A DNA stretch of 63,442 nt, counting the filler, from Craspedostauros australis (Eukaryota), in NCBI GenBank assembly GCA_030167865.1. It is 10 parts of 10 records of this genome, joined end to end, with 100 filler letters (N's around TTAATTAATTAA, not from the genome) between each part and the next. Parts side by side here need not be neighbours in the genome. Positions count along the whole stretch, not along the records: positions 12,084 to 30,205 come from JALAGF010006014.1; 9 more parts are not named here. The stretch is one strand, 5' to 3'. How positions within the stretch are numbered: the stretch's first letter is position 1; each line of letters opens with the position of its first letter. Made by a program: the position numbers and the translations under genes. Positions 1 to 63,442 of the stretch are shown one piece after another. The notes below the pieces were generated by a model. That model was not told the origin of the DNA, ran no database searches, and worked only from the letters and a program-made list of their open reading frames with translations.

Positions 1-1
1 T

Positions 2-1207
2 CGTCCGGTATACCTACACCTTCCACGCGGATTCCGATCAACCAACGGACCCGATACATGCCTCAAGCTGATCAAAAGCCTCTACGGGTTAACTATAGCT
101 CCCAAGCTATGGTACCAACACCTTGTACGTGCTCTCCTCGCGGAAGGATTCCACGCGTGTGATCAAGAACGGTGCCTGTTCATGCGCGATGGNNNNNNNN
201 NNNNNNNNNNNNNNNNNNNNNNNNNNNNNNNNNNNNNNNNNNNNNNNNNNNNNNNNNNNNNNNNNNNNNNNNNNNNNNNNNNNNNNNNNNNNNNNNNNNN
301 NNNNNNNNNNNNNNNNNNNNNNNNNNNNNNNNNNNNNNNNNNNNNNCCCAAGAACAACACCATCCACCTCAAACAAACCGGCCTCATCAACAAAATCATC
401 GACGCTACAGGCATGCAGAACTGCAAACCCAACGTGACACCTACAACACAACTTGCCCTTGGAGCATCAATAGACCAACCTCCGATGAAGGAGGCATGGA
501 ACTACCGCTCCGTCGTTGGCATGCTACTATACCTGACCACGAATACACGCCCCGACCTGGCTTTCGCCGTCTCTCAAGTGGCGCGATTCAGCAACGACCC
601 TCGCCAGCCACACGCAAAGGCAATCAAAATGATAGTGCGCTACCTTCGTCACACCAACACCATGGGAACCATCGTGCGCCCGACGGGTCAACTCAACCTG
701 GAGTGTTACGTTGATGCCGATTTCGCAGGCCTGTACAAGCGCGAGGCCGACGACTCCCCAAATGCAGTACGTTCCCGCACAGGGTATGTCATCATCCTCG
801 GCGGCTGCCCACTTGTGTGGAAATCGAAGCTGCAGACGGAAATCGCCTTATCCACAATGGAATCGGAGTACGCCGCGCTGTCTCTCGCTATGCGCGCCCT
901 CATCCCGATGCAACAACTTATCAACGAAGTGAAAGCATCAACCAGCCTCATCCAATCGCTGCAAACCAACATCCAATGCACCGTGTTTGAGGACAACGAG
1001 GCGTGTATCTCCCTGGCAACGAATCACAAGGTCACGGCACGAACCAAGCACTTCCTAACCAAGTGGCACTTCTTCTGGCACTGGGTCAAGGAGGGTTTCA
1101 TTCGGATCCTTCACGTGCCGACACCCAACCAAATTGCCGAAATCTTCACCAAGGGCCTCGCGCGGGACGCATTCGAGCATCTACGCCGTATGCTCATGGG
1201 GTGGTGA
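2..1207 (+). mobile_element. Ty1/Copia (CoDi-like) pol 3' part: reverse transcriptase + RNase H, 5'-truncated by window edge
   Basis: Frame from nt 2 reads LKLIKSLYGLTIAPKLW (RT), then YRSVVGMLLYL..TRPDLAFAV, CYVDADFAG, RSRTGY, LSTMESEY, FEDN (Copia RNase H), ending LMGW*. Confidence 0.95.
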
Positions 1208-1280
1208 GGGCATCACAAATTGTGAACTGTTGATCGAACGATGGAGGTTTTTACTCCAGGGACATGCTTCGCACTACGCC

Positions 1281-1725
1281 GAGAGGGAGAGTTGGGACAG
1301 ACTTGGTCCGGGATCCACTCGGGACTCAATCGTCCTCGTTGCGTACACGGTACCCAGTATCCGAACCCGATACTGCCATGAAAGGCTACCGCNCGCATGG
1401 TGTATAGTTGAACCACAATCCATGCTCTGCTCATCCTCCAGCTCATGCAACCGCGCCACCTGTTCAGCTAACCATCTTGCGAATCCTGCAGGCATCTTGA
1501 AGCATATCCACACCCGTGGATCAAGTACTGCTCTACAGATGGGGCTACTGAACAGCTGGGTATGTGCAGAACCATCACGACATGTTGCTGTACAACACAA
1601 ACGGCTCAAGCACGATAGCATGAATCCTGCCCTTTTACTCGATCGTCCTGTCAACAGTAAGCTTAACACATAAAACAAGCAATCAGAAACAATCTTACCA
1701 GTTTACCTTCAAGTCTACTACAGTT
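1281..1725 (+). repeat. Polypurine tract (GAGAGGGAGAG, 1281-1291) and 3' LTR starting TG at ~1293, cut by an N gap
   Basis: Purine run ~75 nt after the pol stop followed by TGGGACAG; the same sequence recurs at 1967-2414. Confidence 0.75.
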
Positions 1726-1775
1726 NNNNNNNNNNNNNNNNNNNNNNNNNNNNNNNNNNNNNNNNNNNNNNNNNN

Positions 1776-2417
1776 GGAGGGTTTCATTCGGATCCTTCAC
1801 GTGCCGACACCCAACCAAATTGCCGACATCTTCACTAAGGGCCTCGCGCGGGACGCATTCGAGCGTCTACGCCGTATGCTCATGGGGTGGTGAGGGCATC
1901 ACAAATTGTGAACTGTTGATCGAACGATGGAGGTTTTTACTCCAGGGACATGCTTCGCACTACGCCGAGAGGGAGAGTTGGGACAGACTTGGTCCGGGAT
2001 CCACTCGGGACNNNNNNNNNNNNNNNNNNNNNNNNNNNNNNNNNNNNNNNNNNNNNNNNNNNNNNNNNNNNNNNNNNNNNNNNNNNNNNNNNNNNNNNNN
2101 NNNNNNNNNNNNNNNNNNNNNNNNNNNNNNNNNNNNNNGCGCCACCTGTTCAGCTAACCATCTTGCAAATCCTGCAAGCATCTTGAAGCATATCCACACC
2201 CGTGGATCAAGTACTGCTCTACGGATGGGGCTACTGAACAGCTGGGTATGTGCAGAACCATCACGACATGTTGCTGTACAACACAAACGGCTCAAGCATG
2301 ATAGCATGAACCCTGCCCTTTTACTCAATCGTCCTGTCAACAGTAAGCTTAACACATAAAACAAGCAATCAGAAACAATCTTACCAGTTTACCTTCAAGT
2401 CTACTACAGTTACATCA
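1776..2417 (+). repeat. Second copy of pol end + PPT + 3' LTR (~1979 to 2414/2417, ending ...TTACA/TCA); probably allelic or assembly duplicate
   Basis: Near-identical to ~1089-1725 with a few SNPs, directly after an N gap. Confidence 0.8.
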
Positions 2418-2773
2418 TCGTCTGATACAGCTTTGTTCTCAACATCAAACGGCGTCAAAACCGGTTGAAGGACAAACCATCCTCCTGACAACGTGCAGAA
2501 GACACGGAATACTAACTGTCTGGTACGTTTGTCCATAAAGGACAACCCATGTCACACCCTTAAGTGGTGTGGGATGGCACGATCGCTCAAACCCAAATTC
2601 AGCGGACACGCGACATCGTCTTAAGTAGAGCACGATTCGCGGGGCGGGACCCTGTCGGACCCCATCCCACCGACATCGAGTCACGCTTCAATCCCGCTCA
2701 AACATTCTGAGCAGTCAGATATACGACTAACTAGACTAAATATTTTCACGACTAATAGGAATACTAGTTTGAG

Positions 2774-5089
2774 CTAATAACATGCGTTAGTTCTGGTACA
2801 TGACCCTGAGCTCCCCGTAATGATACCTCCATCAACAGAATCAGCGGTGCAAGCAAAACGACCGCTGCAGCATGAGCCATTGCACGCATTTGTCACTCCA
2901 GCCGCCCTCCCAGTGAAGAGCTTCTTGTCCTCGTTGGCGAACGCCAACAATGCGGTGGTCGCACTTTCTTCGTTCTTGATCTTATCAGAGCGTTCCTGCG
3001 CCACGTCCAACGCCACCGGCCGTGGAGGGTCTGCATCATTGCATCCAAAGATGCTCTTGATCATCTTGCTCTTCCCCTCATCAGTCAGAGCATCAACCAT
3101 GGAGACGAAGTCCGCGCATGTGACTATTGCACCATCGCACAATACATCACCAGTGATGAGATTGAACATTGATGTGTCGTCACCCGGTGTTGAGAGACAT
3201 GCAACAGTCAAGGATGCCAGGGGAGAGTTGGATATCTTGTTCTTGCAGGCTCTTGCGAAGGCTGTGAGGTTGGAGCTGTCGTCGGAGCCGATGTTGGGGC
3301 CGATGTGGGATTCGATGTGGGAGCTGACATCGGAGCCGATGTTGGAGCTGCTGTTGGAGCTGTTGGGGCTGATGTGGGAGCTGACGCGAGAGGTGTGGAG
3401 AAAGGGGTGGGGGAAAGGTCGGGCAGTCTGTGGGCAAAATGTTTTTTCCAATACAGCACTCCTCCACCTTGTCACCAGTAGGATTGTCCCCGGAGCTGCT
3501 GCCTCCCTTTGGGCAGGCTCCATCGACATCGCTCATGATGTAAACTTCATTGGATTTGCACTCCGTCTTCGTCATGTATCCTCTGCAGCTATCAACACTG
3601 CCACATCCACCAGGAGGGACGACGAGGTCGGTTCTCATCCTGTCACCGAAGCCCATCTTCTCGCATGACTCATCGGTGGCGCAACCACCAGTGCCAATGG
3701 TCAGGCTGCCTGCATACTTGCCAGCAGTACCATAGTTGACAGCGGGATTCGCATTCTTGCAGGCATTGCTGCCGACGCACGCATTCGCCCCGATGTCGAT
3801 GTGGCTGTGGAAGCGATATGATGGTGCTGATTGCTCCACACGACGGCCAGCGGAGTTGCATGCGTCGGATCCAATGCATGCGCCGGTCTGAATGGCGACA
3901 TCACCATGAGAGCGGCGTCCCACTCCCTCACAAGATTGAGGGGTGGTGCATGCCATCTCACCGACGAAGGTGACTCCTGTGATGGACAGGTTGATCTCGT
4001 TCTCATTCATCAACTCGCATGCACTCGCGCCAGTGCAGGAGGAATCGAGGATGAGGGGATTGGGTCCCATTTCTTTGCATGCTCTGTCGCTGGTGCAGGC
4101 AGTGGTGGCGATGGTCATGAATGGAGGGGAGTTGGAGGCGGAACCGGTGACTGAAGTGCATCCCGAGGGTCTTTGGCAGCAAGAATTGGTGGCAGGCGGC
4201 GACTGTGCCATTCCAATGATTATGCACGCCTCCTCCATTGCATCCGCTCGTTCGATGATGAGAATTGGGTTGGTGGCAACGATTAACGCCAATTGGCCTG
4301 CGAGAATGTCATCCGAGCGTACTTGATGAAGAGCTTGCGAGCGGCTCCTTTGCCGAGGTCTCCTGTGCATCCAAACAAGTTCTGTAGTTACTCTGATTCC
4401 TTGACGGCGGTGATAGCCTCGCGGCAGGATGGCTTGGTGGCATCGCAGATGATGGTGTTGGCACGGACTTCTTGTGGTGAGAGGGCGGTGATGCCAACTG
4501 GCTGGCAAACGACCTCGATGGTGGAATCGAAGACAGTTGGGGGAGCTGATGGTTTGGCAGTCGGTAGGAGAGTAGGCTGGGAGGTCAGCAGCGCGGTTGG
4601 CTGGGTGACAGGGCGCATTGAAGGCGTGCCAGACGGCGACGCAATTGGCGGAGGAGTCTCCTTGTTGGTAGGTGAAGAGGTTGGGATGAGAGCAACGGAG
4701 GTTGACGGCATGAGCGTCAGAGGGGCGGATTCATCCGCAACGCCGCAACCGTCGCTGTCGTCGTCGCTGTCGTTGGCGTTGGTGTTCTTGTTCATCTTCT
4801 TTGCCTTGGTTTCACCTTCGTCGAAGTTACCATCGTTGTTGAGAACGGAGGCCTTGCGCATGCGGTTGGCCCACAAGGCGACATGCATCTCGCCACATGC
4901 GTCCATGGTCTCGGCTGAGGTCCCATCTCTGGCCGCATCCGTGACTGCGTCCGCGGCCGTATCCGCGACCACATTCGCGTACTAATCCGCCTGATTATCC
5001 ACGTGCTTGTCTCCTCGGAGACCAGCTTCGGCCATTGCCGAGTTGGCGAAGATGGCAGCGCTGATGATGACTGCTTTGATGTACATCAT
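2774..5089 (-). pseudogene. Disrupted secreted protein with PT/PS-rich linkers and C-x5-C repeats (diatom cell-surface type)
   Basis: ATG at 5089 gives signal peptide MMYIKAVIISAAIFANSAMA then EAGLRG. In-frame TAG (4982-4984) and TAA (4388-4390), then frameshifts linking ORFs 3180-4508, 3208-3459 (PTSAPT repeats) and 2774-3529. Repeats include ACTSDRAC, SCTGASAC, ACIGSDAC, ACVGSNAC. Confidence 0.7.
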
Positions 5090-7513
5090 GGTTGCTCGAT
5101 GTTTCTTGGTTGTTGGTTGTTGGTTGTTGGTTGTTGGCTCCTAGATAGACGTCGATGGACGTCATCGGACGATGGTCGCTTGTCGACGGTCGATGGTCGA
5201 TGCTTTTGACGACTCGGTTGGATTTCTGAGATGAAGAGTCGTGTTGATGGCTGTGTGAAATGATCTCGCAAGATCACCTCGCTTCTGTGCTGGATGTCGT
5301 GTGCTTTGTGTTGTGATGATTGCGTTGCGTATTGATGTGGTGGTTTTGATGCTGTGTAGACTCGGGTGAGTGAAGAGTATGGTACTCCATGCGACGCTGT
5401 CGTGGCGTGAGGAAGGCCAAAGCAGCTTCACAACTACTTGTAGTACGACTGTACCACCATTGTTGTGCCAATGCAGCATGGAGTAGAGTGCGCGTAGAGG
5501 TCGAAGCCTGCTTGGAGATAGAAGGCGGCACATTCGTACCCGCTACCAACGCAGGCAACGGGCGCAGGGATGCGAACGTTCTCCTTTGTGTGGTTTCCAT
5601 AACTGTCCAACAAAACTCTTAGTCATCATTTGCGCACTGCAGCCAATCACAGCCACCCAACAATTTCTGAACGGATCCAGGCAAAACCAGACACGATTCG
5701 TCGCGGAATTGTGAATGGAAGAAATTGCATGTCGGATTGAATCGAGAAGTTGACGACCAAGTAGACTGGCAGGGTCCTCAGGTGTGATAGATAGTAGGGA
5801 TGGAGAGGACTTGGCGGAGGCGACAATAACGCCGGTCGCGTAGTCGTAGAAGCAATAGCTCGAGAGAGTGTAAAGCGCAGATGCGTGAGGAACATCAGTC
5901 GTTGTCTGTCCATCTATCAATCTACTCTATGTACGAGTATGTACCTATGCTGATCTATTGGATGTTGGTAATGACGATGTGGGCAAAGAAGAAGAGCAAT
6001 AGCAATAGCATCAACATGAATATGAACATCAACATCAACGCCGACTGTTACATGGAAAGTGCTTGAGCTGCGCGACTGTCATCAAGAGTAGAGTTGAGCA
6101 AACTCAGGCAAGCTATGTAGGAAGGTAGAGGTCGTGAATCTTAGATCGACCAAGCCGTCCGCATCTTGCTTTGCTATCAGCAGCTTGGTCTGAGTTGCAG
6201 TGCATTCGTGGCAAATCAGCGCCCAGATTGGGTCTGCTGCTGGAGTATATGGACTATCGATGGCTGACAGCAGGGTGTCAATACGGTACGGAGAGACCGT
6301 CGGTAGGACGAGGGCGGCAAGCACCGAGCGGGATAGATCTTAGGAACCAAGGGTCAAGCCCGGAGAAGGTTGGATGCAAACGAGCTGTCGAAGCCAGCCG
6401 AAGGCTGATAGCCACTAGCACGAAGCGATCGAAAGGCAGCAAGGGACAACAAAGCAACATCTCTGAATCAACTGCAGGAGACGAGCGGGATGCAAGCAGC
6501 GATGCCAACGATCGCCAACCTCAGATTCCAGTATTTCTGATGCGATGCTAGATGACAACTTCGGCTCGGTCCAAATCTCGTCGGTGATGTCGGCTGGTGA
6601 TCAGAAGCAAGAACGCAGTCAGATCCAAGCAATTGTGGCAGCCATTGACCCAATATGACACCGTGAACATGGCGGACGCGTGCTCGTGCGAATCAAGGAA
6701 AGAGAGGCTCAACAAGCAGCATGCTGCAACAGCCGCAGAGTGTGACGACGTGCAGTGATCAATGAGATGGCGTCATCTTCACACAGGTGTTTCGCTTAGG
6801 CGATCGGGCTTTTGCTCCTCCACAGCCACGGGGATCGACAGAGCTACATACGCAAGAACCCTATGCAATGAAGGCTCGTCACTCGCCATGCAGCATGGAA
6901 TCACAGATAACGGTAGGATCTTTGCATGGAGCTCAGAGTACCCTGGATGTTCATTGCCAACGTTGTGTGCGCTCAGAAACGAGAGTCGGCTCTCGCCTAA
7001 CGCTGTCTGGAATGTGCACTAACATCTTGATTTCTCTACGAGTAAGCCTATACTGCATCGTTCCTCGTCAATGCAGAATGCAGCGGTGTACTTGAGCAAC
7101 CGTACTCATTCAAGTTTCCCAAATGATATGCTTGCGTTCGAGTGCCTGTCTCCAACCTTGTGCGGCCTTGGTCGTTGTTTTGGATGCATTACACGTTGGT
7201 ATGGTCGTAATCGCGTGTAGAGTGATACTGTTTTCCCCATTCCGGATCGTCCAACGCTCTCGATTCCCCGTACTCCGCGCTTCTCTATTTCACAAGCGGA
7301 CACATACAGATCTTGTGACAGACAACAGCGCAGAGCACTCTACCCGTACGAGTAGAGCATTCCAAGCAGATTGTCAAAGCGTACTCAAGTTATATGACAG
7401 TGCATAGAAGTCTGTGTAGAATTCATACTATTATATGTGTATATGCAAAAGTACAGCCAAATGCCGTTCATTCCATTCATACAATTCATCCTTGGCCACG
7501 GTCTTCGTGCTCA

Positions 7514-8431
7514 TTACACGCTGTAGAGTTCAAAGTTCTTGATGTCCATAGCAAGCGCATTATCACTAACTTCGTGGAAGTTCATGGCGTCGCCAAAGCA
7601 CGCCCATGTCTTTGCCTTTTCGATGTCGCATTCTACGACATCAAGCTGCGATTTGGGAATGCGGTCCGTGCCATTGGTTGGTGACTGCGCCATGGTGTTG
7701 TTCTGAGAGCTGAAGACTTGTTGTGGAGCCGTTGACGGTTGCAACAGCTGCGCAGCTCTTCCTGCTGGCGAAATGGAAGTTTGCAAAGATTGTGCTCTTT
7801 CCGGCACGGTTTGTGTCAAATCACTTCCATCATCGGATACGTGGTTGTGATCCGAAACTATCCTGGCAAGGCTTGTCTGTGCGGAAGATCCTGGGATGAT
7901 GTCCCGGGCCTGGGAGAACGTGGGGGCTGATTGGGTCTTCGGTGGCGGAATGCTGCGAACAGCCTCGCTTTGGCTGTCCGCGCTCGCACCGGAAAACCCG
8001 CTGAATTGAATTGCAGACGAACGGATTTGGGCCAGCTGCGCTTCTGTGACGGCCTGCTGCATTGCCCGTCGGCGCTTGACGCGGAGCTGCGTGCTGGACT
8101 TGTACTTTGAAGACAGAGCGTCGCGGATCATGCAACCGACCTTGGTCCTGGCTGCGCTTTCGTTCATCTCGTACCACCGACCGTCGTGGAACTTGACGAA
8201 AGGCGCGGGGCCGATATTGGACGCCTTCACAATCTCGATGATGTTGGTGACGATGTCCGTCTTTTGCTGCTTGTTGGATGCGGACAAGTAGGCATTGCGG
8301 TACGTTTCGATGACGCAAGCCAGGCGCTTGTTGCCAGTGGCGGAGATGCACCGCTTGCCTTTGCCAATCAGGATTGTGTGCGGAAATGGAGTGTAGGTCG
8401 TTGGCAGAACTCTTGTAGTGTTGAGCATCAT
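7514..8431 (-). CDS. DUF6824-domain protein (diatom-expanded family) with low-complexity C-terminus
   Basis: ILIGKGK...TGNKRL..VI..Y...Y......K..IV..I...V.....FVK....WYE.....AR.KVG..IRD matches the DUF6824 pattern; intact 305-aa ORF. Confidence 0.85.
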   Translation of the reverse strand: MMLNTTRVLPTTYTPFPHTILIGKGKRCISATGNKRLACVIETYRNAYLSASNKQQKTDIVTNIIEIVKASNIGPAPFVKFHDGRWYEMNESAARTKVGCMIRDALSSKYKSSTQLRVKRRRAMQQAVTEAQLAQIRSSAIQFSGFSGASADSQSEAVRSIPPPKTQSAPTFSQARDIIPGSSAQTSLARIVSDHNHVSDDGSDLTQTVPERAQSLQTSISPAGRAAQLLQPSTAPQQVFSSQNNTMAQSPTNGTDRIPKSQLDVVECDIEKAKTWACFGDAMNFHEVSDNALAMDIKNFELYSV

Positions 8432-8803
8432 GATGGCTGTTCTAGTTGGTATTTGTTGTTTGCTGTTTGCTCTTGTGCGTTGCCGTTTGGTTGTCGTTGT
8501 TGGTTGCTGTTATTAGTGGCGGAATGGATGGGGTTGTTGGGTACTTGCTTCGTGAAGACTGAGCTTGAAGATTATGAGCGTTGGAATATTGTGGGTTGGT
8601 CGGGGCTGACATGAGACGGAAAACGATGAATGCGTCTCTGCTGTTGTCGTTTCTGCTGCTGGTGCTGGTGCAGATTGTACTGTCGGAGCGTATGAATTGT
8701 GTCTGCACTTGTCTGTGCTTGCGCTGTGGTTTCTGCTAGCTGATTGACTAGTTGCACAGGTTTGCTGCCCGAGCGTTGGAATTGCAAACATAGTGCCAGG
8801 CTC

Positions 8804-8875
8804 GTACGAACGCACGTACGAACGCACGTACGAGCACAAGTACGAGCACAAGTACGAGCACAAGTACAAACACGT
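8804..8875. repeat. 12-bp minisatellite (GTACGAACGCAC x2, GTACGAGCACAA x3, one degenerate copy)
   Basis: Read directly; ~370 bp upstream of the DUF6824 start. Confidence 0.9.
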
Positions 8876-10160
8876 GGATGTATTGGTATGATGTGGTTTC
8901 AGTACGCTTCGAGTATGGCCCCGAGACGCAATTAGTCGCCTCCCAGCCATTTCGCCCTGGCGCGAGTTTGGATACAGTGTGTGTACGGCTTTGCATACGA
9001 TACACTGAGTCTTCACACGGGGAACCAAGATATTGGTTTCGTCGCAGTTGCGGCTCGCGCAGCATCTGCCTGGGGTTCGGGTGGCACAGATGTGCAGATG
9101 AATCAATCTCCGTTGTTCCGAATGTCGATGCGAGCTCGCGGAGCCAGTGAAGGCACCACTTCAACGTTTGTTGCATCACACACTGTCGATGATAGATCGC
9201 AGATGGCCCGCATGATGCGACAAAGGAACCTCATACGACCAACGCGCTGCCTGCTTGCGTTTCTACACCAATAGAAAAGGCCACCTTTTCCTCCTATCTG
9301 CATGGCGGCTATTAACTACGAAAATGGCAGGCGAAGATATTTCCGTCGAACACAAGAAATGTCATTGTTATTTATGGAGTCTGCATTCGCTCACAACAAA
9401 TGTGTTCCGTGATTTGGTGGAAGAACCCGTCGAGATTTACTAATATCAACCAGGTATGGCTACTTTGGTCGTAGTACTCAGTGGAGCTTCAGTACGATTC
9501 CAAGAGGATCACTCACGCTCCTCTTGATTCGAGGTTTGGCTGGTGACAAATTCATGCAGGCTCGACATGTTTGGACAAAGCACAACCGTGATTCGCAAAA
9601 GCAGAATTAAGGATACTGTGGATGACGAACATAGGGTTCCGCTGCCTCCGAGGTATACTTGGAAGAGTCTGCCCGGTCGATGGAGCTTTGGAATCCCGGA
9701 CTGGCTGTTGGCTGCGGGAGTTGCATGGAGTTTTGGATGATCTGTGTCACACATAACGATAAAACCAGGGACGAATCACAATTGGGACATCATCGCTGTC
9801 GATGTGTCTTCCCCAAAGTGCCTCGCTCCGTGCAGAGGCGCAGAAAGCAAAACACGCTTCACACGCCATAGATCACACATCGCACATACTCCAAAGAGCA
9901 CAGTGCGCCATTTCCTTCTCCCTTTCCTCTCCAATCGACTTCAAGCAGAGCTGGTGGAGGCTGCACAGCCGTCGGAAGGAGTTGCTCATTTGACACGAGT
10001 GCTGTGCTTTCGACGCAGGCAGTATGGAACTGTGATACGAGTACGGGCAGAGCAGGTCACCGATGGCACGGATAACAGGACATCAATCAAGGTTGCTCAT
10101 GGGAGTTCTGCTCGAGATGTTCTGTCGCAAGCAGGTTTGAACATCACTGTGAGCTCTTGG

Positions 10161-10182
10161 TCTCTCTCTCTCTCTCTCTCTC
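10161..10182. repeat. (TC)11 microsatellite
   Basis: Read directly. Confidence 0.9.
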
Positions 10183-11033
10183 TTGCTGGAGAGAGGAGCG
10201 CATTGCACTTGTGTCCGCAATACAGCTCAAGCGGGTCCATTGGATGCAGCGCAAAAGTCATGTCCCTCATCTTGTTCCAGCATCATCTGCCAGATACTGC
10301 GCCGAGATGAGTGAGCCCGCCCAGCGGCGCTGAGAACCCACAGAATACATTGTTCGCAGTCAGCTATTGCATTGCCTAACGAGCAACATGTCTTCAACAG
10401 AGGTGGCAGAACCGCCAATATACCCTCTTGCTCTCTTGCTTTCTTTGGTTTATTGGTTTCATTGTTGGATCTCGCCACGCGGTATCGATGTCGAGCCTGT
10501 CGTCGCACAAGCCCACTCGAACGACTGATGTGTTGGCAGCGGCGTTCGTGCCACCCTGTTGTGATCCATTTGGGTGACGCTCTTGCTCACCTGGCTCCAG
10601 ACCTTCGTTGTTCCTTCACAACAACGATGACAAATAGAATACACACAGCTTGTAACGTGGCTGTCGTCCACCGCGCTCCCATTTGGAGCGGAATGACAAG
10701 TTGTGATTGACCATGTGTGATGCCATCTCATGATCTGACTGTTCATGCCCAGGGTGCCTCCGATTCCTCTCTGTCGAGCTATGCGACCTCAAGAAGCGAG
10801 TTTGCTTCAGCCACTCAGCTCCAGCAGGCCAGCCAACTATAACAATAGGGTGAATGTGGGCAAGTGCCATTGATTCAGCATATTCGTTCAAATTATAGAA
10901 TTAGACGAACGTGTTTTCTCATTCTATTGCGAGGCTACAAGCGTGCGTTTGTGTCTTGGGCAGCAGGATTACTGCATCGTGCGCCTCCGATAGAAGGTAT
11001 AGAGTACGCTGCTCAACTCACATTTGTCTCTGG

Positions 11034-11983
11034 CTATGACATCACCCATCGAGTAAATGTGACCAAGTACTCTGGGTAGGCCTGGGCGTCGTGATACGCC
11101 ACAAAGGTGGATGGATTGTCCACATTGTCGACCGTGGAATCAAAGAGTTCCGTCTGTTGGTTAGGTTTGGTGTCAGGGATCAGCTGGTTGCTTGTTCCTT
11201 GGTAAAAGTCTCCAATAGCTACGCGGCACATGAACATGCGTTGGACGCTGTCGTCATCAGGGACGAAGTATGTGTGATTGGTTGAGGTGGATAGATCGCT
11301 TGCAAAGTATTATACACCTTTGCCGCACCCTGTCCCGTTGCGCCCAGCAAATGATCGATTGAATCCCTGTCTCTCGATCTTGGCGGCGTTCTCCTTTGTC
11401 GTGCCATGAAAGAGCCATTTGCGCTCCACAGGCCGGCTGTGGTTGTTCACAACGGTTTCAGGATGCTCTTCGAAGGCAATCTCCATCGTTTGCTTTTTGG
11501 CTGCATAGGTCTGCCATAGCGCCAGGATTTGAATGCGCTCGGTCGAGGCGATGTTGATTCTTTGGCCTGAAGAGCTGCACGGAGCGTGTTGAATGAAGCT
11601 GACCACATCTTTCCATTCTTTGGAATGATGGCACAGTGGGAATCGTCCATCGTTGAAGCTCTGCTTGTCGTTGCTGAATCTCTCCCATGCAGGTGGTGTT
11701 TCCGATGAGACAGCCATTTCCTTCATGCCCTTGATGATATCGCCCATTATATCGACGGTGGGGGCGCTGACTGCTGTGATTGGAAACCAACCGGAGGTGA
11801 CGCAGTTTTTGCAATGCCTGCGACAGTGTTTCGATTGGCGTGCAAAAGGCAGATGAAGTTGGTAGAGCGTTGATTGTGCCTGTGCGCAATTTGAATGGGT
11901 CAGAGAGTATCTCACCGTACGCCCATTCGTTATTTGTGGGATGTTGCTTCGTTACTTCGATGATCTGGCCTGGCACGGGGGGG
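11034..11983 (-). pseudogene. PARP14/15-like (mono-ART type) catalytic domain preceded by an SH3-like segment; disrupted and 5'-truncated by scaffold end
   Basis: ERKWLFHGT, GFNRSFAGRN, GKGV*YFASD, MFMCRVAIG, FDSTVDNVDNPSTFVAYHDAQAYPEYLVTF in one frame with TAA at 11310-11312. Upstream GQIIEV..EWAYG..SGWFP is split by a frameshift. Confidence 0.85.
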
Positions 11984-12083
11984 NNNNNNNNNNNNNNNNN
12001 NNNNNNNNNNNNNNNNNNNNNNNNNNNTTAATTAATTAANNNNNNNNNNNNNNNNNNNNNNNNNNNNNNNNNNNNNNNNNNNN
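11984..12083. other. Artificial scaffold linker (44 N + TTAATTAATTAA + 44 N); the 12-mer recurs at 30250, 34423, 36499, 40460, 55170, 57939, 59558 and 61840
   Basis: Identical six-frame-stop 12-mer in N runs nine times; flanking sequences are unrelated across it. Confidence 0.97.
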
Positions 12084-12765
12084 CTAGGACCTCATTCTTC
12101 GTGGCCAGATCCTTTGGAGTGTGTTGTAAGTGCGCGCCGGGTTGTATTTGATTGTGATTGACGTTTTCTATGCACATTTTGACAATCTACTGTGCAGTTT
12201 GATGCGTGGCTCGCAGTACTGTCACCCACAGCACCACTCGAAATCTCCACATCCAGATATGGATGCCTTCCAGATGGATTGGAGACCTCATACTTCGTGA
12301 ACAGATGCTTTTGGGTGCGTTGTGTGTGCGCGTCAGGTTGGATTTCATTGTGATTGACATTTTATATGCACATTTTGACAATCTACTGTACAGTATGGTG
12401 CGTAGCTCACAGTACTGTCACCCACAGCACCACTCGAAATCTCCACATCCAGATATGGATGCCTTCCAGATGGACTGGACACCTCATACTTCGTGACCAG
12501 ACGCTTTGGAGTGTGTTGTGTGTACGCGTCAGGTTGGATTTCATTGCGATTGACATTTATTGGCACATATGGGCAATCTACTGTACAGTATGGTGCGTAG
12601 CTCGCTGTACTGTCACCCACAGCACCGCTCGAAATCTAGATTCTCAGATTTGACTACCTTCCAGACGGATCTAAGACCTCATACTTCGTGACCAGATCCT
12701 TTGGAGTGTGTTGGAAGTGGGCGCCGGGTTGGATTTGATTGTGATTGACATTTTGTATGCACATA
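12084..12765. repeat. ~196-bp tandem satellite, ~3.5 units, running off the scaffold end
   Basis: ACCTCAT(A/T)CTTCGTG anchors at 12089, 12285, 12481 and 12676. Confidence 0.92.
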
Positions 12766-13072
12766 TGACCAACTCATTACAGACAGTGACCGAATGACAG
12801 CACATGAACTGACTAAATGTAATCTGAATCTCCTTGCAGTTGGATGTAGCTGTTCCAAGGTAGGTACATGCCAATGGCTGATGTTAGTATGCAATCGATA
12901 ATAGCTGGTTTGATCCTCTGCTCAACAGGATTCATCGACAACATCATAAGCTAGACTACTTTCCACTGTTCTGCAGCGAAATGTTTGTGTTGGCTTCGTG
13001 GCTAAATTATTATTTTCGCCGTCGTCACAGGGACGCGCCGGCCAAAATTCCGGCCATTGTGATTGGCCAATA

Positions 13073-13123
13073 CCAAAACGACCTGGTTAGTGGACTTTGG
13101 CATCCAAAACGACCTGGTTAGTG
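13073..13123. promoter_or_regulatory. Perfect 20-bp direct repeat CCAAAACGACCTGGTTAGTG (31-bp period) beside a palindromic ATTGGCCAAT (CCAAT on both strands), upstream of the CCCH gene
   Basis: Copies at 13073-13092 and 13104-13123, ~125 bp before ATG 13249; the regulatory role is inferred from position only. Confidence 0.4.
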
Positions 13124-13248
13124 AATTTGCTCATTATAAATGGCAACACATCACAAACCGCCCAACATACCAATACTCAGAGCATAGTATTGCGTAGTGG
13201 AGTCGTTGCGTTCCACCCTCGCAATCGCAACGGAGCAAGGGAGAGACG

Positions 13249-15346
13249 ATGACGATCCTCAACTACTCCGGACGAAAAGGGTCTTCTGGCTCAGGGCATC
13301 GACCCTTCCATGGCCGTGGTGGCTACCGTAGGCGTGGACGAGGGAACGGACGAGAGAACGGACGAGGGAACGGAAGACATCATAGCAACCGCTCCCACTC
13401 GCAGCCATATCCGCAGTCGCACCGGCAACCGCAACCTCATTCGCACTCATACTCGTATTCGTACGTGAGGAAGGGAGATCCAAACGAACCGAAAGAGCAA
13501 GGTGAAGATCAACAACAAGGCCAAGCTCCCATTCAACCAGGACCACCAACTGAATCAAACGTGCGAGTAGCCGTATCGAGCAGCCACCAATCGAACTTGA
13601 CCAACCACCGCCAATGGGTCCGACCGAGGGATGACTCATCCGCGACGCAGGCTGTTTCAACAGAAACGAACTTGCAGCAAGCTTCGCTGCATGCTAGCAG
13701 AAGCAACAGCTACAAGCCTCCTGCAACTGCTGCTGAAGCTCAACAAGATGCGAGCAACAACAACAGCAACAACAGCGCGACAGCGGAGAAACCAGCGGCA
13801 TCACTCGTATCAGCAACATGCGCGAGACAGGACGCCAATGACCAGCGAAACTTTGCGAAGATAGAGAAGAAACATCTGCCATCTCTGCAGCGCGTTGGTC
13901 ACAACAAGCTGGTCCTCAACAAAGCACACCAAAAAGATCAAGCGAAACGCACCGACGGCCACAGCAGTGGCCACAACAATCACCTCCACAAAGTCCATGA
14001 TCATCAGATTGCAGCAAGCGCACCCGGCAAAGCAAAGCACCGTTGTAAATTCTCATCACACCAGCACGTATATGAAGGCCGGAAACGACCTCGCCCCTCA
14101 CATGCTCAACCGTTCAGACACCAAGGCGCCAAACGCATTGCGATCATCGCTCAGGAACCATCACATGCAACGCAGGACGCAACCAAGCCGTCAGCACAAG
14201 GTAACCAAAACACAACATCGGAGGATCACGCTAACAACGACAGCAACGGCAACACCAGCGACGACAATGGGAAGCAAACATCAATGAGCACAAGTACTGA
14301 AGACTCAAACAAGGCCGTCACGAAACTGACCAAATTTGCATACAAAGCAACGCACCATGTGACTCAGTCGNNNNNNNNNNNNNNNNNNNNNNNNNNNNNN
14401 NNNNNNNNNNNNNNNNNNNNTCCACAAAGTCCATGATCATCAGATTGCAGCAAGCGCACCCGGCAAAGCAAAGCACCGTTGTAAATTCTCATCACACCAG
14501 CACGCATATGAAAGCCGGAAACGACCTCGCCCCGCACATGCTCAACCGTTCAGACACCAAGGCGCCAAACGCATTGCGATCATCGCTCAGGAGTCATCAC
14601 ATGCAAAGCAGGACGCAACCAAGCCGTCAGCACAAGGTAACCAAAACACAACATCGGAGGACCACACCGACAACGACAACAACAGCAACAGCAGCGACGA
14701 TAATGGGAAGCAAACATCACCAAGCACAAGTACTGAAGACTCAAACAAGGCCGTCACGAAACTGACCAAATTTGCATACAAAGCAACGCACCATGTGACT
14801 CAGTCGGCACGGCATCAGGTCTGGACGTCCAAATCCAATAATGAACCACGGTCCAACATCCAGACTGACCGTCCCCGTTCGATGGGGCTGTCACGTGTCC
14901 GTCCCAACGACTCCAAAACGCCCATCTGTACGCTCTTTCTCAAGGGCATGGAATGCACAAACCCGCACTGCCGCAAGCGACATGACATACCGAAGGAGCA
15001 TGCCATGCCGGTGTGCTCATTCTTCCAATCCAGAGGCCAATGCCTCAAGGGACCCGACTGTCTATTCCGCCACGTCAAGATCAGCCAAGATGCGCCCGTT
15101 TGTCCAACATTCGCTTCTCTCGGATATTGCCAGAACATGGAATGCCCCATGAAGCACATCCGATCAGCTCCAGGCAAGCAACACACAAAGGTACGTACCA
15201 ATGCGCCAGTCACCAAATACAACCGCGGCAGACCCGTGAGCTTGACATTTCGGAAGGGAGGCAAACGTGGCTCGAACAATGCATTTCACGCCGGTGGTAA
15301 CAAGGGGGGCGCGAATCGGACATATCGCAGACCTTCCACCAAATGA
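13249..15346 (+). CDS. CCCH zinc-finger RNA-binding protein (ZC3H3/CPSF30-like fingers) with a long disordered RG-rich N-terminus; one gene split by a gap with a duplicated segment
   Basis: Three fingers: CTLFLKGMECTNPHCRKRH, CSFFQSRGQCLKGPDCLFRH, CPTFASLGYCQNMECPMKH. Collapsing 13985-14370 with 14421-14806 joins the two ORFs at HHVTQS-ARHQ. Confidence 0.8.
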
Positions 15347-16129
15347 TGTGGCATGCTCCGAGATGATATGGTGAGTGGAAATTTCGCATTTCATACAGAT
15401 GGAGTGGTGACGAGGCTGTATCCCAGATCAAGAAGGATAGGTCGGCGACAGAGCAAGCATGGTAAGAGATTGCTGCCGTTGCTGGAACTATTGCCGATGT
15501 TTCATGGTCGTGTTCATGTGCGATTGGAGTTGGAAATCGGTGGGTGACATGCTGATCATGTGTCGCATTTGGTGCTTGCCGGGACTTCCGAGCATTGTAA
15601 CTGCCAGGTCACTCCATAGCTCGTACCATGATGACAGGTCCACTCTCATCGTGGCTTTCCTTTTCGCAACTCTACTGTGTGCCAGTTGCTTGCTTGATGG
15701 AGGATGATATTAGCAAGGTGTCGAGTGACGAGTGATCACATTATACTTCACTATGCTCTTGCCCTCCAGAGCGAGAGAGTGTGTGTGTGTATGTGTGTGT
15801 CTGCGAACTGCATTTGGAGGATGAAGAAACCAGACCTATGATAGCTTCGACATGATCCACCATGCCACATGCATGGTAAACAAGACCAGCCTAATAGCCC
15901 AACAAGCAACAAAGAACAAGCACTTCCCAATACTCACAGGACGTGAGATGGAGGGACAGGTCAACGACCCAACATCCCACCGTGTGGAACCTACACATCA
16001 CGTATCTGTTCTCATCGCCGGCAAATACTCGTATGAGAGCGTGATACTTGTATGTACATTCATTCAGAGTACGTACGTGTAGCACATGTGATACGTGTTT
16101 GGTGGGAATTGTACCATATCTGCACTCTG

Positions 16130-17251
16130 CTAATACAGGTCCTTGATCCGACTCCACAGCTCTTCGTTCACAGGACACTCAATGCCAAGTTGCCGTCCCT
16201 TCCTCACTATGAAACCGTTGAGATGGTCGATTTCAGTTTCCCGCACGCTGCTGACATCCTGATTCATGGACGACCGATTGTTGGCGGTATCACGGATCAC
16301 TTCGCCCACAAACTGAAGCAACGACGTCTCCTCCAGACGGTTGTCGATCGCGCCGCAAGCTTTCGCAACGGCCGCAACCTCTTCCGTGACACCCATCAAG
16401 TACTCTGGAAACGACGGCTCCATGAGGAGCTGTCCGTTGGGACACCGCAGGATGGCCGTCAGTGGATTGATGACGCAGTTGGCGGCAAGCTTTTGCCACA
16501 GGAGGATGTCCATGCCGTGTGATGACAACGCCTTGCCGTGCAATCCCGATTGCTGCCACAGAGTGGACATCTCATTCGCGAAATGCATGCTGGTCTCGGT
16601 CTGTTCAATATAGGACTTGCCTTTTCCTGCGTAGACGATGTGCGGGATACCATCGTTGCCTGAGTCATCCGTTGACTTCTGGTACACACCGTTGCTTGTG
16701 CTCGCAAGGAGCAACGAGAAACGCTTGTCACCATCGTCGTCGCCATCGTTGGTTGCATCACGGTCATCGCTCCTGCTACAACTTTTTTCTTTGCTTTCTT
16801 TGGAAATGGTTGCTTCGTCCAAGACTTTTCGCAAATCATCGCGCACAGACAGCGCCCCATTGCACATCAGAACTATCTTGCATTGTGGATGCAGACAGTT
16901 CATGTGCTGTTTCACAGCCATCACGGCATGATTGGCTTTGGCGGTGATGATCACGTTTCGGACGCTCTTCTTCTGCAATGCAGCTTCGCTTTGCTCGTCC
17001 GCTTCTGACGCAACGGCAGCGACTGGAATGAGACTCGCATCTGCGAACCGAGCATCACCTTCCTCAGAATTCGCATGACACAGCGCAATCTTCATCATGC
17101 CCGTTGCGTCGATTTGATGCTTGCGATGGGATCTGAGGATCATCGTCACGGGATAGGACGGATCGAATGATCGGATGGACGACGCCCACAGCATGCCGAT
17201 GGATCCCGATCCCAAAATGTGCAGGGCGGATTTCGCCTTTTGTGTCGCCAT
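16130..17251 (-). CDS. panE: 2-dehydropantoate 2-reductase (ketopantoate reductase, ApbA/PanE family), ~373 aa
   Basis: ILGSGSIG Rossmann motif, ITAK, MCNG, WQKLAANCVINPLTA, NRSSMNQD, TEIDHLNG; likely start MATQKAK at 17251. Confidence 0.93.
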   Translation of the reverse strand: MATQKAKSALHILGSGSIGMLWASSIRSFDPSYPVTMILRSHRKHQIDATGMMKIALCHANSEEGDARFADASLIPVAAVASEADEQSEAALQKKSVRNVIITAKANHAVMAVKQHMNCLHPQCKIVLMCNGALSVRDDLRKVLDEATISKESKEKSCSRSDDRDATNDGDDDGDKRFSLLLASTSNGVYQKSTDDSGNDGIPHIVYAGKGKSYIEQTETSMHFANEMSTLWQQSGLHGKALSSHGMDILLWQKLAANCVINPLTAILRCPNGQLLMEPSFPEYLMGVTEEVAAVAKACGAIDNRLEETSLLQFVGEVIRDTANNRSSMNQDVSSVRETEIDHLNGFIVRKGRQLGIECPVNEELWSRIKDLY

Positions 17252-17783
17252 TGTCGCTGCTATTGCAGTTCCACTGTTGTGTAATGTTGTCGCGAGTATT
17301 AGTAGTCGTATGGTGATGATAATAGTGATGGGTTGGGTGGAGGTTCGTTGTGAGAAAGACTGGTTGGCTTGCGAACATCCATTCATCACGTCATCGGTCG
17401 TGGCTCGATTCTCTCCCCATTCGTGAATGACATCAGCGAAAACGAAACAAAGGAATGATCTTTCGCCAAAAAGACCCAAACCGCCACAACATCCGATCGC
17501 GGCGATACGCAATACATCAATTCATATCACAACAGAGAGGAGACACCACCCTTGACGGAAAGCTATTGATCATCACCATCGTATAATAGCTCGTATGGCG
17601 GTGACATCTGCTGTCCACCACTGTAGGTCGTACTCTGCATTCATGACCCATCACCAAAAACCCACCACAGTACGACAATTTAGTAGTCGTACCATACTCA
17701 ACGACCGTCAACAGGCAAGCACGGCATCACGGAAAGGCACTCCTCCCGTCCAACACGCCATCTGATCTGTCCCTTTCGGCAAC

Positions 17784-19556
17784 ATGGCTAAGCCGATCCC
17801 ACCAAAACGGACAGCACTGTCACGGGGCAAGTCAAGGAAGTCTGTCAGAGTGGTGGCAATCGCTGTGTGGACTGCAATCATCATTCTTCACAATGTACAC
17901 ATATCACTTTCATCACTCCAAAGGACCACGGACGAGTTCCCCAACTCGCCTCCGATACTCAGTAACCAGGCCAATCAGACAGTGCCACCCATCCAATCCA
18001 CTCCTCACACAATGGAGCCAGCGGAACGACTGACAGCATCGGATATCGCTGTCCCTTCGGAATCGCACTCACGCTCGCAACAGCATCATCCAACCGCTTC
18101 TGCTGATACGACTACGTCACAGACTCTAAGTGTCGCAAGATCAAAGAACGAATCGAACGCGCAAATCCCACCGCACGGAAACGATGAACCTGCGGATCGC
18201 CCCTTGCCACGATACCACAAAAGGATGCAAGCAGCGACTGAAGCGTCCGCACAACTGGACGCATACTGTGTGGCAAATCCAATCACTCAGTCCATCCTTC
18301 CGACATTGCTCGATCCTGTATTCGATTGTCTCCACATGAACGCGTCGCAACCCGTGCCAGAATCGCTGGCATACCCCATCACGGATGCCCATGCGCACTT
18401 CAATCACATTCGAGTCAAATTGTACGAGTGGGCGCAGCGTGACGATCACGTTTGTCTCCGTGCCTCAGGCTTCTCGGGACCGTGGATTGAAAATTGGTTC
18501 ATATCGCACTTCGAGTCTATGTACGATAGGAGAATCTCCGGGCGTAATGCTACGACTTCTGCATCTGAGTTGTTTTGCATGTACGAGATCTTCGGCCCAT
18601 ACATCCCTATCTTCATCCCATGGACCGATCATTTCAGAAAATATCGCAGGAGAAATCTACCAGGGTTGTGGTCCACGATCCGATCTGTACTACGTCCAAA
18701 TGTGCCATACATTGTCGTGGTCCAAAATGATGAAGGCCTTCTTGCGCGTGTCGACCACGTCTCAATGCAAGATATCCCCAACATTGTGGTTCTGTCAGCA
18801 GGAGGGTACGGGCATGTTCCCATACCACTGCTCAAGCAGACCGAGACGCCTTTGGTCGATTCATCGTCCTCAATCAACCCAGCCCGCATAACATCCGAGA
18901 ATGATCATCTGCAACACTCTGACTCCCCCCAATACGAGTACAACGACCCGAAAGACAGGAAGTACATTGCTTCCTTCGTTGGCGGCCGTAGAACGGCACC
19001 GCACAACATGAGAATGAACATGATCAACCAGCTGTCGCTGCTCGATGCTGACCTTCAAGCACACGCCGTCAACAACAACCATAGCACCAACAGCCATGAC
19101 ACCCACAGGCTGTTTGCATACTACGGAGGCCCGGAATGGAGAGGCTATATGGCTTCATCCTGCTTCTCCTTCTGCCCCCGTGGCTTCGGACGCACCTCGT
19201 ATCACCTCATGGAAGCACTGCAAATGGGCTTGATCCCAATTCATGTGTATCTGGACGTTCCATGGGTTCCGTATCTGGACTTGATTCAGCGCGAGCAGCT
19301 GGCAATCATCGTGAAGTTTGATGCGGTCGGCAAGTTTGCTCGTGACGAGTTGGTGCCATTGCAGACTTCGTCGCCACTGCAGCATTCCAGCTGGACCTTC
19401 GACAAGATCCGCCAAATAGAAGGACGGATTCTGTCGTATCGGGACAGTCATTTCACGTTTGAGGGTGTGATAAAACAGATTGGCACGTTCATGGTGGACC
19501 CTCGCAAGTCGGACTTGCGGTGCCAGGCTCTGCCGGAATCAGTAAGAGCGGCTTGA
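17784..19556 (+). CDS. Exostosin-like (GT47) type II membrane glycosyltransferase
   Basis: Basic N-tail + one TM segment + S/T/P stem; ASFVGG and SSCFSFCPRGFGRTSYHLMEALQMGLIPI exostosin signature. Confidence 0.85.
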   Translation: MAKPIPPKRTALSRGKSRKSVRVVAIAVWTAIIILHNVHISLSSLQRTTDEFPNSPPILSNQANQTVPPIQSTPHTMEPAERLTASDIAVPSESHSRSQQHHPTASADTTTSQTLSVARSKNESNAQIPPHGNDEPADRPLPRYHKRMQAATEASAQLDAYCVANPITQSILPTLLDPVFDCLHMNASQPVPESLAYPITDAHAHFNHIRVKLYEWAQRDDHVCLRASGFSGPWIENWFISHFESMYDRRISGRNATTSASELFCMYEIFGPYIPIFIPWTDHFRKYRRRNLPGLWSTIRSVLRPNVPYIVVVQNDEGLLARVDHVSMQDIPNIVVLSAGGYGHVPIPLLKQTETPLVDSSSSINPARITSENDHLQHSDSPQYEYNDPKDRKYIASFVGGRRTAPHNMRMNMINQLSLLDADLQAHAVNNNHSTNSHDTHRLFAYYGGPEWRGYMASSCFSFCPRGFGRTSYHLMEALQMGLIPIHVYLDVPWVPYLDLIQREQLAIIVKFDAVGKFARDELVPLQTSSPLQHSSWTFDKIRQIEGRILSYRDSHFTFEGVIKQIGTFMVDPRKSDLRCQALPESVRAA

Positions 19557-19842
19557 TCGTTGAGGGTCTTGCAGTGTAAATAGAGGACTGCAGCGAGCAA
19601 AGCATGCCAATGCAACCCGATGCGAAAGCAACGTAGAGTTGGTTAATAGAGTTGACTATTGACTAGCAAATGCAATACGAGCAGTGAAGTAAACCAGTGA
19701 ATTTCCTCCCGTGAGCGCGCTCCTGAGTTACACTTGCTGCGCTGCATGTCTGACACAAGCTTTGCTGCCATCGACGAGTGCGACGCCGAGCTTTCGCTTT
19801 CGTTACTAGTTACCTCGCTTGGCGCATTCGCCTCTTTCTTCT

Positions 19843-21243
19843 TCACAGACTGCTAGAGGCTGTATTCTGGGGATATCCCGTCAGGAATGCGTCGGAGCCA
19901 GACGATAACGACGAGTCATCGTACGCATGTGGCACCAATTCACCAGAGTCCCAGTAGTCCTGCCGCAGCATTTCCTCCATCGCACCATGTCCCATGAATG
20001 CAATGAATGGAATTTGCAATGCGCACAGAAGGATGAAGATACCGAACAATGGCTTCATCAATCCTCCACCGTGATCTTCCACGGCATGCGATGCCACTGA
20101 CAGGCAAAATGCCAGAATGACGCAATTCATGCCGACAAAGGCCAACGGGAGGAATCGTCGCGCTAGCGTATTCAGCCGTTTGACATGATTCTTGGGCAAG
20201 CCCGATTGCGGATGGCTGGGTAGCACGAGCACGGCGATTTTGCGATTCTCATCTTCGAAGTTGTCCACCAGTAGCCTGTAGTTCGATTTGGTGCGGACTA
20301 TGGGCGATGCACAAGCAGTGTCAACCTGCTGCGGGATCGCTTCTTCGTTGTTTCCGGACGGGAGCATCAGAGTCTTGGTGACGTCGTGCTGGATATTCAT
20401 GGTGGGAATAGTAGGATAGTAGAAATCGGATTCGTACGCCTGAACCTTCTTCCGGATTCGGATCTTGTAGTCGACATCCAGGTTGTGGCTGTACTCGATT
20501 GTGATGTGATGCAGGACGTCACATCGATCGAAGACGAGGTGGCTGTGGTTGCCGTTGCGTATTTGATCTGTCATGTCGGAGGCCGGTTGTTTGGGGTTGG
20601 CGGCTTGTGATGGTGCCGTTAACGTCCCTCGCTCCATTTGACGGCTTGACAGGATCACGGAGGATACGACATCCGCTTCCACCGTTGTTCCTTCTCGCCA
20701 GTATTCACGCACGAAGATGTCGTCCAAGTACGACAAGTAGGCCAAGAAGGAACCTACCAACGTTGTACAGAAGGCGAAGAGCAACGATAATGCCACGGTC
20801 GTGACCCAATCGTCACCTGCGCCGTCTGCCACGGCTGTTGCTGCTGATGTCGATGTCGAGGCAGATGATGAGGCCGCTGCTGCATCGGCGGTCTGCAGCA
20901 TGCTGATCAACACGATGCACGATGCTGCGAATATCCATCGTCTGCTCAATTGGGAGTGAATGGCTGTGCTTCGCTCGAGTGGCGGTCTGACTGGCTGCTG
21001 TGTTGATTGCTCCACTGGTTGCTCTCGTTGCTGTACATAACCCTGCTGAGACTTGATGTGTTGCTTCGACGACGTCGCCTCCAGTGATGCTTCTCCGATG
21101 GCAGAATTTGCTTGCGCTACGCGTATCTTGCCACTCATCATTCTTGATTCCGATCTCGTCATCGAGCTAGCCATACTTCTGTCTTCCTGTCCCTTCGTTG
21201 TTGCTCTTGTTGCTCTTGTCGCTCTTGGCGTCGAATGCATCAT
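19843..21243 (-). CDS. Uncharacterised multi-pass membrane protein (~4 hydrophobic segments)
   Basis: Long intact ORF; hydrophobic WIFAASCIVLISML, VALSLLFAFCTTLVGSFLAYL, FLPLAFVGMNCVILAFCL, LFGIFILLCALQIPFIAF. Start uncertain. Confidence 0.7.
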   Translation of the reverse strand: MMHSTPRATRATRATTKGQEDRSMASSMTRSESRMMSGKIRVAQANSAIGEASLEATSSKQHIKSQQGYVQQREQPVEQSTQQPVRPPLERSTAIHSQLSRRWIFAASCIVLISMLQTADAAAASSSASTSTSAATAVADGAGDDWVTTVALSLLFAFCTTLVGSFLAYLSYLDDIFVREYWREGTTVEADVVSSVILSSRQMERGTLTAPSQAANPKQPASDMTDQIRNGNHSHLVFDRCDVLHHITIEYSHNLDVDYKIRIRKKVQAYESDFYYPTIPTMNIQHDVTKTLMLPSGNNEEAIPQQVDTACASPIVRTKSNYRLLVDNFEDENRKIAVLVLPSHPQSGLPKNHVKRLNTLARRFLPLAFVGMNCVILAFCLSVASHAVEDHGGGLMKPLFGIFILLCALQIPFIAFMGHGAMEEMLRQDYWDSGELVPHAYDDSSLSSGSDAFLTGYPQNTASSSL

Positions 21244-21640
21244 TGTCGTCAGTGCGATCTCTGTCGGCTTCGTTGGTTTTCCAATTTCCAAGGACGCTCG
21301 GCAGCCTTTCTGTGCACCGATGCAAATCACGAGCAACCACACATCAAAAAGTGAGGTTTCGTTTCGCCATTTCTCCTCTCCGCTTTTGCAACGGACAAGC
21401 ACATGTTTCGATCGCTGAAAAGTGTCAACGGTCTCGCATCGGCGAAAGTCGACCCGTACGATCACTCTTTTGGAATGGTCTGTCCAACATGCCGGGTTAG
21501 TGGAGGAAGAGATAGTCTAACAATCATCATTGTAGAGACATGAAGACAAATGAAAAATGGGACTTGCTGGGGCGTTGCGTTGATGCTCCACTTCTTTATG
21601 TGTTAATACTCGCATCGTCTCCTCACACTTATAATCCCAC

Positions 21641-22756
21641 TCACGACACTGTGGCTTCCTTTCTGGAGTAGGACACATCGTAGTAGCGAACATCTGTCGC
21701 GCGTCCTTGGCTGAGCTGCCACATACGCATCGCTATCGGATTTTCGTTCGACGGCAGCAAGAACGATGCCGAGCGCTGACGGCAGCGCACTTCATCCGTC
21801 TCCGGAAGGTAGGTGTAGAGCGAGGTCGTCTCGATTTCCTTCAGCACCGATGGGGTCTGCCGGGGTTTGTCAACGGGCGTCGCGATCTCTCGCACGACCT
21901 CGCTGCAATCGAACTGATTCTCCGAGATGCGTTCCTGCCGTCGATTCAAGACGATGAGGTCGACTGCCAGCATCGATGGGGCACCGACCGGCGCGAGGAG
22001 GCACGAAAACTTATTGGGCGACGCCATGCTCACATCGACGACGCTGTTGACGCCCATGGCCACCTTCGCGATGGACTTGACGTTGTACTCGCGATCAGCG
22101 ATCGTCTTGCCATCGGCGGTCGACACGAAGCGGCTGTCATACAGCAACGCGTTGCCAATGTCGTTCTTGGCGTTGGTGTACGTCGTGTTACCACCGAACA
22201 GACCCACGCCACAGGGTGCCTGCACGTCCTTGGTGACCGATCGGACCTGCCACGTCCCGGAGAACCATTGGGGATAGAACACGTCCTGGCCTTCCATTCC
22301 GTACGGTGGCGGATTGAGCGCATTGGCGGAGACCCGACTTTCCAGAAGACCAACACCCAAGTTGCTCGATGGTGGTATCTGCGACGATGCCATGATGTTG
22401 GCCATCATGGACGATGGATCGGCGGCATTGGCTGCGGTCGGAGAGGCGAGCTGGGCGCCAATGCCGGCGGCCGTGGCGGAGGCAGCCAGAAATGCACGTC
22501 GATCGTTGAGCTGCTGCGGCGTGCTTGTTTCATCGTGGCAATCAACACCGTCCTCGTTCCGCATGCGCAATCCAAAGCACGAACGGTTTGCATACTCATG
22601 ACGCTGGATCGGCACCTGCTGCGAAATTGAAGGGATTTGAACTGTGGATGTCTTCAAAATTTGTGGAAAGCAGGAACAGGAGCCCGTGAGGAGCAATCCT
22701 GCGGTTGCGAAGAGGGCGACGCGGGGTACCATGCTGGGCACGGATGGCTTGCTCAT
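21641..22756 (-). CDS. Plastid thylakoid-lumen-targeted DUF6816-like protein
   Basis: Signal peptide ending SCSC-FP, transit region, twin-Arg DRRAFLAA...ANA-AD cleavage; core DVFYPQWFSGTW..IADREYN. Confidence 0.75.
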   Translation of the reverse strand: MSKPSVPSMVPRVALFATAGLLLTGSCSCFPQILKTSTVQIPSISQQVPIQRHEYANRSCFGLRMRNEDGVDCHDETSTPQQLNDRRAFLAASATAAGIGAQLASPTAANAADPSSMMANIMASSQIPPSSNLGVGLLESRVSANALNPPPYGMEGQDVFYPQWFSGTWQVRSVTKDVQAPCGVGLFGGNTTYTNAKNDIGNALLYDSRFVSTADGKTIADREYNVKSIAKVAMGVNSVVDVSMASPNKFSCLLAPVGAPSMLAVDLIVLNRRQERISENQFDCSEVVREIATPVDKPRQTPSVLKEIETTSLYTYLPETDEVRCRQRSASFLLPSNENPIAMRMWQLSQGRATDVRYYDVSYSRKEATVS

Positions 22757-23274
22757 TGGCGATGTGAAAACAGTCACTTCGTGCGTAGGTTGTCGTGCTG
22801 ATCGCAAGCAGGTGTCAAGCAAGTGATCGGCATCCGATCTTGTCGGCCCAGCTGCGATTCTCCCTCGTTGATGCAGCCGTCGGTTGATGTGTTGGTGTGT
22901 TTGTCGGCTTCTCCCCATTCACAAAAAGTGAGTGACGACATGATCGTTCTTCGTTTCGTCCGCGAATCTCATGCAGTCGAACAAGTCAGGCGATTTCAAT
23001 TGTAGACAAGGACACGAGAATAGAGATTTCCAGCAGGATGGGTGATTGGGTGCGTACGTGAAACACATAGTCGTACAGGACAGTCAAGTCGAGCAGATTA
23101 ATTGACTATAAAGAGTTCACTGCGTCACACTTACACTTGTGGAACGGTTCCTCCCCCAACCGACCATACATCCTACTCTTGCAGTCTGTGGTATAGCATT
23201 GCTCATCGTCGTACGAGTAGGTTTCTCCATCACATATAGGTCCCAGCATACGACGCGGAAGAGCGCGGCGTAGT

Positions 23275-26018
23275 TTACGAGACTGGATTCTTGTCCTGCG
23301 CTTTCGTGCGTTCGTACAGTTCCAAGCCAATCTTCACGTCATTCTCGTCATACTCCTCTTCGTCATCGTCGTCGTACCTAACATGCCACAATGGTGTGGG
23401 GTCGTATTTGGTAGGCTTCACGTATTTGTCGATGGTTCCGAAGAAGGTTTGCGCTGTTGCCCCTTCCAAGCCATTGGCGTCGTCCGCAGGCGGTATCTCA
23501 AACGTCTTCGCGACGCGCTTGCCGACGTGGTCCATGTGGGAGCTCTTCTTGTTCTTCTTTTGCTTGCTCCTCTTTGTTTTCGACTTTTGTCGCTTCGATG
23601 GCGTTTCCGCCTCGTCCGTCTCTGTCCCTGGGGCGGATTGCGCCGTGCGCTTGTTCTTGCTGCTTGGTTCGATTACTTCAACTTCGGGGATCACCTCGGC
23701 GACAGCTTCGGTGGCACCAACGTTGTCGTTGTCGGCAACAGCTTCGGCAACAGCCTCATCGGCGTCATCTTCATCCATCTGCATCAGATCATCCTTCTCT
23801 TGGATAGTTGCCTTCTGTACCTTCGCCGATCGTTTCTTGAGCTCTTCTTTTGCCGTTTCGCACTGCAGCTCCTTCCCCTCGTGGTGCGGTACTTGAACAG
23901 CTTGCGCCTCTCCTTTCTTGCAGTAGAGGCAAAGAGCCTCTGCAAGCGGAAGAGCACGCCGATTGATGCAACGGAGAATTGGCATCGGTTACGTGCAACG
24001 GTGCATGTCGGCGCATTGCAGTTCGAAGGAGTGCATTGCGAGCAAGTTGCAAAATGACAACATGAAGTTCCAATGACAAGAGTTTTTGTGAGAGAATTTG
24101 TCACAACAACCAATAACCAACAACCAACGATCAACAACGACCAGCAATAAAGCAGAAGCTACACACGCGGACGGATGTATGCATGGAAGCGATGTGTAGT
24201 GGTACTTCATCATTTCGTTCCATTGCATTCCATAGCATTGCTTTCCATCGCATCGCATTCACTGCGACAGCTGTGCATTCCAACAAATCTCAAGCCCATT
24301 CCAGAGATGGACGTACCATATACTTCCAAAACGTCGCTCTCTTCCAGATCGCTGCTGTCATCGAATTTGATAGCGAAGCGATCGTGGTCGATGGTGTCGC
24401 CGAGGATTATCTTCGCGATCGTGCCGCGTTCGATGAACTCGCCATCGGCGTTGGCCTTCTCCAATGGGCGCACGACGCGTTGCCCCACGAGCTGCTCGCG
24501 CAGATCATCCAGTGGCGTGAGCCGGGATTGGACCTCTTCAATGCGTTGATTGAGCAAGGCGCAAGCACCCATCACGACGAGATGGCGGGTTTTGTACTTC
24601 TCGTAGTCGACTCCCGGAATCGGGATGCTTTCGATATTGGCGAACTGGAAGGCGCGTGCTATGTCCTCGGGGATCAGGAGCTTATTGATCATCTCGGAAC
24701 CACCGCCTGTGAGAAAGACAGTCGGTAGCTTCGGCCTCGAAGCCGCGCCAGCCCGGTCCCCGTTTTTTGTGGGTGAGTCGTTGGTTGGTGTGTGTGGCTG
24801 GGCTTCCTTCGCGTCCTCCAAGAACTCGGACACCACCCTGATCACGACGGCCGAAAGCTCCGATAGCACGCTCGACAGCATCTGTTCCCTTGTGGTTCCA
24901 TTCATGAACGCCCGCATCTTTTGGCTGTGGTTGACACCGGCCATGTTGAGCGCCCGGAGACATTCGTCGAACTGTAGGCAAGGGAGGTTGCCGCAGTAGT
25001 CGCTCATGCTGAGCAATCGCGCGCGCACACCCGGTGTGATGCCGCCTCCGATGAACTTGCCTTCCTTGGACACGGCCGTGTACGTCATCGCCGTCCCGGA
25101 ATCAATCACCATGCACGGACCGCTGGATTGGTAAAATGCGCTGAAAACGGCGGCTGCCCTGTCCACGCCCATGGTGTCGTAGCATCCGTTCTCTCTGCTG
25201 AGGAAGTCAACATTGTGCAAGGGAATGATTTTGTGCGGCAGATCTCTGAATATGTACCGGACGCTGTCGAGATGTTCCGTGTTCGTGCTGACAACCACAA
25301 TGGATAGCGTCGGAATTCTGCGCACCGTCACATGCCTCAGGGTGGCCGTCTTCGTCGGTTCATTTTGGCTGTCGCCGAACAGCAGCTTGAACGCATTCGC
25401 GGGGAAGTGACGCGAGAGAACCAAAGACGGCTCGTCCTCCTCATTCTCATTTGTTGGCACAGGGGATCTGTTCGTGCGTACCATGCACACCATGTGCGAA
25501 AACAGTAGCATGGCAGTATTGAGCAGGTTGTTGTACATGTGGGAAGTACAACATATGGTACGGTATGAACGCGAGCGTAAATGCGAGTGTGAGGTTGAGT
25601 GAGCGAGCAAGCACGGTGAAATCGAGTGCAGAAGATGTATGTCTTGTCGTGGGAATAAACCCTTGCATGCCGTACTGTACGTCGGACATAAGATCGTTGA
25701 AGTCAGCACCAAGCACGAGATCAACCACGAACAAGGCACAGGGCACAACGCACAAGAGCAGGCAACTTGAACTCACCTCCAGAAATACGTGGGGTTGAAT
25801 TTGGAGTTGTTCTGCTCCAGCAACGACCAATTGCAGTGCGTGTTGCCGATGGAGACGCACAGCGCGTACTTCTCATGTCGCGACGGCAGATCACTCTTCC
25901 ATCGTCTGATCTCCTCGTTGTCTTCGCCCATCAACGCCGTGTTTGTGTTTGTTTTTGTTTTTGAGGGCATAATGGCAGCCGGAGGCGACTTGTTTGTTGG
26001 TGATGTGTTAGTTGTTGC

Positions 26019-26055
<37 letters not shown>

Positions 26056-26201
26056 GGAGTTGTCGGCGCTTCGGTCGGTTTCGGTTTCGATTTCGACGGT
26101 GTTGTTGGCCCTGTGCCTGATGGTGCCGATGCATCCGCCGATGCGTCCTTGGCACCCGGCGAGGCAAGCTCGCTTGCTGGCACGTCCACGGCTGTCATCA
26201 T
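23275..26201 (-). CDS. coaX: Type III pantothenate kinase (CoaX-like) fused to two Tudor-like domains; exons 26201-25777, 25467-24317, 23939-23275 (746 aa)
   Basis: SIGNT, MGVDRAAA, VIDSGTAMT, FIGGGITPG, FLTGGG motifs. Introns AG|GTGAGT...AACAG and G|GTACGT...TTGCAG keep frame; exons sum to 2241 nt. Confidence 0.85.
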
Positions 26202-27415
26202 GTGAACCAACGCAATCAGCGCTTGCGGACGCAATTGCCTTTGTCTGTTCGTGCTGTGGAGACGATTGCGTCGCTGCCTGCTGTATCACCGGCTTCCTAT
26301 GTTGTTCTCTGGAACAGACTCTTCTGCTCAATATTGTACCGTTCTGGAGTCCGAATCCGACTCTATTCGTGACCAAGCAAGTGCTGCGTACGAGCACTTA
26401 GATGACGATGGTGAAGATACTCACAAGGAAACGCATTGTGATCAACACCGACCAGCGATTTGTTGTCGTGGAAGGACACACGATGTTTGGCGATGATGTT
26501 GGTCGCGGGTTTTGGCGCCATCTTGTCATTGTCGCCGAGCGTCGCTGGCGATTGATCGTAACGGTCAAGACTCTCAATGCGACATTCTCCATGTCGTACT
26601 TCAATTGGGCCAGCAAAACACTGAAAAACAACGAAAACATCACTTTTTCTTTTTTTGGTTGCAAAAATGAAATGTGTTGGAAGATACCAGATCCGACAAG
26701 ACAGAATGAAATCTCCTCCCCCAAGAAAGACAACAGTACTTCCACCACAACCATGCAATACTACTAGTACTGTGGTAGGTCGTAGCAGAGCAGGCCATAA
26801 TAGTTCAATCAAGAGGCGATGCAGCTCCAAGATACGACCTACGCGAGGTTTGAGGACTTCGATGTCAATGTCCTCTTGGCGGCTGGTGGTCAGTGGAATT
26901 GCAAGGAGTCCGATCTTGCATGACGACGGATGTTGCATACAATCTTTGCTGATCTAAACGCACAACGAAACAAGTTGAGATTTATGAACCGGATCGGATG
27001 TTGATGTATTGTTCTCAGTTGCACAGAAAAGGAACAAAGTGGCGCGCGGAATCGCGCCGAATCCAACTCAGAATGAGCAACATCACCACACAAGGCAATA
27101 CCATGACCCACCAGGCGTCAATGATGTCGTGTCGATGCTTGATTCGCACAACACCAATGGCAGAGCGTTTCCCTTCAGATTTATGAATCCTGAGAAACTA
27201 ACACGAATTCGTGTCAACCGATCGCACAAGTTCTGTCCATCTCTTCTGCAAAATCCTGCAGCGACAGAAGACCGACTCGATGCGTGCTCTGCGCACAGAA
27301 GTTGGACGGCTTCAAACGAAGTGCACGCCGACCAACATCCACCCACAATCGTGCTTCGTCACTGGGACGGGTGCCGAAGCTCGGCAAGGTGTGAGATGTG
27401 CACAAGTGGTTTCAA

Positions 27416-27437
27416 GTACGCGTACGCGTACGCGTAC
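27416..27437. repeat. Self-complementary (GTACGC)n microsatellite
   Basis: GTACGCGTACGCGTACGCGTAC read directly. Confidence 0.85.
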
Positions 27438-27684
27438 CAGCACGGCCAAACCAGACAAGTTGAGCTGTGGGAGGCGAGGAGCATGGCACCATGCCAACGA
27501 GCAAGGGAATGGCAAGTGACAACCTGGACCACGCTCCTGCGAGTACGCAGAACACCAAACACCACCATGATGTCTGGAAGGTGCTCATAAAATTCGTTGC
27601 CATCACAAACGAAGGCAGCACAACACCGTACCCGTACAATCGACACCAAATCACCAAGAGTATTCCCTTCAAGAACACGCGAAG

Positions 27685-29306
27685 ATGATGATTCTGAACA
27701 AGGTCACTATCCTCCTGTGGGCAGGGCTCGTCGTTGCAGCATCAGCTGAGATCGCGGCCACCACCACCGCCGCCGCCACCGCCATCGACAAGGGAGCCGT
27801 CAACAAGTTCAAAAAGCTTGAATGGACGGCGAAGACGAAGGCCAAGATCGCCGAAAGGGAAGGACCACCGATCGGTCTGGAACTGCCTGACAGGTGCGAT
27901 ACCGCTAAGCTCTACGCTAACAGTGTGGAGATGCTGGCCCTCGCGAGGTACATCTACACCATCACCGAAATGCGTAAAGCCGTGGGTACTCAGAGGATTG
28001 GCCTCTATGAGCAACTCGGTGGGAGCGGTGGCTCGGGAACCGACTTCAAGCACCTGGCGAAGCTATTGCGTGAGAACTGGAGCTTCATCAGGAAGAAAAC
28101 CGAAGAAGACGAAGAAGATAGATTGCTGGAAATGTTTCGTGAGGATTGGTGCACCAACGTCGACGAAGTCATGACAGACGGGAACTTCAATGGACAAAGA
28201 ATGTTGATGAAAGTAGCCGACGACAAACTTTCAAGTGACGAGTCGCGTGTCCATGCAATCGTTGTCAACAAGCGGAAGAAGCGCGTCGAGGTCGTCTTCC
28301 GTGGAACGTCCAGGTTGTCGGACTGGAGCACGAACCTCAACGCGTTACGCTGGGTAAGTGCAATGGCTTGGCTCGTGCTTTCGCATGAGGCTACTCTGTG
28401 CATGACTGGCAGTCATCTCTCTCTCTCTCCTTTTCAGCCCTTTCAACCCTGTCTACTTGCTCGCTCGCTGACTTCGCCTTGCCTCTCATCCACTCACGCT
28501 GCTCGGCCATTGCGGTTTTATCGTTGCTTCCATTCATCGCCGTCTCTTCTCGCGCATGACGCATCGCATTGTATATGCAGAGGTGGATCAAGAAGCCTGT
28601 CAAAACGACTGACAACGACATCAAATGGGTCAGCCTCCACAAAGGCTTTGCGCGCACCATGCTCGGAGGCACACAATTCTGGAATGGGTACATCGACTTC
28701 ACCAAGTACCAGGATACTCCTTTCGGTAAGATCGTCGCTGATATTGAAAAGTGCTGGGAAGATGGATACTCGCTGTACGTCACAGGGCACTCTCTCGGGG
28801 GAGCCACAGCAACGCTGTTTGGTTTCTTCGCAGCGGCTTGCGTTGGAAAGTTCTCTGAGTCTGCCCCAGTCACCGTGTTCAGCTTCTCCTCTCCGAGACT
28901 TGGGGGCATCGAATTCGGCGATGCTTTCAAGCATCTCGAGGAGAAGGGAAAGCTCCGCCATGCCAGATCCTTCTCGCACAACGACAAGGTCCCTCGTGTT
29001 CCCTACTCGGGTGGAAAATACAAACACGTGGGTATTGAGCTTCGCGCACGGGCGGATGCGCCGATCCTCGTCGATTACCCGATCAGCAGGAAGTGGACCC
29101 AAGAAGGTCCCAATGCGCGCGAGACTATCAACACTATCTTCAAAGCACTCGATTTTCACTCTCCGACGGAGCTCTTGGCAAGACTTCGTCTTTCTCGAAA
29201 CGCCCTCCTCGATACTTCGCTCGAAAAACAGTACAAGCATATGTGGGGTGTGGACGACAAGAAAGAAGGAAGTCTGTTGTCCAAGGTGAGAGACGGCTGG
29301 GTCTGA
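27685..29306 (+). CDS. Secreted class-3 (fungal-type) lipase; exons 27685-28353 and 28581-29306 (464 aa)
   Basis: Signal peptide; VVFRGT..LSDW; intron GTAAGT...ATGCAG (28354-28580); YVTGHSLGGA nucleophile elbow, FSSPRLG, NDKVPRVP, YKHVG. Confidence 0.92.
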
Positions 29307-32300
29307 AAAAAAAAGACACTCCTTGCAGTCCTCGGTGAAGGCAACAATCAACACAAACTCATGGCAAAGAATCCTGGAAGCACGGCCCATGGGAGTATCG
29401 CTGCAGATGGCATGCGAGAAGGACCAGGATGCTAATTTCAACTACAAATACTCTACATACACTAGCTCGTCTCACTTGTTTCATGCATGGCTCCACACGA
29501 ATAGCAACGTCAGCATTGGCACCAACACTGGTCTCTAGTGTCTTTTGGCTTGGGTGGAGGCCAATTTTTTTGGTAACCATTGGTAACAATTGGTAACTAG
29601 TCGTATGAGTCAATTTCGCCGTAGACGCTGGTACATTTTGTACGTCAGTCCCACTCGAAGCGGCCCAAAAAACACCTTTTCTGCCACAAACCTCCTCGGC
29701 AAGTTCATGCCGCTCCATTTGTTTGAGCTCTCCTTTTGTGAGCATTCTCATGTGTGGCATTTAATCACCCTCTCCAACTATGGTGGCGATTGGTTGGGTA
29801 GTGGTCGAGATCTGTTTGTTTCTTTAGAGCATGCACTCGTTGTTCCCATTCACGAATGCCAATCACCGCGATGTATCGTGGCGAATTTCTGTGTGCCCCA
29901 CCGCGTGTTAACACGCGGTGGAAATGATCACAAAACAATGTGATACCAACCGATGTGTTCCTCACATGCCATGATCAGTTCCTTACATCCTGATATCATC
30001 CATTGTGGCTTCGTTCATCGTATTGCATTGTATTATAGTTGATGATATGGTTGATACTTTCTACAATATCGTTTCACTTATACTCCAGAATACTGTACAC
30101 CAGCAACAGTCTTGGCAACAGCAACTTGGATGCATGTATATTGTTGCATCAATCCTGCTTGGGAGAGCAATGATCCCTTGGTTAGCAGCAGCACACAATA
30201 GCAGTNNNNNNNNNNNNNNNNNNNNNNNNNNNNNNNNNNNNNNNNNNNNTTAATTAATTAANNNNNNNNNNNNNNNNNNNNNNNNNNNNNNNNNNNNNNN
30301 NNNNNATCTTCCCCTTTCCGCTGCGTTCACGGACTCCATCGGTTTCGACAGCCACATGCCCGGACTGGTGTCGTCTTCTTCGTCTTGTCGTCTACTTTTT
30401 AGTCGTCCAATTTTATTTCGCAATTCCGCCTGGTGCTATTCCTATGCCAACAAAAGCATACCTATGTCGGGGATCCCGTGTTATTCCTCGCACTAACATT
30501 TTTGCGCCCTCACCTGAACGTTTCCATCACGCATTCTATCAGTTTCGACGTCTGGAGGGACGAACCACTCTCGTCCCCTCCGCCTCAGTGTTTACTTTGT
30601 AGTCGTCCAATTGTTATTTCGAAATTCCGTCTGGTGCTATGTCTATCCGACCAAATCCATACCCATGCAAATTCCTCTCCGTCGTCATGCACCTTCTGGA
30701 GGGCATCGTCAGTGTCATGCACGATTGNNNNNNNNNNNNNNNNNNNNNNNNNNNNNNNNNNNNNNNNNNNNNNNNNNNNNNNNNNNNNNNNNNNNNNNNN
30801 NNNNNNNNNNNNNNNNNNNNNNNNNNNNNNNNNNNNNNNNNNNNNNNNNNNNNNNNNNNNNNNNNNNNNNNNNNNNNNNNNNNNNCTCCGGCAGACTGTG
30901 TGTTGACTTTCAATTGCTCGCGGATCCGTGTGGTGTTGGCCTTTTCGAATTCCACCAATGGAAGGAGATGCACATGGAATTGATACAGATGGTTACGCAG
31001 GTTTGCGGATGACCCGAATGCTGGAGATGGTGCGGGGCATGATTTCCTACCGCTTGCCATCACGAGGCCAAAGACTCAAGCAACAGAATTGACGATCAGC
31101 GACGGCAGTGGACAAATTGCAGCGGCTCCCGAAATATGTGGNNNNNNNNNNNNNNNNNNNNNNNNNNNNNNNNNNNNNNNNNNNNNNNNNNCGGATGCTG
31201 GAGATGGTGCGGGGCATGATTTCCTACCGCTTGGCATCACGAGGCCAACGACTCAAGCAACAGAATTGACGATCAGCGACGGCAGTGGACAAATTGCAGC
31301 GGCTCCCGAAATATGTGGAACCACGGACGCGTTCCTGCACCATTGTAATCGCTGCGATTTTGCGGTTCCATCATGGTTCGAAGATCGACTTGGCGTCGTC
31401 TACTTGTCTCATACTCGACAATAGACTGCATCCCTTGGTCGATGCCCGATCCAGTTTTGTTGTCTTGATCGAAAATGTGGGTGTGAAATTGGCGCACCTC
31501 GGTCGAATCTGATTGGATGGGAATCGTCAATGGTTAAGTGCAAATGTCGTTTGTTGCTCGCAAGGACAAACTACATTTAACAAACGAACAACGAAGAACC
31601 AAAGTATGTCCGAAAATCAAGAAAACAACACGACGAGATCACCAATGATGGATTCGTCTACCAACGATCCAGCGTCCCACACCAACCGACAACAACAGGC
31701 AGGACAGAACGTCTGCCGCAGTGAACTCACATCACACATCACNNNNNNNNNNNNNNNNNNNNNNNNNNNNNNNNNNNNNNNNNNNNNNNNNNNNNNNNNN
31801 NNNNNNNNNNNNNNNNNNNNNNNNNNNNNNNNNNNNNNNNNNNNNNNNNNNNNNNNNNNNNNNNNNNNNNNNNNNNNNNNNNNNNNNNNNNNNNNNNNNN
31901 NNNNNNNNNTAATCATGATACACACGCGATCGTCTCTCACGATGCCAATGCAAATGATGAGAAATTGAGGCTACAACCGATGAGAATAAAAAGAAAAAAT
32001 CAATTGAGAATGAATGGACAGACGGATTGATCTCGCACTCGTTGCTCTCTCTCTCTCTCTTGCACTTGCTCTCTCGTTGTGTTGGTGCTGCGTCACACTC
32101 ACTCATTCGCCAAAATAAAAATCGCAAACAGTTGCACATACATTCTCCAATCACAACCACGTATGCACCAATGAGCGACCGTTGAGCTGTTGCCGCCGAT
32201 CTCCGCACAAACACAGCGCTCATGCTGTTGTGAACAAATAGGCATGTGCTGCTTTGGCTTGTTGAGTGTTGTTGTTGCTGTCTGCTGCATTCTCCTATCT

Positions 32301-32413
32301 GCAATGTCAGCACAACACTCAGTGCTCCCCAACATCGAGATCATTCAGAATCATCCGTGCCTTCCCCCACCGGCATCATCCATCAGCCACCAAGCCACCA
32401 CCGCTATCGCATC

Positions 32414-34378
32414 ATGACTCATCCACGTGAGGATTCAAGCAGCGATCCCAATCCATCCCAATCAAAGGTGCAACGTCGAACAGCAAATGCTGGCACATCC
32501 ATCCATCACCAACCACCTCATGGGCACTACGCATCGTACCAATACTCTGCACCTGTCGGACCGAACCACCATGGCAGCATTCGCAGCCCTCCTCTCCTCA
32601 TGGTTGCAAATCATCATGTCCCTCCCAACATACAACCTCCTTCCTTTTGCATCCCCAGCTACATTGGTGCAGGCGTGGGTGGTCTACCATACTCGACTTT
32701 CCACCCAAACAATAGCATGGCAACTCCCACTTCCAACTACATGGGGCCCAACCGTTTTGGCATTATGCCTTGCAAGCAATGTCTGACCCTGTTCTGCAGT
32801 CACTGCAGTAGGCCACCATTTTGCCCAAACTGTGCATCATCCATCGGCGGAGGTGCACGTCATGCAGGTGTGAATGCCTTTGTGCCACAGGCCAATTCGT
32901 TCTCTGTTGGGACTCGTGGTCATGCTGCTGTGCCCACACGCCCCAAGCGCAAATCATCAGCAAACAGACGCAGGACGCCACATCAACAGGCAGGAGATGA
33001 TGTGCTCGCGGGACGAGATGTCGCTGTGTCCACGGACGAACGCGAGTCAGATTGTGCGAATACGAACAGTGCCGATGACACTGATGTCGAGTACATTCCA
33101 GAAGCAGAGGATGCTGTAAATAGAAAAGGACTACTCACATCTATCTTCAAATCAGCAGGCATTGACATTCGAGCAATTTCGAAATTCCCTGTGAGTGGAT
33201 TCAGAAGCATCCCACCAAGGGGAGCCAAGCATCGCTGGAGTGTCATCAAACGAATCTGGAAAGAGCTGTGTAATGGAACATCCGAGCATGCAATCTTCCC
33301 TGGCACGAAACCCCCACCTCAACTTTGGGAAGCCATGACCTTCGTGCGACATCGCAAACAGCTCCCTCCTNNNNNNNNNNNNNNNNNNNNNNNNNNNNNN
33401 NNNNNNNNNNNNNNNNNNNNTGCTCCTGTGCCCACACGTCCCAAGCGCAAATCATCAGCAAACAGACGCAGGACACCACATCAACAGGCAGGAGATGATG
33501 TGCTTGCGCGACGAGATGTCGCTGTGTCTATGGAAGAGCACGAGCCAGATTGTGCAAGTATGAGCAGTGCCGATGACACCGATGTCGAGTACGTTCCAGA
33601 AGCAGAGGATGCTGTAAATCGAAAAGGACTACTCACATCTATCTTCAAATCAGCAGGCATTGACATTCGAGCAATTACNNNNNNNNNNNNNNNNNNNNNN
33701 NNNNNNNNNNNNNNNNNNNNNNNNNNNNNNNNNNNNNNNNNNNNNNNNNNNATCTGGAAAGAGCTGTGTAATGGAACATCCGAACATGCAATCTTCCCTG
33801 GCACGAAACCCCCACCTCAACTTTGGGAAGCCATGACCTTTGTGCGACATCGCAAACAGCTCCCTCCTGTATTGCTGGAGCAGACTCTCTGTCATTTAGC
33901 CTTCTGGGGGAATAGGGACCTGTCACTGACTGCCCGTGCAGTTTTGGCAATGACCTGTGACTCCAGGCGCTGCACCCGAATCCTGGCTGTGCACTACAGC
34001 AGCCTGTCGAAAGGAGACAAGGCGAAAGTCATGCCGCAACGCCGAACCATGTCTCGTGCAGCACACAGGAGACTGTTGCACGCTGGTGGTGCGATCCTTG
34101 CTGGAGGCCAGTTCCCACACACAGACTACAAGTACCGTGTCAAGGAATCTAGCCTCCAGGGAGTGATCTCATTTCTCACCTCCATGTTCCAGTACCAACC
34201 AGGCATCACAAGGAGCGTGAAGTTGGCTGGTGTTCTGTTCCCAGACCTGCCCATCTTCATTCGCGGATCATCATCTATCGCAGAACTCTTTGCAAAGTAC
34301 AAGAACGCAACAGATGACCCAGTTGGTATGCCTGCCTTCAGGAGTATCCTGACATTGCTCACGCGACGTGGCAAGTGT
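32414..34378 (+). CDS. Partial ORF with a Cys cluster and a C-terminal segment resembling the pre-catalytic region of large DNA transposases (Sola3-like); internal gap duplication; truncated
   Basis: CKQC..FCSHC..FCPNC; RVKESSLQGVISFL...GITRSVKL...LPIFIR...LFAKY...VGMPAFRSIL. No catalytic residues are visible. Confidence 0.35.
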
Positions 34379-34478
34379 NNNNNNNNNNNNNNNNNNNNNN
34401 NNNNNNNNNNNNNNNNNNNNNNTTAATTAATTAANNNNNNNNNNNNNNNNNNNNNNNNNNNNNNNNNNNNNNNNNNNN

Positions 34479-36454
34479 GGCGGCGTTGCGCCGATGGATG
34501 CCTGGTGGAACTAGTTGGTATTCCATGTTTTTGGCTTGGATGAGCTGCTTGAGCTCTGCAGGCGCCTCGTTGTCCATTCGGTGGAATCGTGGCTTGAGAC
34601 CCGCTCGCAGGAGAACATCCAGTAGTTCGCCGCATGCTCGCGTGAGTTCTGATGCGTGGCGACTGCGCATGGGGCGTGATAGAATGGCGTTCGAATCATG
34701 ATCGTAGAGTATCATGATGTACTGGTTGCCTCTGCTTGACGTCACCGGGAAACGTCCAGTTTGATCGGTGTACGTCTTCCCTGTTGGCCGAAAAACGTCC
34801 ATGAACACGTCATGGGGTTCGGGGGCATTCTTGGTGGACTGGTTGCCGTGATTGCACCGGTTCTTCGTGGATTGGGTGTTCTGGTACTGTTGACGCATGT
34901 GGCCTGCTGCCGTTGCATCGGAAGGTGGAAGGAATTTTTGAATTAGTTGCTCTGTGAGTCCCGGCCAGGACGCGAAGAATCCTTTCTTTATGGCGGTTGT
35001 GAAAGTTGCCACCGAGGGGCTGAAGCAACACTGGTGGAAAAATTTGGCGAGCTCCGTCTTGGTTGACTTGTGGTGGATGTGATTGGCTGACTGCCGGACT
35101 ACCAATTCATGTGGTGTGATGTTCACGCGATACATGCTGTCAACTTGATGCCGACGACCGGTGTGAATCGTGGTTCCGTTTCGGCGAACACGTACTGCTT
35201 CTTGGTCANNNNNNNNNNNNNNNNNNNNNNNNNNNNNNNNNNNNNNNNNNNNNNNNNNCTGTCTTGGTGGACGTGTGGTGGATGTGATTGGCTGATTGCC
35301 GGACTGCCAATTCTTGTGGTGTGATGTTTACGCGATACATGCTGTCAACTTGATGCCGACGACCGGTGTGAATCGTGGTTCCGTTTCGGCGAACACGTAC
35401 TGCTTCTTGGTCAAACTTGACGGTCATACCATGGTCACACAGTTGCCCCACGGAAAGGAGTGCTGCGCTGGTGAGTTGTGGAAAAACTCTTGCGGTGCAT
35501 GCGTGTTGGGGCACGTTGGTCATGCTCACCGTTGCTTGGTGCGACGATTCAATCGTCGAACCATCAGGCAGCGTCACTTTGAGTGGATTTTTGTCGTTTG
35601 TCTTGTTGAGGCACGGATCGGTCTCTCGCAGGAAATGGCTGGTACAGCCAGAGTCGACAATGGCTAGGGCAGGCACACAGGGTGATGAATTCGTGATGGA
35701 GTTCACTACTTGGTTACTGTGTTCCTGCCGTTTTTGTCATGCGTTCGTCGGTGCTCCCGCGTTGGACCCTCCCATGGTGTTGCTTCGGGTCGCCTCACGC
35801 TTGTGTCCTTCGGCGGGCTTGTTGCAGGTGGCGCTGTTGTGTGTTGCGCTGACCTTGTAGCTGTGTGTCCAGCAGTACGAGTTGTGCTTGTGCTTGTGCG
35901 TCTTCGCGGCTGCCCCTCCTGCTCCCGCGATGTTGACTTGAAGCTTGGATACCATGGCAGTGATCTCGGACAGTTGCTTGACCAAGTTCGCGTTGCTTTC
36001 GGTGAGAAGGGTGACGGCGTTGCGGTCGGCTGCAGTGGCTGACGCGAGGTTCGCGAGAGCCTCGGCTGTCTCTTCAGCCGCAGTTGCTGCGTTGGCTCCT
36101 TGGAATCCCGAAGTCGTGGTGGACGACTGGGCTTCGCGGAGGTCTTGGTGGGCGGTTGCGAAGTCGGCTTTGAACCGTGTCCAGGTCTTGTCGGCGGCAC
36201 TGAGGGCGCGGAAAGAACGGCATGCTTCGGGGAACTGCTGTGTTTGGAACACAAGGTTGTACGCTGTGTTGACCAGCTGGTGATCGGTGTACGGTGTCTT
36301 GGCTGCCGCGGCAAGATCGCGTGCGGATTCGATCTGTGAGACGAGCACCTCGAATGGCTCCGCTGGATCATAGGCATTCTTCATGGCCTTGTCGTTGGCA
36401 TCCAGGTCTTGAGGGGTGATCTTGCCGTACGTGCTGTACAGGTGGGTGAGCAGC
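34479..36454 (-). mobile_element. Ty1/Copia (CoDi-like) internal fragment: gag - TGA - protease - integrase
   Basis: Gag LLTHLYSTYGKI..KTWTRFK..YCWTH...HNSATC...GH; protease AIVDSGCTSHF; integrase TYTDQTGRFP, RMDNE, HRRNAA(E). Confidence 0.92.
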
Positions 36455-36700
36455 NNNNNNNNNNNNNNNNNNNNNNNNNNNNNNNNNNNNNNNNNNNNTT
36501 AATTAATTAANNNNNNNNNNNNNNNNNNNNNNNNNNNNNNNNNNNNNNNNNNNNGCAAAACCAGGTGTACGTCTCAAGAGCACCCCTGCCAAGACCTCCG
36601 TGCACACCTTCGCCACCGAAGGGAGGAAGAGCAGCAAGGCCTGAGACAACCGTCGACACCAAGCGAAGCCCAACGACTTCGACACCTCCGCCGCCTCACC

Positions 36701-39700
36701 ATGAGCGTCCAAGGAGAAGACACGAGCATCAGCAGCGAAGAACGCAGGCTGGAGGCCTTCGTGGAGCGGCTCAACCAACAAGCCGCTCAAGCCCTTCGAG
36801 ACCTCAACGAATCCCGAATCTCGCGAGGAGCTGCACCCATCCCTGCTCAGCAAAGAGACCAAACGGCAGCAGGGCAAGGAGAGGGCGAAACCGCCCAAGA
36901 CAACGATGGAGATGCCAACGACCAACCGAACCCTGGTGAAACCGAGGGAACCGCAAGATGCGGAGGGAACGTAGGCAACCCAACCGAATCCACTGGAGGT
37001 GCCTTTCCTTTTGACGCCGACGAAGATCCCATCGGACCCGAGACCACGTACGTGGCGTACGAAAGCGAAGACAAGCCAGAGAAACCCATCATGGGTGGCC
37101 TCACCAAGGCTGGTCGTCACTGGGTACCATGGACGGGAGGGAAACCGAACGTCGAATGGACGGGCCTTGTGGAAGACGCAGCCACGTCCTACGACAGCTC
37201 CCAACAGCAGCGCGTCCTCCACAACGGCTCGGACTCCAAGAACCAACCGGAGCGAGAGAAGGGCATCCGCCCACGCTTCCGAATCGGGGACAACCGCGAG
37301 CGCATGCTGCGCCTCCTCAAGGACCACATGTCCACAGCAGGTCTCATCTCGATGACCTACATGAGGAGCAACGAACATCCCGATGAGATGGTGTGTGTCC
37401 TCGACGCCCCAGGCAGCACCACCATCAGCCAAGCCACTGACCACCATGACTTCTATCGCCACTTGTGGGATCGATACGACAAGCAGAACAACGCATCTGC
37501 CGCTCGATTCCTACGCGACAGCCTTGACCCCGACCTCGAAGACCGCCTGATGAACCGCATCAAGCCGAAGTACCAACAAGACTTCAACGTGATCTTCACT
37601 GAACTCATCAAGAGTATCACCTCAAGCTCGCTGGACAAGTACGCACGGCTTCAAGAGAAGGTCAGAAAGACCACGCCCCAGAAGTTCCAGGGAGAGAACA
37701 TCCAAGCCATGGCTGACGCCCTTCGCATCATGTGCAAGGAACTTCAAGACGCCGACCAGTTCGAAATCTCGCTTCTCCATACCATGACAGACAACTTCTT
37801 CATGGCAGGAGGAAGAACCACGTCAGGAGAACGATACCGTCATCGAATCCTTGACATCAGCGATCGACTCCGACGACTGATTGAAGAAAAGTCCCTCAAG
37901 ACCTACGAGCGAGCGGAGCCTCACCTGCTCCGTGAGGACCTCACCTGGATGGACATCTGCAGCGTAGCTGAGGATGCCTATCTCAACGAGCTACAGGGAA
38001 ACTCCTGGCACGCCAACAGGCACTCTCGTGATCGAAACATCCCTCGCATGCACGCAAACCACACCTCAACTACGAAGGAAGCCCGTCTTCTGGAACAGCA
38101 CAAAGGAGGCAAGCGACAGGGTGCCAAGAACAAGTCAACCACGAAGAGAGCACAACCAAAGAAGGACCCCTGGATCACAACGCCCCCAAGGAAAGGTGAG
38201 CCACAACAGAAGCTCATGAACGACAAGACCTTCCACTGGTGTGCGAAGTGCCGCCACTGGCGCATCTCCCACGGCACANNNNNNNNNNNNNNNNNNNNNN
38301 NNNNNNNNNNNNNNNNNNNNNNNNNNNNAGACCTTCCACTGGTGTGCGAAGTGCCGCCACTGGCGCATCTCCCACGGCACAGCTGGCCACATCGACGACT
38401 TCCAGCGAAAGCTCAAAAGTCCACAGCTCGAAATCGACCACGCTGCCTGGACCTGCCTGTCCGCGGAAGCGCACGTGAGCGAACATGCCTGGTGGACAGC
38501 CGTGTGGGANNNCTTCACCTCCTTCGACACCATCAACATCTTGACCGGATCCTTTCTCGCCCTTTGCTCAGTGCAAATCGCCGTGCTCGGCATCGAGTGT
38601 GACTGGTACGTGATGAGCACCATGATGTGGATGACAACAGCCATTGTGCTATTCGCCCTCCACACCAGTGTTCCACGCCATTACCAACCCATTTCGACCC
38701 GAACAAGCCATGCAACCAACGTCTGGAAGAAGAAGCAACGAAAGCGTTTTAAAACCAACCAACGCTTCTACCACCGTCCAGCCGCGCCAGCAAGCAGTCT
38801 GTACGACTCTGTGTTTGGCAACGACGACTTCAAACACTTCCTCCACGACAAACGCACCACCATCGCAAAATTCGACGCTCCACGTGCGAACCACCGAAAC
38901 AAAACTCGACGGGTTCGCCGATTCAGAGGTACAAGCCAAAACTCCTGTCGCGCGAAGCATACGCCCAGTCCCGCTCGTCCACCCGACCAACGCAACGAAG
39001 CACGACCAAGTGAACACGCAAGCGCCAACGTACTTGCCAACGCCTACTACGCCCTCACGGCCATCTTCGGTTGTAAACACGCCTTCGCCGCGCCTCACAA
39101 GGTAGAAGAGGTCATCCCAAGCGGTGGCTCCTTCAATGTAGTGTGGGACACCGGTGCCTCCATCTGTGTTACCAACGACATGAACGACTTTGTGGGCCCC
39201 ACCTCTGCACCAACAACACCGACCTTCCTCAACGGGTTCNTNCGTCGCACCAAGGTCAAGACGAAGGGCACAGTGGAGTGGTCGATCCTCGACACCAACG
39301 GCAAGCCGCGATCCTTGCGTCTCCCGGCCTTCTACGTACCAGGATCATCCGTCAAACTCATCAGCACCACGAGCCTCCTCCATGAGTACAAGGGCGAGAA
39401 CATCATCGTGGAAGCTACTAACATCAAGCTGAGTGGTATCCCAGGAAACAAAGAACGAGGATCCATCATCGCCCACAACCGGAAAGCAAATCGTCTTCCC
39501 ACATCACGTGCCTACCGCACAGGCGACCTCTCCGACGTGCCAGCCGCGCTCACAACAACCATCACCTCTGTGGCACAACAAAACCAAAATCTGAGCCAAC
39601 CACAAAAGGAACTCCTCAAGTGGCACTACCGACTCGGGCACCTCTCCTTCCGACGCGTGCAATTTCTACTTCGATCAGGTGCACTCGTCAACACCGAAGC

Positions 39701-40415
39701 ATCACGAAAAATGCAAACAGCAGCCGCCCGTGTGCAGGAGTGCCCGCTATGTGCGGCATGCCAATTCGGCAAACAACACCGCAGACCNNNGCCAGGCACA
39801 ACACAGCACGCAATACTGGACCGACAGGGTGTGATCAAAACTGATCATCTCTTCCCTGGCCAACAGGTCTCCGTGGATCACTTCGTGGGACGCACGCTGG
39901 GCCGCCTATTCACTGGAAGGGGCAAATCAGACGCCTCGGAGATGTACAAGGGCGGAGCGATGTTTGTGGATCATGCATCAGGGTACATTCACGTGGAACC
40001 TGTTGCATCCCTCACCACTCATGCAACCCTCGAAGCCAAGACACGATTTGAGTCCATGTGTCGCGATGTGGGCGTGCCAGTGCGCTCGTACCTATCGGAC
40101 AATGCCACCACCTTCACATCTCCAGACTACACTAAACACCTCGAGCGCTTCCACCAAGTGCATCGCTTCGCCGGAGTCGGTGCCCATCATCACAACGGAG
40201 TGGCCGAGCGGAGCATCCGTACCATCATCTCCATGGCACGCACGATGATGATGCATCAGAGCATCCACTGGCCGACAATGTTTGACGCACAGCATTGGCC
40301 CATGGCGGTCGTGCATGCAGCGTACATTCATAATCGGGTCCCCAACGCAGCCACCGGATTGACACCAATGGACATCCTGTCGCGTACGCGCATTCCGCTG
40401 AAGCAACTCCACAAC
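36701..40415 (+). mobile_element. Ty1/Copia (CoDi-like) gag-pol single ORF: gag, hydrophobic hairpin, protease, integrase; 3'-truncated
   Basis: WCAKCRHWRISHGTAGH knuckle; VVWDTGAS; WHYRLGH...CAAC; VSVDH, YLSDN, HNGVAERSIR. The frame change at ~38280 is only a gap duplication. Confidence 0.93.
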
Positions 40416-40515
40416 NNNNNNNNNNNNNNNNNNNNNNNNNNNNNNNNNNNNNNNNNNNNTTAATTAATTAANNNNNNNNNNNNNNNNNNNNNNNNNNNNN
40501 NNNNNNNNNNNNNNN

Positions 40516-40995
40516 ACTCCATGAGTACTTACCATTTGAAGTTCACCTTCAGTATCCATGATCTTCATGGGTCATCGGATCTTCGCCTCCTGTTCTGACC
40601 TGGAGACAGATGTCAATGTGGTGACATGATGACATCCTGTCGACGTCAGTAGGTGTCCTTCTGCTCTCCAGATGTCACGTTCCATTGGTGATGCATGAGT
40701 CTGTCAGATGATATCGTCATCTGAGGTTTAGTTGGGAAGTACCTCGAGATTCTCTTGGTACCATTGATGGATGGACGGACGATATTCTGATTCTCTCAGA
40801 AATCGTCATTTGCAAATTTCCTCCAGAAATCTTGCCCCTTTTCATGTGTTCCGTTTCCCCTGTAATTCTGACGAATCACAGCATACTATCGACACGAATG
40901 TAGTTATACCGTCCAAGTGCGTATGAGAGCATAACAGGTGAACGATGCACATATACACGTACATCTCGACATATACTCACATGTACATCTCGACA
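40516..40995. repeat. LTR family A, partial copy (ends ...ATCTCGACA)
   Basis: Matches 55733-56263 and, inverted, 56629-57125. Confidence 0.85.
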
Positions 40996-41986
40996 TACTC
41001 CAGCGAGCGTGCGAGCACAGTTGCCAGAGCTGTCGCACTTGTCCGTCTCAGACGTGACTTGGCGAGCGATGACGGCGACAGTGGCAGTGATGACGAGCGT
41101 ACGACGCAGATCCTTTTCCAGGATTTTCTTCTCGCCGGCCAGAAGTAGAGCAACTCTCCGGTGAACGGCTACTGCCCGTTGCTCGCCCATGCGGGATGCA
41201 AAAAGGCACGCCCTCCTGTTGGAAATCCGGGGTACCCCAGTCTCTAGTAGTAGTCTCTGGTTACCTATTCCTGTTATTGCATTGTTGGAACTGTGAGTAC
41301 ATCTTCATCACTTTCAATTCCATTTGCCAAAACATACATAATCCACAGTAGCACACAGTCTTGCCCTTGCTCATGCAGTGCTGTCCTCCTGCTTCATCAT
41401 GTCATGCAGCATGTACTCCATGTACATCTCATCTTGCAGTATTGGTTCATCTCATCATGCATCTCATCATGCATCTCAGATATTCCATGTCCTGCCCTCT
41501 ACCAATAGTTTCGTTAGCATAGACATCACCGAGTCGTAGGCATCATACAGATCGGTTCATTTGATCAGATCAGGGTTTCCCATTCGTCACAGGAACACCT
41601 TGGTTGGGAGCTCATTCAGCTCCTCGACCATCACACATCTCCGATCATCTCCGATGTTTCTCCTGCCGTTTCTCCCATTACTTCGCCGATCACTTCACCG
41701 GCTTCCTGGAAGTTCGTCATCACCGGTTCGTTCACAGGCCGTCTCACACTTCGTGACATTGGCCTTCCTCCAGTACTCTTTTTCATTGGTTGCGACATGG
41801 GGGCCGTAGTCGCTCGTATCGTGATGTTGGTCACGATTCCAACATCCCCGCCCCCTGCGACATACACGTGTGATTGGCATTCCTGCATTGAGGTCACGGA
41901 CACCATAGTCCGGTTCGCATTCGGCACGTGGCGTTCTCCACCACAAGACACGTGTAGCTCACATTTTCTGTCACAAAGATCCACAG

Positions 41987-42107
41987 GTGGGAGTTGCGGT
42001 AATGTAACATTTCATGACATTCGACTCCTGACTATTGACTTATTGGGAGGTGCGGTAATGTAGCATTCCACAATGCTCAACTCCGCACTCTTGGGAGGTG
42101 CGGCAAT
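41987..42107. repeat. Three degenerate copies of TGGGAG(G/T)TGCGG(T/C)AAT spaced ~50-57 bp apart
   Basis: Seen at ~41988, ~42044 and ~42092. Confidence 0.6.
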
Positions 42108-42110
42108 TCG

Positions 42111-45100
42111 GTGTTTCACAACACCCGATTCCTGACACCCTCCAGCATTGCATCTCCGCTACAATCTGCCTCAGCCCAAGTGCAACACGCGGATCCGGAT
42201 CGTTTCACGACATCCACGACAGTCCCGCTCCGTGCTAATGCGCTTGCAGGGTTTCGCATGGGCGAATGGCGCCACAGAATCCACGGTCAATGTGATCTTG
42301 GTGCCAACGTCTGCGCGACACCTCATGCGCGTCTCCTCTGTGGGTATACCGGATTTACTACTCCTTCCAGCCTTGAAGCAGCGGACTCATCTTCGCCTGC
42401 TATGGAGTGCCCGGGAGAAGGGTACATGCGGCTTTCCTGTGGTGACGGCGCGCACCTTTCGGTACAAACTCTTCTGTGCCCACGATTGGCTGATACACTT
42501 GTGTCGCCACAGTCCATCATCAAACAACGTGACAACCCATACACCAGCTTTGGCATTGAGTCCACCCAGCACAGTGCTTACATCGTCTTCAGGTCTCCGA
42601 CTGACAATCTTCGAGTGCCACTGTACATTCGCAACGGTCTATACTTTTTCGGAGGCGTCCGCCCACATGCCATGACCTTACAACAGGCCTCACCTACGCT
42701 CCTGTCGGAACTTTGACATCTACGCCTTGGGCATGTGGGCATGGCACAGCTGCAAAAGCTTTCCAAGTGCTCCACAGGTATTCCGACGTCTGTTACGCGG
42801 CACATTCACCCACTTCGGCACTGTGACACATGCAGCAAGGCAGGATATCAGCATGCTCCACGAGGCCCTAATGACTCCGCCACGGCCAACGTTGCTGGCG
42901 CTCGATTCCACGTCGACTTTGGGTTCATGAGAGCCACTGACGACGCATACGGCCAGCGCAAGAAGTCTCAAGGCGCTCAGCGAATCATCCATTCCGTCGA
43001 TGGGTTTTGCGCGTACCTTCTTGTGGTTGATGCGAGTACATGCTATGTGTGGGTGTTTCTTACCAAGGACAAAGCCCCACCCATCATGGCTGTACGGCAG
43101 ACCCTCACCACTTTTGGGCGCAGCGAAGGCTATCGTGCGGTTTGTGTTGACCTGGGCGGTGAGCTGGCCAGATCCAGTCAGTTTGGTACCATGGTCCAGG
43201 AGTGTGGGTACAACATTGAACCTACTGGAGCGGATTGCGCATGGATGAATGGGAAAGTTGAACGGCTGAACAAGACCTTCGGCACCATGGTGAGGGCGTT
43301 GCTCTACTCATCCAGGCTCACACCTGACTTCTGGTCCAAGGCATTGGCTCATGTGGTGTACCTCAAGAATCGACTTCATCATTCCACTCTTGGGCGCACG
43401 CCATATGAAGCTCAACATGGTGTGGCACTGGACCTCAGTCATCTCCGTGTGTTTGGCGCGCGAGTCACTGTGAAACAATCAGGCAAGGATGCCGCGAAAC
43501 TCGATATTCATACGTACGATGGGATCTTCGTTGGTCACACAGCTACGAAATCTGCCCATGAGTACTACGATGTCAATACTGGAAGGTTCAAGCGAGCGGG
43601 CAACATTGTCTTTGATGAGGCACACTACATGTCTTCCAATAGACCTCCGGGACCAGCGTTGCTGTACGAACTGGGACTTCCCACTCCTGCTGCAGAGCCA
43701 GCGCCAACCAAGATACTCGTCAAGCCCATGTACCCTACCATAGTCACCAGGCATGCCAAGGTTCCGGCGACGGCGTGTGCGGTACCGCTTCCGTTGGGGG
43801 ACGTTCTCGATCAATCACATGTTCATGCTTCAGCTGCAAGGTGCACAGAGACTGGTCAAGTCGATATCGTACATGTTGACACGACCGACGAACCGTTTGG
43901 ATATCCATTCAGCTAGGCTGTGGACGTGCGTGGCACGGACGGGTTCCTCGGGTTCGAGTTTCGATATGATGAACAGCGACATCAGCTTCAACTCCAGCAG
44001 TGCAAGTCCGGTCAACCAGCTGCACGTATCACGCGATGGAGATCCAGGCTGCGCAAAGCACACCTCATATCGATTCAAGGCCAACAGATACACACAGCCA
44101 TGGACGCACGACAGGTCATACAGACCCTACGCGATCGACGTGTTGCCACTGCAGAATTTGTGTTTGCCTTCGATGACATTCGCAACAACCTCTCCCAACA
44201 CGGTGTCCCGCAGATGTACTTCGATCAAATGAAGCATGTCCGAGATATTGTTGAGACGTCCGCTCCCAAGGCACTTGCCACCAGTGTCACCAATGCACCA
44301 GTCAAACTCACTCGACGAATGCTGCTACAGCAAGATGACTGGGAACAGTGGCAGGCCGCGGAGTTTAAACAGCTGGACCAATACGATGCTCAACAAATGT
44401 TTGGTGATCCTATTCCGGCCCCTGCAGACGCCGCAATCTTCAATTGGGTCTGGGTCTATGTGGTCAAGACGCACGAGAATAATCGGAAGAAGGCACGTGC
44501 CGTTTGCGATGGCTCTACCAGGGGAGGTCATGCTTGGATATTTGGGCACACCTATGCAGCTACACCAGATCTGACGGAGTTCAGGATACTCCTTGGCATT
44601 GCTGCCATCCAACAACTCAAGGTATACAGCTCGGATGTCACGAACGCTTTTGCGGAAGCCCCAGCTGGCGAGCAGCGGTGCTTCATGAAAGTTGATGAGC
44701 CGTATCAAGCGTGGTGGAAGCATAAGCATGGAACAGGTATTCCTCACGGCCATGCCATCCCGGTCAACAAGAATCTTCAAGGTCACCCTGAAGCGCCTCG
44801 CCTCTGGAGCAGGCACATCACTGGCATTCTCCAACAAATCGGGTTCACATCGACAACGCATGCCCCTTGCTTGTACACTGGGACCATTGGCCGCAGCAAG
44901 GTCTACATCCTGCGTCAAGTGGATGATTTTGCAGTCGCTGCCCCATCACAGAGTGTCTTCGATACGTTCTGCGACATGCTCGACAAGCACCTCTTCCAAC
45001 CCATCACTCGGCAAGGACTCATGGTGCACTATAATGGGCTGGACGTTGACCAGACTCAGCGGTTCGTGAGAATCCATTGCACATCCTACGTGGACAAGAT

Positions 45101-46056
45101 GCTGGAACGCAACCAGTGGCAGAACATGCGGCACACCCACAGATTGCCTATGCTATCGGACAACTCGTATGTCAAGACTTTGGACAATGCTGACGTTCCA
45201 AACGATGACAAGGAGCGAGCTGCTCTGACCACAAGGTTCAAGTTTGGGTACCGCCAAGCCATCAGGGAACTCATATGGGCTATGATATCGTGCCGTCCGG
45301 ACATTTCTTTTCCCGTTGTCAAACTCTCTCAATTCTCAAACAATCCAGGCGAGGCTCACTTCGAAGCTGTCAAGTTCCTCATGCGGTATGTCGCGAGCAC
45401 CAGAGACTATGGCATAACATACTAGCGACAAGCATCACTCGTCGATCTTCCCGATGTGCCGGCCCCAGCCAAGCTGTCACCTCCTGGCAATTCTACGCAC
45501 GACGTCGATACCACGCGCCAGATTGAGGCTTCTACATTATATGGATACGTCGACGCAGATTGGGGTGTTGATATACGTCACCGCCGATCCGTGTCAGGCA
45601 TCGTCATGATGTTTGCAGGTGGTGCCATCGCATGGAAGACCAGGGTTCAGCCCACGGTCTCCATGAGCAGCACAGAGGCGGAATTTGTTGCAGCCAGTGA
45701 TGCCGGCAAGATGGCTCTTTGGCTGCGATCGATTCTCCATGAAGTTGGTGTGACACAACAATTTGCAACCCCCATCTTCGAGGATAATCGCGGTGCCCGG
45801 CTGATGGCCAGTGCCAGTCAGCCCACTCGGAACTCAAGACACATAGCCNNNNNNNNNNNNNNNNNNNNNNNNNNNNNNNNNNNNNNNNNNNNNNNNNNCA
45901 GACCTTGTCGCCTATCCAGAGGTCTCCTCAGAGATGAACGCATCTGATATCTGCACGAAACAGACACCCGTGGTCCTGTTCTACCGGCACGTCGACCTAG
46001 TTATGGGTCGCAACGTGCCCTCATATGTAAACGACTACAGGAGTCCGGATTTGTAA
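42111..46056 (+). mobile_element. Ty1/Copia pol (protease, integrase, PDZ-like module, RT, RNase H), inactivated by three in-frame stops; gag absent
   Basis: QCDLGAN; EL*HLRLGH...CDTC; FHVDFGF, VDLGGEL, NGKVER; SDVTNAF, NLQGHPEA, RQVDDF; YVDADWG, SSTEAEF, FEDN. Stops at 42714-16, 43914-16 and 45423-25. Confidence 0.95.
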
Positions 46057-46076
46057 CTTCCGCTGACTGCGTCAGC

Positions 46077-46259
46077 GTGGGGGGGGGTGTTGGTATACGG
46101 TCGAAGGCCAGACGGAGCAGCAAATGAACCCCTGTTCACAGCCTCAGCAGAGACAACAGAGACGAGTCATAATAACTTCACATCACACACACACACACTA
46201 CTCGTATCGTCTCCCGATCATCACAAACTGAAACTGAAAACGTTAAACGACATATTACA
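46077..46259 (+). repeat. PPT (poly-G) and 3' LTR starting TGTTGG at 46088; right end uncertain
   Basis: G run ~20 nt after the pol stop, immediately followed by TGTTG. Confidence 0.6.
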
Positions 46260-46265
46260 TCGAGT

Positions 46266-46930
46266 TGAGATTCAATAAGGGACAGACTACTACCGGACAC
46301 GGTATCAAACCGATGAGAGAAAAACTCTTGTTTTGGCGCGAAATCTTCCGACTTGATTGACCACCAAATCTTTTCTCCTCCTTTCTCTCCTCCATTCACG
46401 AATCCATCATGACTCAAGCATGACCGACCTGACTCACACCTCACCTTGGGAACTATGTGCTCTTCAGATCCTTATACTACAACATACCTCGATTCCCTTC
46501 ATGCTGTTGACTACTGCATCACAGCCGTAGTCATGACGCGTGTATCCAATCTGCTTCAACTCAAGCAATGGAATCCGAGGGTCAGCTACAACCACAGCCA
46601 CTGCTTCATGACTGTCACTACCAGGAGTCATGACCTACACTGCAGCATGTCTACATGTACGGAGAGCAAAGCACTGTTATGATCGCCTGCCCTGTGGCAC
46701 TGAACCATGTACATCAGTGCAGGGTCTCACCAAGTTGTGTGGCATCGTTTCTTCACCCTATTAATACTACCAAGCTAACTCACAATAAACAGACAAGGAT
46801 TAGCTACAAAGCACTCTACTACTCATCGTTACAGTTATAACTCTTCAATCAGTACACCTCTCTTGAACTGCATCACACGGCTATCCCGAAGCCGGCAGAT
46901 TCACGAGGCATCCTCCACCGATTCGCGCCG
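46266..46930 (+). repeat. Interspersed repeat family C, probably a 5' LTR plus leader of another Copia
   Basis: 46520-46930 aligns by eye with 55340-55428 + 56270-56595 (CTGCTTCAACTCAAGC, CACTGAACCATGT, CTACTCATCGTTACAGT, CTCTTGAACTGCAT). Confidence 0.6.
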
Positions 46931-47783
46931 TCTACGCCCGAATCCAAACTCATCGTCTGGGTCATGAAGGGATATGCATGCAAGGATATGGTGCCAAAGA
47001 GTACCATGACCGTGGAATGGGGCAGACGAACCACAGGTTTCCATGGCCATGCTCTGCCTCTGCCATCACAACTCGATGGAGTAGCACTCCTTCACTCTGT
47101 AGTGTACGCATTGCAACATATGACCCCGTTCAGGGTTCTCATGTAGTCATTTGCGGATTTTTGAGATAAGCACTTCGATCATCCTATTATGTTGTAGAGA
47201 GTATATGTGTGAAGTAACAAGCTCCTGGGCCCCGTAGTTAAAAATTTTATATTTTTCGCACTAGTCTACGTCTATAAACGCCAAGCATGCAGACGTAGAG
47301 GGAAAAATGCGGTTCCGAATCGCCAGCCGTGCTTCGGCTTGCTGGCCAGTCGTGTCTATTATCGACGCTCCCACATTTCGCGTGGGTGAGGTGGTCGGTT
47401 TCGATGAATTGTTGAGGATTGTGTGGTAGCGGTAGGCATGATGAGGCTGCTACTTCGTCTGGACCGTGGATCAGTGGTCGAAATCTAGAGTTTTGGGTTG
47501 GTGGGTAATCCAGATCTTGACCCCCAGCTTGACTTTCACACTGTCTTGTTCTCGGTTCTGCCGCTGTTCATGCACTGGGACGTTGAGCATCGTCCTCGTC
47601 CCAATCAGCACACACTGCCTTCCCTCCATATGTCTACTCTATGGTACAGCTTCGTCCTCGATTCAGGTCTATTCCCTGCCTGTGTGTTTGGACCTCCTCT
47701 CTGCTAGTCGTCGCCAACAGCCATTGTTGGCTTCTGGCCGTTGTTCATCTGCTCTCCTCTCGGCTTTGTATTTCGGTATCAAT

Positions 47784-50700
47784 TGTCAAACTGCACAAGT
47801 AACTACTGAAGACGTATTGGCCCGTTGTTGCGTGCCCTGGTCGGAGCTCTTGTTGTTGTATTGTGAGTCGTTCGACGACGATCTCTGACCAGTATTCCCG
47901 ATTAATACGAATAGTAAAAGGTAAGATGTGCAGTGAAAGCCGTCACGCCCCTTGATCTTGAGGATGACCCCCTGTAGAACAGAGCTGTGACGAAAGTGGT
48001 TAGTGTTGGCCGCGCCAATGCCTTTGTGAGCATATCCGCGAATTTCTGTGCTGATGAAACGTATACTGGAACCAGTATATCGGCTCCCACAGACTCACGC
48101 ACTTTGTGGAATGATATTGCCACACGCTCCTTTTGTAGTAGGCTGTCTGCGATCGTCTTGTTTGAGATCACAGCATTGTTGTCGCATAATGTGATAGCCG
48201 AAGACTTGACTTGGACTCCCAGCGATCGGAGTGCGTATCTGAGTGAAATAGTCTCCTCGTTCACCGATCTCATCGCCTTGAATTCCGCGCTGTATGTTGA
48301 TGTTGTGATGGATGTTTGTTGTTTCCTGGAGAAGAATACTGGCATCCTACCCAGGAATTGTATGATGCCTGTGTTGGATCTCCTGGTCACCAGATCGTGA
48401 GCGTGGTCTGTGTCCACGAATGCATACATTGGTAGCTCTGGGTAGATTGGCTTTGGTGATCTGTCATTGATGTCTTCTGTGGCCTTGGGATATTCCTCCT
48501 TCATCTGTGNNNNNNNNNNNNNNNNNNNNNNNNNNNNNNNNNNNNNNNNNNNNNNNNNNGTTGTTTCCTGGAGAAGTATACTGGCATCTTACCCAGGAAT
48601 TGTATGATGCCTGTGTTGGATCTCCTGGTCACCAGATCGTGAGTGTGGTCTGTGTCCACGAATGCATACATTGGTAGCGCTGGGTAGATTGGCTTTGGTG
48701 ATCTGTCATTGATGTCTTCTGTGGCCTTGGGATATTCCTCCTTCATCTGTGTTACCAGTTCTGGGTNTGATGGCGTTGCATTGAAGTTGTCAAATATCAT
48801 TGGCCTGGAATCGATCAGTGTTTGCGGAGTGGACTTGTGCTTGAGATAGCCCCATACTTTGAGTGCACGTTCAAGATGTCCTTTCCGTAGCGATGCAGTG
48901 AAGTGTGAAAGTGAGGAAGTTGCAAATGCGACGTTGAAATATCCAAGCTGGACATCCCAGGTTAGCATGCCAATGAGCCGCTGGATTTTTTGTTGCTTGC
49001 CAGGTGTTAGTAGTTTGGAGTCATCCGTTTCCGGATGGTCCTTGTTCCTCATGGGAACATGTTGGCTGTGAAGTGATCCATGCTGGCACTTGCCTTTGTC
49101 CAGTGCATTTGAGATGTATTTGCTGCATCCAGTGCTCCATTTGCCTTTTGCATTTCTGGAATAGTCATTCCTGAGATNGTATATGGGTGGGCCAATATCC
49201 TTGATTGTGTTGACCTGTTGGATTGACTTCGTGTATTGATTTGTGTCCTTCGGTACGATCTTGAAATTGTCAACATGTGTGCAGATGTAGTCGTCTCCGG
49301 ATTTGTCTTGGAGTCTGATCCATACATCTTGGTTGNNNNNNNNNNNNNNNNNNNNNNNNNNNNNNNNNNNNNNNNNNNNNNNNNNTCCTTCATCTGTGCT
49401 ACCAGTTCTGGGTGTGATGGCGTTGCATTGAAGTTGTCGAATATCATTGGCCTGGAATCGATCTGTGTTCGCAGAGTGGGCTTGTGCTTGAGATAGCCCC
49501 ATACTTTGAGTGCGCGTTCAAGATGTCCTTTCCGTAGTGATGCAGTGAAGTGTGAAAGTGAGGAAGTTGCAAATGCGACGTTGAAATGTCCAAGCTGGAC
49601 AGCCCAGTTTAGCATGCCAATGANNNNNNNNNNTTTTTGTTGCTTGCCAGGTGTTAGTAGTTTGGAGTCATCCGTTTCCGGATGGTCCTTGTTCCTCATG
49701 GGAACATGTTGGCTGTGAAGTGATCCATGCTGGCACTTGCCTTTGTCCAGTGCATTTGAGATGTATTTGCTGCATCCAGTGCTCCATTTGCCTTTTGCAT
49801 TTCTGGAATAGTCATTCCTGAGATCGTATATGGGTGGGCCAATATCCTTGATTGTGTTGACCTGTTGGATTGACTTCGTGAATTGATTTGTGTCCTTCGG
49901 TACGATCTTGAAATCGTCAACATGTGTGCAGATGTAGTTGTCTCCGGATTCGTCTTGGAGTCTGATCCATACATCTTGGTTGTGGCGCAATGGCTTGAAT
50001 CCCATGGAAGATAGTGTGTTGGCGAAGTGAGCATGGAATCATTGGGCACTGGATCAGAGTCCATACAATGATTTCTTGAGTACAATTGTCTGGCCCTCTC
50101 TGTGATTGAATTCCTTTCCTGCTCTCGCGTATATCTTCTCGTTGGTGTAGGTGTTGACGAATGTGTTGCCAATATCACTGCAGAGTTGCTGGAATTTGTT
50201 CGCATCTGCGATTACATGGAGGATTCGCACGCTGGTGGTGTTGACTGTTGATGAGGACATGCGTATGTTGTCTACGATCTTGATGAGGTGTCCTCCAGCT
50301 ATGAGCCTTGCCTTGCGCCGCAGGTCTCGTTTTGACCACGAAGATGAGCCTGAGCTTTGTGCTCTGGTATTCAGTTGATGGTTGATGTGTGGATGGACGA
50401 AACTCGAAGCAGGCAAGGTTGATGAGTGCATCAATCTCCTTCTTGGCTTCCGCCTTCCACATGTCGTTGTTATTGACTTGGTCGAGTTGTAGTGCGTGCT
50501 TCATGTTGCGTAGCACTTCGCCCCTGTACTGGAATACTGTGGTGAAGAAGTCCCATTTCGGCTTCTTTTTTGCCTGGTCNNNNNNNNNNNNNNNNNNNNN
50601 NNNNNNNNNNNNNNNNNNNNNNNNNNNNNNNNNNNNNNNCGCTACGCTGGATGCGCCGCTTGATTGCCTGGATTGCATGATTGGTCCATTGTAGCATCAG

Positions 50701-53700
50701 TTGCGATTGCCAATTGTGTCGTCTGTGCCGAGTTGGTTTGTTTGCAATGATGTACCAAGCCACCAGCTCTGGATGGTCCACTCGAATGATGTCATATCGG
50801 AACCATGTTCTTGTCTCCATTCCCGATTTGGAATTGAGGTGTAGGTGTCCATCGTGGAAGCTGTGTCCTGTGATGCTGGTGATTTCAGGTTTGTTCTTGT
50901 CGACCTTATCGATTTGATTTTGGAACATCTCGTTGTGCTGTTGTTCTGCAAGAGTGCTTTGATGCCCCTGAGTCCGGTGCTCCAAAGGATCTAGCATGGG
51001 TACTGCCGCCAAATTATCGAGCTACTCAGAGACGTCGCCAGGTATTTGGCTGTCACCATCGTCATCACCGTCCAAGATCACATCTGCAGCGTCATTTCCG
51101 CTCGTGTCTTCGTCATCAGGCACAACATTTGGCTTTCCAAACCATTGGTCCTCTAGTGAAGCTGTGTTTGCGTTGACCTCGATTTTCCTGACCCTCGTTG
51201 GACCAGGTTCCGGGATGCGAGCCGCCGCTCTTGGCCACACGGCAATCGCATCGATGGCCTCTTGGACCTGTCGAGCAGGCTCAGCCGGTATAGTCATTGT
51301 TCATGCCCTGCTACCCGAAGCGCTGTTTGTGGTTGCGTCAATGAGGTTGAGCCTTGCGATTCGTTGTATGTCTCCATTGCTGATGGGCGGAGTGTCTGTG
51401 TATTCCAGAATACGCGGCTTGGCAATGTTGCACATGAGGACTGTGCCCCACTTGATATCCTCGTCTTGTGGCAACCAGATATGGTAAGTGAATGGATCCC
51501 CGTGAATTCACGCGATGCCCAGGATATAGCCCGGTTTGAATGGATGCTCAGGGAACTTTGTCATTGGCCCGAAGAACAACACAGGACGGAAGAAAGTGGA
51601 TCGGAACATGGAAATGTCGGGCATGTTGCTATGGACAAGTTCAATCGGTGTCCTCCACTGGATGCTGCCCTTGTCCGTATAGTCCCACACGTCGATGGCA
51701 TGCTGCAATGCAAAACATCAGAATTCGAGTGGCGCGGATGCCGCCCATATCAACTGATAAGCATGCCACTTGATGTCGCCGATCGTGCGTTCCGCTCTGT
51801 TCTGGTTCTGGTTCATGGGCGTAGTGAAGTAGTGCTTGATCATGTGCTTGGATGTGGTCGCCTTCCAGGGCCTTTCCTGATTGGGCCTGCAAGTTGTTGG
51901 ACACAAGGGTATCCGGTGCGTCGACATTGAGGATGAAGTCCGTGAGCGCCCCTGGCGCCATTGCCTCTCTTCGGAGCGGCTTCGCCCAGATGAATTTTGG
52001 TTTGCTGTGGACAAAGAGTTGGAAGCACTTGGAATGCCAACTTGATTGCACTGTGGAAAAGAAGGGGTCCGTATTGACTCTGCCTTGGATTCATTGCGGC
52101 TGGAGCACTCCAGCTCGTTGTGTTCGGTACTGCCATGGGATGAGTCGTGACTCTGTCTCAATTGGTCTGTCCGCCAGTTGGGTGGATGCCACCATTGTCT
52201 TCTCGACAACCTGGTGTGGGAAGTGTTTGATCATGTCGTTGAAATGGATTCCCTGGTTATTCCGCCGAAGGCGCTGGTGTCGGTCGCATATCGTGACATG
52301 ATTATTGAGTTTTAGCTCATGAGCTGTGGATTTCCAAATGGGGATACGCAGGGTGTTGCCACCATGGTTGGCCCGTGGGGTGCTGGTGTCACCTGATGCA
52401 ATGCGCTATTGCCCCTGGTGTTGGATGAGGCAGTTGTATACATTCAGTCCAGGCACGCGCATGTGATGTGTATTAAACAATGATTCCATCTGATGTGGGT
52501 GCTTATCCAGAGCCACATATTTTGCCTTGATGAGGATCACATCGCCTGTTGGAGATTCATATACTGCCACCGCGTCGACCATCTGGAATGCCTTGATTGG
52601 TGAGGCCATTGTTGCCCCGCAAGCATGGAACGTCTGTTGGTGTTGTTGGGTCACCACCCATCCGGATTCATGTACGATGTCGCCGTCCACCCCTGAGTCA
52701 AACGATGTAGCCTTGGCTACTGCTTGTTGCTCTTGCCCTGCGAAGAAAGTGTTCGATGGTCGGGTGGGTTCCACTTGGCGCCAACTCTTGTAGTTCTTCC
52801 AGGCGTGCACACCTGGGTCTTCTCTCCGCAGCTGTGCGCATCTCCCCCTACAGTCGCGGGGCTTGATATGTATGATGATCTCCGACTGGCGGCGAGTTGT
52901 GTCTGTCATTGATTGTCACGAGCTGTCGTCGCATGGTCCATATTCCTTTCCACCGCATGCCGGGGACGCTTTGGTCCAGGCTCTCTTGTGAGATCTTCAT
53001 GTGGTGGGAAGTTGGAGGTTCTTTGCGTACTCTGCTAGTTTGAGTTTCTTGAGCTTGTCCTCGTCGATTGGCTTGCCATGTTTGCAGAAGTAAAGCGCAG
53101 ACTTCACGACGAGCACCTGAATGTGGGTCGGAAGCCGGCAGAAGACGTTGTCCATCAGCAGGGACATTGCCGAGGGCCTTTGGTCCACCGTTGGCGCCTC
53201 GTAGCGACGCTTGCAGTTGGTTTGCCTGTCCTTCTTCTGCTGTTAGCGCCGGTTGCGCTGTGGGGATTGTTCGATCTTGGAGTTGGTGATGGAGCTGTCA
53301 TGTCTCATCAACTCGTTGCGGATCCAGTCAAATGACTGATTGACGTTGTGAAGCCAAGAAATCTCACTCAAGAATTGTTTGTCATTGATGTTGGAAAAGA
53401 GCTTTGCAGTGGTCTCCTTATTGTTCATGACCTTTCCATTGTCCTCCATTGTGCAGATGGACTTCGAGAAGGCGCTGACAAACTTGCTGAACAGCTCTGA
53501 TCCATTGTAGATAGGCTTTGCCAGGAGCTCTTCCTGCTCAGCTACGATCGCTGCCTTGTTCTCCTTGAATTTGTACATCCGGACCAGTGCCTGGAAGGTG
53601 TCATGACCACTGCCAATGTGCAATGGCATGATGAAATCCATGTCACCTCAGGTCTTGCTGTTGAGGATGGTGTAGAATTGGTTGTTGTTCTGTGAATTGT

Positions 53701-55125
53701 AGTTGGTTGGTTGCTTGGGTTCTATATGCATTGCGTATCTCATTGTTGCCATCGATCTGGCAAATGCGATCTTCCAATCGCGCCAGGCTTTGTTCAGTCC
53801 AGAGAAGGTCAGAGTTTTGGGCATGGATACCTTGTCCTAGCACCAACCTGTTGGTGTTGAGGGTGATTGTGCGAGGGTGGCTCCACGTCATGGAGACATC
53901 ATGGCTATCTCATTGTTTGCCACTGGGGGCTCCACCGCTGCTGCGTCTTTGATGGCCATCTCGTTTCTTGTGCGAGCTGCTGCGTTTGTAACAGGGGTCT
54001 TGATCTTTGGAGGCACATAGTTTGTCTGTTCAATGTATTCATCGACGGCGGTCCAGTTGGTGGTGGAGTCAATTGTATTGGATCTGGTGTACCTTCCACC
54101 TCACTCACTCGGCAAAGCGATAGCACTAGTTGTAGAGTTTTTTGCCCTCCAACGTGGGATTAGTCGTNNNNNNNNNNNNNNNNNNNNNNNNNNNNNNNNN
54201 NNNNNNNNNNNNNNNNNTGACCACTGCCAATGTGCAATGGCATGATGAAATCCATGTCACCTCAGGTCTTGCTGTTGAGGATGGTGTAGAATTGGTTGTT
54301 GTTCTGTGAATTGTAGTTGGTTGGTTGCTTGGGTTCTATATGCATTGCGTATCTCATTGTTGCCATCGATCTGGCAAATGAAATCTTCCAATNGCGCCAG
54401 GCTTTGTTCAGTCCAGAGAAAGTCAGAGTTTTGGGCATGGATACCTTGTCCTAGCACCAACCTGTTGGTGTTGAGGGTGATTGTGCAAGGGTGGCTCCAC
54501 ATCATGGAGACATCATGGCTATCTTGTTGTTTGCCACCAGGGGCTCCACTTCCACTGCATCTTTGATGGCCATCTTGGTTCTTGTGCAAGCTGCTGTGTT
54601 TGTAACAGGGGTCTTGATCTTTGGAGGCACATAGTTTGTCTGTTCAATGTATGCATCGACGGCAGTCCAATTGGTGGTGGAGTCAATTGTATTGGATCTG
54701 GCATATGCAAAGATGTGTTGGATGTTTCCAATGTTGATTGCAGTGAGGGTTGGTGCAAAGGTCAAGGAAGCCACAATTGCGCCATCTGGATGCTGGATGG
54801 CTTGGTCAATGCGCCCAAGGGTGGATGTGATGAAGGTCATCTCCTAGTAGTCAAGCTGGACTAGCTCCTTGATGATGGGTGCAACAGTTCTGTTGTTGAT
54901 TGCTCTTGCCATGGTGAAGGTTTGTTTGTAAGTGGTAAGCTTGGTGGTAAACCACAACTCTTAACCTGTCAAACTGCACAAGTAACCACTGAAGACATAT
55001 TGGCCCATTGGTGCATGCCCTGGTCGGAGCTTTTGTGTTTTATTGTGAGTCGTCCGAGGACGATCTCCAACCAGTATTTTGGATTTATACGATTAGCAAA
55101 AAGGTAAGAAGTACAGTGAAAGCTG
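47784..55125 (-). mobile_element. Near full-length, heavily decayed Ty1/Copia (CoDi-like) element with both ~160-bp LTRs
   Basis: LTRs 47784-47945 and 54967-55125; GGTTAAGAG follows the 5' LTR; gag ATG 54912; protease SFDSG; integrase LVSNN, NRAER; RT KKSLYGL, THVDDF; RNase H FVDTDHAHDLVTRRS, STYSAEF; PPT AAGATCAAGGGGCG. Confidence 0.92.
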
Positions 55126-55428
55126 NNNNNNNNNNNNNNNNNNNNNNNNNNNNNNNNNNNNNNNNNNNNTTAATTAATTAANNNNNNNNNNNNNNNNNNN
55201 NNNNNNNNNNNNNNNNNNNNNNNNNCAAGTAATCATAATTTTTGGAATTACATCATCAACACCAACCTCAATCGTATCAAGTACAAAATCAATCGTAGAA
55301 AAAAATACAACTTCAATCGTACGCCGGCATAAGGCACTTGTCGTCACAGTCATAGCATGGATATCCAACCTGCTTCAACTCAAGCGGGGAATCTGATGGT
55401 GAATTCCAACTGCAACTGCTGCTGCATC

Positions 55429-56263
55429 TGTTGGCAAGTTCCGCTCACGGTAACCTACGATCGTGGAAGATGGTGTTGGTTGATAGTCGTCTGTTTGCTA
55501 TTTCATTACNNNNNNNNNNNNNNNNNNNNNNNNNNNNNNNNNNNNNNNNNNNNATGCTCTCGGCGCTTCAATCTGTTTCGTAGATTCAGTCTCCGACTAT
55601 GAGTCGGTACGCGAGATCCTCTCTCGCTCCTCTCTGTACTCTCTCTCTCAACATCGTGTGCTTGTGCTACACGATACTCCGTGTTCGATGCGTACTCCGC
55701 ATTCGACACTCTGTTCATTCAGTACTGGCTTCTACTCCATGAGTACTNNNNNNNNNNNNNNNNNNNNNNNNNNNNNNNNNNNNNNNNNNNNNNNNNNNNN
55801 NNNNNNNNNNNNNNNNNNNNNNNNNNNNNNNNNNNNNNNNNNNNNNNNNNNNNNNNNNNNNNNNNNNNNNNNNNNNNNNNNNNNNNNNNNNNNNNNNNNN
55901 NNNNNNNNNNNNNNNNNNNNNNNNNNNNNNNNNNNNNNNNNNNNNNNNNNNNNNNNNNNNNNNNNNNNNNNNNNNNNNNNNNNNNNNNNNNNNGTTTAGT
56001 TGGGAAGTACCTCGAGATTCTCTTGGTACCATTGATGCATGGACGGACGATCTTCTGATTCTCTCAGAAATCGTTATCTGCAAATTTCCTCCAGAAATCT
56101 TGCCCCTTTTCGTGTGTTCCATTTCCCCTGTAATTCTGACGAATCACAGNNNNNNNNNNNNNNNNNNNNNNNNNTACCGTCCAAGTGCGTATGAGAGAAT
56201 AGCGGGTGAACGATGCACATATACACGTACATCTTGACATATACTCACATGTACATCTCGACA
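55429..56263. repeat. Solo LTR family A (TGTTG...CGACA, ~835 bp including N) flanked by TGCATC on both sides, inserted in repeat family C
   Basis: TG...CA termini shared with other copies; TGCATC at 55423-55428 and 56264-56269. Confidence 0.85.
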
Positions 56264-56628
56264 TGCATCATCAACTTCTATAAAAGAACTGAGCTGTTAT
56301 GCTCTACACTACAATGCAACAGCACATGGAGAGATGAGCAATGACAGGGAGCAATGTCCGCCCTCAACACTGAACCATGTGAATCAGTGCAGAGGCGTAT
56401 CAACTTTGTGACATCATTTCTTCATCCTACCAAGACTACAAACTAACTCATAATAACACAAGCCGAGATTAGTACAAACAGCACTACTCTACTCATCGTT
56501 ACAGTACCACATCTTCGACAAGTTCACACCTCTTGAACTGCATTGCACAGTTATCTCGAAACCAGCAGTTCACGAGGCTTTTCCACCGAATTGTGTCACC
56601 AACAGAGCACGAATTTCAACTCCGTCCT

Positions 56629-57434
56629 TGTCGAGATGTACATGTGAGTATATGTCAAGATGTACGTGTATATGTGCATCGTTCACCTGTTATTCTCTCA
56701 TACACACTTGGACGGTAAAGCTACATTCGTGTCAATAGTATGCTGTGATTTGTCAAAATCACAATGGAAATGGAACACACAAAAATGAGCAGAATTTCTG
56801 GAGGAAATTTGCGATCAACGAATTCTGAGAGAATCAGGAACATCGTGCGTCCATCCATCAATGGAAACGTATGGTATCGAGCGAAACTCAATGTACCTCC
56901 CAACTAAACCCCAGATGACAATATCATCTGACAGACTGCTGCATCATTGATGGAACGTGACATCTGGAGAGCAGAAGGATGCCTACTGACGTCAAGAGGA
57001 TGTCATCGTGTCACCATGTTGACATCTGTCTCCAGGTCAGAGCAAGAGGCGAAGATCCGATGACCGAAGGGCATCAAGATCATGGATACAAGAGGTGAAA
57101 TTCAAATGGTAAGTACTCATGGAGTAGAAGCCAGTAAGGAACGAACGAAGCGTCGAATGCGGAGTACACATCGAACGCGAAGTATTGTGTAGCACGAGTA
57201 CACGATATTGAGAGAGAGAGAGAGAGAATACGAAGAGTAGCCAGAGAGCATCTCTCACACCAACTCATAGTCGGAGACTGAATCTACGAAACAGATAAAC
57301 GCACTGAGAGCATCGGGCAAGAGAGAGGACACCGAGAGGATTGGAGTCTCAATTTAATGAAATAGCAAACACAATGACTATCAACAACACTGTCTTCCAC
57401 GATCGTAGGCTTGCTGTCACGGAACTTGCCAACA
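56629..57434. repeat. LTR family A, complete copy in opposite orientation, no TSD
   Basis: TGTCGAGATG...GGAACTTGCCAACA is the reverse complement of the 55429-56263 termini. Confidence 0.88.
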
Positions 57435-59613
57435 ATGGAGTGTTTCATGTTCCCAAGTTTTGCTGTTTTCAATTTTGTTGCTGCAGTCAATCATTTTGTG
57501 AGCTCCGCATTGCCATCAATTGACCATTATTATTCACTGTTTCAATTATCCCTACTCAGGAGTCTGGCCCATGTGTGGCCATTAAACCGTCGTTTCAGGT
57601 CTCCGTTGCAGAGGCGTGCGCACGACTTGCACCTCTGTTGCATTCCTGTCTTCTTCCTTCAGATGGTGCCCTGGAGTCGTATGGGTTGGCTGTATCAACC
57701 ATTCAATTATGTCCAGAAGTGACCTGAATATGGAAGAAACCAGTGTTGCCTTATCGTGGTAAAGGCAAAATCCCCTTCTTCCCCTGCTGCCACCAAACAG
57801 AATCATACCCTGTACCACCAACACCAAACGCAGACACTGTGCCAGAGAGAAGCCAAAAGTAGACAGCGAGGTTGCAAGAGGACAAACAAGGAAGNNNNNN
57901 NNNNNNNNNNNNNNNNNNNNNNNNNNNNNNNNNNNNNNTTAATTAATTAANNNNNNNNNNNNNNNNNNNNNNNNNNNNNNNNNNNNNNNNNNNNGGGGAA
58001 GCAAACGAGTATCGAGCTGAATGCCCTCCAGCGTGCTGTATCATTCTTGCACGCGTGCTGTTGTGCTCTATCTGGGGATCCCGTAGTTCACCTTGCGCTC
58101 AACACGAACAATCATGGACATACAGCCATGTATAGACAACATCGGACCGCGCACTGTGGTGGAGTCTTACCCTTGTCGTGAATCGGTCTTGTACTAGTCG
58201 TGCTCACGTCGTGCTNNNNNNNNNNNNNNNNNNNNNNNNNNNNNNNNNNNNNNNNNNNNNNNNNNNNNNNNNNNNNNNNNNNNNNNNNNNNNNNNNNNNN
58301 NNNNNNNNNNNNNNNNNNNNNNNNNNNNNNNNNNNNNNNNNNTACTTATAGAGAGATGTCGCAGTATCGTAGGTGATCAGTCTGGAGTCGCCGCGATGCA
58401 AATCTCTGTTATCAACTGTGTTTCAGAATGATGTTGCAATCAAGATCGAATACGTGTGCTACCATGGTATAGGTCGTACGCTTACATTCATGCATTCTAA
58501 TTTTTGAAGAGTGCACTCTATCGCCCTTGAACATACAACTAGACTAGACATGGTAGTATGGCCCATTTCGCAACATGTCGCACCGACAAAACCGCGGTAA
58601 TTGCGAGAAATTTGGTNNNNNNNNNNNNNNNNNNNNNNNNNNNNNNNNNNNNNNNNNNNNNNNNNNNNNNNNNNNNNNNNNNNNNNNNNNNNNNNNNNNN
58701 NNNNNNNNNNNNNNNNNNNNNNNNNNNNNNNNNNNNNNNNNNNNNNNNNNNNNNNNNNNNNNNNNNNNNNNNNNNNNNNNNNNNNNNNNNNNTTGGCTCC
58801 CCACCAACGAACTCCCCATGTCGTTCCTCACGAAACACATGGCAACGTGCCGACACGCCAGTGTACTTACATGTGTATACTCCGAGAGAGTGTCGCACAC
58901 GACAGAAGACCCATGTTTCTCCACCATGGTCGACTAACAGGANNNNNNNNNNNNNNNNNNNNNNNNNNNNNNNNNNNNNNNNNNNNNNNNNNTGCTCGTC
59001 GATCCGGTCCTCTGTCGTGTCTGTCGCATGTCCATGTCGTGCTTGTCGCAGGTCGATGTCATGTCGGTGTCTGTCCTGACGTGTTGCACATGGTGAAACA
59101 CACGCCAGCCTCACGTCAATGTCCCGTTGGCTCCCCACCAACGAACTCCCCATGTCGTTCCTCACGAAACACATGGCAACGTGCCGACACGCCAGTGTAC
59201 TTACATGTGTATACTCCGAGAGAGTGTCGCACACGACAGAAGACCCATGTTTCTCCACCATGGTCGACTAACAGGAGCAAATCAAATAGATACGTTGAGC
59301 GTTGAATCTAGACCAACGCTAGATATACACTTATACTCGTAGGGGTATAGTGCTTTATGCTCTAGGAAACATCTATGTTTATTCAATGCATACATTTATT
59401 AGACAATAAATATAGCAAAACCGGTGTACTATTGGATATTCCAGGCAAAACGGATGCGTTGAACTATAGTAGGGCAGCGTAGACGTCTACGTATCCCGTG
59501 TTTTTGTGTTTCGNNNNNNNNNNNNNNNNNNNNNNNNNNNNNNNNNNNNNNNNNNNNTTAATTAATTAANNNNNNNNNNNNNNNNNNNNNNNNNNNNNNN
59601 NNNNNNNNNNNNN

Positions 59614-61795
59614 CAGATCCTACCGAGTGTAAGGATGAGATGACGCTGTCTGCCTCGTCATCCGGGTCTGATACCTTTGTCGATGGAACGTTGGTTGACT
59701 CGGTGTATCCCTTTTGGTCCGTTCCTACCACGTTGGCCTCGCGATCGATGCCCAGCTCCCTGTATAGGTGGTCGATGTCTCCCGCTGAGAGATTGTCCAC
59801 CATGTCGAAAAGGGTNCCTTGGATCGAGATGGCAGTGTCGGTAGCCGATTTCGCGAATGTTACTGTGTCAATTGCATGTGACATTCCGATGAGCTCCTCG
59901 AGACTTAGGGTGTCAAGGAATGCGTCCACCTTGGGGTACTCCTGGTGCACACGGTTGAGGTCTCCTGTGGTGTGCTCATCTGGATGACGGGCGTTGGGTT
60001 CCATGGGTTCTTGTCCTTCCATGGGATTATCCGGGATACCGTCCTTGGCCTGGCGTGTCCCGGGTTCCATGGGATCCTTCGATGCGTTGTGGGCGCTTGA
60101 ATCCATCGCTCCANNNNNNNNNNNNNNNNNNNNNNNNNNNNNNNNNNNNNNNNNNNNNNNNNNGCGAAATGTTTCCCGATTTCTCCGGAACGCCGGTTCA
60201 GATCCTACCGAGTGTAAGGATGAGATGACGCTGTCTGCCTCGTCATCTGGGTCTGATACCTTTGTTGATGGAACGTTGGTTGACTCGGTGTATCCCTTTT
60301 GGTCCGTTCCTACCACGTTGGCCTCGCGATCGATGCCCAGCTCCCTGTATAGGTGGTCGATGTCTCCCGCTGAGAGATTGTCCACCATGTCGAAAAGGGT
60401 NCCTTGGATCGAGATGGCNGTGTCGGTNGCCGATTTCGCGAATGTTACNGTGTCAATTGCATGTGACATTCCGATGAGCTCCTCGAGGCTTAGGGTGTCA
60501 AGGAATGCGTCCACCTTGGGGTACTCCTGGTGCACACGGTTGAGGTCTCCGGTGATGTGATCATCTGGATGACGGGCGTTGGGTTCCATGGGTTCTCGTC
60601 CTTCCATGGGATTATCCGGGATACCGTCCTTGGCCTGACGTGTCCCGGGTTCCATGGGATCCTTCGATGCGTTGTGGGCGCTTGAATCTATCGCTCCAGC
60701 GTCATGCGGTGCATCAGGTTGGTCATTCCAGTCGACTACCTTGTCTCCTCCGATTGGGTCCCTGGTAAGGTAGCAACCCATGGGCACGTTGCATACGTGT
60801 CCTCCTTGGTGATCCGAAGGGTTCCATCCTTGCTTTGGGGTGATGTCNNNNNNNNNNAGATCCTCATCGTCCTCCATGATGGGGAAGACATCGAATGTCA
60901 TCAGCGCGTCTCGCATCTCCAAGTTGATCGTCGTGTCTTCGTCAGGCATTAGGCATTGTCGACCTGTGCCTGGTGTCGCGAACGATGCCCGGTGTTCCGA
61001 CGAAACCGTATCGAGGACGGCTCCACTGGCCCGAATTTGGTGGTCGGATAGCAGTGTCACCCGACTGTCGACGTTCAGGGCGGCTTCGTAGATCCGGAGG
61101 ATCACTTCGTTGCCTTCTCTGGTCCTGGCCTTGATACTTGCGTCGACCACCGCGAGGTTGTTCTTCCTCATCGTGCTGGCCACGGCACCGACGATGTTGT
61201 ACGTCCGATGCGGGTAGATGTAGTCAATCTTCCAGACCCGGTCCTTGTTCCCGATAACGCAGCATTGTGCGCCTCCGTCACATACCGCGTATGTTTGCGG
61301 AGAGAAGGTCGCCAGGTTGATCAGCTGTTCGGGTACTGATCGGCGTTGTTTGGATTCTGGCGGGTCGACGGGGCTTGTGGCACCAGATGAATCACTCATC
61401 GTGATCATCTTCACGAGCCGGTCGTTGCCGTTCTCTTCGTGTCCTCCATAATCGACCAGGAACTTGGCAAGCTCCGAAGCGTCAATCGAGGATAGATCCG
61501 ATCCATTCTCGTCCTGGGAGTCGGTTCCCTCGGTGGATCCTGTGGTGTACCTGGCCAGGTTCGCGTGGGTGACACCTCCATACTGCTTGTGTGGCTTGGT
61601 TTCNTCCCCCTTCTCTGGGGGCTTCACGCTGGCAGGTGGTTGGAGTTCTTCCTGCTCCTTCTTGCCCTCGACGCGGGTGAATCCGGATCCGTTCCGGTCG
61701 TTGTTGCGGCAGGCCCAGCGGAGGGAGCTGCGGAGTTTCATGATCACTCGGCGGACCTTTTCGGGTAGTCCGTCGAATACTTCTTGTGAGATGAA
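59614..61795 (-). mobile_element. Ty1/Copia gag-end / aspartic protease / acidic linker fragment with gap duplication
   Basis: AVCDGGAQCCVIG, VILRIYEAA, TLLSDHQIRASGAVLD, DITP..GWNP typical of diatom Copia pol; 59614-60113 duplicates ~60198-60697. Confidence 0.8.
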
Positions 61796-61895
61796 NNNNN
61801 NNNNNNNNNNNNNNNNNNNNNNNNNNNNNNNNNNNNNNNTTAATTAATTAANNNNNNNNNNNNNNNNNNNNNNNNNNNNNNNNNNNNNNNNNNNN

Positions 61896-62113
61896 CATTC
61901 AGTACTGGCTCCTACTCCATGAGTACTTGCCATTTGAAGTTCACCTTCTGTATCCATGATTCTGATGCCCTTCGGTCATCGGATCTTCGCCTCCTGTTCT
62001 GACTTGGAGACAGATGTCAACGTGGTCACATGATGATATCCTGTTGACGTCAGTAGGCATCCTTCTGCTCTCCAGATGTCACGTTCCATTGGTGATGCAG
62101 GAGTCTGTCAGAT
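61896..62113. repeat. LTR family A internal fragment
   Basis: Matches 40516-40710 and 55716-55747. Confidence 0.85.
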
Positions 62114-63249
62114 GGAGGAATGAAGAGTGAGGAAGAAACAGGCAAGTGAGCTTGCGAGCAGTATTCCAATCAGACACACAGGAAAAATGCAAGAACAGCA
62201 ACCAGCAACTACGAGATGAAGTGACACAGACACAACGAGATTCCAATGGAGATGGAGATGAAGGCTTCAAAATGCAATGAGCAACCTGTGGGCGGAAGTG
62301 TTGGAGAGGTATGTGAATAATTTGTCAGTTGAGTGGACTAGAATGCGTGTCCTGTGCGCGAAGTTCACCCGAGTTACCCCAGGTCGNNNNNNNNNNNNNN
62401 NNNNNNNNNNNNNNNNNNNNNNNNNNNNNNNNNNNNGATGACACAGACAGCGACGAAATGAGGGTTGGACACAACCATGGTACCAACTACGATGGTCTCG
62501 CATTAACTCGACACTCTCTATGCGCATATTATCAGGGTCCGTCGGGCGTGCTTCTTTTTATTCGACCAGCACTTGATTGTGTGGTTTTATATTTCCCCCG
62601 CAGCTTCTGAGGGTGGCTGAACGACAAAAACAGAGCGTGCCGTGCCTGTGTTCGGGCTGAATCCTTTCCGGTCGGAGTAGTATTAGCACAACGCTAAATC
62701 TCAAACAATAGCGACACCCGTCGACCAATCAGAAATCTCCACTTTTCTTACCTTTTCCGTTCCGAACGGAAATTTTGGTCGAAAATCCGTTGTGTCAAAT
62801 TTGTGTCGCATTTCGCGTCGCAAGAACCGTTTTCCCGTCCATCACAGATCCAAAATGTCGCGGAAATTGATTTCTTGCCAAGATGAACCACTCTGCCCAA
62901 TCAGGACAGGCTTGGATCTTGGGTGCGACATGTGCAAATATTACCAAGACCTTCTCAAGTGAATACGATCAATTGTGTGATTGTACTACTAGCAACATTG
63001 TGAGAAGACCTAATTCACAACATGGGGTATCGCGGTGTTTTGTTCATTGACCTTTTGCAACTCATCTTCACACAGTAACATGCACATTTGTCATGTTGTC
63101 TCCGTGCTAATTTCACTTGCAATTGCATGAGATCATGTCATGATTCTCTCATGCTCACAGTTCCAAGAAGACAATCTTGTGAGCTCGACAACATTCCAAC
63201 TACCATATGAATAATGCGGTAAACAAACACTCTCCTCACCAACAACAAT

Positions 63250-63442
63250 TGTTGGCAAGTTCCGCTCACGGTAACCTACGATCGTGGAAGATGGTGTTGG
63301 TTGATAGTCGTTCGTTTGCTATTTCATTATGTTGGCACTCCGATACTCTCGGTGTCCATTCGTTCTCTTGCCCGATGTTCTCGGCGCTTCAATCTGTTTC
63401 GTAGATTCGGTCTCCGACTATGAGTCGGTACGCGAGATCCTC
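63250..63442. repeat. LTR family A terminus (TGTTGGCAAGTTCC...), cut by window end
   Basis: Near-identical to 55429-55622. Confidence 0.88.

Follow-up and report, generated by a model that had tools for sequence, protein, structure and literature searches.

A diatom gene joining a CoaX-type pantothenate kinase core to two Tudor-type modules

To our knowledge, CoaX-type (type III) pantothenate kinases are essentially bacterial. A minus-strand gene at 23275-26201 of the window (the whole stretch of Craspedostauros australis DNA analyzed here, 63,442 nt with filler included), found at the position given in an earlier note, raises the question of what such a kinase is doing in a diatom, in the same predicted protein as modules resembling histone readers. 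On balance, we favor the view that this is a nuclear diatom gene combining a CoaX core of the PRK13331 lineage with two Tudor modules and an NLS-like linker, and that its product is a chromatin-docked pantothenate kinase or pantothenate read-out.

One gene in three exons

With two GT-AG introns removed, the three exons of the gene form a 2241-nt coding sequence for 746 aa, with zero internal stops. Exon 1 (26201..25777, minus strand like all features below; 425 nt) encodes aa 1-141 plus 2 nt, and is followed by intron 1 (25776..25468; 309 nt, GTGAGT...ACAG, phase 2). Exon 2 (25467..24317; 1151 nt) encodes aa 142-526, comprising what remains of the CoaX (ASKHA) core and then most of the first Tudor-like module, T1. 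Intron 2 (24316..23940; 377 nt, phase 1) runs from GTACGT to CTCTTCCGCTTGCAG, with a TTGCAG acceptor. Exon 3 (23939..23275; 665 nt with stop) encodes aa 526-746, which include the C-terminal helix of T1, an acidic/basic linker and the second module, T2. If unspliced, both upstream frames stop at the donor sites or soon past them. G+C content is 55.9% in the exons and 49.8% and 47.2% in the introns. Intron 2 contains simple repeats (CAACAAC x5 at 24104-24138 and a 15-nt unit at 24221-24260). A Pfam search with an antisense ORF (23221-24054, plus strand) gave no match, and a PanE-like gene lies near the CoaX-Tudor gene.

The spliced protein aligns colinearly over aa 98-734 with a 595-aa homologue, P0001 (E = 1e-94, 295 bits, 212/642 identical). 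The alignment is unbroken at junction 1, where FWR|SP of the window protein lies opposite FWRTP, and at junction 2, where EVY|EAL lies opposite EVYDAL. This alignment through both junctions, together with the match of exon 2 to Pan_kinase (E = 2.5e-16), places the gene model beyond chance. Thus, judged by homology, the separate ORFs do join in frame via two GT-AG introns into a single open frame of 746 aa, as the earlier note had claimed, and the peptides it quoted—LVGQRVVR...FAIKFDDSSDLEESDVLEVY|EALCLY, PSKRQKSKTKRSKQKKNKK and HVGKRVAKTF...LWHVRYDDDDEEEYDENDVKIGLELY—occur in the translations.

The N-terminal ∼97 aa encoded by exon 1 are of low complexity (Ala/Thr/Pro/Ser). Past them come a conserved W-x(4)-P-S-x-H and the PHOSPHATE-1 strand, ALCVSIGNT. 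M1, M78 and M91 are possible starts; M78 or M91 is favored, because homologues begin about 20-60 aa ahead of the GNT motif. Depending on the start codon used, the protein is roughly 650-746 aa long.

Could exon 3 instead be a separate unit, encoding a small NLS-plus-Tudor protein, with the kinase gene ending in or near intron 2? The gene model would then be an artefact, and C. australis would have no real fusion. None of the public sequencing runs holding the locus is recorded as RNA; one run, X1, is labelled 'RNA?' by guess and has 0.32 of the words. Its contigs at the locus span 23102-24073 and 24116-24316. The 972-nt contig is unspliced over the intron 2 acceptor, containing exon 3 and then 134 nt of intron 2, while the other ends on the first base of intron 2. 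The gap between them (24074-24115) coincides with the CAACAAC repeat. In addition, a 169-aa ORF recorded from a 993-nt contig begins with an internal Met in exon 3. Given this ORF and the unspliced contig, exon-3-only or intron-retaining RNA could exist. Rfam gave no match at E ≤ 1 over 22900-26500, so a known intronic RNA is not the source of the intron 2 contig. The nearest Atlas cluster, of ∼206-aa diatom proteins with PF21743, also fits a separate small protein, although its score of 0.76 is below trust level and makes it a lead only.

Yet X1 is classed as RNA by guess only. Its contigs leave exons 1-2 uncovered and include zero splice joints, and we counted this lack of cover as evidence neither way. 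A short isoform may, moreover, exist alongside a full-length mRNA. Left unspliced, T1 would be missing its conserved C-terminal helix, and translation would enter non-conserved sequence before reaching a stop; removal of intron 2 is required, as it supplies the helix that is found in the P0001 model (H405-418). The P0001 alignment is continuous over the exon 2/exon 3 junction, and both modules occur in one protein in 46 family members, some of them from ORFs labelled as complete transcripts. We therefore consider a separate exon 3 gene very improbable.

The earlier note had called for a survey across diatoms, and the fusion indeed recurs. At least one Tudor-like module follows the core in 132 of the 155 sequences examined, with two modules in 46, and all members named to organism are diatoms. 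The same fusion is encoded by single ORFs in other diatoms, among them P0015 and P0169 (labelled 'type:complete') and P0167 and P0168 (with transcript labels). As far as sequence can tell, the fusion architecture is that of a diatom-wide family. Searches for longer proteins homologous to exon 2 found none, and searches for longer proteins carrying T2 returned only the window's own 169-aa ORF and no other hosts. Literature searches on PanK-III with Tudor domains, on PanK-III in diatoms or Phaeodactylum CoA synthesis and on eukaryotic PF03309 found no reports; within the literature searched, the kinase-Tudor fusion is apparently undescribed.

A CoaX core of cyanobacterial type

The CoaX-like core (24543..25910, split by intron 1) spans ∼aa 98-450, as delimited by PF03309, TIGR00671, the P0001 alignment and motifs. 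Exon 2 alone, covering profile positions 62-174 of 205, scored 60.6 bits against Pfam PF03309 (Pan_kinase; cut-off 24.7) and passed TIGR00671 borderline (61.0 bits versus 58.2). Searched against the PDB, the family profile matched eight PanK-III sequences (E = 3.5e-17 to 1e-6). The predicted structure of P0001, which is 33% identical to the window protein, has a pLDDT of 90.3 and a pTM of 0.78, and its top Foldseek matches were all PanK-III (E = 1e-12, TM 0.72-0.79 on target). The CoaX of Mycobacterium tuberculosis (Mtb) is among both the sequence and the structural matches of the diatom core. All of this agrees with the earlier identification of a CoaX core.

Conserved motifs point the same way. 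GVDR (D244, R245), DSGTA (D264) and TGG (395-397) are present in the window protein, and GxDR, DxGTA and TGG are 97-100% conserved in 31 diatom members, except for the T of DxGTA (84%) and the T of TGG (81%). DxGTA is PHOSPHATE-2 and TGG is the ADENOSINE motif; GxDR binds substrate, its Asp presumably serving as the catalytic base. The exception is PHOSPHATE-1, where the Asp of canonical CoaX is replaced by Ser117 (V-S-I-G-N-T) and is non-acidic in 34/35 family members. PMC11315101 describes this Asp as an ATP-binding residue. Its replacement, together with a score far under the equivalog cut-off of NF009871, leaves kinase activity unassured.

NF009871 (PRK13331) was nonetheless the best of 28 PanK-III models for exon 2, with a score (79.3 bits versus an equivalog cut-off of 251) that does not make it an equivalog-level member. 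This subfamily was also the best for five tested homologues or fragments, the diatom homologues scoring 79-94 bits. A true PRK13331 member, P0154, scored 314 bits against the same cut-off. A contig scan using P0154 alone confirmed zero relatives; among the best 80 genome loci related to P0154, 76 carried cyanobacterial names. The cyanobacterial loci and the diatom family have in common an Asp-less x-I-G-N-S-x-x-H-W motif, and the PHOSPHATE-1 Asp is missing in 80/80 cyanobacterial PRK13331-type loci, where one of two search patterns forced V/M/I at this site. Its loss is thus a trait of the subgroup.

An alignment of 80 cyanobacterial CoaX has 66 columns that are at least 90% conserved. The 31 diatom members retain 29 of them, including the GN of PHOSPHATE-1, Y, GxDR, DxGTAxT, GGxIxPG, T and TGG; these motif residues are found in the window protein as well. 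The other 37 near-invariant columns are changed in diatoms. The diatom core also differs from cyanobacterial CoaX by large insertions (∼350 versus ∼250 aa), and the protein as a whole by introns and by a eukaryotic extension at the N terminus, in which a Trp is conserved. C-terminal Tudor modules were found in none of the bacterial CoaX examined. The earlier label of a bacterial-type kinase hence stands as to CoaX type and can be narrowed: the core is a divergent type III pantothenate kinase of predicted ASKHA fold and cyanobacterial PRK13331 lineage. The family clearly exemplifies a CoaX-type kinase that purifying selection maintains in the nuclear genome of a eukaryote.

Two Tudor-type modules and a basic linker

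T1 (23917..24500; aa 465-533) is split by intron 2 and was recognized by an in-house module HMM (E = 2e-19). T2 (23311..23535; aa 661-735) comprises four strands and a C-terminal helix. Its AF2 model (pLDDT 91.8) is a small beta-barrel with a helix. When this model was compared by VIA-align with 48,161 chains, the top match was 7de9_A, the Tudor of RDM15 (54/58 residues, rmsd 2.5), with a modest Z of 5.5 that falls within the range the tool labels a common arrangement; the Tudors of LBR, SMN, TbTudor and PHF19 followed (Z 4.5-4.9). Foldseek against the PDB gave no match at E ≤ 1e-3, the best ones being Tudors at E = 0.3. The T2 profile had 7de9_A as its sole PDB match (E = 3.1e-4), while the single T2 sequence found only insignificant ZCCHC8 matches there (E = 0.26). 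For T1, the family profile weakly matched the histone-binding Tudors of SETDB1 and Eggless in the PDB (E = 0.005-0.03; SETDB1 0.005).

The module HMM, PF21743 at family level and the T2 barrel model all support the earlier proposal of two related Tudor-type modules after the core, and the predicted barrel is of the Tudor type that had been anticipated, with modest structural scores. Assignment to the PTM/DIR17-like Tudors (Pfam PF21743) holds for orthologous modules but not for the window's own: P0001 scored 52.6 bits over two stretches, above the cut-off of 27.2, and 12/13 T2 modules matched at E ≤ 0.01 (best 2.7e-12), window T2 alone giving no match there. Exon 3 of the window stayed under the cut-off (13.4 bits, E = 0.068). 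The term tandem Tudor likewise fits in part. Two modules are present, yet they are not packed: the ∼127 aa between them include a long helix, by prediction, and a stretch of disorder.

RDM15 (PDS5C) is an Arabidopsis cohesin cofactor, whereas the host protein of T2 is a metabolic-enzyme homologue. W616, Y623, Y641, D643, D645 and E647 of RDM15 contact H3K4me1 and H3R2 (PMC8184781). The window T2 reads F, F, Y, D, D and E at these sites, so equivalents of all six are present. Both upstream cage aromatics and the Y-x-D-x-D-x-E signature are kept, with Phe in place of Trp616. All six RDM15-type residues occur in 45 of 46 T2 modules, the family reading F, Y/F, Y, D, D, E. T2 and RDM15 are about 20% identical; in the window, the beta1-beta2 loop of T2 is longer, and T2 differs further by its C-terminal helix. 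The signature suggests that reading of H3K4me1-like marks may extend beyond plants. T1 of the window has L, E, F, D, D and E at the six sites; with L and E at the first two, it retains just one of the three cage aromatics.

The 127-aa linker between T1 and T2 contains 18% K+R and 21% D+E. Near its end lies the basic stretch PSKRQKSKTKRSKQKKNKK (23548..23604; aa 638-656), which resembles a classical NLS. Three K[KR]x[KR] matches occur in the linker, at least one of them in KRQKSKTKRSKQKKNKK (aa 640-656). The same motif is present in the linkers of 37/46 two-module proteins, at a density ∼12x that of the N-terminal/CoaX part. In P0001, disorder is predicted for the equivalent linker (pLDDT below 50 over 493-521). 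The NLS-like stretch proposed earlier is thus there as a motif, in the window and across the family; as evidence for nuclear import, a motif of this kind counts for little when the linker around it is disordered and rich in lysine. A plastid-targeted enzyme was rejected as the leading interpretation, since the N terminus of the translation, read by eye, shows no hydrophobic signal-peptide-like stretch.

A candidate link between CoA supply and chromatin

Histone acylation draws its acyl groups from acetyl-CoA and other acyl-CoAs, and some acetyl-CoA-producing enzymes act in the nucleus in animals and yeast. In the arrangement we favor, the basic linker would allow the protein to enter the nucleus, where T2 would anchor it to a histone lysine mark of low methylation, as RDM15 reads H3K4me1. 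T1 could dock likewise in most relatives, and much less in the window protein. The CoaX core would act as a dimer, like bacterial CoaX, binding ATP and pantothenate and most likely phosphorylating the latter. Marked chromatin would then host step one of CoA synthesis or a read-out of the pantothenate supply. The earlier note had suggested a nuclear, chromatin-tethered enzyme or sensor, and conservation of the putative RDM15-type reader residues in T2 strengthens that suggestion. A more specific scenario—that a CoaX of the plastid ancestor moved to the nucleus, is tethered by an H3K4me1-type Tudor, and either produces 4'-phosphopantothenate on site or senses vitamin B5, coupling the supply of CoA precursors to histone acylation or transcription—is tentative and rather doubtful. 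If the favored reading is right, a histone reader fused to the enzyme that opens CoA synthesis would constitute a new vitamin B5/CoA-chromatin link in diatoms, ecologically dominant algae. We found no direct fusion of a metabolic enzyme and a histone reader where the CoA pathway begins in the literature searched.

Two other functions were weighed. In one, the CoaX core would be a sensor that binds pantothenate, with or without ATP, and does not phosphorylate it, making the protein a chromatin factor with reader or partner binding tuned by vitamin B5 status. Bulk CoA synthesis in diatoms presumably relies on a eukaryotic type II pantothenate kinase. The missing PHOSPHATE-1 Asp and the scores far under equivalog cut-offs favor such a pseudokinase. 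There is also a precedent: Mtb CoaX (PDB 9b78, 9cku) is a pantothenate-binding pseudokinase that regulates depupylation (PMC11626117). In both proteins a CoaX fold with a substituted PHOSPHATE-1 region would be tied to regulation via a partner, the depupylase Dop in one case and the fused Tudor modules in the other. However, Mtb CoaX owes its inactivity to Arg and His replacing Gly at two sites (R8 and H229, in the GNT and GG motifs; PMC11626117), whereas the diatom core keeps both Gly motifs intact and has only the Asp replaced. That Asp is equally missing in the cyanobacterial PRK13331-type loci, and for one cyanobacterium, Synechocystis, CoaX is given as the PanK-step enzyme of the CoA pathway in PMC7133116. 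The GxDR Asp and the DxGTA motif, moreover, count as invariant in the diatom family, setting aside the variable T of the latter. We regard a pseudokinase as unlikely, if a serious contender.

Distinctly less probable, in our judgment, is a second pantothenate kinase that is cytosolic and insensitive to CoA, in which the Tudors bind methylated non-histone partners or oligomerize and the basic linker is a spacer. Tudor/SH3-like barrels also read methyl-arginine of non-histone proteins, and the Tudors of Papi, Qin and SMN are among the structural matches. Nuclear import, for its part, is predicted from motifs, and the structural scores are modest. Still, the sole solved sequence relative of T2 is an H3K4me1 reader whose six contact residues recur in almost every T2, the T1 profile leans towards histone-binding Tudors, and NLS-like basic motifs are enriched in the linker. 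These features fit docking on chromatin better than a cytosolic role.

CoaX has been joined to, or annotated with, DNA-related functions before. The BirA-CoaX bifunctional protein (NF009862) and a Baf family transcriptional activator (PDB 2nrh) both appear in the match lists for the diatom protein. The connection of the 2nrh CoaX to Baf function is a matter of annotation. Both proteins are bacterial and without histone readers, unlike the diatom fusion, in which the CoaX core is followed by Tudor-type modules in a eukaryotic gene.

Exons, introns and reading frame

The gene lies on the minus strand at 23275–26201; sequence reading and a scripted model agreed with the coordinates and peptides of the earlier note. 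Its claim that two introns join three ORFs in frame into 746 aa also held up: exon 1 (26201..25777), exon 2 (25467..24317) and exon 3 (23939..23275) give a spliced CDS of 2241 nt (746 codons plus stop) with no internal stops, and a homologue is colinear with most of it. Intron 1 (25776..25468, minus strand, 309 nt) runs from GTGAGT to CAG, and intron 2 (24316..23940, minus strand, 377 nt) runs from GTACGT through a pyrimidine tract to CAG. G+C content is 55.9% in the exons versus 49.8% and 47.2% in the introns. Unspliced, the frame of exon 1 terminates at the donor itself (TGG AGG TGA), and that of exon 2 enters non-conserved sequence and then meets a stop.

A 595-aa homologue, P0001, is a single ORF on a 1898-nt contig. 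The window protein (the spliced product) aligns with it from aa 98 to 734 (295 bits, E = 1e-94, 212/642 identical), continuously over both splice junctions (FWR/SP versus FWRTP; EVY/EAL versus EVYDAL). The C-terminal helix of P0001's first Tudor module (H405–418 in an AlphaFold model) is built from residues that align with the beginning of exon 3, so removal of intron 2 would be required to complete this domain. The same fusion occurs in single ORFs whose records say transcript, two of which (diatom homologues P0015 and P0169) are marked 'type:complete'. Alignment, model and single-ORF records together lend strong comparative support to the spliced form, and the predicted gene structure is established by homology.

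The N-terminal ∼97 aa of the window protein are of low complexity, and which Met starts translation is uncertain; with Met78 or Met91 the N-terminus would be closer to those of the homologues. In this region of exon 1, a (TGC)12 repeat (26016–26051) codes for a poly-Ala run, and its length is likely to vary between strains.

The CoaX core

[quoted passage not shown] Exon 2 alone matches Pfam Pan_kinase PF03309 (E = 2.5e-16, 60.6 bits, cut-off 24.7), narrowly exceeds the TIGR00671 cut-off (61.0 versus 58.2 bits) and, by phmmer, hits the sequences of five type III PanKs of solved structure. A 60-sequence family profile matched eight PanK-III PDB sequences (E = 3.5e-17 to 1e-6). The best Foldseek matches of the full-length P0001 model (pLDDT 90.3, pTM 0.78) are all type III PanKs (E 1e-12, target-normalised TM 0.72–0.79), M. 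tuberculosis CoaX among them.

Among 28 NCBIfam PanK-III models, NF009871 (PRK13331), a cyanobacterial-type CoaX subfamily, scored best for the window protein and the five homologues or fragments tested, at 52–94 bits, far below the equivalog cut-off of 251. The representative search also yielded P0154 (255 aa), a true PRK13331 member (314 bits); used as the seed of a genome scan, it retrieved 242 relatives. Going by record titles, the best 80 of these comprise 76 with cyanobacterial names, three 'uncultured bacterium' and one 'Thiotrichales' MAG. One cyanobacterial PRK13331-type locus (L048) is from Calothrix rhizosoleniae, whose species name suggests a symbiosis with the diatom Rhizosolenia; it is 47% identical to P0154, no closer than other cyanobacteria.

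The PHOSPHATE-1 strand of the window protein reads V-S-I-G-N-T-H-C-N-W, versus the canonical D-x-G-N-T. Discarding two spurious matches, P0154 and two canonical bacterial proteins from 40 regular-expression matches left 35 family members with a locatable motif. Asp occupies its first position in one of them, and the remaining 34 have V (11), S (9), I (7), N (2), L (2), G (2) or M (1). All 80 cyanobacterial-type loci scanned carry an Asp-less x-I-G-N-S-R-L-H-W, with M (32), A (19), V (10), S (9), I (5) or T (5) at the Asp site. One of the two scan patterns forced V/M/I at this site, so every locus with A, S or T (33 in all) must have entered via the other. Asp loss is therefore a trait common to the cyanobacterial lineage, not diatom-specific decay. 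For that lineage, PMC7133116 gives CoaX as the pantothenate kinase of the CoA pathway. Sixty-six columns are at least 90% conserved in 80 cyanobacterial proteins, and 29 of them also hold in at least 80% of 31 diatom members, every recognised motif (G-N, Tyr, G-x-D-R, D-x-G-T-A-x-T, G-G-x-I-x-P-G, Thr, T-G-G) among them; the window protein carries these motif residues.

Ahead of PHOSPHATE-1, diatom proteins have a conserved Trp and Pro/His stretch (W-P-x-x-x-P-H; region 25910–25880 of the window). It spans columns 40–50 of family alignment A1 and is absent from that alignment's cyanobacterial protein; within A1, the N-terminal extension bearing it is specific to diatom proteins.

Tudor modules and linker

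A module HMM was seeded with four modules, those of P0001 and of the window protein, and iterated twice. Across 155 sequences, the window protein among them and the other 154 from databases, it detected 178 modules: 132 sequences carry at least one, 46 of them two and 86 one. These counts are biased, the representative-search query having held most of the first module (T1) and many database proteins being fragments. The earlier note had proposed two related Tudor modules of PTM/DIR17 type. PF21743 (PTM/DIR17-like Tudor) indeed matches P0001 in two stretches (E = 4e-14, 52.6 bits) and 12 of the 13 second modules (T2) scanned, but the type assignment did not extend to the window's own T2, the sole failure (E = 0.068, 13.4 bits). 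In this T2, a long insertion separates strand 1 from strand 2. Folded from a 46-row alignment, the module (92 aa) gave four strands plus a C-terminal helix (pLDDT 91.8, pTM 0.79), in line with the proposed Tudor fold. Foldseek of this model against the PDB returned nothing at E ≤ 1e-3, the best rows being Tudor domains at E 0.3. Using VIA-align against 48,161 chains, the first match was the H3K4me1 complex of the Tudor domain of Arabidopsis RDM15 (7de9_A; Z 5.5, rmsd 2.5, 54/58 residues). At Z 4.5–4.9 came the LBR, TbTudor, SMN, ERCC6L2 and PHF19 Tudors, PWWP domains, chromodomains and unrelated small barrels; the tool itself cautions that Z values in this range, 5.5 included, may stem from a common arrangement.

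Independently of structure, a profile of the 13 T2 modules matched exactly one PDB sequence, 7de9_A (E = 3.1e-4). The whole-family profile matched 7de9_A across T2 (E = 0.002) and the SETDB1 and Eggless Tudors across T1 (E = 0.005–0.03). In the HMMER alignment, F, Y/F, Y, D, D and E of the family stand opposite RDM15 W616, Y623, Y641, D643, D645 and E647 (numbering anchored on the YDDGDQE motif), to which PMC8184781 assigns the methyl-lysine cage, monomethyl-ammonium coordination and H3R2 binding. All six positions are aromatic or acidic in 45/46 T2 modules, 25/46 T1 modules and 50/86 single modules. The window protein has F, F, Y, D, D, E in T2 and L, E, F, D, D, E in T1. Because it matches RDM15 in sequence and structure and keeps the six contact residues, T2 very probably functions as an RDM15-type methyl-lysine reader; T1 of the window protein looks degenerate.

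The gap between T1 and T2 is ∼127 aa in the window protein (median 97 aa in 46 proteins), and K/R and D/E are both abundant in this linker. That of P0001 is modelled as a long helix and, after it, a disordered stretch (pLDDT <50 at 493–521). K[KR]x[KR] is present in 37/46 linkers versus 13/46 N-terminal/CoaX parts, and is ∼12-fold denser per residue. With KRQKSKTKRSKQKKNKK in the window protein's linker, the NLS-like stretch proposed earlier is real as a sequence feature, and nuclear import is plausible. Diatom plastid targeting uses a bipartite signal; no hydrophobic signal-peptide-like segment was seen by eye at the start of the window protein, which argues against such a signal.

Distribution, alternative readings and neighbours

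The representative search gave 3425 matches at E ≤ 1e-3, 180 at ≤ 1e-10 and 44 at ≤ 1e-30, and ∼150 clusters outscore the first cyanobacterial protein. Twenty clusters were looked up, and an organism was counted as named or resolvable for 10; the tenth, P0154, has a product name only. The named clusters are all diatoms (Nitzschia, Cylindrotheca, Mayamaea, Epithemia, Stauroneis, Proboscia, Pseudo-nitzschia and two Bacillariaceae MAGs). Diatom family members are 'hypothetical protein' in NCBI, and even its best relatives share only 37% identity with the window protein. In the open-access main texts searched, we found no publication on a CoaX–Tudor fusion, nor on a type III PanK from diatoms or any other eukaryote. 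Both domains are known. Previously undescribed are the joining of the two, the eukaryotic and probably nuclear context of this fusion, and the cyanobacterial ancestry of the core, which may be endosymbiotic in origin.

We lean towards a nuclear CoaX-type kinase, probably dimeric, that T2 would dock on an H3K4me1-like mark. The core, lacking the PHOSPHATE-1 Asp, might instead be a pantothenate/ATP-binding sensor without turnover. According to PMC11626117, two Gly-to-Arg/His changes make M. tuberculosis CoaX a pseudokinase; the window protein, in contrast, has neither. With these changes absent and the motifs kept, catalysis is the likelier state of the core, and we consider a pure sensor rather unlikely. 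The Tudor modules could also serve non-chromatin partners in the cytosol; set beside the reader residues of T2 and the basic motifs of the linker, this strikes us as improbable.

It is also conceivable that exon 3 is a separate gene in Craspedostauros australis. We found no runs recorded as RNA for this species, and contigs of X1, the sole public run with the locus (type 'RNA?' by guess), showed no splice joints over it. One X1 contig (23102–24073) spans 3′ UTR, exon 3 and, unspliced, the adjoining 134 nt of intron 2, its 3′ end at 23102 lying 173 nt beyond the stop codon; another (24116–24316) reaches 24316, the first base of intron 2, and ends precisely there. A 169-aa ORF from an internal Met of exon 3 (P0173) is recorded on a 993-nt public contig. 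This record and the unspliced contig make an intron-retaining or exon-3-only RNA possible, and the X1 contigs would fit a stable RNA of either kind if X1 is RNA. Against the single-ORF homologues, a separate exon-3 gene seems very improbable, and we retain the spliced fusion.

Among neighbouring ORFs, Pfam gave nothing at E ≤ 1e-3 for 19846–21516 (minus), 26366–26953 (minus), 27571–29286 (plus) and 32234–34423 (plus). A DUF6816 ORF lies at 21644–22918 (minus; E = 3e-26) and an exostosin GT47 ORF at 17766–19553 (plus; E = 7.6e-9). About 6 kb downstream of the pantothenate-kinase-like gene, on the same strand, is a ketopantoate reductase PanE/ApbA ORF (16133–17521, minus; PF08546, E = 2.8e-34; PF02558, E = 5e-10), whose domains place a pantothenate-synthesis gene three genes away.
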